A stretch of 64,000 nt of DNA from Eledone cirrhosa (lineage: Eukaryota), in assembly GCA_964016885.1 (NCBI GenBank), contig OZ024744.1:102424001-102488000 (forward strand), written 5' to 3'. The notes beneath the pieces were generated by a model. It saw nothing but the letters and a program-made list of their open reading frames with translations, did no database searches and was not told the DNA's origin. Position numbers and translations under genes: made by a program. Positions within the stretch are counted from its first letter, which is position 1. Each line of letters begins with the position of its first letter. Of the stretch, positions 1 to 64,000 are shown piece by piece.

Positions 1-3000
1 TGTGTCACCAGATATATAAGGTGTGACACTATAGAACAGTTCTATAGTAGGATGGTGTGTCACCAGATATAAAAGGTGAGACACTATAGAACAGGTCTAT
101 AGTAGGATGGTGTGTCACCAGATATATCAGGTGTGACACTATATAACAGTTCTATAGTAGGATGGTGTGTCACCAGATATAACAGGTGTGACACAATAGA
201 ACAGGTCTATAGTAGGATGGTGTGTCACCAGATATATCAGGTGTGACACTATAGAACAGTTCTATAGTAGGATGGTGTGTCACTAGATATATCAGGTGTG
301 ACACTACAGAACAGTTCTATAGTAGAATGGTGTGTCACCAGATATAAAAGGTGTGACACTATAGAACAGTTCTATAGTAGGATGGTGTGTCACCAGATAT
401 ATCAGTTATGACACTATAGAACAGTTCTATAGTAGTATGGTGTGTCACCAGATATATCAGAGGTGACACTATAGAACTGTTTTATAGTAGGATGGTGTGT
501 CAGCAGATATATCAGAGGTGACACTATAGAACAGTTCTATAGTAGGATGGTGTGTCACCAGATATATCAGAGGTGACACTATAGAACAGTTCTATAGTAG
601 GATGGTGTGTCACCAGATATATCAGAGGTGACACTGTAGAAGAGTTCTATAGTAGGATGGTGTGTCACCAGATATATCAGGTGTGACACTATAGAACAAT
701 TCAATAGTAGGATGGTGTGTCACCATATATATCTGGTGTGACACTATAGAACAGTTCTATAGTAGGATGGTGTGTCACCAGATATATCAGGTGTGACACT
801 ATAGAACAGTTCTATAGTTGGATGGTGTGTCACCATATATATCAGAGGTGACACTATAGAACAGTTCTATAGTAGGATGGTGTGTCACCAGATATATCAC
901 GTGTGACACTACAGAACAGATCTATAGTAGGATGGTGTGTCACCAGATATATCAGGGATGACTTATTAGAACAGTTCTGTAGTAGGATGGTGTGTCACCA
1001 GATATATCAGGTGTGACACTATAGAACAGTACTATAGTAGGATGGTGTGTCACCTGATAGATCAAGTGTGACACTATAGAACAGTTCTATAGTAGGATTG
1101 TGTGTCACCAAATATATCAGAGGTGACACTATAGAAGAGTTCTATAGTAGGATGGTGTGTCACCAGATATATCAGAGGTGACACTGTAGAAGAGTTCTAT
1201 AGTAGGATGGTGTGTCACCAGATATATCAGGTGTGACACTATAGAACAGTTCTATAGTAGGATGGTGTGTCACCAGATATATCACGTGTGACACTACAGA
1301 ACAGATCTATAGTAGGATGGTGTGTCACCAGATATATAAGGTGTGACACTATAGAACAGTTCTATATTAGTCTGGTGTGTCACCAGATATATCAGGGATG
1401 ACACTATAGCACAGTTCTATAGTAGGATGGTGTGTCACCTGATAGATCAAGTGTGACACTATAGAACAGTTCTATAGTAGGATTGTGTGTCAACAGATAT
1501 ATCAGGTGTGACACTATAGAACAGTTCTATAGTAGGATGGTGTGTCACCAGATATATCAGAGGTGACACTATAGAACAGTTCTATAGTAGGATGGTGTGT
1601 CACCAGATGTATCAGAGGTGACACTATAGAACAGTTCTATATTAGGATGGTGTGTCCCAAGATATATCAGATGTGATACAATAGAACAGTTCTATAGTAG
1701 GATGGGTTGTCACCAGATATATCAGGTGACACTACAGAACAGTTCTATAGTAGGATGGTGTGTCACCAGATATAATACTATAGAATAGTTCTATCCTAGG
1801 TTGGTGTGTCACCAGATATATCACAGATGACACTATAGTACAGTTCTATAGTAGTATGGTGTGTCACCAGATATATCACAGATGACACTATAGAACAGTT
1901 CTATTGTAGGATGGTGTGTCACCAGATATATCAGGTGTGACACTATAGAACAGTTCTATAGTATGTTGGTGTGTCACCAGATTTATAAGGTGTGACACTA
2001 TAGAACAGTTCTATACTAGGATGGTGTGTAACCAGATATATCAGGTGTTACACTATAGAACAGTTCTATAGTAGGATGGTGTGTCACCAGATATATCAGG
2101 TGTGACACTATAGAACAGTTCTATAGTAGGATGGTGTGTCACCAGATATATCAGGTGTGACTCTATAGAACAGTTCTATAGTAGGATGGTGTGTCACCAG
2201 ATATATAAGTGGTGACACTGTAGAACAGTTCTATAGTAGGATGGTGTGTCACCAGATATATCACAGATGACACTATAGAACAGTTCTATAGTAGGATGGT
2301 GTGTCACCATATATATCAGGTGTGACACTATAGAACAGTTCTATAGAAGTATGGTGTGTCCCAAGATATATCAGATGTGATACTATAGAACAGTTCTATA
2401 GTAGGATGGTGTGTCACCAGATATATCAGGTGTGACACTATAGAACAGTTCTATAGTAGGATGGTGTGTCACCAGATATATCAGGTGTGACTCTATAGAA
2501 CAGTTCTATTGTAGGATGGTGTGTCACCAGATATATCAGGTGTGACACTATAGAACAGTTCTATAGTATGTTGGTGTGTCACCAGATATATCAGGTGTGA
2601 CACTATAGAACAGTTCTATACTAGGATGGTGTGTCACCAGATATATCAGGTGTCACACTATAGAACAGTTCTATAGTAGGATGCTGTGTCACCATATATA
2701 TCAGAGGTGACACTATAGAACAGTTCTATAGTAGGATGGTGTGTCACCAGATATATCAGGTGTGACATATTAAAACAGTTCTATAGTAGGATCGTGTGAC
2801 ACCAGATATATAAGTGGTGACACTATAGAACAGTACTATAGTAGGATGGTGTGTCACCATATATATTGGTGTGACACTATAGAACAGTTCTAAAGTAGAA
2901 TGGTGTGTCACCAGATATATGAGAGATGACACTATAGAACTGTTCTATAGAAGGATGGTGTGTCACCAGATATATCAGAGCTGAGACTATAGAACAGTTC

Positions 3001-6000
3001 TATAGTAGGATGGTGTGTCTCCAGATATATCAGAGGTGACACTATAGAACAGTTCTATAGTAGGATGGTGTGTCACCAGATATAACAAGTATGACACTAT
3101 AGAACAGTTCTATAGTAGAATGATGTGTCAACAGATATATCAGGTGTGACACTATAGAACAGTTCTATAGTAGGATGGTGTGTCACCAGATATAAAAGGT
3201 GAGACACTATAGAACAGGTCTATAGTAGGATGGTGTGTCACCAGATATATCAGGTGTGACACTATATAACAGTTCTATAGTAGGATGGTGTGTCACCAGA
3301 TATAACAGGTGTGACACAATAGAACAGTTCTATAGTAGGATGGTGTGTCACCAGATATATCAGGTGTGACACTATAGAACAGTTCTATAGTAGGATGGTG
3401 TGTCACCAGATATATCAAGTGTGACACTACAGAACAGTTCTATTGTAGAATGGTGTGTCACCAGATATAAAAGGTGTGACACTATAGAACAGTTCTATAG
3501 TAGGATGGTGTGTCACCAGATATATCAGTTATGACACTATAGAACAGTTCTATAGTAGTATGGTGTGTCACCAGATATATCAGAGGTGACACTATAGAAC
3601 TGTTTTATAGTAGGATGGTGTGTCAGCAGATATATCAGAGGTGACACTATAGAACAGTTCTATAGTAGGATGGTGTGTCACCAGATATATCAGAGGTGAC
3701 ACTGTAGAAGAGTTCTATAGTAGGATGGTGTGTCACCAGATATATAAGGTGTGACAATCTAGAACAGTTCTATAGTAGGATGGTGTGTCACCATATATAT
3801 CAAGTGTGACACTATAGAACAGTTCTATAGTAGGATGGTGTGTCACTAGATATATCAGGTGTGACACTATAGAACAGTTCTATAGTAGAATGGTGTGTCA
3901 CCAGATATATCAGGTGTGACACTATAGAACAGTTCTATAGTAGGATTGTGTGTCACCTGATAGATCAAGTATGACACTATAGAACAGTTCTATAGTAGGA
4001 TTGTGTGTCAACAGATATATCAGTTGTGACACTATAGAACAGTTCTATAGTAGGATGGTGTATCACCAGATATATCAGAGGTGACACTATAGAACAGTTC
4101 TATAGTAGGATGGTGTGTCACCAGATATATCTGGTGTGACACTATAGAACAGTTCTATAGAAGTATGGTGTGTCCCAAGATATATCAGATGTGATACTAT
4201 AGAACAGTTCTATAGTAGGATGGGTTGTCACCAGATATATCAGGTGACACTACAGAACAGTTCTATAGTAGGATGGTGTGTCACCAGATATATCAGATGT
4301 TATACTATAGAATAGTTCTATCCTAGGTTGGTGTGTCACCAGATATATCACAGATGACACTATAGTACAGTTTTATAGTAGTATGGTGTGTCACCAGATA
4401 TATCACAGATGACACTATAGAACAGTTCTATTGTAGGATGGTGTGTCACCAGATATATCAGGTGTGACACTATAGAACAGTTCTATAGTATGTTGGTGTG
4501 TCACCAGATATATCAGGTGTGACACTATAGAACAGTTCTATAGTAGGATGGTGTGTAACCAGATATATCAGGTGTGACACTATAGAACAGTTCTATAGTA
4601 GGATGGTGTGTCACCAGATATATCAGGTGTGACTCTATAGAACAGTTCTATAGTAGGATGGTGTGTCACCAGATATATAAGTGGTGACACTGTAGAACAG
4701 TTCTATAGTAGGATGGTGTGTCACCAGATATATACAATGTGACACTATAGAACAGTTCTATAGTACGATGGTGTGTCACCAGATATATCAGGGGTGACAC
4801 TATAGAACAGTTCTATAGTAGGATGGTGTGTCACCAGATATATTGGGGGCGACACTAGAGAACAGTTCTATAGTAGGATGGTGTGTCACCAGATATATGA
4901 GAGGTGATACTGTAGAAGAGTTCTATAGTAGTATGGTGTGTCACCAGATATATCAGAGGTGACACTATAGAACAGTTCTATAGTTGATGGTGTGTCACCA
5001 GATATATCAGGTGTAACACTATAGAACAGTTCTACAGTAGGATGCTGTGTCACCATATATATCAGAGGTGACACTATAGAACAGTTCTATAGTAGGATGG
5101 TGTGTCACCAGATATATCAGGTGTGACATATTAAAACAGTTCTATAGTAGGATGGTGTGACACCAGATATATAAGTGGTGACACTATAGAACAGTACTAT
5201 AGTAGGATGGTGTGTCACCATATATATTGGGGTGACACTATAGAACAGTTCTATAGTAGAATGGTGTGTCACCAGATATATGAGAGATGACACTATAGAA
5301 CTGTTCTATAGTAGGATGGTGTGTCACCAGATATATCAGAGCTGAGACTATAGAACAGTTCTATAGTAGGATGGTGTGTCTCCAGATATATCAGAGGTGA
5401 CACTATAGAACAGTTCTATAGTAGGATGGTGTGTCACCAGATATAACAAGTATGACACTATAGAACAGTTCTATAGTAGAATGATGTGTCAACAGATATA
5501 TCAGGTGTGACACTATAGAACAGTTCTATAGTAGGATGGTGTGTCACCAGATATAAAAGGTGAGACACTATAGAACAGGTCTATAGTAGGATGGTGTGTC
5601 ACCAGATATATAAGGTGTGACACTATAGAACAGTTCTATAGTAGGATGGTGTGTCACCAGATATAAAAGGTGAGACACTATAGAACAGGTCTATAGTAGG
5701 ATGGTGTGTCACCAGATATATCAAGTGTGACACTATAGAACAGTTCTATAGTAGGATGGTGTGTCAACAGATATATCAGTTGTGACACTATAGAACAGTT
5801 CTATAGTAGGATGGTGTGTCACCAGATATATCAGAGGTGACACTATAGAACAGTTCTATAGTAGGATGGTGTGTCACCAGATATATCTGGTGTGACACTA
5901 TAGAACAGTTCTATAGAAGTATGGTGTGTCCCAAGATATATCAGATGTGATACTATAGAACAGTTCTATAGTAGGATGGGTTGTCACCAGATATATCAGG

Positions 6001-7466
6001 TGACACTACAGAACAATTCTATAGTAGGATGGTGTGTCACCAGATATATCAGATGTGATACTATAGAATAGTTCTATCCTAGGTTGGTGTGTCACCAGAT
6101 ATATCACACATGACACTATAGTACAGTTCTATAGTAGTATGGTGTGTCACCAGATATATCACAGATGACACTATAGAACAGTTCTATTGTAGGATGGTGT
6201 GTCACCAGATATATCAGGTGTGACACTATAGAACAGTTCTATAGTATGTTGGTGTGTCACCAGATATATCAGGTGTGACACTATAGAACAGTTCTATAGT
6301 AGGATGGTGTGTCACCAGATATAAAAGGTGAGACACTATAGAACAGGTCTATAGTAGGATGGTGTGTCACCAGATATATAAGGTGTGACACTATAGCACA
6401 GTTCTATAGTAGGATGGTGTGTCACCAGATATAAAAGGTGAGACACTATAGAACAGTTCTATAGTAGGATGGTGTGTCACCAGATATAAAAGGTGAGACA
6501 CTATAGAACAGGTCTATAGTAGGATGGTGTGTCACCAGATATATCAGGTGTGACACTATATAACAGTTCTATAGTAGGATGGTGTGTCACCAGATATAAC
6601 AGGTGTGACACAATAGAACAGGTCTATAGTAGGATGGTGAGTCACCAGATATATCAGGTGTGACACTATAGAACAGTTCTATAGTAGGATGGGTTGTCAC
6701 CAGATATATCAGGTGACACTACAGAACAATTCTATAGTAGGATGGTGTGTCACCAGATATATCAGATGTGATACTATAGAATAGTTCTATCCTAGGTTGG
6801 TGTGTCACCAGATATATCACACATGACACTATAGTACAGTTCTATAGTAGTATGGTGTGTCACCAGATATATCACAGATGACACTATAGAACAGTTCTAT
6901 TGTAGGATGGTGTGTCACCAGATATATCAGGTGTGACACTATAGAACAATTCTATAGTATGTTGGTGTGTCACCAGATATATCAGGTGTGACACTATAGA
7001 ACAGTTCTATAGTAGGATGGTGTGTAACCAGATATATCAGGTGTTACACTATAGAACAGTTCTATAGTAGGATGGTGTGTTACCAGATCTATCAGGTGTG
7101 ACACTATAGAACAGTTCTATAGTAGGATGGTGTGTCACCAGATATATCAGGTGTGACTCTATAGAACATTTCTATAGTAGGATGGTGTGTCACCAGATAT
7201 ATAAGTGGTGACACTGTAGAACAGTTCTATAGTAGGATGGTGTGTCACCAGATATATACAATGTGACACTATAGAACAGTTCTATAGTAGGATGGTGTGT
7301 CACCAGATATATCAGAGGTGACACTGTAGAACAGTTCTATAGTAGGATGGTGTGTCACTAGATATATGATAGATGACACTATAGCACAGTTCTATAGTAG
7401 GATGGTGTGTCAGCAGAAATATGAGAGGTGACACCATAGAACAGTTCTATAGTAGGATGGTGTGTC
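1..7466. repeat. 55-bp tandem satellite, about 135 units, runs off the left edge; derived from an RTE LINE ORF
   Basis: Consensus GGATGGTGTGTCACCAGATATATCAGGTGTGACACTATAGAACAGTTCTATAGTA. TGTGTCACCA recurs at 1, 56, 111 and onward. No unique spacers. The right end runs directly into RTE sequence. Confidence 0.98.
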
Positions 7467-8178
7467 TAGTAAATAATAATTACAGCCGTCAGCATCCGTG
7501 TATAATTTCCATCAAGTTTGGATTTTCAGTGTCCAAGCAATGGCACCATATATCAAGACAGATTCTACACTGGCACGGGAGAAGGTTCATTTTAGGTTGT
7601 CTAGATGATCAGATTTCCATATTTTTTCCATCTTAACGCTTTAGCATTCACATTACTCTATATCTACTATTGTATTTTCACAGTAAACACTTTATGTCAC
7701 ATAATTATCTTACATAATATCGAATGTATGAGATTTTGATATTATTTATTTTGAAAACAATAATTTAATATCAGTATGAGTGGCTAATTATGGCTGGTTT
7801 GAACAGAAAGAGGTAAGAGATTTCTGGCCGGATACAGCCAGTTTAAATGCGAAAGCGTTAATTGTGGTCCTTGAATTAGTATTCTGATCTTCATATCGTT
7901 TTCAGTTGAATTGATTTCACTTCCAAGATATGTAAAGTTCTCAACAGATTTGATAGAATCTCCAGCGAGTGTTTCAATAGAGCTTCTCTTATTGAAGCTA
8001 ATGATGCGTTCACACAGTCCAATGTCAAGATGAGAAAGGATTGTGCATCAGCTACCACAGCTAGATCATCTGCGTAAGTGACATCAGTCAATTTCTTCCC
8101 AGGATGACGATTCGATAACCTTGGAGACAAGGTAAATCCCAAGTCATAATGTTTATCAAAAGATGTTCATAGGACATT
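7467..8178 (-). mobile_element. Decayed RTE-clade LINE fragment (RT C-terminal half), copy 1 of the satellite host
   Basis: Minus-strand translation gives GFTLSPRLSNRHPGKKLTDVTYADDLAVV, KSVENFTYLGSEI, VESVLIYGAIAWTL and LDGNYTRML. Near-identical to 16595-16938. Confidence 0.85.
7633..7861. mobile_element. TTAA-targeting (piggyBac-type) MITE inserted in the RTE
   Basis: TTAA-CGCTTTAGCATT ... AATGCGAAAGCG-TTAA gives terminal inverted repeats with a TTAA duplication. Related copies at about 51160-51378, 53560-53752 and 10645-10795. Confidence 0.75.
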
Positions 8179-10642
8179 TTCTTCTTATCATGTCCACAAG
8201 GCTGTCAGCTACAAAGCTTGGCTAGATGTAGTTCTGCCTCAACTGAACACATTACTGTCTTTTCTCATTAAACTCTGCCAAGTCCAATACTGTTCCAGCA
8301 GGGGGAATGTCAGGAGGTCCTGTGTAGTCTGTAGTTTGATGCCATAGTCACACACAACGTCCCCATCCTTTAGATATCCCCATTTTGCCAGATTGGATTT
8401 TGCACGTCCAACACCAGATCTTAGTCTGTTTAGGCAGTTCCACACTGCATAGTTTGTATCTGCTCCAGGGAGCAGTGCTTCACTCGCCTTTAGCTCCATT
8501 GTTATTACAGATGGGAGGTTGTTAAGTTTTTCTTCCCAGCGAGTGACTCTTTCACTACTTTTACTTGATGTTTCAAGGGGTGTGACGCTCTTTAGGAAAC
8601 TTTTCCTGGATTTAAGGCTGCTTTTGGCTGGCATATGGCTGAAGAGAGGATGCTTTTGATCTGTAGTGTGTTGTTGACACTCTTTCTTGCTTGCTGCACT
8701 TTGTTGTAGCTCTGGTGGGGTTTGCCTGCCAGGATATACAGGCGGTCCATAGGTGTAGATATCAGGCAGCCTGTGATTAGGCGGCAACTAACATAGAAAG
8801 TTGGATCTAGCTTCTGGACATGGTCAGCTCACTCCCATACTGGGCATGGATACTCGACAGCTGAGAAGCAGAGAGCTAGTGCAGTTGTCTTCAGAGTCTG
8901 TGGGTTTGCACCCCAGGTTGTGCTAGTGAACTTGTGGATGATGTTGTTCCTTGCATTCACTTTGCACTTGGTCTTCTCAATGTGGATCTTAAAAGAGAGA
9001 CCCCTGTCCAGGGTTACACTGGATGCTCACAGTGTTCAAGGGGGGGTGGGGGTGTTCCTGATTAGTTGACCTTCAGTTGGTGCTTGGCTTCACGGTTTCA
9101 TGGGTGGAAAGCCACATATCTGCATCTTGGATGGATTTGCACCCAGATGATTCTCTTCATAATAAGGTGTTAGCTCTGGAAGAGCTAACACCTTATAATG
9201 AAGGTGGGAGGCCATTCTTGAGTCTTCAAGAATGGCCTCCCACAGGATCTGCTTTCCTTCTCTCCAAGATCAATAAAGAAGTGTCTGTTTTCAAGTATGT
9301 TTTCAATCAACTCCATCAGACAGGTGTCTCTTGTGGTCTCCAGGATCTTTCTAAGGAGATGTCTGTAGTTGATTGTGTCATAGGCAGCTGAGAGGTCAAC
9401 AAATACCACCCTGGTTACCATCCCTTCCTTGATGTAGTGGGTGAGGTTGAGTACTTGGCTAGTTGTCCACTTGCTAGGGTGGAAGCCTGCTTGTTCAGGG
9501 ATGAGGTGTTCGTCCATTCTGTTGAGGACCAGGCATTCAAAGAGCTTGTAAGTGTGACTCAAAAGTGAGATTAGTCTAAATTTCTTAGGTTTGAGGGTAG
9601 AGATTCCTGCTTCCAACTCTTCTATGATAGAAGCAGTGCCCGCAGTGTATTTCTTGCGGTTTAGTTTGATCTTCTTCCGTCTCTTTGCATTCTCTAGTAA
9701 TTGGTTGGCAGTGACTATTGGGTGCTGAGTGGCTGCTTTAGGACTACCATGTAGCTTGTGAATAAGTGTTCATGCTTTCTTGATGTTTTTTTACATGTCC
9801 ATAGACTCAATAAGAGCATTCCAGGTCTTGCTTTGCTCTTGGGCAATGCTTTCCATCACCTTCTTCTTGTCTTAGGCAGTTGTTTCTTCTGAGAAAGGGT
9901 CTGCTTCAAACATGCTGATATAGTTGGCTTAGAGTTCTGTACATTCCTTTGAAAGTCCAGGTACATATATTCAACTCTACAGCCTCGTGGGATATGTTTC
10001 CGAGCAGTTTTCAGCACCAGGTTAGCAAAAAGGTTGTAGTTATTGCTTGTTGGTATTATATGTTTGATCTTCTCTTCCAGCTTGTTGGTGAAACCTTTCT
10101 AGTAGCAGAAGCACCTTTTAAAAGGCACAATGGTCGAAACTACAGCTGCATTGGACGGTGTTGGCTTGATGGAATAGGATCCAGAACAGTCTTTTTACAC
10201 AGTCCAGTGATGTTACTTGTGACCATGGTGAGATCTGGGTTATAGCCACGTTTCCAACGAGCACTGAAAAACGAGTGTCGTAGCTTGGAGTCATGGATAA
10301 GACTCAGTTGATCAATATCCATCCAGTTCTCTACTGCTTCTCCCTCCTTGTTCAGTTCAGGTTAGCCCCACTGGGTACTGTGGCTATTGAAGTCACTGAT
10401 AATGATCTGTGGATTGCTGGGTACTTTGGTGATTGGCTGGGAAAACAAAGTTAACAGGTGGTGGTTTATAGACAGATGTTACTGTTACACTGTTTAGCTC
10501 AACAGATAAGACTTTGATGTCTTGGTAATCTGACATGTTCATTTCTTCTATAGATAAACCTGTTTTTACAAACACAGCACTGCCGTACTGCCGATGGGGT
10601 CGCTCAATGGCCAGGACCATTCCAGATATGGTTGTTTTCACT
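8179..10642 (-). mobile_element. Decayed LINE, probably Vingi/Ingi clade (APE endonuclease + RT), copy 1
   Basis: Minus-strand fragments: ERPHRQYGSAVFVK and [10 protein letters not shown] (EN); FRLISLLSHTYKLFE and FVDLSAAYDTI (RT); TTWGANPQTLKTTALALCFS; LNRLRSGVGRAKSNLAKWG. 3' tail GACATGATAAGAAG. Frameshifted. The clade call is from motif recall. Confidence 0.75.
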
Positions 10643-10644
10643 CC

Positions 10645-10795
10645 CTCTTCTTTCTGTTCAAATTGTCTGTAACTGGCCACTCATACTAATGTTATGGTAT
10701 TGTTCTCAAAATAAATAATATCAAAATCTCATAGATTTGATATTATGTGAGATAATTATGTTTACGAGAAAATACAATAGTATATATAGAGTAGT
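10645..10795. mobile_element. Fragment of the TTAA MITE, split by an RTE insertion; its terminus resumes at about 12536-12561
   Basis: Matches 51205-51355. AGTAATGTAAATGCTAAAGGGTTAA at about 12537-12561 matches the MITE end at about 51354-51378. Confidence 0.65.
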
Positions 10796-12535
10796 CATCA
10801 TCATCATCGATTAATGTCCATCTTCCACGCTAGTATGTATTAAACAGGTCCCATTTAGAGGCAAGTTAGGTCGGCTGACCGTGCCTCGCTCATATAAGAG
10901 TGTTTCTGGCTGGTTTTCTACAATTGGATGCCCTTCCTAACGCCAACCACATTTACAGTGTGGGCTGGGTGCTTTTAGCCGTGTCTTTTAATCGTCCACT
11001 TTACAGTGTGGGCTGGGGGGGGGGGGTATTTGTGGGGGCATACTGTATATATGCTTCAGCTTGTGCTCGTGGAAAGTTGGGTCTTCTGTATTACTGCATA
11101 TCACCAGAGATCCCAGTCACATGTCATCTCCTTTGAGAGGTGCAATTGAGCAAGGTCGGCTTTTATCACCTCATCCCAGGTCTTCTTGGGTCTCCCCACT
11201 CCATGGCTTCCATCAACTTTTAGTGCTCTGCACCTTTTTATGCAGCTGTCATCCTTCATACACATCACATGTCCTTACCAACACAACCTCCTCTCCTGCA
11301 CACAGCATTTGATTCCTCTTACGCCTAGTTTCTCAGTTCATTTATGCTTTGCTGTTTGCGTATATTGCTATTACACATCCATCGGAGCATTCAGGCTTCA
11401 TTTCTTTCTAATCTATGCAAATCTTCTATACACAGCGCCCAGGTCTCACTACCATGCAACATAGCTGTACGTATGCATGCATCATACAGTCTGCCTTTTG
11501 TTCTGAGAGAAAAGCCTTTTGTAGCCAGCAGTGGAAGTAGCTCCCTGAACGTCCTCCATCCTGTTCTTACCCTGGCTACTGTACTTTCCAAACACCCACC
11601 ACCGCTGCTAATTCAGTCACCTAAGTAGCAGAAGCTATCTACTGTTTCTACAGAGCCCTCTGAGAATTTGGTAGCACTTGTGTCCCTGTGGTTGTTTGCT
11701 ACTTACTGTTCCAGTGCAACTGCTACATGTGGAGTCTACATTCTTAGTTAAGCTTCCTGAGATCCCACTACATTTCTTGTGTGCCCATAGTTTGCACATG
11801 GGGCAGAGGATGGAATTTCTACCAATGCCTTTCCTACATACTGGACAAGGCCATTTCCCTGAGGGGATCTAGGTTTTGTTTTTCTTCTACTTACTAGGAC
11901 CTTAGTCTTTGTCAGGTTGACTTTAAGGTCCCTTCTTTCTAGGCCCTGCTTCCATGTTTGTAATTTCTTCTCTAGTTCCATCATGGATTCAGCTATAAGT
12001 GTAAGATCATCCATGTACAGAAGTTCCCATGGGCATCCGGTCTTAAACTCCTCTGTTATAGTAAAATGATAATAAACAGGAGTGGGCTAAGGACAGAACC
12101 CTGGTGGACGCCAACTTGTACACTAAATTCCTTGCTATAGTCATCGTTAATCCTAATTTTGCTGACTGTTCCCCTATAGACGGCTTGTACAGCCTTCACA
12201 GGCCACTCATCTACTCCTAGTTTTCTAAGAGCCCACCAGATTATAGCACGGGGCACTCTGTTGAAAGCTTTTCCAGATCAACAAATGTTAGGTAGAGAGG
12301 CTTACTTTTAGCTAGGTACTTTTCCTGTAACTGTCTCACAAGGAAAAGGGCATCAGTGGTGCTTTTGCCTGGTACAAATCCAAACCTAATCAACTGTGCT
12401 ATGACTCTTTCTCTTACTTTCATTACCTGGTCCAACAGTTTTATACCTGTATCTAGTGCATCCCCTTTACCCTTATAGCAATTGACAATGATGCTGCTGC
12501 ACCACTCATATGGTATGATGCCATACAGTGTTACT
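10796..12535 (-). mobile_element. 5'-truncated RTE LINE (PHD-finger family) with (GAT)n tail
   Basis: ORF pieces FGFVPGKSTTDALFLVRQLQEK, VGVHQGSVLSPLLF, DDLTLIAES and LYDACIRTAMLHGSETW. 3' tail ATGGACATTAA-TCGATGATGATG on the minus strand. Confidence 0.9.
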
Positions 12536-12649
12536 TAGTAATGTAAATGCTAAAGGGTTAACAGATGAAAATGGTAACCAATCTTATGGAACTGTCATTG
12601 TAAATGTAAGATATGCAACTGTTTATAGAGTAATATGATCATTATATTC

Positions 12650-12800
12650 CTAGTATAGCGAAATGACGAAGAGGTTAACATCACAATCGTTAGGTCCTGG
12701 GTTTAATCCTGCAGCATAGAATCTTGTGCAAGAATCACACACCATAACCTTGTTAGTGAAATTGGGTAGACAGAAACTGTTTAGAAGCCCGTCAGATAGA
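12650..12800 (+). mobile_element. Degenerate SINE; related copies at about 49440-49600 and 52240-52400
   Basis: Shared motif GTGAAATT(G/T)GGTA..CAGAAACTG..GAAGC..GTC and a decayed tRNA-like head. Confidence 0.5.
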
Positions 12801-12991
12801 CTGTAGCTGTAATTCAAAATGTCAGCTTTGTCACACTGAATCTCCCTGGGAATTATATTAGGAGTACACATGTCTGTGGAAGGCTCAGTCACTTACACAT
12901 TAATTTCATTGAAAGTGATAGGGGCCTATCATTTTTTGCTATGTAAAGTTTGTATGACATGGAAAAGAGAATAGGAATCTTGTTTCAGAAC

Positions 12992-14002
12992 TGTAGTGAG
13001 CTATTTTCCGTTGGCGCATTGATATCTTTTCTGTGCATTGTTTGTCACAGTACAGCCAATCGCTACCAGCGTATCTCAACTTCCACCCAGAGGAATAAAT
13101 TCCTGTTTCTTTTCGATAAACTTTCTCTTTTTTACAGCTAGACCCTGTTAAGGTAACAACTATTTGTTTTTGCTCAACAAACATCATCCCAAAATGTAAC
13201 TACCAAACTTTACCGCAGCCTGGCTTCTCACTTCAGCCACTGGACCGCGTCTTCTCTTACAGAACCTTAATTTGTTTATTTAATTTCTTTTGGCAACACT
13301 TACCATAACAGCTACACAGCTCTGGTACAACATTTACCATAACAGCTACACAGCTCTGGTACAACACTTACCATAACAGCTACACAGCTCTGGTAAAACA
13401 GTAACCATAACAACTAACATTTAATGCAAAAACAGCAAATTTTTGCCCAATGTCAGACTTTATCCGTTTTCTGGTAGACTCCGGGTGGTCCCGTATAAAT
13501 AGCAAAACAGCTAGTCATTTGACACAGCGGCTCAACAAGGCCCTTAGCACCTCATTTACAATTTTCTTCTTGCATGCATTCTTTTGTCCAATTTTTTCAT
13601 TGATGTGTTCTCTTTCAGCGTTTTCCGGCTTGTTATCAATGCTAATTCAATCTTATTTATCATCCTAAATAGGGGGTATTGTAATGAGCTACTTTCTGTT
13701 GGCGCATTGATACCTTTTCCGTGTGTTGTTTGGCTCAGTTCAGCCAATCGCTACCAGCATAGGGAAATGTATCTCAACTTTTGCCCAGAGGAAGAAATAC
13801 CCGTTTCTTTTTTATAAACTTTCTCTTTTTTGCAGCTAGACTCCATTAAGGTAACAACTATTTGTTTTTGCTCAACAAACATCATTCCAAAATGAAATGT
13901 AACTACTGAACTTTATCGCGGCCTGGCTTCTCACTTCAGCCACTGGACCGTGACTTCTCTTACAGAACCTTAATTTGTTTATTTCATTTCTTTCGGCAAT
14001 TC
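12992..14002 (+). repeat. Pair of ~310-bp direct repeats (12992-13297, 13680-14002) flanking a 33-bp x3 minisatellite; possible TRIM-like LTR element
   Basis: Both repeats begin TGTA(G/A)TGAGCTA and end near GGCAA(TT)CA. Purine run AAATAGGGGG lies just before the second copy. CTTACCATAACAGCTACACAGCTCTGGTACAAC repeats at 13298-13410. Confidence 0.6.
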
Positions 14003-14080
14003 ATGCCAGCACAGCTAACACAACTCTTCCAATCTTTGTTAATAAATTATATTAAAACGTTATAAAGTCTTATGATGTTA

Positions 14081-14659
14081 TCTATATATCTAAAACAGAG
14101 AATGTCTGTCTGACTCCCTAAAACTCGATCTAAAAAAATCAATCTGTGAACGCAGAAGTAAATATTTCGAAAAACGTTGCAACCGAAGGAAAACAGGAAG
14201 ACGATACTTTGGTTCGTGAAGATGTTCTCTGGCAATGAACGGAAAATAGCGAAGATAATACGTCAGCATTGAGAACAATATTTGTCATAATGCAGACAGC
14301 CAGACATACAGAGATATTATAAAGGCGGGACGTTATAGCTGCCTAATGCGGTCCCTAGGACATTGAAAATTTGAAATACTTTTTGCTCAAACCACTCACA
14401 AGACCATATGTTTAAAATGTGTAAAGTTTGAAAAAAAATCAGTTGGGTGGTTCTCGAGTTTTAGGGAGTCAGACAGACATTCTCTGTTTTAAATATATAT
14501 ATTTATATAATTATATATTCGTGTACAGATATTTTTGCATACACAATAACAAAATATAAACAAACGTATTTATTTCATGAGGGTCGGTATGGATAAATAT
14601 ATATCAAATATATAAGAACCCTAGAGTAAATCCCGAGCAACGCCGGGCCATTCTACTAG
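14081..14659 (+). mobile_element. Non-autonomous Helitron-like element
   Basis: 5' A|TCTATATATC; 3' hairpin CCCGAGCAACGCCGGG (14632-14647) followed by CTAG|T. Inserted between A and T with no TSD. Confidence 0.7.
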
Positions 14660-14879
14660 TATACTACTAAAATGGTGAATATTACATGCTGCTATACAGA
14701 TAACATAATACATACATCCTCTTATGTTATAAACTGCTTCACTGGTTACTTCTGTTGATACGTCGATACAAAATACACTAATACAAACATTAACATTCAC
14801 ACATCTATATCATTATTTAATACTATCTTCTAAAGAACTGAACCTTTAATTCATAAAGGGTCAGTTTCTTTGAGCTAAA

Positions 14880-15200
14880 GAGTGTGTAGCTCAGAGATCA
14901 GAGAGTCATTCTAGGTAGAGCTGCTACTTCTCCAAATTCAGAGATCACAGCTCCGATACGATGGGCATGTGGTTAGAATGTCTCAGGAAAGAATCTCTGG
15001 ACAAATTTTACAGGCAAAACCAGCCAGGAGACACAGGGGTAGACCTTGAACAAAAGGGTTGGATAACATCCATGAGTTTGGCTAGTTTTGCTTCGGGATC
15101 CAACCGGATCAGATGGAAACAGTTGCTTCTGACACAACCCACTGGAAGGAGTGTTTGAGGACTCTGCTCCCATAAATAAGTGGGCAAAAAGATTCTTCTC
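14880..15200 (+). mobile_element. Old LINE 3'-end fragment; related pieces at about 43370-43650 and 51470-51650
   Basis: Shared text GGCATGTGG.AGAATGTCTCAGGAAAGA ... GGTTGGATAA.ATCCAT ... GGAGTGTTTGAG (RTE-like GHV.RM...GRP region). Confidence 0.55.
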
Positions 15201-15799
15201 TTCTCCTCAGCAAACTTATCCATTGTAGACCACCATAGCTTTCCTTAGTCCAAATTCACCCACACATACATATATATATCACCATTGGTTTTACATTGAC
15301 TTTCCTATACTGGCATGGGTTGGACACAACTTTTTAAGACAATGTTTTCCTGATGGATGTCCTTCATGATACCAACTCTTTTAGACGCTCCTTATGGTAT
15401 GCAGGAATACAATGTCCCTATACTAAACTGTATACACACACAACACAAAGTGAAAAGCTGAAAATAGTGATACCATATTTTTATAGGCTGGCTACAATAT
15501 AAGAATCTACTGAAGAGAGAGATATGGTGAAAATATATGTAGAAGGTTTCAGGTGTTGAAAAGTACATTATCACCAGTATTTGATAAGGTACTGTAACAT
15601 TTGATGATTGATTTATTGATCTGGGTCCAATAGGATATTTTCTGTAATAGACTGCTATCTCATCCCACAGGGATAGCTTTCTCCTATTTTCTTAATGCCA
15701 TCATTAAGGTGTTTTATGAAAAGAAAAGGTGGTGGTTTGAGTCTAACTGCAGATTGAGGAATAAACTAAAATGTGAGATGGAGGATGTTATATATATTG

Positions 15800-16938
15800 T
15801 GTCATCATCTAGTCGAGCTTGCTTGGATATTCATGAGCCTAGTTGTGCATCACGATCAAGCATAAGTGTTGGGAGGTCATTAAAGGAGCATCCTATGTCT
15901 CTATATAGTTAGTCAATGTAAGTTAAAGCCGTTCGGCCAAACTTCCTCTGACTGCGGTTAGGTGATCAAAGCATAACATCACTAACAAGGTCTTGCTTTG
16001 ATCACCAGCAGTGTCCTGCAAATTGGATCCTTCATTCCCGGAATATTGCAGATATATCAGGGATGGGATTATAGAACAGTTCTTTAGTAGGATGGTGTGT
16101 CACCAGATATATCAGGTGTGACACTATAGAACAGTACTATATTAGGATGGTGTCACCAGATATATCAGGGATGGGGCTATAGAACAGTTCTTTAGTAGGA
16201 TGGTGTGTCACCAGATATATCAGGTGTGACACTATAGAACAGTTCTTTAGTAGGATGGTGTGTCACCAGATATATCAGGGATGGGATTATAGAACAGTTC
16301 TTTAGTAGGATGGTGTGTCACCAGATATATCAGAGGTGACACTATAGAACAGTTCTATATTAGGATGGTGTGTCACCAGATATATCAGGGATGGGGCTAT
16401 AGAACAGTTCTTTAGTAGGATGGTGTGTCACCAGATATATCACAGATAAGACTATAGAGCAGTTCTATAGTAGAATGGTGTGTCACCAGATATATCACAG
16501 ATAGGACTATAGAGCAGTTCTATAGTAGAATGGTGTGTCACCAGATATATCAGAGGTGACACTATAGAACAGTTCTATAGTAGGATGGTGTGTCTATGAC
16601 ATAATAATTACAGCCGTCAGCATCCGTGTATAATTTCCATCAAGTTTGGATTCTCAGTGTCCAAGCAATGGCACCATATATCAAGACAGATTCTACAGTG
16701 GCACGGAAGGTGCGTTTTAGGTTGTCTAGATCAGATATTGAAGCCAATGATGCGTTCACAGAGTCCAACGTCATTTGCAGCTTTCTCAAGATGAGAAAGG
16801 ATTGTGCATCAGCTACCACAGCTAGATCATCTGCGTAAGTGACACAAGTCAATTTCTTCCCAGGGTGACGATTGGATAACCTTGGAGACAAGGTAAATCC
16901 CAAGTCATAATGTTTATCAAAAGATGTTCTTAGGACAT
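15800..16938 (-). mobile_element. RTE LINE 3' half (copy 2) containing the short 55-bp array
   Basis: Minus strand: YADDL, RATVESVLIYGAIAWTL, then THHPTKELFYNPIPDISAIFRE*RIQFAGHCW*SKQDLVSDVML*SPNRSQRKFGRTALTYID, ending in a GATGATGAC tail at about 15800. Confidence 0.88.
16050..16594. repeat. 10-unit array of the same 55-bp monomer, inside the RTE ORF
   Basis: GATATATC recurs at about 16051, 16106, 16159, 16214 and onward to 16544. A mix of GGGATGGGATT..TTCTTTAG (ancestral) and GTGTGACACT..TTCTATAG (derived) units. Confidence 0.95.
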
Positions 16939-18064
16939 TTTCTTCTTATCATGTCCACAAGGCTGTCAGCTACAAAGCTTGGCTAGATGTAGTTCTGCCT
17001 CAACTGAACACATTACTGTCTTTTCTCATTAAACTCTGCCAAGTCCAATACTGTTCCAGCAGGGGGAATGTCAGGAGGTCCTGTGTAGTTTGTAGTTTGA
17101 TGCCATAGAGTTCTGTACATTCCTTTGAAAGTCCAGGTATATATTCAACTCTACAGCCTCGTGGGATATGTTTCCAAGCAGTTTTCAGCACGAGGTTAGC
17201 AAAGAGGTTGTAGTTATTGCTTGTTGGTATTGGATTGGGAGTATCGGTAGAAGGTCGGATGCCATGCTTTGCAGCATAGAGTTACGCCCCTTTATGGTCT
17301 GAGTTCAAATCCCGCCGAGGTTAACTTTGCCTTTCATCCTTAAGGGGTCGATAAAATAAAGTACCAGTAATGTACTGAGATAATCATTGGTCTTGTGCCA
17401 AAAGTAGAAACAATTATGTTTGATCTTCTCTTCCAGCTCATTGGTGAAACCTTTCTAGTAGCAGAAGCACCTTTTAAAAGGCACGATGGTTGGAACTGAA
17501 GCTACATTGGACGGTGTTGGCTTGATGGAATAGGATCCAGAACAGTCTTTTACACAGTCCAGTGATGTTACTTGTGACCATGGTGAGATCTAGGTTATAG
17601 CCACGTTTCCAACGACCACTGAAAAACGAGTGTCGTAGCTTGGAGTCATGGATAAGACTCAGTTGATCAATATCCATCCAGTTCTCTACTGCTTCTCCAT
17701 CCTTGTTCAGTTCAGGTTAGCCCCACTGGGTAGTGTGGCTATTGAAGTCACTGATAATGATCTGTGGTTTGCTGGGTACTTTGGTGATTGGCTGGGAAAA
17801 CAAAGTCTACAAGTGATGGTTTATAGACAGATGTTACTGTTACACTGTTTAGCTCAACAGATAAGACTTTGATGTCATGATCAGCTGACATATCCATTTC
17901 TTCTATAGATAAGCCTGTTTTTACAAACACAGCACTGCCGTACTGCCGATGGGGTCGCTCAATGGCCAGGACCATTTCAGATATGGCAGGATGGTTGTTT
18001 TCACTTCCTATGTGTTTGTCAATCTCATCAATACTCCCAGGGCCACTCCTATCTTGACCCCCAA
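16939..18064 (-). mobile_element. Vingi-like LINE copy 2, both termini present, ~1.6-kb internal deletion
   Basis: Near-identical to 8179-8347 plus 9930-10642. Flanked by the TSD AGGACAT (16932-16938 and 18065-18071). Removing it restores the RTE frame QGDTLAPILFVITLDYVLRTSFDKHYDLGFTL. Confidence 0.8.
17230..17415 (+). mobile_element. tRNA-derived SINE inserted in Vingi copy 2; related minus-strand copy at about 48440-48595
   Basis: B-box-like GAGTTCAAATCC, then GAGGTTAACTTTGCCTTTCATCC..GGGGTCGATAAAATAAAGTACCAGT. Absent at the equivalent site (about 10055) in copy 1. Confidence 0.75.
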
Positions 18065-18245
18065 AGGACATAATCCAGAGTAATTACAAATAGAATGGGG
18101 GCTAATGTATCACCCTGAAAAACTCCTGCCAAGATGGCAAAAAAATCAGTGTCTCATCAGGGGATCTCACCAAAGACTTAGTGTTTCTGAACAACTTTTT
18201 GTTGACTTCTCTAAGGCTTTCAATTCAGTACACAGAGGAAAAATC
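18065..18245. mobile_element. 5' remainder of the host RTE with an inverted segment
   Basis: 18065-18150 minus strand reads TDFFAILAGVFQGDTLAPILF; 18190-18243 plus strand reads LFVDFSKAFNSVHRGK. Confidence 0.7.
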
Positions 18246-18629
18246 AATTGTGTAGTTCATCTGAAATATTGATGTTAATGGACAGTTGAGATAAAACATC
18301 AGAGTCTAAGGTGGAAAGAAGGAATTACAGGTTACATCAAACATATTTCTTTCTAGAAATTTATGGCATTTGTAATAATCATGTTCTTATAAAAAAAAAT
18401 TAAGTATGTAGTTTCTTTAACTGCAGTTTTCAGTCTTTTCCTTTTGGTTAAAAATAAAATCTTGTATAAGGAAAACTCCAATAGTTTTTCACAGGCAGAC
18501 TTTTCTCTGTCTTGCTAACCCCTAAAAGCCTTTTTTCAGTCTACATGTCACAGTTAACATTTGAATGTTTAGCTTGCTATAAATTTTCTTGCATCAAACT
18601 TTAAAAGGATTTATTTTGTTGAACATATA

Positions 18630-18905
18630 GAGACATGTGACCTAGTGGTAAAGGTGTTGAACTTATAATCATATCATAGGATAGATTCCTGGGCTGGGTT
18701 GCGTGTTGTGTTCTTGAGCAAAACACTTCATTTCACGTTGCTCCAGTATACTCAGCTGAAAATGAGTACCAGCAATAGCTGGGGACTTAAACTTGTGATG
18801 GACTGGCGTCCTGTCCAGGGGGTAGTCTTGTACTCTCAGTCGCTTCATGTCACGAAACTGGGATAAGCACCGGCCTAACGAGTCTTCTGGCTTGAGACAG
18901 ACTTT
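18630..18905 (+). mobile_element. tRNA-derived SINE with CORE-like body; partial copy at 27033-27190
   Basis: A-box-like GACCTAGTGG, TTCTTGAGCAAAACACTTCATTTCACGTTGCTCCAGT, GATGGACTGGCGTCCTGTCCAGGGG. Confidence 0.7.
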
Positions 18906-19849
18906 AAAACATATTGAAATGAAAGTAATAAAAGCAATGTCTTCTATAATGTTATAGAGTTTAATAGAAGAAAGGCAGAGGAGGCACATCATCTATTAAT
19001 AGCTAAATATCATTGGAAGGTAGAACTGGTATAACATTTTACCATCTGAACAACACTAAACCTCTCAAAGATGACACAGGATCAAGATATCTGGTGTTAT
19101 GCTGTACTGTGGAAGATCTGCCTTCCCATGTGTATGGGATGAAACAAACATGTAGAGGACACTAGTTTGCACCAATCTTCTTCCTACATAATTTTAACCC
19201 CCGAAGCTAAATATCTCACTCAACCCATCCATGTCTTTCCACCCCTAACTCTCCCCTTTCTCATCCCTGATTTGTCCAACCCATGCATAGAAAGATGGAC
19301 AAAAAAGCGCACTAAGTCCACCTTGTAGAGTGGTTATGCTGGTGACGCATGATAAAAACCACCCAGTCAACACTGTTGTATGTGGTTGGTGTTAGGATGG
19401 GCAGCCAGCTGTAAGGTCTCCTGACCTGACTTGTCTCATAATAAGACAACCAGTCTAACCCCATGCAAGCGTGGAAAAATAGATGACGACGATGCTGAGG
19501 TCATGCTGGGGCACGGCACTTATAATTTTGGAAATAATCAAAATTCTGGAGAGATTTAGTATTATAATTAACTTTCTCATTATTAAGCTGGTGTCTGGAG
19601 AAGGAATTGACCAACAAGATGCCAGACCTTATTAGCTTACCGAGTGGGGCAGACCTTGTAAAATCAGACCAAGGAAACTATGTTCCCATTACAACATGAA
19701 ATAAAGTGTCTTTCTCAAGAACATAGCATCACTCGGTTCAGGATCTTTTCTTGATGGAAAAAAAACGAAAAAACTTACATATCATTACGATGGAAGTTTT
19801 TTTTATTTATTACAAATATATCTAGAATAAGGACGGGTTGGAAGAAGTT

Positions 19850-20222
19850 TAGAGAGCTGCTTCCTCTGCTGACAAAGAAGGGTTTCTCCCTGCATACGAA
19901 AGGTCGGTTATATGATGCCTGTGTGAGGTGCGCGATGCTGCTGGATGTGCAATGTCAATGCGCATGAACGACCAAGCATAGATGAGCTGACAGAGGAAAA
20001 GTGTGTAAGAGGGATAAGTTGTACTGTGCGGGAGAGAAATTTGCGCTGGTATGGACATATGATGTGCATAGAGGATAACCACGAAAACTGGGTCGGAGGT
20101 GGTGAGAGCAGACCTCAGATTGCTGAAGCTCACGAAGGACCGTGACAAGTGGACAGAATCTGTGCTGAATAAGACCTGTCCCACCCTTGCAAGCAAGGAA
20201 AAGCAGACGTAAAATGATGATA
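19850..20222 (+). mobile_element. RTE LINE 3' fragment
   Basis: RGISCTVRERNLRWYGHMM; ends GACGTAAAATGATGA. Confidence 0.7.
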
Positions 20223-20542
20223 AACCCATTAAAATAAGGTTTTCATGGTAGAATAAAGAGAAGTTTCAGGCAGTTGGGTATCAAAAGGATTAATTTGATT
20301 TTCCAAGCAATAGCTCTCCTTCTGTATATAGTACAATATACTATAATTGTTATATGTAATACATTACAAATATAATGTCATTCATAAACACAAAGAAGCA
20401 AACATACGCCATGTCCGAATACACAAGAGCCAAACCCCCACTGTCATCGCCCTCCCTATCTCATACATACACCAGGTCTGAATACAGAGGACCCGAACAC
20501 CCAGTCATCGCCTCCATCTCTCTATTATGAGAAAATGGGGTC

Positions 20543-20750
20543 TCACGTGCTGGCTGCCCAATGGGTCAGATAGAGAATGGTAAGGGAGATGTGCTGGGAG
20601 TGCCATTCCAACTCACGAGGCTCACACCTGCAGCTAGCCAGCTCAGTTCCTATGGTGATGAGTAGGAAGGTAGCCCTAGGGCCAAGGATACCAGATATCT
20701 CCACTACAAACCTGTCGGAGAGCGACCAATACTTGGAGAGTTTACCCTCT
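20543..20750 (-). mobile_element. Fragment resembling the C-terminal restriction-like endonuclease region of CRE-type non-LTR retrotransposons
   Basis: KYWSLSDRFVVEISGILGPRATFLLITIGTELASCRCEPRELEWHSQHISLTI resembles the recalled pattern KY..L...F...ET.G..G..A..FL..IG..+A.....PRE..+L.QR+S+A+. Confidence 0.5.
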
Positions 20751-20751
20751 T

Positions 20752-21130
20752 TCATCATCATCATCATTTAACGTCTATCTTCCACGCTAGCATGGGTTAG
20801 ACGGGAATTGTCCCACTTGAGGCAAGATTGGTCGGGTGACAGTGTCTCGCTTGTATCGGACTGTATCTGGCAGGTTTTCTACAACTGGATGCCCTTCCTA
20901 ACACCAACCACATTTACAATGTGAACTGGGAGCCTTTTTACCGTGTCTCTTGCACGACCACTTTACAGTATGGACTGTGTTCTTTTGTGGACACCTACAC
21001 AACCACTGTAGTGTGGACTGGATGTTCTGTGGTACCAACACAACTTTACAGAGAAAGGGTGGTATTGGTGGGAGTGGGAGGATGGAGTAGGGGTAGTGGG
21101 TTGGGGTATATATTTGGTTAAGTGGTGGCT
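20752..21130 (-). mobile_element. RTE 3'-UTR / RTE-tailed SINE
   Basis: Plus-strand (CAT)n-TTAACGTC.ATCTTCCACGCTAGCATGGGTTAGACGG ... GGATGCCCTTCCTAACACCAACCAC. Confidence 0.75.
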
Positions 21131-21669
21131 ACTGACTGTAGAGAGCAGCAACATTAACTATAGGTATTAAAGTGTCCTAAATAATATATTGTCGGTTAAA
21201 TGTTGATGCAATAAAAGAATTCACACAGAATAAAATAAAGAATCTTGAACAGATGCCAATTCAAGTTAATCATGGATCATCAAATCAAATATTTTTTTGT
21301 AATGAATTATTTAGAAACGTCAAATTTACATAAATGCACAAGTGGAAAAAAAAAAAAAAAAATTAATAAAAGAGTCCTTTAAAAAATTTTTTATTATAAC
21401 AAATGATAGACAAAGGGTCATCTCTCCATTTTCATTATTTTTTTTTTTTTTTTTTTTTGGAAAATCTAATATCTTCCTATTAGAAATATTTTAATGATTT
21501 ATTTAGCTTAAAAAATAGTGTACATAACTGCATTTTCGAAACTGTCTAATTCTCAAAATAGAAAAATAAAAGCAAAAACAGAATGGTGAAATTGTTATAA
21601 TAAGTATAATGATAGCATTATTATTATTATAATAATGTATGTATTTGTATCTATATATGTACACAATTA

Positions 21670-21710
<41 letters not shown>

Positions 21711-21917
21711 TATATGTGTTTGTGTGCGTGAGGATTATTAAGTAATGAATAACAAACTTTTTTTAACTGGCAAAAGGAGTCAATACTGGATACAGAGTCC
21801 TCAAATTTATTTTTAAAAAAAAAAGGGCTTGACAGTGACTTTAAGCTTTGCCGATTTTAAATCTTGTTCAAACAAACATTTAGACAGGCAAAGCTTAAAG
21901 CAGCAGCTGACCCTTCC

Positions 21918-22722
<805 letters not shown>

Positions 22723-23477
22723 CTTAAACATGTATTTATAAAATTGTTTCGGGAGCATCAACCATGTAAATTCAAACAGTAAGAAAATTATTAATGGGCA
22801 AAATGTTGTTTTCGAAATATTTAATTAATGAAATTTTATTAGAAGCTACTTAATATAAATATGGGTAATTAATATCTTGAATTTATTGCTAATTTATTTT
22901 GTAACTATACCAACTAAATTTATAACACTAGTATTAAGATATTGGTTTATTTGTTTAAATAAATTATATTTTTCAAACATTACCAATATAAGTTACTTTA
23001 ACATTCCTTTAGTGACTTGAAATTTAATTATTTATATTGTAAAATTTAAAAACAAGTTATTAAAATTGAAAATATTTTGTACTTTTTTTGTTAGCAATAT
23101 TTAGCAGACATCAATACTATTTTGTCAACACTGAGGTGTCAGCAAATTGAAGTATTATTTAGCTTTGGTTAGTACTTAAAATACTTGAGCTGACACAATT
23201 TTAAACTAGCATCACTTATAAAATGATACAGCTATCATGGTGGCCCACAACTATCCATAGCAAATAAAACATGTTACTAATTACATTTGCAAAAGTTCAT
23301 TGAAAAAAAAAAAAAAAAAATGAAAGCTGAAAGCAAATGCATTATATATTACAATAATAATTAAAAAAACAATAACGTCCTTCAAATACTTCAAACTTGA
23401 CGAAAATATGGCATAATGAAAATGGTAGTGAAGTGTATAATGAACTGATGGTAGTAATCATGAGTTATGATAGTGAA

Positions 23478-23553
23478 TATGATGATGATGATGATGACGA
23501 CGATGATAATGATGAAGTTAATGAGGAGGAGGAGGAGGAGGAGGAGGAAGAAG
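23478..23553. repeat. (GAT)n/(GAG)n trinucleotide repeat
   Basis: Direct inspection. Confidence 0.9.
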
Positions 23554-26203
23554 AGGCTGTTCAGGATTATGTAAGTAAACTAAAATAAATATTTTAAATA
23601 CATCTATGGCATCCATGAAAATTCAATATCTAAATATAATTAAAATAAAATACCAAAAAAAAAAAAAAAATTTAAATAAACAAACAAACAATTTTAATAA
23701 TAATTTGCAGATTAAGGGTCAGATTTATTATCTAACCTATGAGAGGGAGCTTTTCCATAAGATATGCAGAAAATAAAGCATTATTATTTTATACATTGGC
23801 AAAGGCTGTAAGAATAAACACCCATATGAATAATACTTTTTGTTCGAGTGGTTGTTAAATCTTAAAGAATCTGAATTTAATCAACTTTATAGAGTAATTT
23901 ACTGAGCAATCACTCAGAAAAGTACTTTAATTTCATTGCTGACATTATTTGTTTTTGGACTTGGAGTAAGTAAGCTGAGGAAATTGTATTCACCAAATAA
24001 AATATTCACTGTTGCAATTCCAAGGATTAAAAGCATTATTTAAAAATTTATTTGTACAATTTTAAATCAAAAATCATGTCACAACGCAAAATAATTAGGG
24101 ATTTAACCAATGATAGTAAAAAATATTTGTTTTTTAAACTAAGACAAACAGCAAGAAATAAAACAAACCATATATATTGGGAAGATAATTACTATATCAT
24201 TGTTTAATAAAGTCTGTTGCTTCAGTTTCTTTATAACAGTAAATTATGAGACCAATTTTAGTTTTGAAAAAAAAAAAAGAAAGAAAGAAAAAAAAGAAGA
24301 AAAAAAAGAAAGAAACTGAGCATATACCAGTTTACTTTGATATTTCTCTGGCAAAAGAAATCAACAAATGCCAATAATGTCTTTAATGATGGTGAATGTT
24401 GTACAATCACTCATATACACAATAACTTGAAGCCTTACAAGGTTTATAAAGTATCATGCTCAAATGAAAAATAAAATTAAAAATATTTTCTTATTAAACA
24501 AAAGAAAATATTTATGCTTACTTTACATAAAATGAATTTTGATGAATGATAATTTGATAATACAATCTCTTTGACATCATTGCAGTATGCATATTGGAAG
24601 AATATAGAAATAATACATATTTGCATATAACAAGACTAATATTAAACAATGATTAAGTCTATTTTGAATTTCTAAAGGTAGAGAAAAAAAATAATGGGGA
24701 AGAAAATTCAGTGTTATGGAATGGTTTCTCATGTTTTAGGCATTTTTTTTTTTATAGCTGATATAATAATATGTACACAGTTGGCTCTGTAGTCTAACAA
24801 GACTTCAGTTTATAAGTCATTGATGAGGATGTAAATTTAACACCTGAAATCTTTCGTTATAAATAATAAGAAACTATTTATAACATAATTCAAATGCATA
24901 AAGTTATGAAATTAATGAAAGATATTTGAGGCATTTATCATAATTGATGAAAGGCAGTAATAATCTGCAATAAACTATCTCTAAAGTTTCTCAATAGAAT
25001 TCAAAATAAGCTTTATCTAGAATAAAACTGGATATATTTAAATTTTGATGATTACTTAGTGTTGAATTAGATAAATTTAGTATAAACAAAAGTAAACTAT
25101 ATTACATTTGAATTGATCAAAATTTGTCAAATTCTGGGATGGAATTATATATAATAAAACTGATAAGCATCACTGTTTCTAGAATATCATTCTGCTAAAA
25201 AAAAAACATTAAACTGCTTGTCTATTTTATTTTAGTGTTATCAAGAAGAACATAAATATCCGTGAGAGTTATCTAAATTACTGGTGATTTTTAAGAAGAG
25301 CACACTACTTTAAGGTAATTTTTGTTAACTAAAAGATTAGTTAAAATATTTTATTTGGTTATTTTCTAAACTTTACACCAAAGATTTTCTTCTTCCAACT
25401 GAAGCAATACTGCAAGAGAGTATGAAAACTTGAGCTATCTTTACAATAATAATAATAATAATAAAATGATGTTATGAAAAATGTTCCAATTTTAAAGATT
25501 TTACATTAATTATCAGCACATTTATTAGATATTGTTTTGTTGTTTTTTTTAAATATTTCTCAAGGCTAAATCTGTTTCTAAACTAAAATTTACATGATAG
25601 AGGTTAGATAACCTATAACCTAAAATTTATTTAAAAAAAAAAAAAAAAAAAAAAAGTGTTTATAATTATAATTAATCTCTAAATTACATGAAAATACTAT
25701 TCTGTTGTACCTGTTGATATGAGTAGTTTACAATAGATCAAACATTCAGAAGAGAATAGGCAAGTTAAAATATGATTAGATAAAATTTACACACATGCAT
25801 AATTAGATGTGTATATAAATTTATATACACATATCAAATGTGTATATGAATTCATATACAGATGCCTGTATTATCAACATTTTAAAGGAATTTATTTCTA
25901 ATTACTCTTTTAATAAATTTATAAAAATAATTTTTAAAAATCATTTCGAATAATGTTTAAATACCGTTAAAAATAATTGTTAATGTTTAACATCTACCTT
26001 TGACATTTTCAATGAGTAAGAATACATAGTTTCATGACACTAAAAATGGTGTACAATCTTTCATAGCTGTTTATCTGCAGTGCTGGAACTAGACCTATTG
26101 CTAGTTAAGTTGAAGTTAAACTAAAGTTTATGCAGAGTTTCTTCCAAACATTTCTTGGATTCACCTGGAACTTTTTTTTTTTTAAACATACATTTAAATT
26201 CTA

Positions 26204-26422
26204 TTAAATATTTGTATCTTTAGTGTCAGAGTTGGGTACAATCTCAAGATTAGCCTCTGCCGATTTTTCAATTAAATGATTTTGAACTGTAGCCGATTCC
26301 TCCGGTGCTAAATCTGGTTCACAGTCGTAATCACACCGAGTGATTAGCGTCACTTTATTAAGATCCTCGTTGGGCCGCAACTGGTATGACTTTAGCATTG
26401 GACGTAGCAAGTATTCAATTCT
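26204..26422 (-). CDS. SLC6 transporter, last coding exon (cytoplasmic C-tail)
   Basis: TTTCAG acceptor at 26423. Phase 0, in frame with the previous exon: RIEYLLRPMLKSYQLRP...DTKDTNI-TAA (219 bp). Confidence 0.85.
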   Translation of the reverse strand, partial: RIEYLLRPMLKSYQLRPNEDLNKVTLITRCDYDCEPDLAPEESATVQNHLIEKSAEANLEIVPNSDTKDTNI

Positions 26423-26627
26423 CTGAAAGTGATAAAAAAAATTTTCTTAAAGATAATTTTGTTTTTTTAGTAAGCATTATTTGTAATTACCTTTTTAACC
26501 TAAACTACTTATCAACTGCGTAATTTCAAAATTTTAAAGGAAATAATAAAGATAAGTGATTCAATAAATTAAATAAGGTTTTCTTTATTAGGTTCATGGT
26601 CTTGACAGATCATTACAGTGAATTAAA

Positions 26628-26990
26628 TCATCATCATCATCATTTAACGTCCATCTTCCACGCTAGCATAGATAGGACGGGTTGTCCCTTTGTGGGGGAT
26701 CAGGTCAAAGGACTGTGATTCTCTCACACAGAACTGATTCTGGCTTGGTTTCTACAGCTGGATGCTCTTCCTAACGCCAATCACATTTACAGTGTGGGCT
26801 GGATGCTTTTTGTTGTGACACCTACATGACCAACTTTACAGTGTGGACTGGGCGCTTTTGTTATGACACCTACACGACCACTATAGATTGTGGACTGGGG
26901 TCTTTTGCCATGGCTCCAGGGTGGGATCACTTTATGGAGGATGTAAGGAATTTTGGAGGGATGGGAAGATGCATGGGGAAAGATAAAATT
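26628..26990 (-). mobile_element. RTE-tail / SINE element
   Basis: (CAT)n-TTAACGTCCATCTTCCACGCTAGCAT ... TTTACAGTGTGG.CTGG repeats. Confidence 0.75.
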
Positions 26991-27194
26991 GTGTGCAGTA
27001 TGATGTTAACATAATTATATATATAAGCCATGTGAAGGCATATGGCTTAGTGGTTAGAGCATTGGGCTTGCAATTGAAAGGTTGTGAGTTCAATTCTCGG
27101 ACTGGGTGATGTGTTGTTTCCTTGAGCAAGACACTTTATTTCACATTGCTCCAGTTTACTCAGCTGTAGAAATGAGATGATAGGGACTGGGGTC

Positions 27195-27655
27195 CCTATC
27201 ATTCCACTGCAAAAAAAAGCACCCAGCCCACACTGTAAAGTGGACGTGTAGGCTCCACGGAAAAAAAAAGTACCCAGAACACAGTAAAACAGGAAGGGAA
27301 TCCAGCTGTAGAAATCGAGCCAGAATCAGTTCCTGTATAAGCAAGACAAGGTCAGCCGACCGGACACTGCCCACAACAGGACAACACGTCTAACCCATTC
27401 TAGCGTGGAAGAACGGACGTAAAACAGTGATGATGATGATGATGAAGATATATATATATATATATATATATCATCACCACAGTTTAATGTCCATTTTTCC
27501 ACGCTAGCATGGGTTAGATGAGTTGTCTTGTGAGAAATGCCAGGCCAGGTGACCATGTCATGCTTATACAGAACTGATTTTGGCCTGGTTTCTACAGTTG
27601 AATGCCCTTTCTAAAACCAACATCATTAACAGTGTGGACTGGGTGCTTTTTACTG
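27195..27655. mobile_element. Two RTE-tail elements, tail to tail (+ 27195-27445, - 27470-27655), separated by (TA)n
   Basis: CAGCTGTAGAAATCGAGCCAGAATCAGTTC...CTAGCGTGGAAGAACGGACGTAAA, followed by its reverse complement TTTAATGTCCATTTTTCCACGCTAGCATGGG...GAACTGATTTTGGCCTGGTTTCTACAG. Confidence 0.8.
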
Positions 27656-28450
27656 ACGATGGAATAGGTAGTGTAGGTATTGTACTAGCTGAGAATGGAT
27701 AGATAAGGTGATAAAGGTAGTTAGAATAATGACAGAATTATCAAGCTTAGAATATCTGTAGGAAATAGAATGGTGAGAAACACATCTACCTATGCCCCAC
27801 AGGTAGGACTGAGTAAAGAACAAAAGAACAGGTTCTATGAGGAATTTTTACAGACAACCTCAGTTACTGATGAAAGAGACCTCATCATCTTGGCAGGTAA
27901 CCTCAATGGCCATGTTGGATTGTATCAGGATGGATTCAGTGGATACGGTGATAGTTAAAACAATGAAGAGAGAGTGAGGTTCCTCAAATTCTGTGATGCA
28001 AATGAACTAACCATTTGGAGCACTAACTTCAGGAAACTGGCCAGCAACCTGATCACTTATCAATCAGAAGAACACAAGATATACTGATTTCATACTATTT
28101 TAGAAAATTAGGTGGACAAATGGTTATAAGTATTAAAATCTTCCCTGGAGAAGAATGTACTGCCCAACATAAGTTAGTTATTACTGAGATTAGAATAAGC
28201 AGAAGACAGAACAGGATATGCAGGAAAATTTGGAGATGGAGCGTATGGAAGTTAAAGGACTTTCCTGTTAAGTATAGATTCAGGAAAGCTCTACGTGATG
28301 CAGAGGACAATTGGAAGTTTCTATGACAACCTACAGCAGGTTACTGATGAGACTTGGTATAGAACAGCAAAGACCAGTACTAAGTCACTAAAAGAGAAGC
28401 TAGGCGATAGGTATACATAGCATGCAAAGAAGCTGAAAGAAGGAGGTTTG
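27656..28450 (+). mobile_element. RTE endonuclease-region fragment
   Basis: YAPQVGLSKEQKNRFYEE, LAGNLNGHVG, FPGEECTAQHKLV. Confidence 0.8.
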
Positions 28451-28710
28451 ATGGATGTCCAAATTACAACTTTCCCCTCCTCCTTATACAAACTTTATTC
28501 CGAGCACCAACCAGTAACTACCAAAATAAAACCCCTAGTTCACTGCGAGGATCTTGTCTTTTTTTTTTTATAACTTCCATTATTCTCAACAAAACATTGA
28601 GTGCTCCTTTTTTTTTTTTTGATTGTACCCCTTTCACACCCACATGTGTGAGTGCTCATAATATAAATGAAGTAAAAATAAATAAATTAGCTACTTTATA
28701 AACAACTTAC

Positions 28711-28890
28711 TGTTTTCAATGATCCCTTTGTTTTATAGATGTTAATACACATTACAAGTGGAATAAATACAATTGAAGAGCATGCCATTGTCCATCCGAT
28801 TGATACAGCCCAGTGGGGGTAGTGATATTCAATCACTTTCCTTTTGTATGTCAGTTCAGAATAGCTGATAGTACTCAGGACAAAGACAAT
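28711..28890 (-). CDS. SLC6 transporter exon (end of TM11, EL6, TM12)
   Basis: AG/GT-bounded, 180 bp, phase 0/0: IVFVLSTISYSELTYKRKVIEYHYPHWAVSIGWTMACSSIVFIPLVMCINIYKTKGSLKT, carrying the Y.YP.W...IGW..A.SS...IP motif. Confidence 0.93.
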
Positions 28891-30360
28891 CTAAAATAAA
28901 ATAAAATATAATGAAATATGTATATTAATGATACAAAATGCTGAAGTATGTTATATATCTTTTTATTGTGGGACAGTGGGGAACTAATGTGGTATATTGT
29001 TATTGCCTGTTACAAATAAAAACAATTACTTCCTTTATGTAAAGTAATAAAATCACCCACTATTTAAATTAAAATCTTCCAACATAATTTGTTATAAGAC
29101 CAATTTGTTAAGATGTGTGTGCACTAGTTCAGCTTGATTACCACTGAAACATAAATTACTGTATTTCCTGTCATCGAAGATGCTTTGCCCTCGAGGACAC
29201 AACCTTTTTGAAAACCCAAAATTTGAAAAACACTGAAAAACATAAAAATAAGATCCTACCCGGCACTTCAGGTCTTGTTGCCTATTTTTAAATGATATTT
29301 TGTTTATTTACTGCTATAACTAAGTATAATTTATACACTTCATTGAGATGTCATATACATGAGTTCAGATTACTGCCTGCAGAGATAATTTTCCTCTGGA
29401 GTTAGGATACGTTAATGAGAAATGCAACCATCATCCTCTAGGATGCATGGTAGATTTTTGAGAATTATTTTAGGAAAGAAATAGTGTTCCTGATGTCGGG
29501 AAATAAGGTAAATAGAAAGGTGCTGGATGCTTTGGCATATTTTAAGTCCATGCTGAAGAACATTTAGAATGCTAAGTGTAAGAATGAAAAGTCAGTTTTC
29601 ATATCTATATTTAATGTGATTGGAAGTATATTATGACAAGTTACTGTATTTACTTGAATATAAGTCGAGGAAAGACGTAACCATAATTGATGGTAGAATT
29701 AGGGAGGGGGAGAGGGGTGGAGGCTTATATTTGGGGTCAATATTTTACTGATTTTCACCAACTTCAAATTGTAGTTTTTGGTGGTGTGGTGGAGGGTTTT
29801 GGTGATGTTATGGGTGAAATAAAACCACCCATTTAAATTGAAATCTTCCAACATAATTTTATATAAGAACCTTACATTACATTACTATCTTAGCAATGAA
29901 ATAATTAATAATTTTAGTAAATCCCTCAGAATTCTTCATTAATTAATTAAAATAGTGTATTCATTAGAAATGAGGTTATGAAAGGGTTAAATGTATTTAT
30001 GTATGTGATAAAACTGTATTTAAATAATTTACTGAATAATATAAATAAAATATTTGGTTGGTTGCAACATCAAAAAACATAAAATAATGACTATGCTGCA
30101 GATTAAGCAATTTAGAAAACAAAAACAAATGTAATATTTTTTAATACAGAATATTTAAAGTGGAAAATATAGCGATATTAACATATTAATCAATTAAGTT
30201 CCTTGTCCATCATGGCATTTCAGTGGGCCTTGGAAATAAATGTTTGGTGGTACCTATCTCCTCTTATCAAGAACAGATGAATATTTAAAAAAAAAAAAAC
30301 ATTATTTAATAAACGTGAAATTACTATTAAAAAAAAAAAAAAATTGTAAAACATATTTAC

Positions 30361-30461
30361 CAGTGTAAACGCTGGTGTCAGGTACATCCAACAGTATTTC
30401 ATCCAACTACTTAACCGGAATCCATACATCATTTCTAGATTGTCATAGAACCGGTCTACCC
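30361..30461 (-). CDS. SLC6 transporter exon (IL5-TM11)
   Basis: TTTCAG/GTAAAT-bounded, 101 bp, phase 1/0: (G)VDRFYDNLEMMYGFRLSSWMKYCWMYLTPAFTL. Confidence 0.93.
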
Positions 30462-32199
30462 CTGAAAGATTTAAATATAAATGCTATTTATCATAGTAAT
30501 GATGCCATTTCTAAGGATATTTGGGACAATTTGTCAACAATTTTTGAAATGAGCTTTCAAATGGACCATGTAAAGCTAGGGGGTACTATAATGATAGTAT
30601 TGGCTAATATGTAATAACAAAAAATACACAAGAATTCTTCTTCAATGTTCAATCACATTGAATTGAAGTTGTTATAGATAGGAAAAAAATAATAATGTAT
30701 TTTGATTTTGTCATGAATTTCCTTAGGTCATTTAATGCCTTTCTTTTACATAAGGTTACTGGTGATGAATCCTATACACAAACACATTCTTTAGCTAGCT
30801 TTAGTCATGATGCTAAAAACATAAGGCAGTAGAGAACTGCTTATTACACACACATGGCTGTCTGTCTCTTGTGTGTATGTATGAGAATGTATATAGATAT
30901 ATATATGTGTGTGTGTGTGTATGTGTGAGAATGTATATAGATATATGTGTGTGTGTGTGTGTGTATATGAAAATGAGAAGTGTTGATGTAATTTATTTAT
31001 TTCCATTTCTTTCCTAACCCCAGCAGCTGCACTTTCATGTGTATACCAAAACCAGTCGACCACAGCTAACTTTTCAGTGGCATGAAAGATAATTAGCCCA
31101 ATGGACACTAATAGCTAATTTATTGCAGGTAACTTTCCTAACTTATAAAAAAAAAAAGCCCATCCCCAAACACTAAATTTTGTAATGTTTACAGCAACGA
31201 ATCATATCATTTTGTGGTATATACTTCTCCCATGAAGGTTTAAGTTAATGAAATAGATGAAAGTGTGTTCATAAATATCTGAACATACATAATTTGGAGA
31301 GACAGGCTCTACCAAATTGAAAAATCTAGAGTGGTGGTGCATCTACTAACTAATAATGGGTTATGAGACTCACCATGTATATGTTGTATGAATGAGTGTA
31401 TACATGCGTCTGAATAGATACAGGCATATAATATGTATATATACTTACACAAACACGCACACACATTCATTAAGTATCAATTCACGCACACACACGTTTG
31501 CATGCATGTGTGTGTGTGTGTGTGCGTGTGTGTGTGTACATATAAAATATTTATTTAAATAAATAAAGGCTTTTATGTTCCAATTATTAGCTCATTTCAA
31601 TCACACAAAATTTCAAACACTTACTAAACATTTTTTCTCAATTTAACAGCAAAAGGGTCTATTCAAGCAAAACAGTCTGAAGATCCAGTCCCAGGAGGGC
31701 TTTACCCAAAACTTCATATACCACCATTCACTTAGCATGCAGCTTATAAGCATTATATTAGAAGACATTATACATTTCACCAACAGTTTAAGACTTTCAG
31801 AAACAAATGTTTGACAATTAAATTAGAAACTGCATACTTTTAGAAAGACATATAAGCAGACACACACACAAACACACACAATTTCATACAGACATACACA
31901 CATAAAAGTATTTAAAAAAAAAAAAAAAACCAACTTATTAAATGTCTGAAAGAATAACAAATATGAAATAAATTTAAGGATAATATATAAGAATGTAAAT
32001 TACATAAAACTTTGTACGGATGTGGAATCATTGTGTGAACCAACAGACATACAAGTTTATTAACATGCAATTTCTATAAATTTCCTTGCTCACAGTATGC
32101 AGCTTATGTATGTGTATGTGTGTATGAAAATGTCTATTTTATATAACTACTTATATAAACCCAAACACATATATACACATACAGTTACATCCCTGCAAT

Positions 32200-32265
32200 T
32201 GTATGCATGGAAATATAAATATGTATGCCTATATATGTATGCATATACATGTAGTATATATATAT

Positions 32266-32315
<50 letters not shown>

Positions 32316-32402
32316 GTGTTTGTGTGTGTGTGTATATATATAATATATACATGTGTATAGGTGTGTATACATACATGCATATATATATATATGCATACAC
32401 AC

Positions 32403-32493
<91 letters not shown>

Positions 32494-32570
32494 TCAACAA
32501 GTTATGGATCAGTTCCTTTCTCTTTATACACATATACATGGAGACATACACACATACACACACACATCCA
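32200..32570. repeat. (TA)n/(CA)n microsatellite cluster; similar tracts at 33120-33300, 44160-44230, 48180-48260 and 57285-57360
   Basis: Direct inspection. Confidence 0.9.
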
Positions 32571-32833
32571 TATGAGTAATTAAGGGTGATAATATATTTT
32601 CTGAAATATTTGCTAAAAGCAATTATATGATAAACATTACTACTTTTCCTTCTTATAATAATATAGTATCTGATTAGTTATAATGAAATTGATTAAAACT
32701 TATGTATTGGTGGATGAGTAGATGTAGGCAGTTGTAGCTAATGGTATAGGAGTAAAATACAAATAATAATAAATAAAGACCATCTGAAACTGGACTTCAG
32801 GCTGTTTGTTTTCTCTCAAATATGTAGACATAC

Positions 32834-32933
32834 CGTAGATATAAGCAACCACGACGCATTCGAAGAAAGCCACAAGAAGAACTATCCGGCTGGCCGGGTA
32901 GTAGTCGAACAACTGAAAGACATACATACCGCC
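32834..32933 (-). CDS. SLC6 transporter exon (EL5-TM10)
   Basis: TAG/GTATG-bounded, 100 bp, phase 0/1: [33 protein letters not shown](G). Confidence 0.95.
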
Positions 32934-33138
32934 CTACGAAAGGACGGTGATACATTTAGAAGATTTTGCATATATGATTTCAGCCTGCTCCATACTAACC
33001 AGTATGGGGGCAGAAATGAATTAGTTAGTTTACCTGGCTGTGCAGTGGAGAGCACTTGAAAACAAGAAAATATTGCAGAGCTGGTGAATTGCTGACACCT
33101 TTTTGCTTAGAGTGAAAGAGTTCATATATATATATATA

Positions 33139-33175
<37 letters not shown>

Positions 33176-33187
33176 TATATATTATAT

Positions 33188-33230
<43 letters not shown>

Positions 33231-35544
33231 ATGCATATATGTGTGCGTGTCTGTTATATATATATATGTATATATATATAATATATAAATATATATATAC
33301 ACTTTATTATAAAAAAAAAAAACAAAAAAAAACATAAATGGTATCAGTTTTATGTAAAATAAATTAAAAGAGATGTGAAAAAGGTGGGAGGAGATATGAT
33401 GTGTAGATCTGTGAGGCGAGAATATTTTATATGAATAATTTAATGAGAAGTTTGTTGTATGAATGGAAAAATAAAGCAGTTTTCATCACATCCATTCACA
33501 CAGACACAATCATTTACACAGTTTAATATCTGTTAGTGTCAAGCATGATTCAGATGAGTATCAACATTGTTGTTGCTAAGTGTCAGTAAATACAGTAATT
33601 TATTTGCACTTAGGTCTTCAGCTTTCTATTTTAATGATTTGCAACTACTTATGAAAATGTTCACAGGGAGACAAAGCATGATTTACCAAAAAATGGTTAA
33701 GATTTGTAGTAATATTGTTTCTTTTTCATATATCTGGTGTAGTGTGGTAGGTTTAAATTTTTGGGGGAGGGTTTTACACCTATCTGTATAAATGTACAGT
33801 TGTTGATGCATATATGCATATGAAACAGCATTATTGTGCAAATAGTTGATAAAATTACTTTTATAGTTCTCTTTATTGAAAGATCATTAGATAATTAAAC
33901 TAATTAATTAGAAATACAAGATGTAAGTATGTAATAAACACACATTATATCTCTATTGCTTCCTCTACAAATGCACTCTTGTCAAAAACACAATTATAGT
34001 TAATATTCAGTATTTTAAAATGAATAGCTCACAATCATTATTTCTATTTTTGCTAGAACAGTGATAATTACAACCTCTCTGACAATAAAACAGGCTTACT
34101 GTACCAAATACTTTTTGGTTTTATCGAACATTTAGGTATGTATAAAATATTGATTAATACAAATACCACTAAGATACATTAAATTTAGCAATTAAGTAGT
34201 ATTTTGTTAATCAGAAAATATGTTTTAAGTTAGAATAAATTAATATTAATTAGATTTCTAGGATAAAAATATTAAAGTAATCCTTACTTGAATGTGATTA
34301 GGAAAGAAAATATCTTTAATGTTATCAAAGATATTATTACTTAAAATTTTAATGTTAATAATTAATTGAAGCCAGCTAGTTTAAGATAAAATATTTATCC
34401 AGATACATTACGAAAACTGGCACAAAAATTACTATTTTTATAAAATGTGAATGAAATATTGCAACATATAATTGTAATACTAGTGTAATACATAAAACAA
34501 ACACATTACTTAATATTTCTATGAATGCTCTATTATATAACATCAACTTTTAAATACTGAAGTCATCACCTTATCAAAGAAACATATCTATCTGCCTAAC
34601 AAACATTACCTATCCAGCTATCAAAAACCACACAAGTAAAGACTATATTTATTAACCCACTAAGCACCATACCTATCCACTTTAACACAGTAAATAATGT
34701 ATCATATATGAGCTAACAAGGGAGCTTTTACATAATCAATCAATATGCACAATGTAGCTGTCAAATTTCTCTACAATTTCAACAATGTAGCTGTCAAATT
34801 TCTCTATAATTCCAAAAATGGAGACCAAGCTTCAAGTCCTAAATCTAAGCAGGACAGCATATTCATAAAAATGGTATGACCACTATAAGAACATCAACAG
34901 AATAATTCCTCAACAAGCTACCTCCATGTCATAGGTATTTTCAAACAGAACTGACTTGGGCTACTCAATAACAACATTATACAGTAGTTCACACATAAAC
35001 ACCTTATACATACATGGTCATGTGATAAATGTAACAACAATTTTTTGAAAAATATTTTAGACAAGAATTCTATCCAAACGAAAAGATACACACATTCAAT
35101 ATGCTTTAGTCATCATTATTAACCAATTATTACATTAGCACATTTAATTCCTGTGCGGTTATAGTTCCAATTAGAAAACACCAAGTTTAGAAAAGATATA
35201 CTTTATTAATTCGTAGGAATGGAGAAAAAGCTAAAGCATCACCACTATAAATATCAAAATTAATTGTAAATGTAAAATATATCTCAGCTGTTCTTTTTAA
35301 ATGTAGTGTGTTGTCAGCAGTTCTTTATATAATAATAGATAGTAGATGATTTGAGATGAAGGAAAACTTTAATGAAAAGTCCAGCAAACTAGAAAATAGA
35401 ATAATGAAAAAGGTAAATCTAAAAATAACACAGAATGTTGTAAGATTTTTTATAATGTAATCAGTAGTAACACGAGCAAACTGTTGACTTAGTTAATGTC
35501 TTGTGATTGGTAGAATAGTATAAATAAATTCTATTTAATTTCTA

Positions 35545-36212
35545 ACAAAAAATATCTAAAAACAGGTTTGTTCGTTCAAATGTTTATAGTATCTTTGCAA
35601 GTGGACAGATTGTTGTGAACATTTGTAGTATTAGAATAAATACTTTTTATAAAAATATGATAGTCATAGTACTGTTTTGTACTTTTCAAGAATGTCTTGT
35701 TAATGTGGTTTCATGTGGTACAGGATGTTAACAGTTAATGTGATACAGTCATAATATTGTTTTGTACTTTTCAAGAATGTCTTGTTAATGTGGTTTCATG
35801 TGGTACAGGATGTTAACAGTTAATGTGATACAGTCATAATATTGTTTTGTACTTTTCAAGAATGTCTTGTTAATGTGGTTTCATGTGGTACAGGATATTA
35901 TGAGTTAATGAATCAATTAAAAACTGTTTCAATTTCAATCGGGAAGAAATCAATAGTGATCAACTTATAATTTTTTTTAATTAAAGCATTTTAAAAATGT
36001 AATTCATTAATACAAATACCTTCTCTTAACTCTCAACATCCTGTACCACACGAATCTAGAGCAGCAAGACATTCTTGAAAAGTACAAAACACTGACTGCT
36101 TCTCATTAAAAAGATTACTTTTTACTGAATTACTGCACATTTTCATAAATATCTGTCCACTAATTAAGGCAATAGAAACATTTGAATCAACACACATGTT
36201 TTTAGATATATT
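35545..36212. repeat. Long diverged inverted repeat (foldback/MITE-like) with an 85-bp x3 tandem in its left arm
   Basis: ATATCTAAAAACA..TTCAAATGTTT..AGTGGACAGAT..GTTTTGTACTTTTCAAGAATGTCTTG..GTGGTACAGGATG is mirrored at 36030-36212. Tandem period 85 at 35674, 35759 and 35844. Confidence 0.8.
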
Positions 36213-37377
36213 CTACTACAAATCTAAGTGTCAAATTTTTGTTGAATCTGTTTGATTTAATAATTACTAATATGCTACCAGAAATGTCCATTCTATTAAA
36301 ACTAAAAAAAAAAAAACCCTTTTCATGAAACAATAAAATAGTAAAGAAACAAACTATTTGTACCAAAAATCATCGAAGGAAACCCAGACTTGTCCACAAT
36401 TCTAGGATTACAAAAATCTTTAATAATTCCCCAGATTTAGTAAATAGGTAGAAAGCTGTACCTTCTTTTACTGATACCAGAAAGTTGTAAAATGGCATAG
36501 ACACATGATTTAATTATTTTAATTAATTCTATTTAGAATATGAGTCCTTTATTTTAAGGCTTATATTTGAATAATTAATGGAGATATTATAGTACCTTAA
36601 GAGTCTCAATCAAGACAAAAAAGTAACTCTTAAAAGTAACCAGCAATTAATTCTACACATTAGGTTTTCTTGAATTTCATTAATATGAAATAATAAATAT
36701 TATCATAAGAAATGGTAGAAATGACTATGTAGAGAAAATGTTAAAAACCTTTTGAATCTCGTCCCCTATAGCCACAAAATTGATAATGGATTGTTTTAAT
36801 ACTGCTGCATTGCTTGCTGTATATGAACATGCACATACATGCATAATACACAATTACATATTTGGAGGATATGATCCCCCTCTTCAATTTATTTGATTAA
36901 ATTATCTGTTTTTAGTGCACTGTGGTGTCTTTGTAAGAAATATTTCGACTGGAGGCCATAGATAACCTTAAAGTTCATCTAAATAATGTGCAGTTTGAAA
37001 TGTTGACTAGATGTTGGGGAAAGTCATTTGTAGGGCCAGATTTGAAAGGAAGATAAGAATTGGACAGAGGGTTAGATAGAATAGAGAGGGGAACTTGGAA
37101 TAGCATTTAAAGAACACAGAGTTGTGTTAGTGTTGCTGAGAGAAGATTTCAGTATGACTGGCTTTTTCCATATTGCATATAGAATCTGAAGCTATACATC
37201 AAGTTATGAACGTAATAGAAAAAGTTGATGAAATTTGTGATGAATAGAAAAGGACTGGAGAAAATGAAGTTTAGCTTTGTACTGTGATTTATAGTCATCC
37301 TGCTCTTCGCACCACAAACACTCCATATATATTATATATATATAAAAATAGCTCAAATATGGACACCTGACTGAATA

Positions 37378-37805
37378 TCTATATTTATAAAACTGAGGAT
37401 GTGTCTCTGTGTGAGTTTGAATCCCTAAAACTCGAGAACCACCCAACCGACTCTTTTCAAATTCTACACATGTAATACTTATGTTTCAGGGAGTGTTCTG
37501 AGCAAAACAAATTTCAAATTTTCAATGCCCTAGAGACCGCATTAAGCGATCTCTCTCTATAATTCTTAGTCTTTCTCTTTTTAGATAGATACATACATAT
37601 AACGTCGTGCCCTTATAATATCTGTCTGTATGTCTGCATTACGTCACTTCCCTGAGGATGTCTGTCTGTGAGTTTGAATCCCTAAAACTCGAGAAGTACC
37701 CAACTGACTTTTTTCAAACTTTACATATGTATTACTTATATTTCAGGGAGTGTTATGCACATAAAAATATTCAACTTTTTGATCCCCCTAGGGCCCGCAT
37801 TAGGT
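37378..37805 (+). mobile_element. Helitron-like 5'-end fragments (two tandem copies), related to 14081-14500
   Basis: TCTATATTTATAAAACTGAGGATGT...TCCCTAAAACTCGAGAA..CCCAAC.GAC at 37378 and about 37653. Confidence 0.55.
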
Positions 37806-38139
37806 AAAAAACTGCGTTTTTTTCAGGGTTTTTTATACTCGATATAGATCAATTGTTTATCTATATCCTGGTATTCAATATTTATTATTAATAAACATAT
37901 AAAACTGACACCAATATCTCTTTGTAGTAATAAAGAATATCACAAGGAAACTAGTGTTGCTTTCAATACAAAAAATCAACTGAATAAAGTTGACAAAATG
38001 GAATCAATTTGTGTGCTAAACTCATTCCTCAGTAATGAGACAGTTTACTTATCACCTTCTCTAATGAAATCATTGTGCAACATTTAATACTATACTACTT
38101 CCCTGTACTTTATTTCTTTTGACTGAATAAAAGCACATT

Positions 38140-38782
38140 GTAGCAATAAAACGCTGATATGTCATTGTAGCAATAAGAGTTGATATTGTAGCTATAACAG
38201 TCATTATAGCTATAACAGTTATTGTAGCTACAACAGTTGATATGTCATTGTAGTTATAACAGTTGATATAACAGTTATTGAAGCTATAACAGTTGATATA
38301 ACAGTCATTGTAGCAATAACAGTTGATAGAACAGTCATTGTAGCAATAACAGTTGATATGTCATTTTAGCAATAAAAGTTGATATAACAGTCATTGTAGA
38401 ATAACAGTTGAATTGTCATTATAGCTATAACAGTTGATATAACAGTCAGTCATTGTAGCAATAACAGTTGATAGAACAGTCATTATAGCTATAACAGTTG
38501 ATATGTTATTTTAACAATAACAGTTGATATAACAGTCATTGTAGCTATAACAGTTGATATAACAGTCATTGTAGCAATAACAGTTGATAGAACAGTCATT
38601 GTAGCAATAACAGTTGATATGTCATTGTAGCAATAACAGTTGATATAACAGTCATTGTAGCAATAACAGTTGATATGTCATTTTAGCAATAACAGTTGAT
38701 AGAACAGTCATTGTAGTAATAACAGTTGATAGAACAGTCATTATAGCTATAACAGTTGATAGAACAGTCATTGTAGTAATGA
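38140..38782. repeat. ~24-30-bp minisatellite (AACAGTTGATA.AACAGTCATTGTAGCAAT), left part
   Basis: Direct inspection; it continues at 42694-42890 after a LINE insertion. Confidence 0.92.
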
Positions 38783-41700
38783 CACATTTCACTCCCAACC
38801 CATCTCAGATACGGTTCATTATTGTGTTTTCTCTCAAGTAATGTAATCTATTTGTTTCCTTCTCCAACCATGCCTAATCCATACATTCCTCGCACAGATC
38901 TCCACCTCTCTTCCAACTCATATTTTTCCTTCTTTTCTAAAATCACTTCGCCCTTTGGCCATATATTTCTCCTATCTCACTCCTGAACTAAAAATATTTC
39001 GTTTTGGCAATATGCCCATGGCCCTCCCTCCCACATGAACCAACTCAATCCATACTACTCCTAGGGCAGTTGTTTTCCATCTGATGTTTGTTGCTGTATG
39101 GCATATGGATTACTCTGAGCATTACTAATTGACGAATATGAACCCACCAAGTCACCCCTCCTATGTTCACACACTCCCCCTACCAAGTTCCCATCATCTA
39201 CCTCTTGCTTTCCTATCAAACTCCATAACTTCAGAGTTGGCACCACGAAAGGTAAATCTGGAGAGATTGTAGAGATACTTGAATGAATGAAAATCGATGT
39301 GTGCTATGTACAAGAGACAAGATGGAGAGGTATGTACAAGAGACAAGATGGAGAGGTATGTCTGCTAGATTCCTCATAGGCAAAAAAATGATGCTATAAA
39401 TTTTCTGGGTGGGAAATGACAACGGGCTGGGTGGAATAGGGATTTTGGTAGCAGAAAGGTGGGTAAACAAGGTTATTGCTGTAAATAGAGTAAATGACGA
39501 AATAATTAAACTTAGACTTGTACTAAATAGAACCATGACAATTATATCTGCTTACGCTCCTCAATTTGGGCTCCCAGACATACTAAAAGACAGGTTCTAT
39601 AAGACCCTAATAAACACTACCTCCCAAATAAACGATAGCGACTTCCTACTCGTTACAGGTGAATTTAACGGGCGTGTTGTGATCTACGGGGTTTTTCAAG
39701 CAAGGTGTTACAAATGAGGAAGGCTTCAGACTACTGGAATTCTGTGGCGCAAACGACCTATCTATCTGTAATACAAACTTCAGAAAATGAGACAACCACC
39801 TAATCACATATATATCAGGTGACCACGCCAACCAAATTGATTTCATTCTTACTAGAAGATGAGACAGAGTGACTGTTAGGAACACAAAGTTACTCCCCAG
39901 TGAAGAATGCACCTCCTAACATAACTTAGTCAGAGCTATAAGAACTCGACAACAGTAGCTTACCTGGAGTAGACGAGTATGGAAGTTAAAAGACCCATCA
40001 TCCAGTAACAAATTTATAAGTATGTTGACCGACACCTTCAACAGCAAGGAAGAGAAAATAGAGACATATGGTATAGAGGAGCAGTGGGAGTTCCTGAAAG
40101 ATAACCTACTGAAGGTGACTGATGAAATCTGTGGTTTGATTAGGTCTCTAGGGAGACAGAGTGACTTGGTGGTGAAATAGTAAAGTAGATGAGACAATTA
40201 AGGCCAAAAGACAGGCTTGGAAAGATTGGCGTAATGAGGGGTAGCAGAGAAGTTTACCAGAAGATAGGTGTAATGGGGGTAACAGAGAAGTTTACCAGAA
40301 GGCTAGGAGAGAAGATAGGTGTAATGGGGGTAACAGAGAAGTTTACCAGAAGGCTAGGAGAGAAGATAGGTGTAATGGGGGTAACAGAAGTTTACCAGAA
40401 GGCTAGGAGAGAAGATAGGTGTAATGGGGGTAACAGAGAAGTTTACCAGAAGGCTAGGAGAGAAGATAGGTGTAATGGGGGTAACAGAGAAGTTTACCAA
40501 AAGGCTAGGAGAGAAGATAGGCGACAAGTTTACCTCGCTAGAAGGGAAGCAGAAAAAAAATTTAAGCACTTTTTTCAGCATGAGAATGAAAGACGTGAGG
40601 TGTTCAGGATTTTACGGCAGTGTGTCAGGGAAAATTGTAATGTCAGTGGGGAGAAGTGTGCCTGAAATGATTTTGGCGAACTTTCCCTCACTGATGCTGA
40701 AAAGAAGGTAGTATGGAAGTGTCACGGGGAGAAGAAAATTTGTCACATGTTGACCTAACAGAGGGACCGGCTGTACAAGTTAACAGTAGTATCGTAATAA
40801 GGCAATTAAGGATAAGAAGTCAAGCAGAGCAGCTGGTCCCTCAGGGATAGTTGCTGAGATGCTGAAAGCATCAGGTATGATGGTTCATACCATAGTCTCC
40901 CACATTGTAAACCAAGTTATACAGAAATGGAGTCATACCCAATGACTGGTGTAGCAGCATGATCATAAATTGCTACGAAGGGAAAGGTGATGCTCTAGAT
41001 AGAGAAAATTATCGAGGCATTAAGTTGGTTGACCAGGTTATGAAGGTCTCTGAAAGAATCATAGCTCAGCTGATTAGAGAACGAGTTAACCCAAATAAGA
41101 TGCAATTTTGATTTGTTCTATGTAAAAGTACCACAGATGCCTTCTTCCTTGTAAGACAACTGCAGAAAAAATACCTAGTTAAGAGTAAACCCCTCTACTT
41201 GGCTTTTGTCAACCTGGAGAAAGCTTTTGACAAGAGTACCCTTGTTCCGTTATCTGGTGGGCTCTTAGAAAACTAGGAGTTGATGAATGGCTTGTGAGGG
41301 CAGTTCAAGCAATGTATAGAAGAACAGTCAACAAAGTTAGAATTAACAATGACTATAGCGAAAAATTTAGCATGCAGGTTGGTGTCCATCAAGGCTCTGT
41401 TCTTAGCCCTCTCCTGTTTATTATTATTTTGCAGGCAAAACGGAGGAGTTTAAGACTGGCTGCCCATGGGAACTTCAGTACGCTGATGACTTAACCTTTA
41501 TTTCCAAATCTATTGCTGAATTAGAGATGAAATTCCAAACCCGGAAGCACAGCCTAGAATCTAAAGGTTTTAAAGTCAACTTGGCAAAGACTAAAGTCCT
41601 AGAAGGGAAAACAGGGCCCTGCTCACTGTGCAGAAATGGAGTAGGTAGAAATTCCATTCTATATCCGAAATGCAAGCAACGGGTTCACAAGAGATGTGGG

Positions 41701-42693
41701 ATATCAGACAGACTAACAAAGAATGTAGGTTTTACATGTGGCCAGTGCACAGGGGCAGTAAGTAGCAAGAACCCTCAGGATACACAGCTCATTAGAAGTG
41801 GTAGATAGTTTCTGTTACCTTGGTGACAAAACTAATAGTGGGGGAGAGTGTTCTGAAAGCACAATAATCAGAGTGAGATCGGGTTGGAGAAAATTCACGG
41901 AGCTATTACCGCTGCTAACTATAAAAGGGTTATCCCTTAAAATGAAAAGCAGACTATATGATGCATGTATAAGAACAATTAATTTGCACAGCAGCAAGAT
42001 GTGGGCACTGTGAGCTGAGGACCTGCGAAGATTGGAAAGAAATGAAACCTCCATGCTTCGCAGGATGTGCATTAGCAACATACATGAACGGTAAAGTATA
42101 AATATACTGCGTGAGGAATTAGGCATAAGAGGGACCAGTTGTTGCATGCAGCAGAGGAGATTGTGTTGGTATGGACATGTGATGCATATGAAGGATGACA
42201 TCTGTATAAAAAGGTGCAGAGCACTCAAAGTTGATGGTAGCCGTGGAGTGGGCAGGCCTAGAAGGGATGAGGTAATAAAAGCTGGCCTTGCACAATTACA
42301 GCTCATTAAGGCGATGACACAGGACCACGACCTCTGGTACTATGCAGTATTACAGAAGACCCGCCTTCCAATATGCTTGAGCCGAACCATATATCTAATA
42401 GGCAACACCTTTCTCTACCATCTCCCCTCCCATTGCTGTAACCACCATCCCCTAGTACCTACATCCTCAGTTTCCCCAAGCTTCCTAGTTCCCATCCAAC
42501 ACCATGTAGTGGACCACGTGTCAAGACAAAATTGCCCAGTCCACACTGTAAATGTAGTTGGCGTTAGGAAGGGCATCCAAGCCAGAATTAGCAGCAGGTG
42601 AGCAAAACACGGTCTTTGACCAGATTTGCTCACAAAGAGTCAACGCGTCCTACCTATGCTAGCATGGAAGATAGACGTTAAATGATAATGATA
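38783..42693 (+). mobile_element. Near-full-length decayed RTE LINE (5' leader, EN, RT, PHD-like finger, 3' UTR)
   Basis: VQETRWRG, GIGILVAERWV, ISAYAPQ, VGVHQGSVLSPLLF, YADDL, CSLCRNGVGRNSI..HKRC..CGQC, RRLCWYGHV; tail GACGTTAAATGATAATGA. Many stops and frameshifts. Confidence 0.92.
40232..40522. repeat. ~51-bp x5-6 tandem repeat inside the RTE ORF
   Basis: Unit GAGAAGTTTACCAGAAGGCTAGGAGAGAAGATAGGTGTAATGGGGGTAACA. Confidence 0.92.
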
Positions 42694-42890
42694 AGTTATT
42701 GTAGCAATAATACAGCTGATAACAGTCATTGTAGCAATAACAGTTATGGTAGCTATAACAGTTATTGTAGCAATAATACAGCTGATAACAGTTATTGTAG
42801 CAATAACAGTTGATATAACAGTTATTGTAGTTATAACAGTCATTGTAGCAATAGCAGTTTATATAACAGTCATTGTAGCTAACATAGTTA
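42694..42890. repeat. Minisatellite, right part
   Basis: Same ATAACAGT(T/C)ATTGTAGCAAT units as 38140-38782. Confidence 0.88.
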
Positions 42891-44175
42891 ATATGTTTCA
42901 TTAACTAACTCTGATATTACTGTTCCCTAATCAGGAATAAAACAAGAGCTGATGAATGAGGTGCTATATAATAGCCCAACATTAGCGTGAAACCATTTAA
43001 AGCAACATGGCAGAGAACATAACGATAATACATTATAGACATTTATGTTCTATTGATGTCATTTGTTGATAAATCTGTTTGGAACTAAATGATGCTTTTA
43101 TAATGACAAAATAATTGATATGAATTAATAATATAAAGTGAGCCAACTAATGCCAAACAGATGATATTGGATGCTGGCCATGTATTAAGTAGGACGATAT
43201 ATATACTAAAATAGTATTTCTCTGCTGGGATAGACGGCAAATTGACACAATTCACACCACAGAACCATTTGACATAGAATATGAATATTAATTATAATTT
43301 TGTATATATGAGTATAGAAATTGGGTTCCTCTGAGGGGTCTTTGGAGTAATGTTACTTGATATAATGCATAGCTTGGAGATCAGAGAATCACTCCAGGTA
43401 AAGCCGCTATTTTTCCAAATTGAAAGATCACAACCCCGATAGTATTGGCATGTGGTCAGAATGTCTCAGGAAAGAATTGCTGGACAGATTTTATGAGGAA
43501 AACCAACCAAAATGGTTGGATAATATCCATAAGCTCAGCTGATCTCGCTTGGGGATCCAGTTGGAGACGGTTGCTTCTGACAGGACCTGCTAGAAGGAGT
43601 GTTTGAGTACTTTTCCCCCATAACCCTCTCAGGAATAAGTGGACAAAGAAAAAAAAAAAGATGTACATATAATTTATATACATCTTGGCATTAATGGTTA
43701 AATTTAAATTTAGAAAACACACGCAATCATAAATATATATATATACATACATACATATGTATGTATGTGTGTGTGTGTGTGTGTAGATATAATACAGATG
43801 CATGGATAAGTTCGCTTGGCAGGAAATGATGTGGTTCTTCGTTTGAACAAGCGTTTTCTATTATAGCCTAAGGTGAAGCCAAGTATTATAAATGTGACAA
43901 TGTAAACGAGTGAAAGCCAGTTAGATAGGGTGTACAAGTAATCTAAGGTAACAGTTCAGTATGATAAAATCACTGACATAGTGAATTATAATTATATATA
44001 TTCACATACACACACACACGTATGTGTTAAAATTCTGTTATAACGAATATCATTATAACAAACTTTTTTCAATCTCTGAGGTAATAAGAAACAAATGCTT
44101 GATCTTATAAAGAATTTTTTGTTACAATAAATTTTTTTTATACCCTGTGAATTTCACTGTGTATATGTATATATG

Positions 44176-44229
<54 letters not shown>

Positions 44230-44419
44230 AGGGTAGATAAGCTTTCTGAAGAAGTGTGATAAATAATTAAGCATTGCATATGATTGAACAATATATAATG
44301 TAGGGAGTATATGTAGATGATTATAATAGACACAGAAACGTATGTTAAAGCCAATAAATTCTAACTTTTCTTTTTGCTGAAATCTACTTTTCTTGGTGCA
44401 ATACTTGCTTTTATATTTA

Positions 44420-44451
<32 letters not shown>

Positions 44452-45042
44452 AGTGTAGTTAATATGAAGCATAGTGAGATATGTAATAAAAGACCGATAA
44501 TTTTTAAATCACCAGTACAATGAGGTAGAAAAATACAAAGGGAAAATGACAAATAAAACAAGACATGGTAATGTTTTACTCAGTATATTTCAACATGATA
44601 TTTCAGTGCTAATACCTCTTTTCAAATTTGGAGCTGAAACTGTTTAAAACAAAATCAACAATTAGAAATGCACAAGGTTACTATAACAACTTTATATATG
44701 TGTATTTCAGACATGCAGGCCAGTTAAGGAAGAACACATCGATCATTCATTTTGTTTTTGAATGGTTTGCCCTGAAATGTTAAAATACACAGGGCAAAGC
44801 ATTACCTTTTCTATTGCATTGTACCAGCTTTTTTAAAATTATCGGTTTTATGTATATATATATATACATAGGAAAAAGTATGACCCCGACGGCAGAGCTC
44901 AAGCCGTTTCGACGGCTATTTCCAGAAATAGCCATCGAGGTCATACTTTTTCCTATTACCCACTCTACTACTCTAAGTATTGAGTACTCTGGTGCGTTAT
45001 GATCCATCTGGTTCCTTACCACAACTCCTTCGTTATATATAT

Positions 45043-47672
45043 AATTTTTCTGGGTGGGAAATGACGATGGGATGGGTGGTGTAGGTATCCTACTAGCTGA
45101 CAAGTGGGTAGATAAAGTAATCTCAGTGAACAGGGTGAATGCAAGAATCATTAAACTCAGACTAGTCCTGAATAAAACAATTACCGCAATAATATCAGCT
45201 TACGCACCCCAATCGGGGTTGCCAGACGAACTTAAGGATAGGTTTTACGAGTCCGTAATGCACACTACTGCTCTAACAAACGACAATGACTTCCTAATCA
45301 TTGCAGGAGATTTTAACGGACACATAGGTAAACACCGTGACGGCTTCTATAGAGTCCATGGGGTTGGCACAAGAAATGAAGAAGGATTCAGGCTTTTAGA
45401 ATTCTGCGACGCCAATGACATGTCGATATGTAACACAAACTTCAAAAAACCCGTCAACCACCTGATCACCTAAAGATCAGGGGAGCACTCCAGTCAGATA
45501 GATTTTATCCTCATCAGAGGACGTGACAGATGGATGGTCGTAAACACAAAAGCCTTCCCTAGTGAGGAATGTACCTCCCAACATAGCTTAGTTGTCAGCG
45601 ACCTCACGGTCAGAAATAGACGGACCTGGAAACAGAAGCCAACCTGGAGAAGAAAGATCTGGAAGCTGAAAGACCCCTCAGCCAGTAACAGACTTAAAGA
45701 TATTTTACTCAATGCCTACGACAGTAAAGAAGAACAGATAGAGACATTCAATGTAGAAGAGCACTGGGAGTTCCTAAAAAATAACTTACTAAAAGCGACG
45801 GATGAGATCTGTGGCTGGAGTAAGACCACAGGCAGGAGGAGAGTGACTTGGTGATGGAACAATAAGGTAGATGAGACAGTTAAGGCCAAGAGACAGGCAT
45901 GGAAAGAATGGAAGAACAGGGGAAGCCGGGTACATTACATAGAGACCAGGAGGGAAGCTAGGCGAGAAGCAGAGGATAGAAAATTCAAGCATGTTTTGCA
46001 ACATGAGGACCGGAAACAGGTGTTCAAGATTGCGAGGGAGTATGTCAGAGAGAATTGTGATGTCATTGGAGAGAAGTGTATCCGGAATGATAAAGGTGAG
46101 CTTGCCCTCACAAGTGCTGACAAGAAAGATGCATGGAAGAGCCATTATGATAGATTACCAAATGAGGAGAATGCTTGGGAAGAAGAGACCCTACCCCAAG
46201 TAGACCCTATAGAGGGGCCAGCAGTACAAGTCAGCAGCAGCGTAGTAAGTAAGGCAATCAAAGATATGAAGATGAGGAAGGCAACCGGTCCATCGGGTAT
46301 AACTGCTGAGATGCTGAAAGCATCTGGGTCGGTAGGTCACACCATAGCCACACGTATTGTTAACCAGGTAATACTAGAAGGTGTCATACCAAAGGATTGG
46401 TGCAGTAGCATCATTGTCAACTGCTACAACAAAGGTAAAGGTGATGCACTAGATAGAGGAAACTATAGAGGTATAAAGCTGATGGACCAGGTCATGAAAG
46501 TAACAGAAAGAGTTATAGCACAGTTGATTAGGGACCGGGTAAAACTAGATGAGATGCAATTTGGGTTTGTGCCAGGAAAAGGCACCACTGATGCCCTCTT
46601 TCTTGTGAGGCAGTTACAGGAAAAGTACCTAGCTAAAAGTAAGCCACTCTACCTGATCTCGAGAAAGCCTTTGACAGAGTTCTTTGGTGGACTCTTAGAA
46701 AATTAGGAATAGCTGAATGGCTTGTGAAAGCTGTACAAGCCACGTATAGAGGAGCAGTCAGCAAAGTTAGGATTAGCAATGAGTATAGTGAGGAATTTAG
46801 CGTACAGGTCGGTGTCCACCAGGGCTCTGTTTTTAGTCTTCTCCTGTTCATCATAGTCCTGCAGGCAATAATGGAGGAGTTTAAGACCGGATGCCTATGG
46901 GAACTCCTGTATGCAGATGACCTCGCACTTATAGCTTAATCTATGGTAGAACTAGATAAGAAATCCCAAACTTGGAAGCAGGGACTAGAAAGAAAGGGTC
47001 TCAAAGTCAACCTGACAGAAATGAAGCTTGCATGCTCCGATGGATGTGTAATAGTAATATACGCGTACGACAAAGCATAAATGAATTGGGAGAGAGACTG
47101 AGCATAAGAGGAATCAAATGCTGTGTGCAGGAGAGGAGGTTGCGTTGGTATGGACATGTGATGCGTATGAAGGATGACAGCTGCATAAAAAGGTGCAGAG
47201 CAGTAGAAGTTGATGGAAACCGCGGAGTGGGGAGACCCAAGAAGATCTGGGATGAGGTGATAAAAGCCAACCTTACCCAATTACACCTCTCAAAGGCGAT
47301 GACACACGACCGTGACCTCTGGTGTCACGCAGTAATACAGAAGACCCGACCCCCCACAGGTACAAGCCAAAGCTGAAGCATATAGACAATATGCCCCCAC
47401 ACCCTCCCCCTGCAAAGTGGTCGTGGAGGTGCCACGGTAAAAAAGCACCCAGCCCACACTGTAAAGTGGACGTGTAGGCACCACGAAAAAGCACCCAGCA
47501 CTCACTGTAAATGAGGTTGGTGTTAGGAAGGGCATCCAGCTGTAGAAATCAAGCCAGAATCAGTTTCCATATGAGCAAGACAAGGTCAGCCGACCAGACA
47601 CTGCCCACAACAGGACAACCATCTAACCCATGCTAGCGTGGAAGAACAGATGTAAATTGGTGGTGGTGGTGG

Positions 47673-47723
<51 letters not shown>
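45043..47723 (+). mobile_element. 5'-truncated RTE LINE with an internal deletion; (GGT)(GAT)n tail followed by (GTAT)n
   Basis: ORFs 45054-45473 (EN: YAPQ, GDFNGH), 45996-46706 (NYRGIKLM, QFGFVPG), 46724-46939 (YADDL), 46972-47376 (RRLRWYGHV, GRPKK). Confidence 0.93.
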
Positions 47724-47725
<2 letters not shown>

Positions 47726-47842
47726 TATGTATGTATGTATGTATGTATGTATGTATGTATGTATGTATGTATGTATGTATGTATGTATGTATGTATGTAT
47801 GTATGTATGTATATATATATATATACACACACATACATGCAT

Positions 47843-48175
47843 AAAGGATGTATCAAAAAGAACCATCTTTCAAAAGGCTACATTTTTTAAACATAATCAT
47901 GTGGTAACTTGTACAATACATATCTGAATATAAACATTTACTCTTTTTTATAACTTTTTATGAAGTTATTTACAATTTCTACATGCCTTTCAGTCTGCTT
48001 CAGTCTACTAACTGGAATGTATGAACGAATTGTGGTGTAGATATATGCAGTGTCTGAAGGTGGGCATATTCAGCATTTGTAAGAATTGTAAATAATACTT
48101 AATATTCTTACATATATTGTACATGTCACAAAAAGATAGCCTTTTGAAATCAGATGATTCTTTTTCATACACTCT

Positions 48176-48177
<2 letters not shown>
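47843..48177. mobile_element. MITE with ~36-bp TIRs (Tc1/mariner-like)
   Basis: AGGATGTATCAAAAAGAACCATCTTTCAAAAGGCTA ... TAGCCTTTTGAAATCAGATGATTCTTTTTCATACACTCT; TA-rich flanks. Confidence 0.6.
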
Positions 48178-48232
<55 letters not shown>

Positions 48233-49929
48233 CATACACACACATATACATATACATATGTATGGACCCATAACTTTTGAAGGAATCATTGGTGGCTTAT
48301 AAACATACAGCATTTCTATAGGCATTACTAAAATTCTGGCGGAGCCCATCGCCTCTCCATGTCTAAATACAGCAGATTCCTTCCAGAGAAGGATAGAGAG
48401 AATGTGAAAATGGCAGTGAGAAAGATATAGAGGAAGAATCAATCCCAGTATTAGACTGGTATTTTTTTTTTAAATCGACCTTGAATGGATGAAAGGTAAA
48501 GTTGACCTTGGTGGGATTTGAACTCGGAGAACAGAGAGTCAAAATGAAAACTACAAAGCATTCTATCTGATGTTCTAACAATTCTGCCAATTCATTGCCT
48601 ACACATACACACACATATATATATACATAATGTATACATCCATACATGTATATATACATATATATGTGTATATATACACACACTATCAAATTTTCAAGCA
48701 CTGTTAGTATAAAGTGAATTTTTAACAACACCCGATAAAGCACCAGTATGTACATAAACTTATTTAGAACCCACCCACCCCCAACTTGTCAACTAAGCAG
48801 CAGTATGATGTAGATTTATTCCTAGATAGGTTGGCACAGTTAAAAAGCATGTGATTGTTCATGAGCCTTGAACTGCAGTTGTTCTGATATCAATGCCATT
48901 TGTGTGTATCCTCAAAGTTAATTCTTAAGTGAGGGTATCCATATTTTAAATATCTTGTGGTAAACTACAATATTTTAGTTTTTAAGGTTTTATAGAAAAT
49001 GCATATACATACACACAGATTCATACTCATACATTTGGATGAACAGAAGAAAATAATGCTGAATATATGTAGTATAGTATATACATTTATTTCTACGTGA
49101 GGTTGTACCCCATTGCTACTCCAAAGAAACAGGAAACTTAGAGGGAACAAGGCTTTAAAATTCAGCATTAAATACATGAACACACACACACAGATACATA
49201 CTAACATATATACAAACATACATTCATGAGTTTGATTTGAAATCCTGTGCTAAAAGAAATGTAGACCTACATGCAGGTTATATTATATAGAGTAATATAT
49301 TGTATATGAAAAGCTCTCCTTGTACATCTATAACCAATAATCTATTTATAATTGTGAAATTTTAATGAATTTATGACTGCTATTGATACAATAGTTTAAA
49401 AACACACGTGCTGATTGGGGGGGGGGGGGGGTGTAAGTACAGGAATGACTGTTGTTAAGGAGTTCATTTCTCAATATAATTCTGGGTTCAAGGCGAGTGC
49501 ATGACATCTTGGGCAAGTGTTTTTTTACTGTAGCCTCGGGTTGAGCAATGCTGTGCGAGTGAAATTTGGTAGGCAGAAACTGTGTGGAAGCTGTCATATA
49601 CAGACCACCTAACAAAATTTTTAAATCCACTTTGTTGTTTGCAAAATGCTTGCAATTGTTTCAATCTAGTGCATCATCCTCATCATTTAAATATTTTTAG
49701 CACAGTTGTTTGCCATACCCATTTGTTTTAAAGGATTGTTCTTGTCAAATCTGTATACTTCATGATCGGGTAAAACATCACCACTTATTGACATTAAAGA
49801 GCCCAAACAGTAGCTCTATAAGACACATTATTTAATCAGAGCATGAGATTTCTGTCAACTGACTTGTAGCAAAACAACAGTCCATAATGTTAGGAAGTGC
49901 TATGAACTAAATTTATGGCTCATATTCTC

Positions 49930-50640
49930 TGACAAGAAGTGAAGCGGTCACCCAAGAAAAACTATCTTTAGAGATGATTGTATCATTAAAAACATTATCT
50001 CACATCCTCCTACAAGTTCATACAAAAAAACATTAGTGCTGACTGCTTTTAAGAGATTCAGAGGTGATTGCACAAACATTAGAGTGAAAGAGCAACTGGG
50101 CCCAGTTATGTTTTCTGATAAATCAATACTGCAGCAGTACACTGGTGTAATGTCAGGTCTCAGGGAGAAAAAAAGATACCATGAAAAAATATACTGTACA
50201 GAAAATCTAACCCAGTTAGATAATTTGAGACGGTATTTAAAAGTCTGGAACAAACAGGTTATATTTCTTTGATTTTGAGGTAATTATGAATGGCCAAAAG
50301 AAGCTGGAGCTGATGAAGGACAAACTGGAAATACACATGTGCATAAATGGTTGCAACATATACACAATGATGCTCCATGCTAGAGAGCAAAGATTGTACA
50401 AGAATACCTTTAAAAGGTTATGATCACAACACTAGAGTAACCTGGAAATATCTCTGACCTCAATCCCATTGAAAATTTGTGGGAATACATGAGGAACAAG
50501 GTTTCATACAAACAACCAACCAACAATGAAAAGCCTCAATGAATTAAAAAACTTTCACAGGAATATTTGTCAGGCTCATATCTGGCATGCTTTGTCATAT
50601 TCATATGTTCATCAAAACAAAAGATAGATATACAAAATAC
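49930..50640 (+). mobile_element. Decayed Tc1-family transposase
   Basis: SGHPRKT at about 49943, VMFSDKS at about 50105, and *PGNISDLNPIENLWEYM at about 50440-50492 (the WP..SPDLNPIENLW motif). Frameshifted. Confidence 0.75.
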
Positions 50641-51159
50641 TTTTTTATAGTGATATTGATGTCTGAAAACATCTTCAACACAATTAAAGGGAGTATTAAA
50701 TTCTATTTTCATTTTATCCTTGATTTTAGTTTAAAATGACACACACATACAACTTTTTCGAAGTAGTGCCCCAGCAAGACTGTAGCTAATGACTGAAACC
50801 AGTATAAGAACAGTAACAGGTATACATATGTACATGATAAAAAATATAACCCTAACAATAAAACAAATCAAAAGCCACCACTATGTCCAAACTTTCTCCT
50901 GGTTGATAAAACTCCTCTAATATAAACAACAAATTGCAACAGATGATTATGAAAGAGAAAAAAACTTTTTAAAATTCCTTCAATTTTTGTCTGTAATAAA
51001 ATTAGTAAACAACTGACACTAAAACTACCTAATGTAGAAAACAACACTAGAAAGATTTTGGAATGTAAAAGAACCTAAGAAATTAATTATTCCAAATAAA
51101 AATATAAGGGAAATGAAAAAAAAAAATTGAAACTGGAGCATAATTTGGTTTTCAATAAT

Positions 51160-51378
51160 TTTTTAGCATTTAAACCGGATGTATCTGGCCAGAATTCTCT
51201 CACCTCTTTCTGTTCAAACTGGCTGTAACCAGCCGCTCATACTGATGTTAAAGTATTGTTCTCAAAATAAACAATATTAAAATCTCATAGATATTATATG
51301 AAATAATTATGTGAGATAAAGCCTTTACCATGAAAATATTATAGTAAACGTAGAGTAATGTAAATGCTGAAGGGTTAA
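51160..51378. mobile_element. TTAA MITE copy
   Basis: TTTAGCATTTAAACCGG ... AAATGCTGAAGGGTTAA; reverse complement of 7633-7861. Confidence 0.7.
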
Positions 51379-51719
51379 AAGATTAGATGTTTTATGTTCC
51401 AGATATAATTAACTAGCGATCATCACCATAATTTCATGTTTTCTTTGATAGCAAGGGATGAACAGGTTGTCACAGACTGACACAAGATGGTTGGATAACA
51501 TACATGAGCTTGGCTGGAGTGTTTGAGGACTCTGCCCTCATGACCTTCTCAGGAATAAGTGGGCGAAGAATAAGAAACCTATCCAGGTTTGGTCGGCATC
51601 CTATGTAGCATCTCAGGAAATTTCTTGGATATTTTAATGGTAGGATCTCCAGTCACAAAAAGCAATGTGAAATGAAGCATCTTGCTCAAGAACTTGTTGT
51701 CAACTCCAGGAATTGAAAA

Positions 51720-52170
51720 AGGTGACCATATGCAATTGCACCTCTCAGAAAATGATACAGGATCGAGATCTTTGGCATTATGATGTAATACAGAAGACAT
51801 GCCTTCCCATGCGCACAGACTCAAACATACATCTATTAGGCACCTCTTAACCAGTATACCCCCTTCTATACACCTCCACACCCACTTCGGTTAACACCAC
51901 CCTTACACTGCAAAGTTATGTTGGTATCACAACAAAATAAAAAAAGCATCCAGCACACACTGTAAAGTGGTTGTGTAGGAATCATGGCAAAAAGCATCCA
52001 GCACACACTGTAAAGTGAATTTGTAGGAGTCATGGCAAAAAGCACCCAGCACTCACTGTATATGTGGTTGACAATAGGAAGAGATCCAGTCATACAAACC
52101 TAACCCAATTTGCCTCTAATGGGACAGTCTGCCTACCCCATGCTAGCATGGAAAATGCACGTTAAACAAT
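51720..52170 (+). mobile_element. RTE 3' end with ~48-bp x3 repeat in the 3' UTR
   Basis: AAAAAGCA(T/C)CCAGCAC(A/T)CACTGTA x3 at about 51941-52040; tail ATGCTAGCATGGAAAATGCACGTTAAAC. Confidence 0.75.
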
Positions 52171-52799
52171 ATATATATATCATGTTTAATATAGAAATAG
52201 CATCAGCCAGGGACTCATATATATACACACACATACATATGGCTGTGTGGTTATGAAAATCATTTTGTAATCATAATTTCAAGTTCAGCCCAACTGCATG
52301 GCATCTCCTTGAACAAGTGTATATATCACTACAGATTTGGGTCAAACAATGCTGGATAAGTGAAATTTGGTACACAGAAACTGCAGAAGCCTGTCATGCT
52401 TATGTTGTTTATGTCTCATAATCTAGCAGAACAACAAATAGAGAGCAATAAAATAAGTAGCAGACATGAACAAATCAGTACAGAGGTCAATATCGACTAA
52501 TGGTTGAAACCAGTACAACAATGTGTATATATATATACACACACATATACACTCAGTTGATAGCCTCTGTTACATAGGTGACTTCATCAGTTTTGAAATA
52601 GGGTGCCCTTAAAGCATAGTGGCTAGAATAACATTAAGATGGAAAAAGTTCAGGGAGTTACTACTGCTTTTGGCAACAGAGGGATTATCTCTCTGAGCAA
52701 AAGGTTGATTATATGATGCTTGTGTGTGAAGTATAATGTTTTATAGAGAGGTATGATCATTGAATGTAGAGGGTATGTGATTACTGGAAAGAAATAAAG

Positions 52800-53195
52800 T
52801 AAACATGCTCCACTGGATGTGTAATATTGGTGAACATGGACAAAAAAAGCATGGATGAGTGGAGAGAAAATATTGGGTATAAGAGGAATGAGATGTAGTA
52901 TACAGGAGAGATTTCATTAGTATGGATATGTAATGTGTATGGAAGGTGATGGCTGGATGGTAATGGGAGGTGATGGCTAGATGATAACTAGATGGTGTTA
53001 ACTGGATGAAGAAGTGCCAACAGTTTCAAGTGGAAAGTCATGGAAGACCAAGGAAAATATGGACAGAAGTGGTGAAAGTTAATCTTAGGATAACAAACTT
53101 CACAGAGGAGATGACAAAGGAATGTAACTAGTGGCAAGATGTGTTAGGTAGAGAAGACCCATATAATATATGCATAAAAAACATGTAAAAATGAT
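52800..53195 (+). mobile_element. Old RTE 3' fragment
   Basis: MLHWMCN, YGYVM and GRPRKIW remnants. Confidence 0.6.
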
Positions 53196-53559
53196 GACAC
53201 ACACACACATACACATTATATAAATACATAGTGTTAATTTTTTACACACATGCAATTAGATAATGTATATACATTTACACTGAAATATATACATAGACAG
53301 GCTCTTAGACTGTCAGAGGAGCATTGGCTGTTAAGGATTAAAAAGGGAGTGGTGGAAACAAATTGATATATTTAATATGATTAAGATATTTTTTTAAATA
53401 ATCACATGTCTACTACAATCTTATATTATAAAACTATATTTGTCTTAATAACAACAAATCTAGCAATCTATGTACAGCGGAAACTATAAAATCCTTCTAA
53501 CTATTAGCAATTATTCCAACGTATATAAGCCATTAAAATCCTACAGACAACATACATCC

Positions 53560-53752
53560 TTAACCCTTTAGCATTTACATTAATCTATATGCACTATTGT
53601 ATTTTCATGGTAAAGACTTTATCTCACATAATATTGAATCTATTAGGTTTGGATATTATTTATTTAGAGAACAATATCTTAGCTCCAGTATGAGCAGAAG
53701 GAGCTGAGAGGATTCTGGCCAGATATGGCTGGTTTAAATGTTAAAGTGTTGA
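53560..53752. mobile_element. TTAA MITE copy
   Basis: TTAACCCTTTAGCATTTAC ... GTTTAAATGTTAAAGTGTTGA. Confidence 0.65.
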
Positions 53753-54009
53753 CAAATCTTCAGAGGTAACAGTACTAACATATGCATTACTTTACACGAC
53801 AATTATCTACAAAGAACAACTTGATCACTGGATTTTACCATATATAAATTTCGTCACACCACATACCAACACTGTTTTCCTTACTTGAAGGAATGTATGA
53901 TATAGGCATAACTTATTCTACAAATGAGTCTTAAGACATAATTTCTCTCACCCCTATGTACATCTTGAGAAAACTCTATATGCATGCTTGTCATGTACAG
54001 TTACACCAG

Positions 54010-54048
<39 letters not shown>

Positions 54049-54237
54049 TCACACACACATATGCCAGCATAGTACTTGTTAAAAACGGTGGGGTTTATAC
54101 TAAAAAACAATTCTATGCAAAGATACTTCAACCCCTGAGTTTTCCTTGACCTTCCTCTTCTTGTCACTGGCCACTGCTGTATTTCATTTTACATTAATTT
54201 AAATTACTTATGATAATTTTCTTCCATATTTTCTGTA

Positions 54238-55800
54238 ATCATCATCATCATCATCATCATCATCAGGTTTAACGTCCGTGTTCCACGCTTGCATGGGTTT
54301 GGACGGGGGTTTTCCCACTTGAGGCAAGAGTGGTTGTCTTGCTCGCATAGGACTGTCTGGCGGGTTTTCTACAGTTGGATGCCCTTCCTAACACCAACCA
54401 CATTTACAGTGTGGGGCTGGGAGGTTTTTACCGTGTTGCCTACACGGCCACATTACAGCGTGGACTGTCTGGCGTGTTTTCTACAGCTGGATGCCCTTCC
54501 TAACACCAACCACATTTACAGCGTGGACTGTGTGTTTTTTGTCGTGACACCTACACGATCTCATTTGTTTCGGCCTGGATGTTGTGGGACCAACATAACT
54601 TTACATTGAAAGGGGCAGTGTGGGTGGGGTGGAGGTGGTGGGACGGGGGTGTGTTTTGATAGAGATGCCTACTGACTGTAGTAGGTTTTTACTTTGTATT
54701 TAGGTAAGGCGGGTCTTCTCTATTACTGAGTACCGCCAAAGGTCTCGGTCCAGTGACATTGTCTTGGAGAGGTGTAAGCGTGTGAGGTCGGAATTTATCA
54801 GCTCGTCCCATGTTTTTCTGGGTCTGCCTACTCCGTGGCTACCGTCTATCTTTATTGCCCTGCACTTTGTTATACAGCTGTCGTCTTTCATGCGCATCAC
54901 GTGACCGTACCAACGTAGCCTTCTCTCGAGTAAACAACATCTGATCCCTCTTATTTCTAATTTTTTCCTTAGTTCGTTTATGCTTTGCCGTTCACGTATA
55001 TTACTATTGCACATCCAGCGGAGCATGCAAGCTTCGTTCCTCTCTAGTCTGCGTATATCCTCTGCACACAATGCCCAGGTCTCACTGCCATGCAGCATTG
55101 CTGTTCGTATGCAGGCATCGTATAACCTGCCTTTCATTTTTAGGGAGAACCCTCTAGCGGCTAATAGTGGTATAAGCTCTCTGAACTTTTTCCATCCAGT
55201 TCTGACTCTAGCTACTGTACTTTCAGAGCACCATCCCCCACTGCTGATTTTGTCACCCAGATAACGGAAGCTGTCCACTATTTCTATAGAACCCTCTGCG
55301 CAGTTGAAGGAGCTAGTATTTTGTGGGCACTTGCTGCTACTTATTGCACCAGAGCACCGGCCACATGTAAAATCTATGTTCTTAGTTAGCTTACCTGTGA
55401 TCCCACTACATCTTTTATGCACCCATACTTTGCATTTGGGACATAAAATGGAGTTTCTACCTACGCCTTTCCTACACACTGAGCATGGCCATTTCCCAGA
55501 TGGGACCGCCGCCTTATTTTCTTTCCTACAAACTAGAACTTTAGTCTTAGCCAGGTTAATTTTAAGGCCTTTTGATTCTAGGCCGTGCTTCCATGTTTGG
55601 AATTTCTTCTCTAGTTCGGTCATTGATTCAGCTATGAGCGTTAGATCATCTGCGTATAGGAGTTCCCATGGGCAGCCGGTCTTGAACTCCTCTGTTATAG
55701 CCTGAAGGGCAATAATAAATAGTAGGGGGCTAAGAACAGAGCCCCGATGGACACCAACTTTTACGCTAAACTCTTCACTATATTCGTTGTTAATTCTAAT
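54238..55800 (-). mobile_element. Young 5'-truncated RTE LINE with an uninterrupted ORF remnant (54700-55800)
   Basis: The 372-aa ORF has VGVHRGSVLSPLLF, LLYADDL, a C4HC3 finger, FRYLG, RRLRWYGHV and GRPRKTW; (GAT)n tail at 54238-54264. Confidence 0.95.
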
Positions 55801-57284
55801 CATTAAACATATATCCATTAATTGTTAATTCTAATCATTAAACATATATCCATTAATTCTGTCAGTCTGTCTGTTTATCTATCTCTCTTCAGATTGCCAC
55901 TAGGATTTGTGCTTTGTTGTTATTATCCAAAGATAGATACACTGGTAAATATACATAAATAGATAGACAGAAATAGATAGCTGTTGTGATATTACTGACC
56001 ATCAACATACAAACATTGTTTGCTCTCATGTTATGGTGGATGTGTATCTTGTCAACACTGTCTGTGCAAGACAGGGAGGAAATCACATTTCTAATCCCCA
56101 GACTATTACAAAACAGCTGCCACATGATCTTGTGTTTTATTGTGGTGATATATACACACACAGATCATAATTATTATTGAACACACATTTTTGTTAAATG
56201 GATGTGTGTGTGTGTGTAAGAAGCTGCATGTTTATATGCATGCATGCCTTACAGTCTCTCTCTCTCTCTATATATACATATATACACACACACATGCACA
56301 TCTAGGTTGTATGTATGTGTGGCAAAAACAACACCCTAGATGTAGGAGCACTACTCCATTGTGGGTTTTACTTGAACTTTGTAGTGAGTCAGATGTTGAT
56401 GGGAAGCTGAAGTATTTTTTGGCTCTGAAGAGAAAGGTGTGTTAGATACAATTCTAACTATGGTTAAGATGTGTTTGCCATGAGAGATCCTTAGTGAGAG
56501 TAAGGCCTAACATTTGGAGCAAATTCAAGGATATTTATAACAACGTACTTTCCATGTTTATAGGTGGTGAGGTGCAGTGATGTTTTAGTTCCATACAGCA
56601 ATAAAATAAATCAGATTTTTCACTGAGTTGGTTTCAGTCATTTGACTGGTCTGCATTCATACTGGGTTAGTGCCTTAAAGATTTTGGTGATCATATTGGC
56701 CCCACTGCTTATTTCAATCATTATCATCACTTTTTTACATGTTTTCAACATTATATTGATCTCATTTGCCGAATTTCTATGTTATGGGATGATTAAAGCG
56801 AACTTGAGAAATAGCATATGGAAGAAACAATAAGATGAAAAGAAATATGCTAGATGACTGAAGAAGACAATCAGTAGAAACCATGCAACACTGAAGTATC
56901 AAATAAAAATACTATATATATTAGTCTTTTACCTGCTCCAGCCATCTGGATATATATATCCAGATGGCTGGAACCTCTATAATACAATTCATATTTTACT
57001 TTCCACAATAATTGTTTTGTAAAAAGTTAAATTTCATAACTTATGATGTAATTATTGTGTTTTGTTAAACTATTTCAATTCAGGATTTCAGTCTAAGAAT
57101 TACCAAGAAACCTTTCTTATTCTGAATTATTTATTACAAGGGATTCTGATCAGAGACTCATACAAATACATAAAGACAAACTTATCCTCAGAAGCAAAAA
57201 AAGATAATCCCTACAGCTATTCAATATAGTATAGTATACATACATACACAGTATACACACATATAGTATATATATGTATGTACT

Positions 57285-57364
<80 letters not shown>

Positions 57365-58619
57365 TGTGTGTATGTACAAATATATGAGTGTATGCATTTT
57401 TATGTATGTGTGTGTGTATCCATAAATATACAGATACACACACAATCTTCCATAAGCAACCATTGGAGGATATATATGAAACCAGTATTATATATATATG
57501 TATATATATATACTCTACATGTATATATATACTACATACAATATATATATATATTGTTTTGTGAGAATCTAAAGAAAGGAAAAAAGAATCAATATATCAA
57601 TAAGCCTTGGGAATAAATCACTGAAAAAGTAAATCTCCGAAATATTGGTTGTCTGTTCACTCAAAATATTTTAGGGAAATGTTTTAAATCCTGTAATGAG
57701 TGAAAGGGCAAGGTGTTACTTAAAACAGTAACTTTCTGGTGTATATCTTTATATAGAAGCTCATTACATAAGGATATTTTTTAGTACAATTATGATGACA
57801 TTTCAAATTAAGCATATTGAAGAACTAGTAAAAGAAATAAACAAACAAATCTCTGATATTAATTGCTCAGATTTTGTTGGAAAAATCTGAAAGGAATTTA
57901 CCAATGATAAAATTTCCTTTCAAGATGACAACTCCCTTATTTAATTGATTAAGTCCTCAATAACAATGATATACTGTTTAAAAAAAAAGGCATTTTTACA
58001 GCCATATTTCCAAACAGGTATTAATAGGCTTGAAGAAGGAGCCCCTTTATGGTTAACTGTATCCTTGGTATTTCATTATAAAACTATCTACACTATTCTT
58101 GAACTCAATATTAATATAGTACCACATCTTGAGGACTTGAAATATCTACCATATACAAGAAGATTCTCTTAATGACTTTAAATATCATTATTAAAATTGT
58201 TAATTACTTAATTTCTATTCGAAAATGGGTATTAACAGATTGTTAAATCCCAGTAAAAATAGTTCTAAATAATTGACTGTAATTTCATAAAAATTACTTG
58301 TGAGTAGTTGTTTTTGTTTGTAACATTTAATGTCTAACGTCCTTTGTAACGGATCATCAGTAACCACACGTCACTTACTATTTTTGTATATTCTACAATA
58401 AAAATTATGTTAATCTTTTCTTTGAGCACATCCATGTGAAGTTGGATAGATAATTAAGCCACAATAGTTATTCTACTAATTAGCTAACCAACCTCACTGC
58501 TTCCTATACTACTTTCGTAAATAATATTCCAGTTACAAAAAGTACATTTAACTTAATATTGGAAACGTAATTTCATTTATTCGATAAGACTGATTAAATT
58601 TCTGAACATGATCGAGTAT

Positions 58620-58620
<1 letters not shown>

Positions 58621-58650
<30 letters not shown>

Positions 58651-58707
58651 AAGAAGAAGAAGAAGAAGAAAAAGAAGAAGAAGAAGAAGAAAAAGAAGAA
58701 GAAGAAA
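58621..58707. repeat. (GAA)n microsatellite
   Basis: Direct inspection. Confidence 0.95.
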
Positions 58708-61615
58708 TCGGAAATAGTAATAAATGAAATTCGTTATGAGGTTATGTTTTTTTGTTGTTTTTTAAAATATTTTTTTGTTGTTGATAATGAGTAGCTTTTG
58801 CTGCCCTGTTTTAGAATACCTTTAGCATAGAGGTAGCCCACTGAATATTTCATATGACAAGTATGTGCACCATTCTACACATTTGTTATGTTTCTTTGTG
58901 TGGGTATTGTGTGACATTCAGTGGTTGCTCCTGCATATTTGTTGTACAGCTTGTTTAAGTTTACATGTTCAGTCATGAATATTTTTCTTTTTTATTTTAT
59001 TTTTTTCCCAGATTAAATAACAAATCCAGATATCTTTCTCTAAATATCCATAAATTCAAAGAATTTTGATATTGGTTAAATATTAAAAAAATCATAAAAG
59101 AAATGAATATTTTTTTTATTATCAGCAGAGTTCCAGAATAAATTCTAGAATTTTCTGTTTTATACATGTTCAGCAATTATCATGTATTAACGATATCACC
59201 TTAGAAATATAATATTCTCATTTGTGTCAGGAGCTGATCAAATACTAGTAGCAGACTTATCCAATTGGTAGAACATTGTGTTCACATAAAATCCACCATT
59301 AAAAGATCATGAATAAGAATTTTCAAATTCCACAGCTAAGTCTCCTGGAGTATTTACTATTTGATGCTGCTACCATTATCTGAACACCTCTCTCAGACTT
59401 TCAATCACTAAATATTCTCAACAAGTTATGTACTACTAGAAAAAAAAGAAAAAAAAAGATTGACCCAAACCCCTACACCAAAGCATTAAAACTAGAACAT
59501 TTGATTCACTTAAAGCAAGCATCCTCTAAAAATTGTTTATCATTTTACACCATCTCTATTGGAGTCCTCTAAAATGTTTAATTTTCTATGAAACATAAAT
59601 GAGTTTCTTGTTTCAGTTATCAAAGTATGCATCCTGCCCAGTACAAAAGCTCCCTTTTTATATATTTTATATCAAGGCTAAATAATTCTAAAGTCCTGAA
59701 CACTTTCTAATTCTATTCCAGGCTCAAATGATTTATGTCCGTTTCAATCTCAATCATTCAATCTTAACTTTAAAACTCAACCAATCATATTTCTCTCTAG
59801 CTCCCTTTCTCAACAACATAATTCTGTTCTGTGCCAATATGCATCTTATAAAAGATTAATATATATATCACATGATGTTGATCTAATCAGTTTTTTTTTC
59901 TTGCCACTCCTCGATACCAGGGAGGTCATCAAAAGCATTCTTTTCTTGCTAACTGCGAAGTTGAAGGTCAGATTTTTATGAAGAACTAACTCCCAAACTA
60001 TCTATAAGGACTCCAATCTTTTACAAAATTAGGTAAAGATCAATAAGAGATGTTTTTCATTCATGACAAATCTGCTACTCTTATTTGATCAGAAGAATCA
60101 GCTTTGATATCAAGTGCCCTCTCCCCACCATACATACATGCACATTTTACTTTCAGTAATATCTGCTGTTAGCTCATGAAATATTGTTGAAATGCTGTAA
60201 CGAATCAGATCCAATTGGAAATCATCCTATGACCTTTAAGAGGTTAGAGGGTTTTTTTCTGTTGGCATGGATGGTCAGATTAAAGAAAAATAACATAATC
60301 TGCCATTGTTTGAACTTTCTTTTTTCCTTGATTACTATAAGATATCGATGCATCAGGAAACCAGATCTTAACAAAAGATTTTTTAAAAAATTGTTTCTGT
60401 TCCTAGGAGATGAAATGGCTTAAGATCCAAATTAACAGGACCAAGCAACCATTATCTTTTGTTATTACTTCAGTGAAATACAGAAGAATTTAAGTGTTAT
60501 TCTTGCAAAAAAAAAGCATCTTTGTAGTAAGTGTTATTTTTTTTTCTTCATACAAGTTCATTTGGTTACAAGATTTGTATGATGTCCTATAGAACAGCAA
60601 CAGAAAAGAATAATTTATTTGCACAACTGTAGTTAGTTATTCTGCAAAAAATAACTGTTCTTATTTGCAATAATGTTGATTCTCATAACTAATTTCTTTT
60701 TGGTCAGTCAGTTTATTTGTAACTTTGAAGCATGTTATTTCTAGCTGAGAGAGAAAATTGCCAATTTTGAGTGTGACAAATTAATTTATATTATTTATCA
60801 GTTATAAGTAATAATGGCTATTTAACCATATATATATAAGAACCATTATTTGTGTAAAATGAGAAATGAAAGTAAAATATATTTTAATGTCATTAGCTGT
60901 TTTCAAAATATAATTAATAAGTGAAATGAATTCTCTAAATGTTTCAAAATATACTGCTGGTAATTAGAATTATCAGAGTATTCGAAATAGAAACAAGTTA
61001 GTAAAATTATTATTTCTTTCTTTTAATCTCATTTGGAATGAAAGTATTTTCAGACGATCTCAAAATTAGAATTAGTCTAGTTCAGTAACAATTTAAGTGA
61101 TGAGGCATCAATGAAATAACGTTTTCTAATTAAGTTAGTCCTTGTTCAATATAGTTTAACAAGAACCAATCAATTTCTACCAATAAGAAAAAAATACAGC
61201 TTCAGAATATTTCACTCAATGGAACTAAAACCTAAAACTGACATCAAAATGTTCAGTTCTGCATTGATATATAATAATGTAAATATCTATTTGCAGAATA
61301 ACTAGTATATATTTCCCAGGTTCATTGACAATATGCTGTTCAATTATATACATACAAACTGGCACTTTTTTTATACTCTGTAAAATTGTTATTTTATAAT
61401 TTTTACAATATAACTCATTTTTATAATTTAATTGCATCAATCTTGAAAATGCTTTTAAAATCAGCTGCTGAAGAAATAGAAAAATTTTTTAGAATAAATA
61501 AAAAAATTAGTATATAAAAATGCATTTTGTTGATCTTCTTTATAATTTCCTTTTCAACATTCCAAAGCAATATGTAGAATGGATAAAATGAAAAGAATGT
61601 TATTCTATTACTTAC

Positions 61616-61753
61616 ATTGGTGACCATAGTTAAGCCAACTATGAATGCCATAAGACATATAAATCCAATTAAAATTTCTCTGCGATAGCCACGTCTTAAA
61701 TGTTGAGGCCAACGATCAACCACAGTTGTAATAAAGCCTTCGACACCAACAAA
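61616..61753 (-). CDS. SLC6 transporter exon (end of TM8, IL4, TM9); upstream exons lie beyond the window
   Basis: TTCCAG/GTAAG-bounded, 138 bp, phase 0/0: FVGVEGFITTVVDRWPQHLRRGYRREILIGFICLMAFIVGLTMVTN, closest by recall to the GABA/taurine/creatine subgroup. Confidence 0.95.
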
Positions 61754-64000
61754 CTGGAATGAAATAATCCTACATTTTTTGAAATGAACACTTTTAAAGA
61801 CAAACTATATAAATATATTTTCACTTCATAATAGCATTGCTAACAACATCAGTAATAGAACTCAACATGATCATTATAACGTCTAATCAACATCTAAGTA
61901 AAACAACTTTTAAAACAATACAGAGAAACATTAAACAACAAAGTGAACAACAACTCTACCTCCTTACAACTCACTTTGGCCTGTCCGTAGTCCTCAAGTG
62001 ATTAGCTGCCAATTAAATCAATAAAACTGCATAGAGGAAAGAACTTCATTATTTTAGGTCAGAAATGTAATTTTTTTTATATTCCTTATAATTTAAAACA
62101 AATTAACCCCGCCACCCACACCTTTGAATCAAAGTAGTCACCCCGCCAAAAAGGAAAAAAAAATCCTTTAAAATAATCCCCAAAACATTATGACTAATGT
62201 TAAATAGAGGAAATATTTTTGCCATTTCTAAATAAATTTGAGCATATATATATAATCATACACAGTAATAAAAAGGCATATATTTTTTAAAACTATATAT
62301 ATATGTGTGTATAGCACACTTTTATCTAACAAGAAGCTGTCATAAAAAATATAAATTCTTAGCATTCATCCACTCATCCATTCATAAAATGTACAAAAAT
62401 ATACACGCATTAGTGTGAGTGTGTGTGTGACTCCACTGATGTGTAGTCAACTGAACAAAGCCATGATTGGAAATGCAATACTTGTTAAGCCTACACAAAC
62501 ATACACATGAGTACATACAATGTTGTTGCATAGAACACTTGTTTTTACACCACATAATAAATACTCTCTCTCTCATTTAGTAAAGTCAACTTAGCTAATA
62601 ATTAAACGAAAACTGATTATTATTATTATTATAATTCTTTTGTTATTTGGTTGTGTATATCGGAGTTGTTTTGTCACACTTTTACCAGAAGCTGACTAAT
62701 TTCTGTTAACCAAAACATTTCTATATGTTATCTTTCTCAGAAGAGAAAGCAAACAGCTGAAACATTTCAACTTCTAGAAAATCAATTCAATGAACATTTA
62801 CGGATCAATTTTTGCCAAACACTACACTCAGTACCTTCTGTAAAGTGGTTAGTGATGAGAAGGGCGTAAAGCCAAACAAAGGTTTCAGAGAACTCTTTAG
62901 TTATGTCAAAGACATGACAAACATCCCTAGTGTTGCTGCCATGATAAAATGTACTCAGTGTACTCTGATGAGTGTAGGAACTTACGCAAACAACATGTGA
63001 GGCTGCACAGCGCCTGAAAAGTCAGTAGCTTCAATTGGATACTGACACAGTCTGTGATGACCTGTCCAACTCCTTGGTAGCAGGGAGAACGGATGTTAAA
63101 TGATAATGATTCAGACCCCAACCACCAGTTCGCTCATATTCTATATTTTACTATAATCTTTTGGTAGGTAGCCTTAAGAGATTAATCAGCAGATGAGAAG
63201 ACTGTGACAAAATACTGATGTCAGAAACCAAATAAAAAAAAACCCCTAAATAAAACAACAATAAAAATAACAATCAGTAAGTTTAATTAAATAATATATT
63301 TCAAAACTAAAATCTATATCAAATGATGTCAAATATTCTCACACATACTATTTTGTTCTTTTAATAATAATAATAAATATTGTTATTAATGGTGCCTGTT
63401 TATTTTAAAGTTTTACTGATGTTGTTGGCTTATCAAAACAAGTTTTGAGAAGCCAACAACACCAGCAAAATATCTAAGTAAACTGTCACCATAAATAACA
63501 ATATTTTGACTCTGTGTACAAGTTATTTATTTAGTGCTCGTTGTGTGTGTTTATAATACAAACTCATAAAACAAGCACACACACACACATACATATGGAT
63601 ACCAACCATACATATATATATATATATATAATGTATAATATATATATATTTTTGTAGGTGTACTATTCATGTTTTTGCAAAATTTTACTGGCTGGATGCC
63701 CTTTTTATTGCTAACAATTTTACAGTGTGGATTGTATGTATTTTATCATGCCACCCGCACTATAGAGTATCTGTCAAGACTATAGAGTCCCCTACTTTCC
63801 ATCCATTTAGAGTAAATATCACCACCAGCCACCCAGTTCAACGACTCCAGCATTGAGAAGTAGATGTAAAAAACAATAAGGACATATCTACTTCTTTATT
63901 GATGATACAAATGCTCTAATGAATATATTAATTCTCTGAATGTAAGAATGTGTGTGTGCGCGCACAAACAAACAAATGTTCAAACATACAGGAAATTTAT

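Follow-up and report, generated by a model that had tools for sequence, protein, structure and literature searches.

A palindromic minisatellite unit inside a decayed LINE: template-switch correction as a probable account of its origin, and its relation to array expansion

The window analysed is a stretch of 64,000 nucleotides (G000:C28:102424001-102488000) from a 3.0 Gb assembly, and it carries two arrays of one 55-bp unit, which Tandem Repeats Finder places at 1-7466 (136 copies) and 16049-16594 (10 copies). Unit positions are numbered throughout such that position 1 corresponds to window position 16049. The short array (16049..16594, plus strand) has 10 units of 55 bp, except that those at 16104 and 16542 are 53 bp long. 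The LINE origin given in the earlier note on this DNA is real, and the repeat lies in register inside the C-terminal region of the reverse transcriptase (RT) of a decayed minus-strand LINE. The 3′ end of this element (15789..16048, minus strand) includes the end of the RT ORF and a short trinucleotide tail near 15800. The upstream part of the same decayed copy (16595..17108, minus strand) is internally deleted but still shows, near 16830, the YADD motif that belongs to the RT domain. The 55-bp unit is a slice of the LINE RT region, and its arrays constitute a transposon-derived minisatellite.

The large array (1..7466, plus strand) is represented in the window by its right end. It extends about 39 kb upstream of the window and totals 870 units, including a 1.8 kb piece located past a 2.5 kb interruption. 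Its left LINE flank is missing, and its right LINE flank (7467..8347, minus strand) is interrupted near 7607-7856. The right flanks of the large and short arrays (7467..8347 versus 16601-17108) are 94-95% identical, indicating that the two arrays are local paralogues and not independent events. The regions 7467-10646 and 16595-18009 form a local duplication with about 94% identity, in which the left duplicate carries extra sequence at ~7607-7856 and ~8348-9929, the latter resembling another reverse-transcriptase element. Within 1-7466, the units are arranged in higher-order blocks, and identical runs of variants reappear, as with the units near 64 and 3187, at a distance of about 3.1 kb. Positions 38185-38784 and 42694-42878 of the window are occupied by another minisatellite family, whose periods of 18, 30, 56 and 86 bp are related. 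Two further loci on the same contig, 67-75 kb upstream of the window (L069 467-3213 and L070 5480-6964), hold related 26-30-bp arrays with short internal palindromes, and flank searches produced no match between these arrays and the host LINE.

Following the earlier note, we provisionally label the host LINE a member of the RTE clade, with which its non-LTR RT domain and its brief 3′ terminus agree. In RTE elements, very little sequence follows the ORF before a tail of short repeats, and the host LINE exhibits both features. When four LINE pieces were compared with Pfam, one exceeded the cut-off (the better-preserved copy L009, matching RVT_1 with an E value of 1.3e-14) and the window piece gave no match. 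Searches of the same genome revealed at least about 45 LINE copies that span the unit site, and most places recovered by another query had already been found. The unit was rooted on 32 LINE rows outside the seven arrays then known, a set that includes one locus later seen to be a two-unit array (C21) and four truncated or deleted copies. The commonest letters among these 32 rows are 15A (30 rows), 18G (28), 19G (25), 21C (26), 22C (22), 28G (20), 36T (30) and 47C (21), while 47G is found in none. In addition, 20A is present in 24 of the rows, and the transitions 22T and 28A occur in eight and five, respectively. The LINE ancestor of the unit is not palindromic. A natural unit from an array on contig C8 has the commonest LINE letter at all 53 LINE-derived positions, and the commonest C8 unit differs from these letters only at position 13 and at the junction.

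Several other LINE copies are altered at or near the unit site. One single-copy LINE (L025; G000:C1, near 164468090) has 10G, 15G, 18A and 19T on an otherwise ancestral unit, for which a short conversion patch, a collapsed array and an independent event are candidate readings. Another (L017; G000:C4, near 282881100) ends, to the right of the unit, in a perfect inverted repeat with 14-bp arms and a 4-base loop that is built from its own flank, and thus represents an independent fold-back event beside the unit site. Four more (L026, L096, L029 and L022) have small deletions or templated insertions within the 55 bp of the unit site, among them duplications of 22 and 32 bp.

The derived unit differs from the natural C8 unit at seven positions (15, 18, 19, 22, 28, 36 and 47), and six of these seven changes repair a mismatch. 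Those at 22, 28 and 36 remove every mismatch, three in all, from a 10-bp stem whose centre is position 30, and those at 15, 18 and 19 likewise clear the three mismatches of an 8-bp stem formed with positions 49-55 and 1. The longest perfect stems are 4+4 bp in the natural C8 unit versus 10+8 bp in the derived unit. By single-strand folding prediction, reverting any of the six pairing changes costs 2.6-5.8 kcal/mol per dimer, whereas reverting position 47 costs none. The sole perfect 21-bp inverted repeat of the short array is located at 16561..16581 (unit positions 20-40, with 10-bp arms and a 1-base loop), and the second stem, which crosses the unit junction, is located at 16535..16562 (8-bp arms at 16535-16542 and 16555-16562), with the two structures overlapping by 2 bases. 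The earlier note had placed the second stem around the GATATATC palindrome, which turns out to be two bases out of register with it. The outer stem is 7 bp long in the GGTGTG variant that had been called dominant, versus 8 bp in the AG or GG variants. The perfect 21-mer is present in 353 of the 839 55-mers of the large array, and both stems are perfect in 222.

This gain of pairing is greater than random substitution would be expected to yield. Seven changes were drawn at random 100,000 times with an equal proportion of transitions, and no draw produced 10+8 bp stems. When 22T and 28A are set aside as common transitions, the last four changes alone were equalled by 1 of 60,000 random sets. A folding energy as low as that of the derived unit was reached by 16 of 4,000 random sets and by 20 of 2,187 sets confined to the same sites. 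The proposal that derived substitutions raise self-complementarity beyond chance is therefore upheld when the unit is rooted on the LINE. Moreover, the two observations that the proposal could not have survived were sought directly, and we found a LINE family that is not already palindromic in the 32 rows and changes that are strongly biased toward pairing in the random-set tests.

The combination of non-palindromic LINE copies with pairing-biased fixed changes makes template-switch correction a good explanation for the origin of the palindromic unit, and it is the best account suggested by the sequences. The adjacent change at 18-19 sits on a stem of 7-8 bp, whereas in the 10-bp stem each change stands alone and both arms are affected. 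A multi-base change of the published kind (arm of at least 7 bp, spacer of at most 70) is thus present at one stem only. Because the 10-bp stem is altered on both arms, at least two correcting events would be needed. In 62 of 839 large-array units, positions 18 and 19 are derived with 15 ancestral, and these units might reflect two steps or recombinants. The GGGATGACAC variant at 1395..1404 (plus strand), which had been offered as an intermediate, is of this type and has five exact copies on the same contig. A second proposed intermediate, GGGATGGGGCT, does not qualify because it has a private 20G, unlike the LINE, and thereby loses the pairing of 20 with 40. A 38-39 AG>CC double change is found in four window units (1767, 4285, 6041 and 6754), all of which also alter position 44. 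When it occurs with the usual 44A, upstream of the window, this change forms a new 10-bp palindrome and breaks the main stem. It is a candidate later template switch and is 1 of 40 variant types.

Both unit types described previously exist, as does the perfect 21-bp inverted repeat. The statement that correction is visible within one array was too strong, however, given the composition of the short array. At positions 15, 18 and 19, five of its 10 units are ancestral (LINE-like), four are derived and one is mixed, and the perfect 21-mer is present only in the last unit. The LINE-like and derived types alternate in units 1-7, where a period of 110 outscores 55, which suggests that the two types were amplified together as dimers. 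The array includes one class with 28A and 36T and another with 28G and 36A, and these, together with the LINE and fully derived states, complete all four 28/36 combinations. This pattern implies recombination or reversion, and no single order of changes can be read from it. Some part-way types survive in the short array but not in the large one. It is an interleaved mosaic, not an ordered series or gradient. Furthermore, the LINE-like unit itself, although real, is not the ancestor because it already has 22T, 28A and 47G as well as a private 21T. The change written as GATT>CACT is partly mis-polarised for the same reason, as 21C is the letter in 26 of 32 LINE rows.

Exact copies of the 21-mer number 931 genome-wide and are confined to three regions (C28 with 367, C5 with 551 and C26 with 13), while a reversed control gave 0. 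A second pattern census was likewise fully placed (447+599), and a junction pattern yielded 935 matches, of which 933 lie in known loci, one is a chance match and one was not located. Pattern matches on C1, C3 and C1460 are outside any LINE and were rejected as chance. A short pattern for the right edge of the arrays was also dropped because its counts were at chance level (90 versus 77 for the control). The arrays of derived type are the large (870 units) and short (10 units) arrays of C28, one of 739 units on C5, one of 28 units on C26 that has a 34-bp period, and one of two units on C21. The ancestral-type arrays, which are non-palindromic, comprise 163 units on C8 and about 33, 15 and 5 units at three related loci on C12. 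If the two C28 arrays are counted as one, arrays at the same LINE site are found in eight places.

The 39 loci that were found with queries around the site, not all of which are independent, contain 58 tandem-repeat rows with a period of at least 18. All 21 rows that match the LINE fall on the 55-bp site, and none was found elsewhere on the LINE across 16,400 other aligned bases. There are two junction types, CA in the C12 arrays and AC in all others, and all AC-junction arrays begin at the same base. The AC junction consists of the same seven bases as the LINE flank about 45 bp to the left (window 16002-16008), and in C12 a fold-back of 5 bp becomes complete at the CA junction. On this post hoc comparison, either feature could have caused the common start of the duplications.

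The derived arrays also differ in period, as 509 of 738 unit spacings on C5 are 34 bp. Positions 12-21 and 46-55 of the derived unit form a near-direct repeat, with 9 of 10 bases matching in the GGTGTG variant and 7 of 10 in the GG variant. Since GTGWCAC is nearly its own reverse complement, perfecting its stem would also have created this near-direct repeat. The left-hand version of the repeat is present at the junction in 9% of the C5 34-mers. These features suggest that the 34-bp unit likely arose from a 21-bp deletion between the near-direct repeat copies.

The derived unit resides in LINE copies that are otherwise no more alike than the family at large. The LINE flanks of C28 and C5 are 81% identical over 240 columns, which corresponds to the family background, and the left flank alone is 75% identical. 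The commonest letters of these two arrays are the same at all 34 core columns, and their 55-mers differ at two columns. This identity was initially taken as proof of transfer, but that argument is weakened because the commonest C8 unit, too, has hardly changed. Diversity is highest in the C28 array (4.2% versus 1.0-1.9% elsewhere). At C5, C21 and C26 the array junctions are deleted or scrambled, with a loss of about 157 bp at C5 and about 49 bp at C21, and microhomologies of about 3 bases were read by eye at these junctions. The first C26 unit keeps the ancestral 15A and contains two microhomology jumps, and the C21 edge keeps 47C. We favour ectopic transfer from the C28 lineage as the mode of spread, at somewhat better than an even chance.

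Alternatively, one LINE copy with a small mixed array might have been retrotransposed in trans or duplicated to C28, C5, C26 and C21, after which the commonest unit would have stayed unchanged and later breakage would have made the edges ragged. The flank trees (37 of 39 rows in the first and 36 in the second, with short or duplicate rows left out) are star-like and do not reject a single clade of palindromic loci (p-AU 0.18-0.35 and 0.20-0.32 in the two tree runs). The shared start base of the AC-junction arrays and the C8 array, whose commonest letters have changed little, are also in keeping with a single source. Other observations weigh against it. The flanks share no more derived letters than the background, the C26 and C21 array edges still show ancestral letters of the resident copies, and the 55-bp duplication shifts the reading frame. 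None of the C5, C26 and C21 arrays has clean LINE sequence on both sides, unlike the arrays of C8, C12a and C12c and the short array. We therefore consider a single source to be possible but the less probable route. Two sister relations from the trees were abandoned, one between the window LINE and C8 (82/70) that vanished with more columns, and another between C5 and C26 (97/92 in the first tree) that is not claimed after the larger tree.

It had also been proposed that cruciform-forming potential and amplification feed back on each other. On this reading, a hairpin or cruciform would stall replication or break the DNA, and palindromic units would be preferentially amplified, at least in a young mixed array. 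Some features of the arrays fit such a process. No LINE-like units are left in the large array, where the derived type has taken over entirely, as 0 of 839 units are ancestral at all three of 15, 18 and 19 and 0 of 839 have 36T. The two biggest arrays, with 870 and 739 units, are palindromic, the non-palindromic arrays reach at most 163, and the palindromic lineage is present on four contigs. Drive would also explain why the fixed changes are mostly pairing ones despite the present rarity of correction. Among present-day units, the arms of the C5 55-mers are marginally better conserved (p 0.017-0.055, a contrast inflated by a polymorphism at unpaired position 11), and single variants that make stems are slightly commoner in C28 (p 0.07).

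Most tests on present-day units gave null results, with the provision that units are related by block duplication and thus provide fewer independent points than their number in all tests. In C28, divergence from the commonest letter is 0.045 in the arms versus 0.051 at unpaired positions (p 0.75), and the ratio for distinct units is 0.96 with a 95% range of 0.66-1.41. Variant frequency in C28 is unrelated to energy change (rho 0.000), as is haplotype copy number to energy when distance is removed (rho -0.03, p 0.56). The relation is also absent in C5 55-mers, C5 34-mers and C8, and therefore the predicted dependence of copy number on folding energy is seen in none of four unit sets. Compensatory pairs in C28 number 4 versus 3.9 expected among 452 mutated arm sites, and adjacent multi-base variants that make stems number 9 versus 9.8 expected among 40 types. 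A possible sign of spacer inversion, in which the loop base changes from A to T in 22 of 23 variants, was rejected because position 41, another A site, is equally biased (17 of 17). A compensatory count for GATATATC (26 versus 4.8) was discarded because it was contaminated by mis-phased units, and the within-unit compensatory count for the second stem relied on that phasing as well. Hence, neither excess compensatory pairs nor spacer inversion, as would be expected of recurrent ongoing correction, was found.

Other observations indicate that the double hairpin is not needed for expansion. The 34-bp unit has no second stem, and GATATATC is broken at position 10 in the C5 55-mers. The earlier claim that double-hairpin units were the ones that expanded is not supported, given the 163-unit non-palindromic array of C8 and the single-hairpin 34-mers, which dominate C5 and C26. 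The perfect 21-mer is missing from 58% of C28 units, an arm-breaking variant at position 34 has reached 15% of the C5 34-mers, and the short array amplified LINE-like and derived units together. The palindromic arrays look like one lineage, which is also the most diverged, and their size may reflect age. Template switching is the best account of the origin, whereas feedback between cruciforms and amplification is not supported by these data, and we judge it unlikely.

The account that we prefer, with slightly better than even confidence, combines rare template switches in a founder with ordinary expansion of a dead-LINE minisatellite, without measurable help from hairpins, and with ectopic spread. 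First, a 55-bp piece of the RT region of a dead LINE was tandemly duplicated. The 22T and 28A changes were possibly plain transitions in the resident copy. One or two switches to the inverted arm likely supplied the double change at 18-19 together with 15G, and the source of 36A would be a further, separate switch or a point mutation. The palindromic unit of this founder lineage then likely expanded by unequal exchange and slippage, and a 21-bp deletion between its repeat copies likely generated the 34-bp unit. Finally, the derived unit likely reached the LINE copies of C5, C26 and C21 by ectopic, microhomology-assisted repair. The switches are deduced from the sequences, and any cruciform would be a predicted structure. 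Some considerations weigh against this account. Although present-day units give no sign of correction, almost every fixed change is one. If correction is as rare as the large array suggests, two correcting events in one founder lineage require either luck, at roughly 1% by a rough estimate, or early drive. Old arrays can also stay alike without transfer, as demonstrated by C8, which remains near the commonest LINE letters.

A more active version of these events would portray a self-perfecting, invasive minisatellite. A fold-back-prone LINE site would spawn 55-bp duplications repeatedly, switching would perfect the dyads in a single lineage, and the palindromic unit would out-replicate its ancestors, colonise paralogous LINEs of other chromosomes and change its period from 55 to 34 bp. 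We consider this whole sequence unlikely, at about one chance in five.

Less probable still is an origin that involved no switching to an inverted arm, but only point mutations and misalignment to the direct near-repeat 34 bases away, with the unit having been noticed for its palindromic look. The 22T and 28A transitions occur in LINE rows and 22T segregates in C8 (69 of 162 units), direct copying of 46-55 would give 14T, 15G and 19C, and the signal of ongoing switching is absent. However, the two templates make different predictions at position 18. Among 421 distinct units, the A predicted by the inverted template is present in 409, whereas the T predicted by direct copying is present in one. 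The C5 55-mers keep G at 13-14, leaving only the three inverted-template changes relative to the LINE in this region, and the null probabilities are about 1e-5. We regard such an origin as improbable. Host selection for the 21-bp dyad as a binding site for a dimeric protein or as a chromatin signal would accord with its occurrence at three loci and with published proposals that satellite dyads act as binding or positioning signals (PMC8122249), but it is very improbable given that the arms decay as fast as the spacer and that only 931 exact copies exist in three places.

Dyads are frequent in satellites, but without an ancestor to compare, as is usually the case, it is hard to tell whether host selection, drive or mutation bias produced them. 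For the present unit, a dead LINE supplies the root, and non-palindromic arrays at the same site serve as natural controls in one genome. The data consequently separate the origin of the dyads, which was non-random and template-like, from their upkeep, which is apparently neutral. The matched natural 55-bp units would also be suitable for a direct expansion assay.

Each ingredient and mechanism in this system is already known, but they are unusually well rooted in this case. Homogenisation of inverted-repeat arms by template switching, or quasi-palindrome correction, has been described by Abraham and Hazkani-Covo (2021, PMC8604942) and in further literature (PMC5453318, PMC8794818). As in PMC8604942, an imperfect ancestral inverted repeat was made perfect to an extent that exceeds a simulated null, and an adjacent double change involves an arm of at least 7 bp and a spacer under 70. 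Unlike the cases described there, the corrected sequence is a tandem unit whose second stem depends on a junction made by duplication, the correction gave rise as well to a near-direct repeat by which the period likely changed from 55 to 34 bp, and repeated events or spacer inversion are not detected. The literature covered, with few subscription papers, contained no report in which a satellite monomer had its correction rooted on the transposon ancestor.

Short inverted repeats that are predicted to fold have been noted in satellites, and their role is unsettled in two reports (PMC8122249, PMC8822648), the second of which reads satellite dyads as a stochastic outcome. In contrast to the dyads treated there, the ancestor of this unit is known, the gain is polarised and non-random, and the upkeep looks neutral. 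A review (PMC9659126) lists PROsat, Pvc 20 and chicken HinfI as satellites derived from LINE ORF2. The present unit resembles these in being a slice of LINE coding sequence, here in register within its parent. It differs from those examples because, in a family of at least about 45 copies, the arrays occur at one 55-bp site in eight places and at no other site examined, and because ancestral-type and palindromic-type arrays coexist in one genome. The spread of the unit recalls Rsp-like satellites of Drosophila, which have moved into 1.688 clusters and for which gene conversion, MMBIR-like repair or circular DNA is proposed by Sproul et al. (2020, PMC7403614). Both systems have near-identical repeats at distant loci with junction microhomology and deletions, whereas the landing pads in this genome would be dispersed single LINE copies that are homologous to the unit and lie on different contigs, and the transfer is deduced. 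What appears to be new is a LINE site with arrays at eight places, together with a palindromic unit that resides in LINE copies with a flank divergence of about 19%, which is likely the result of ectopic transfer.
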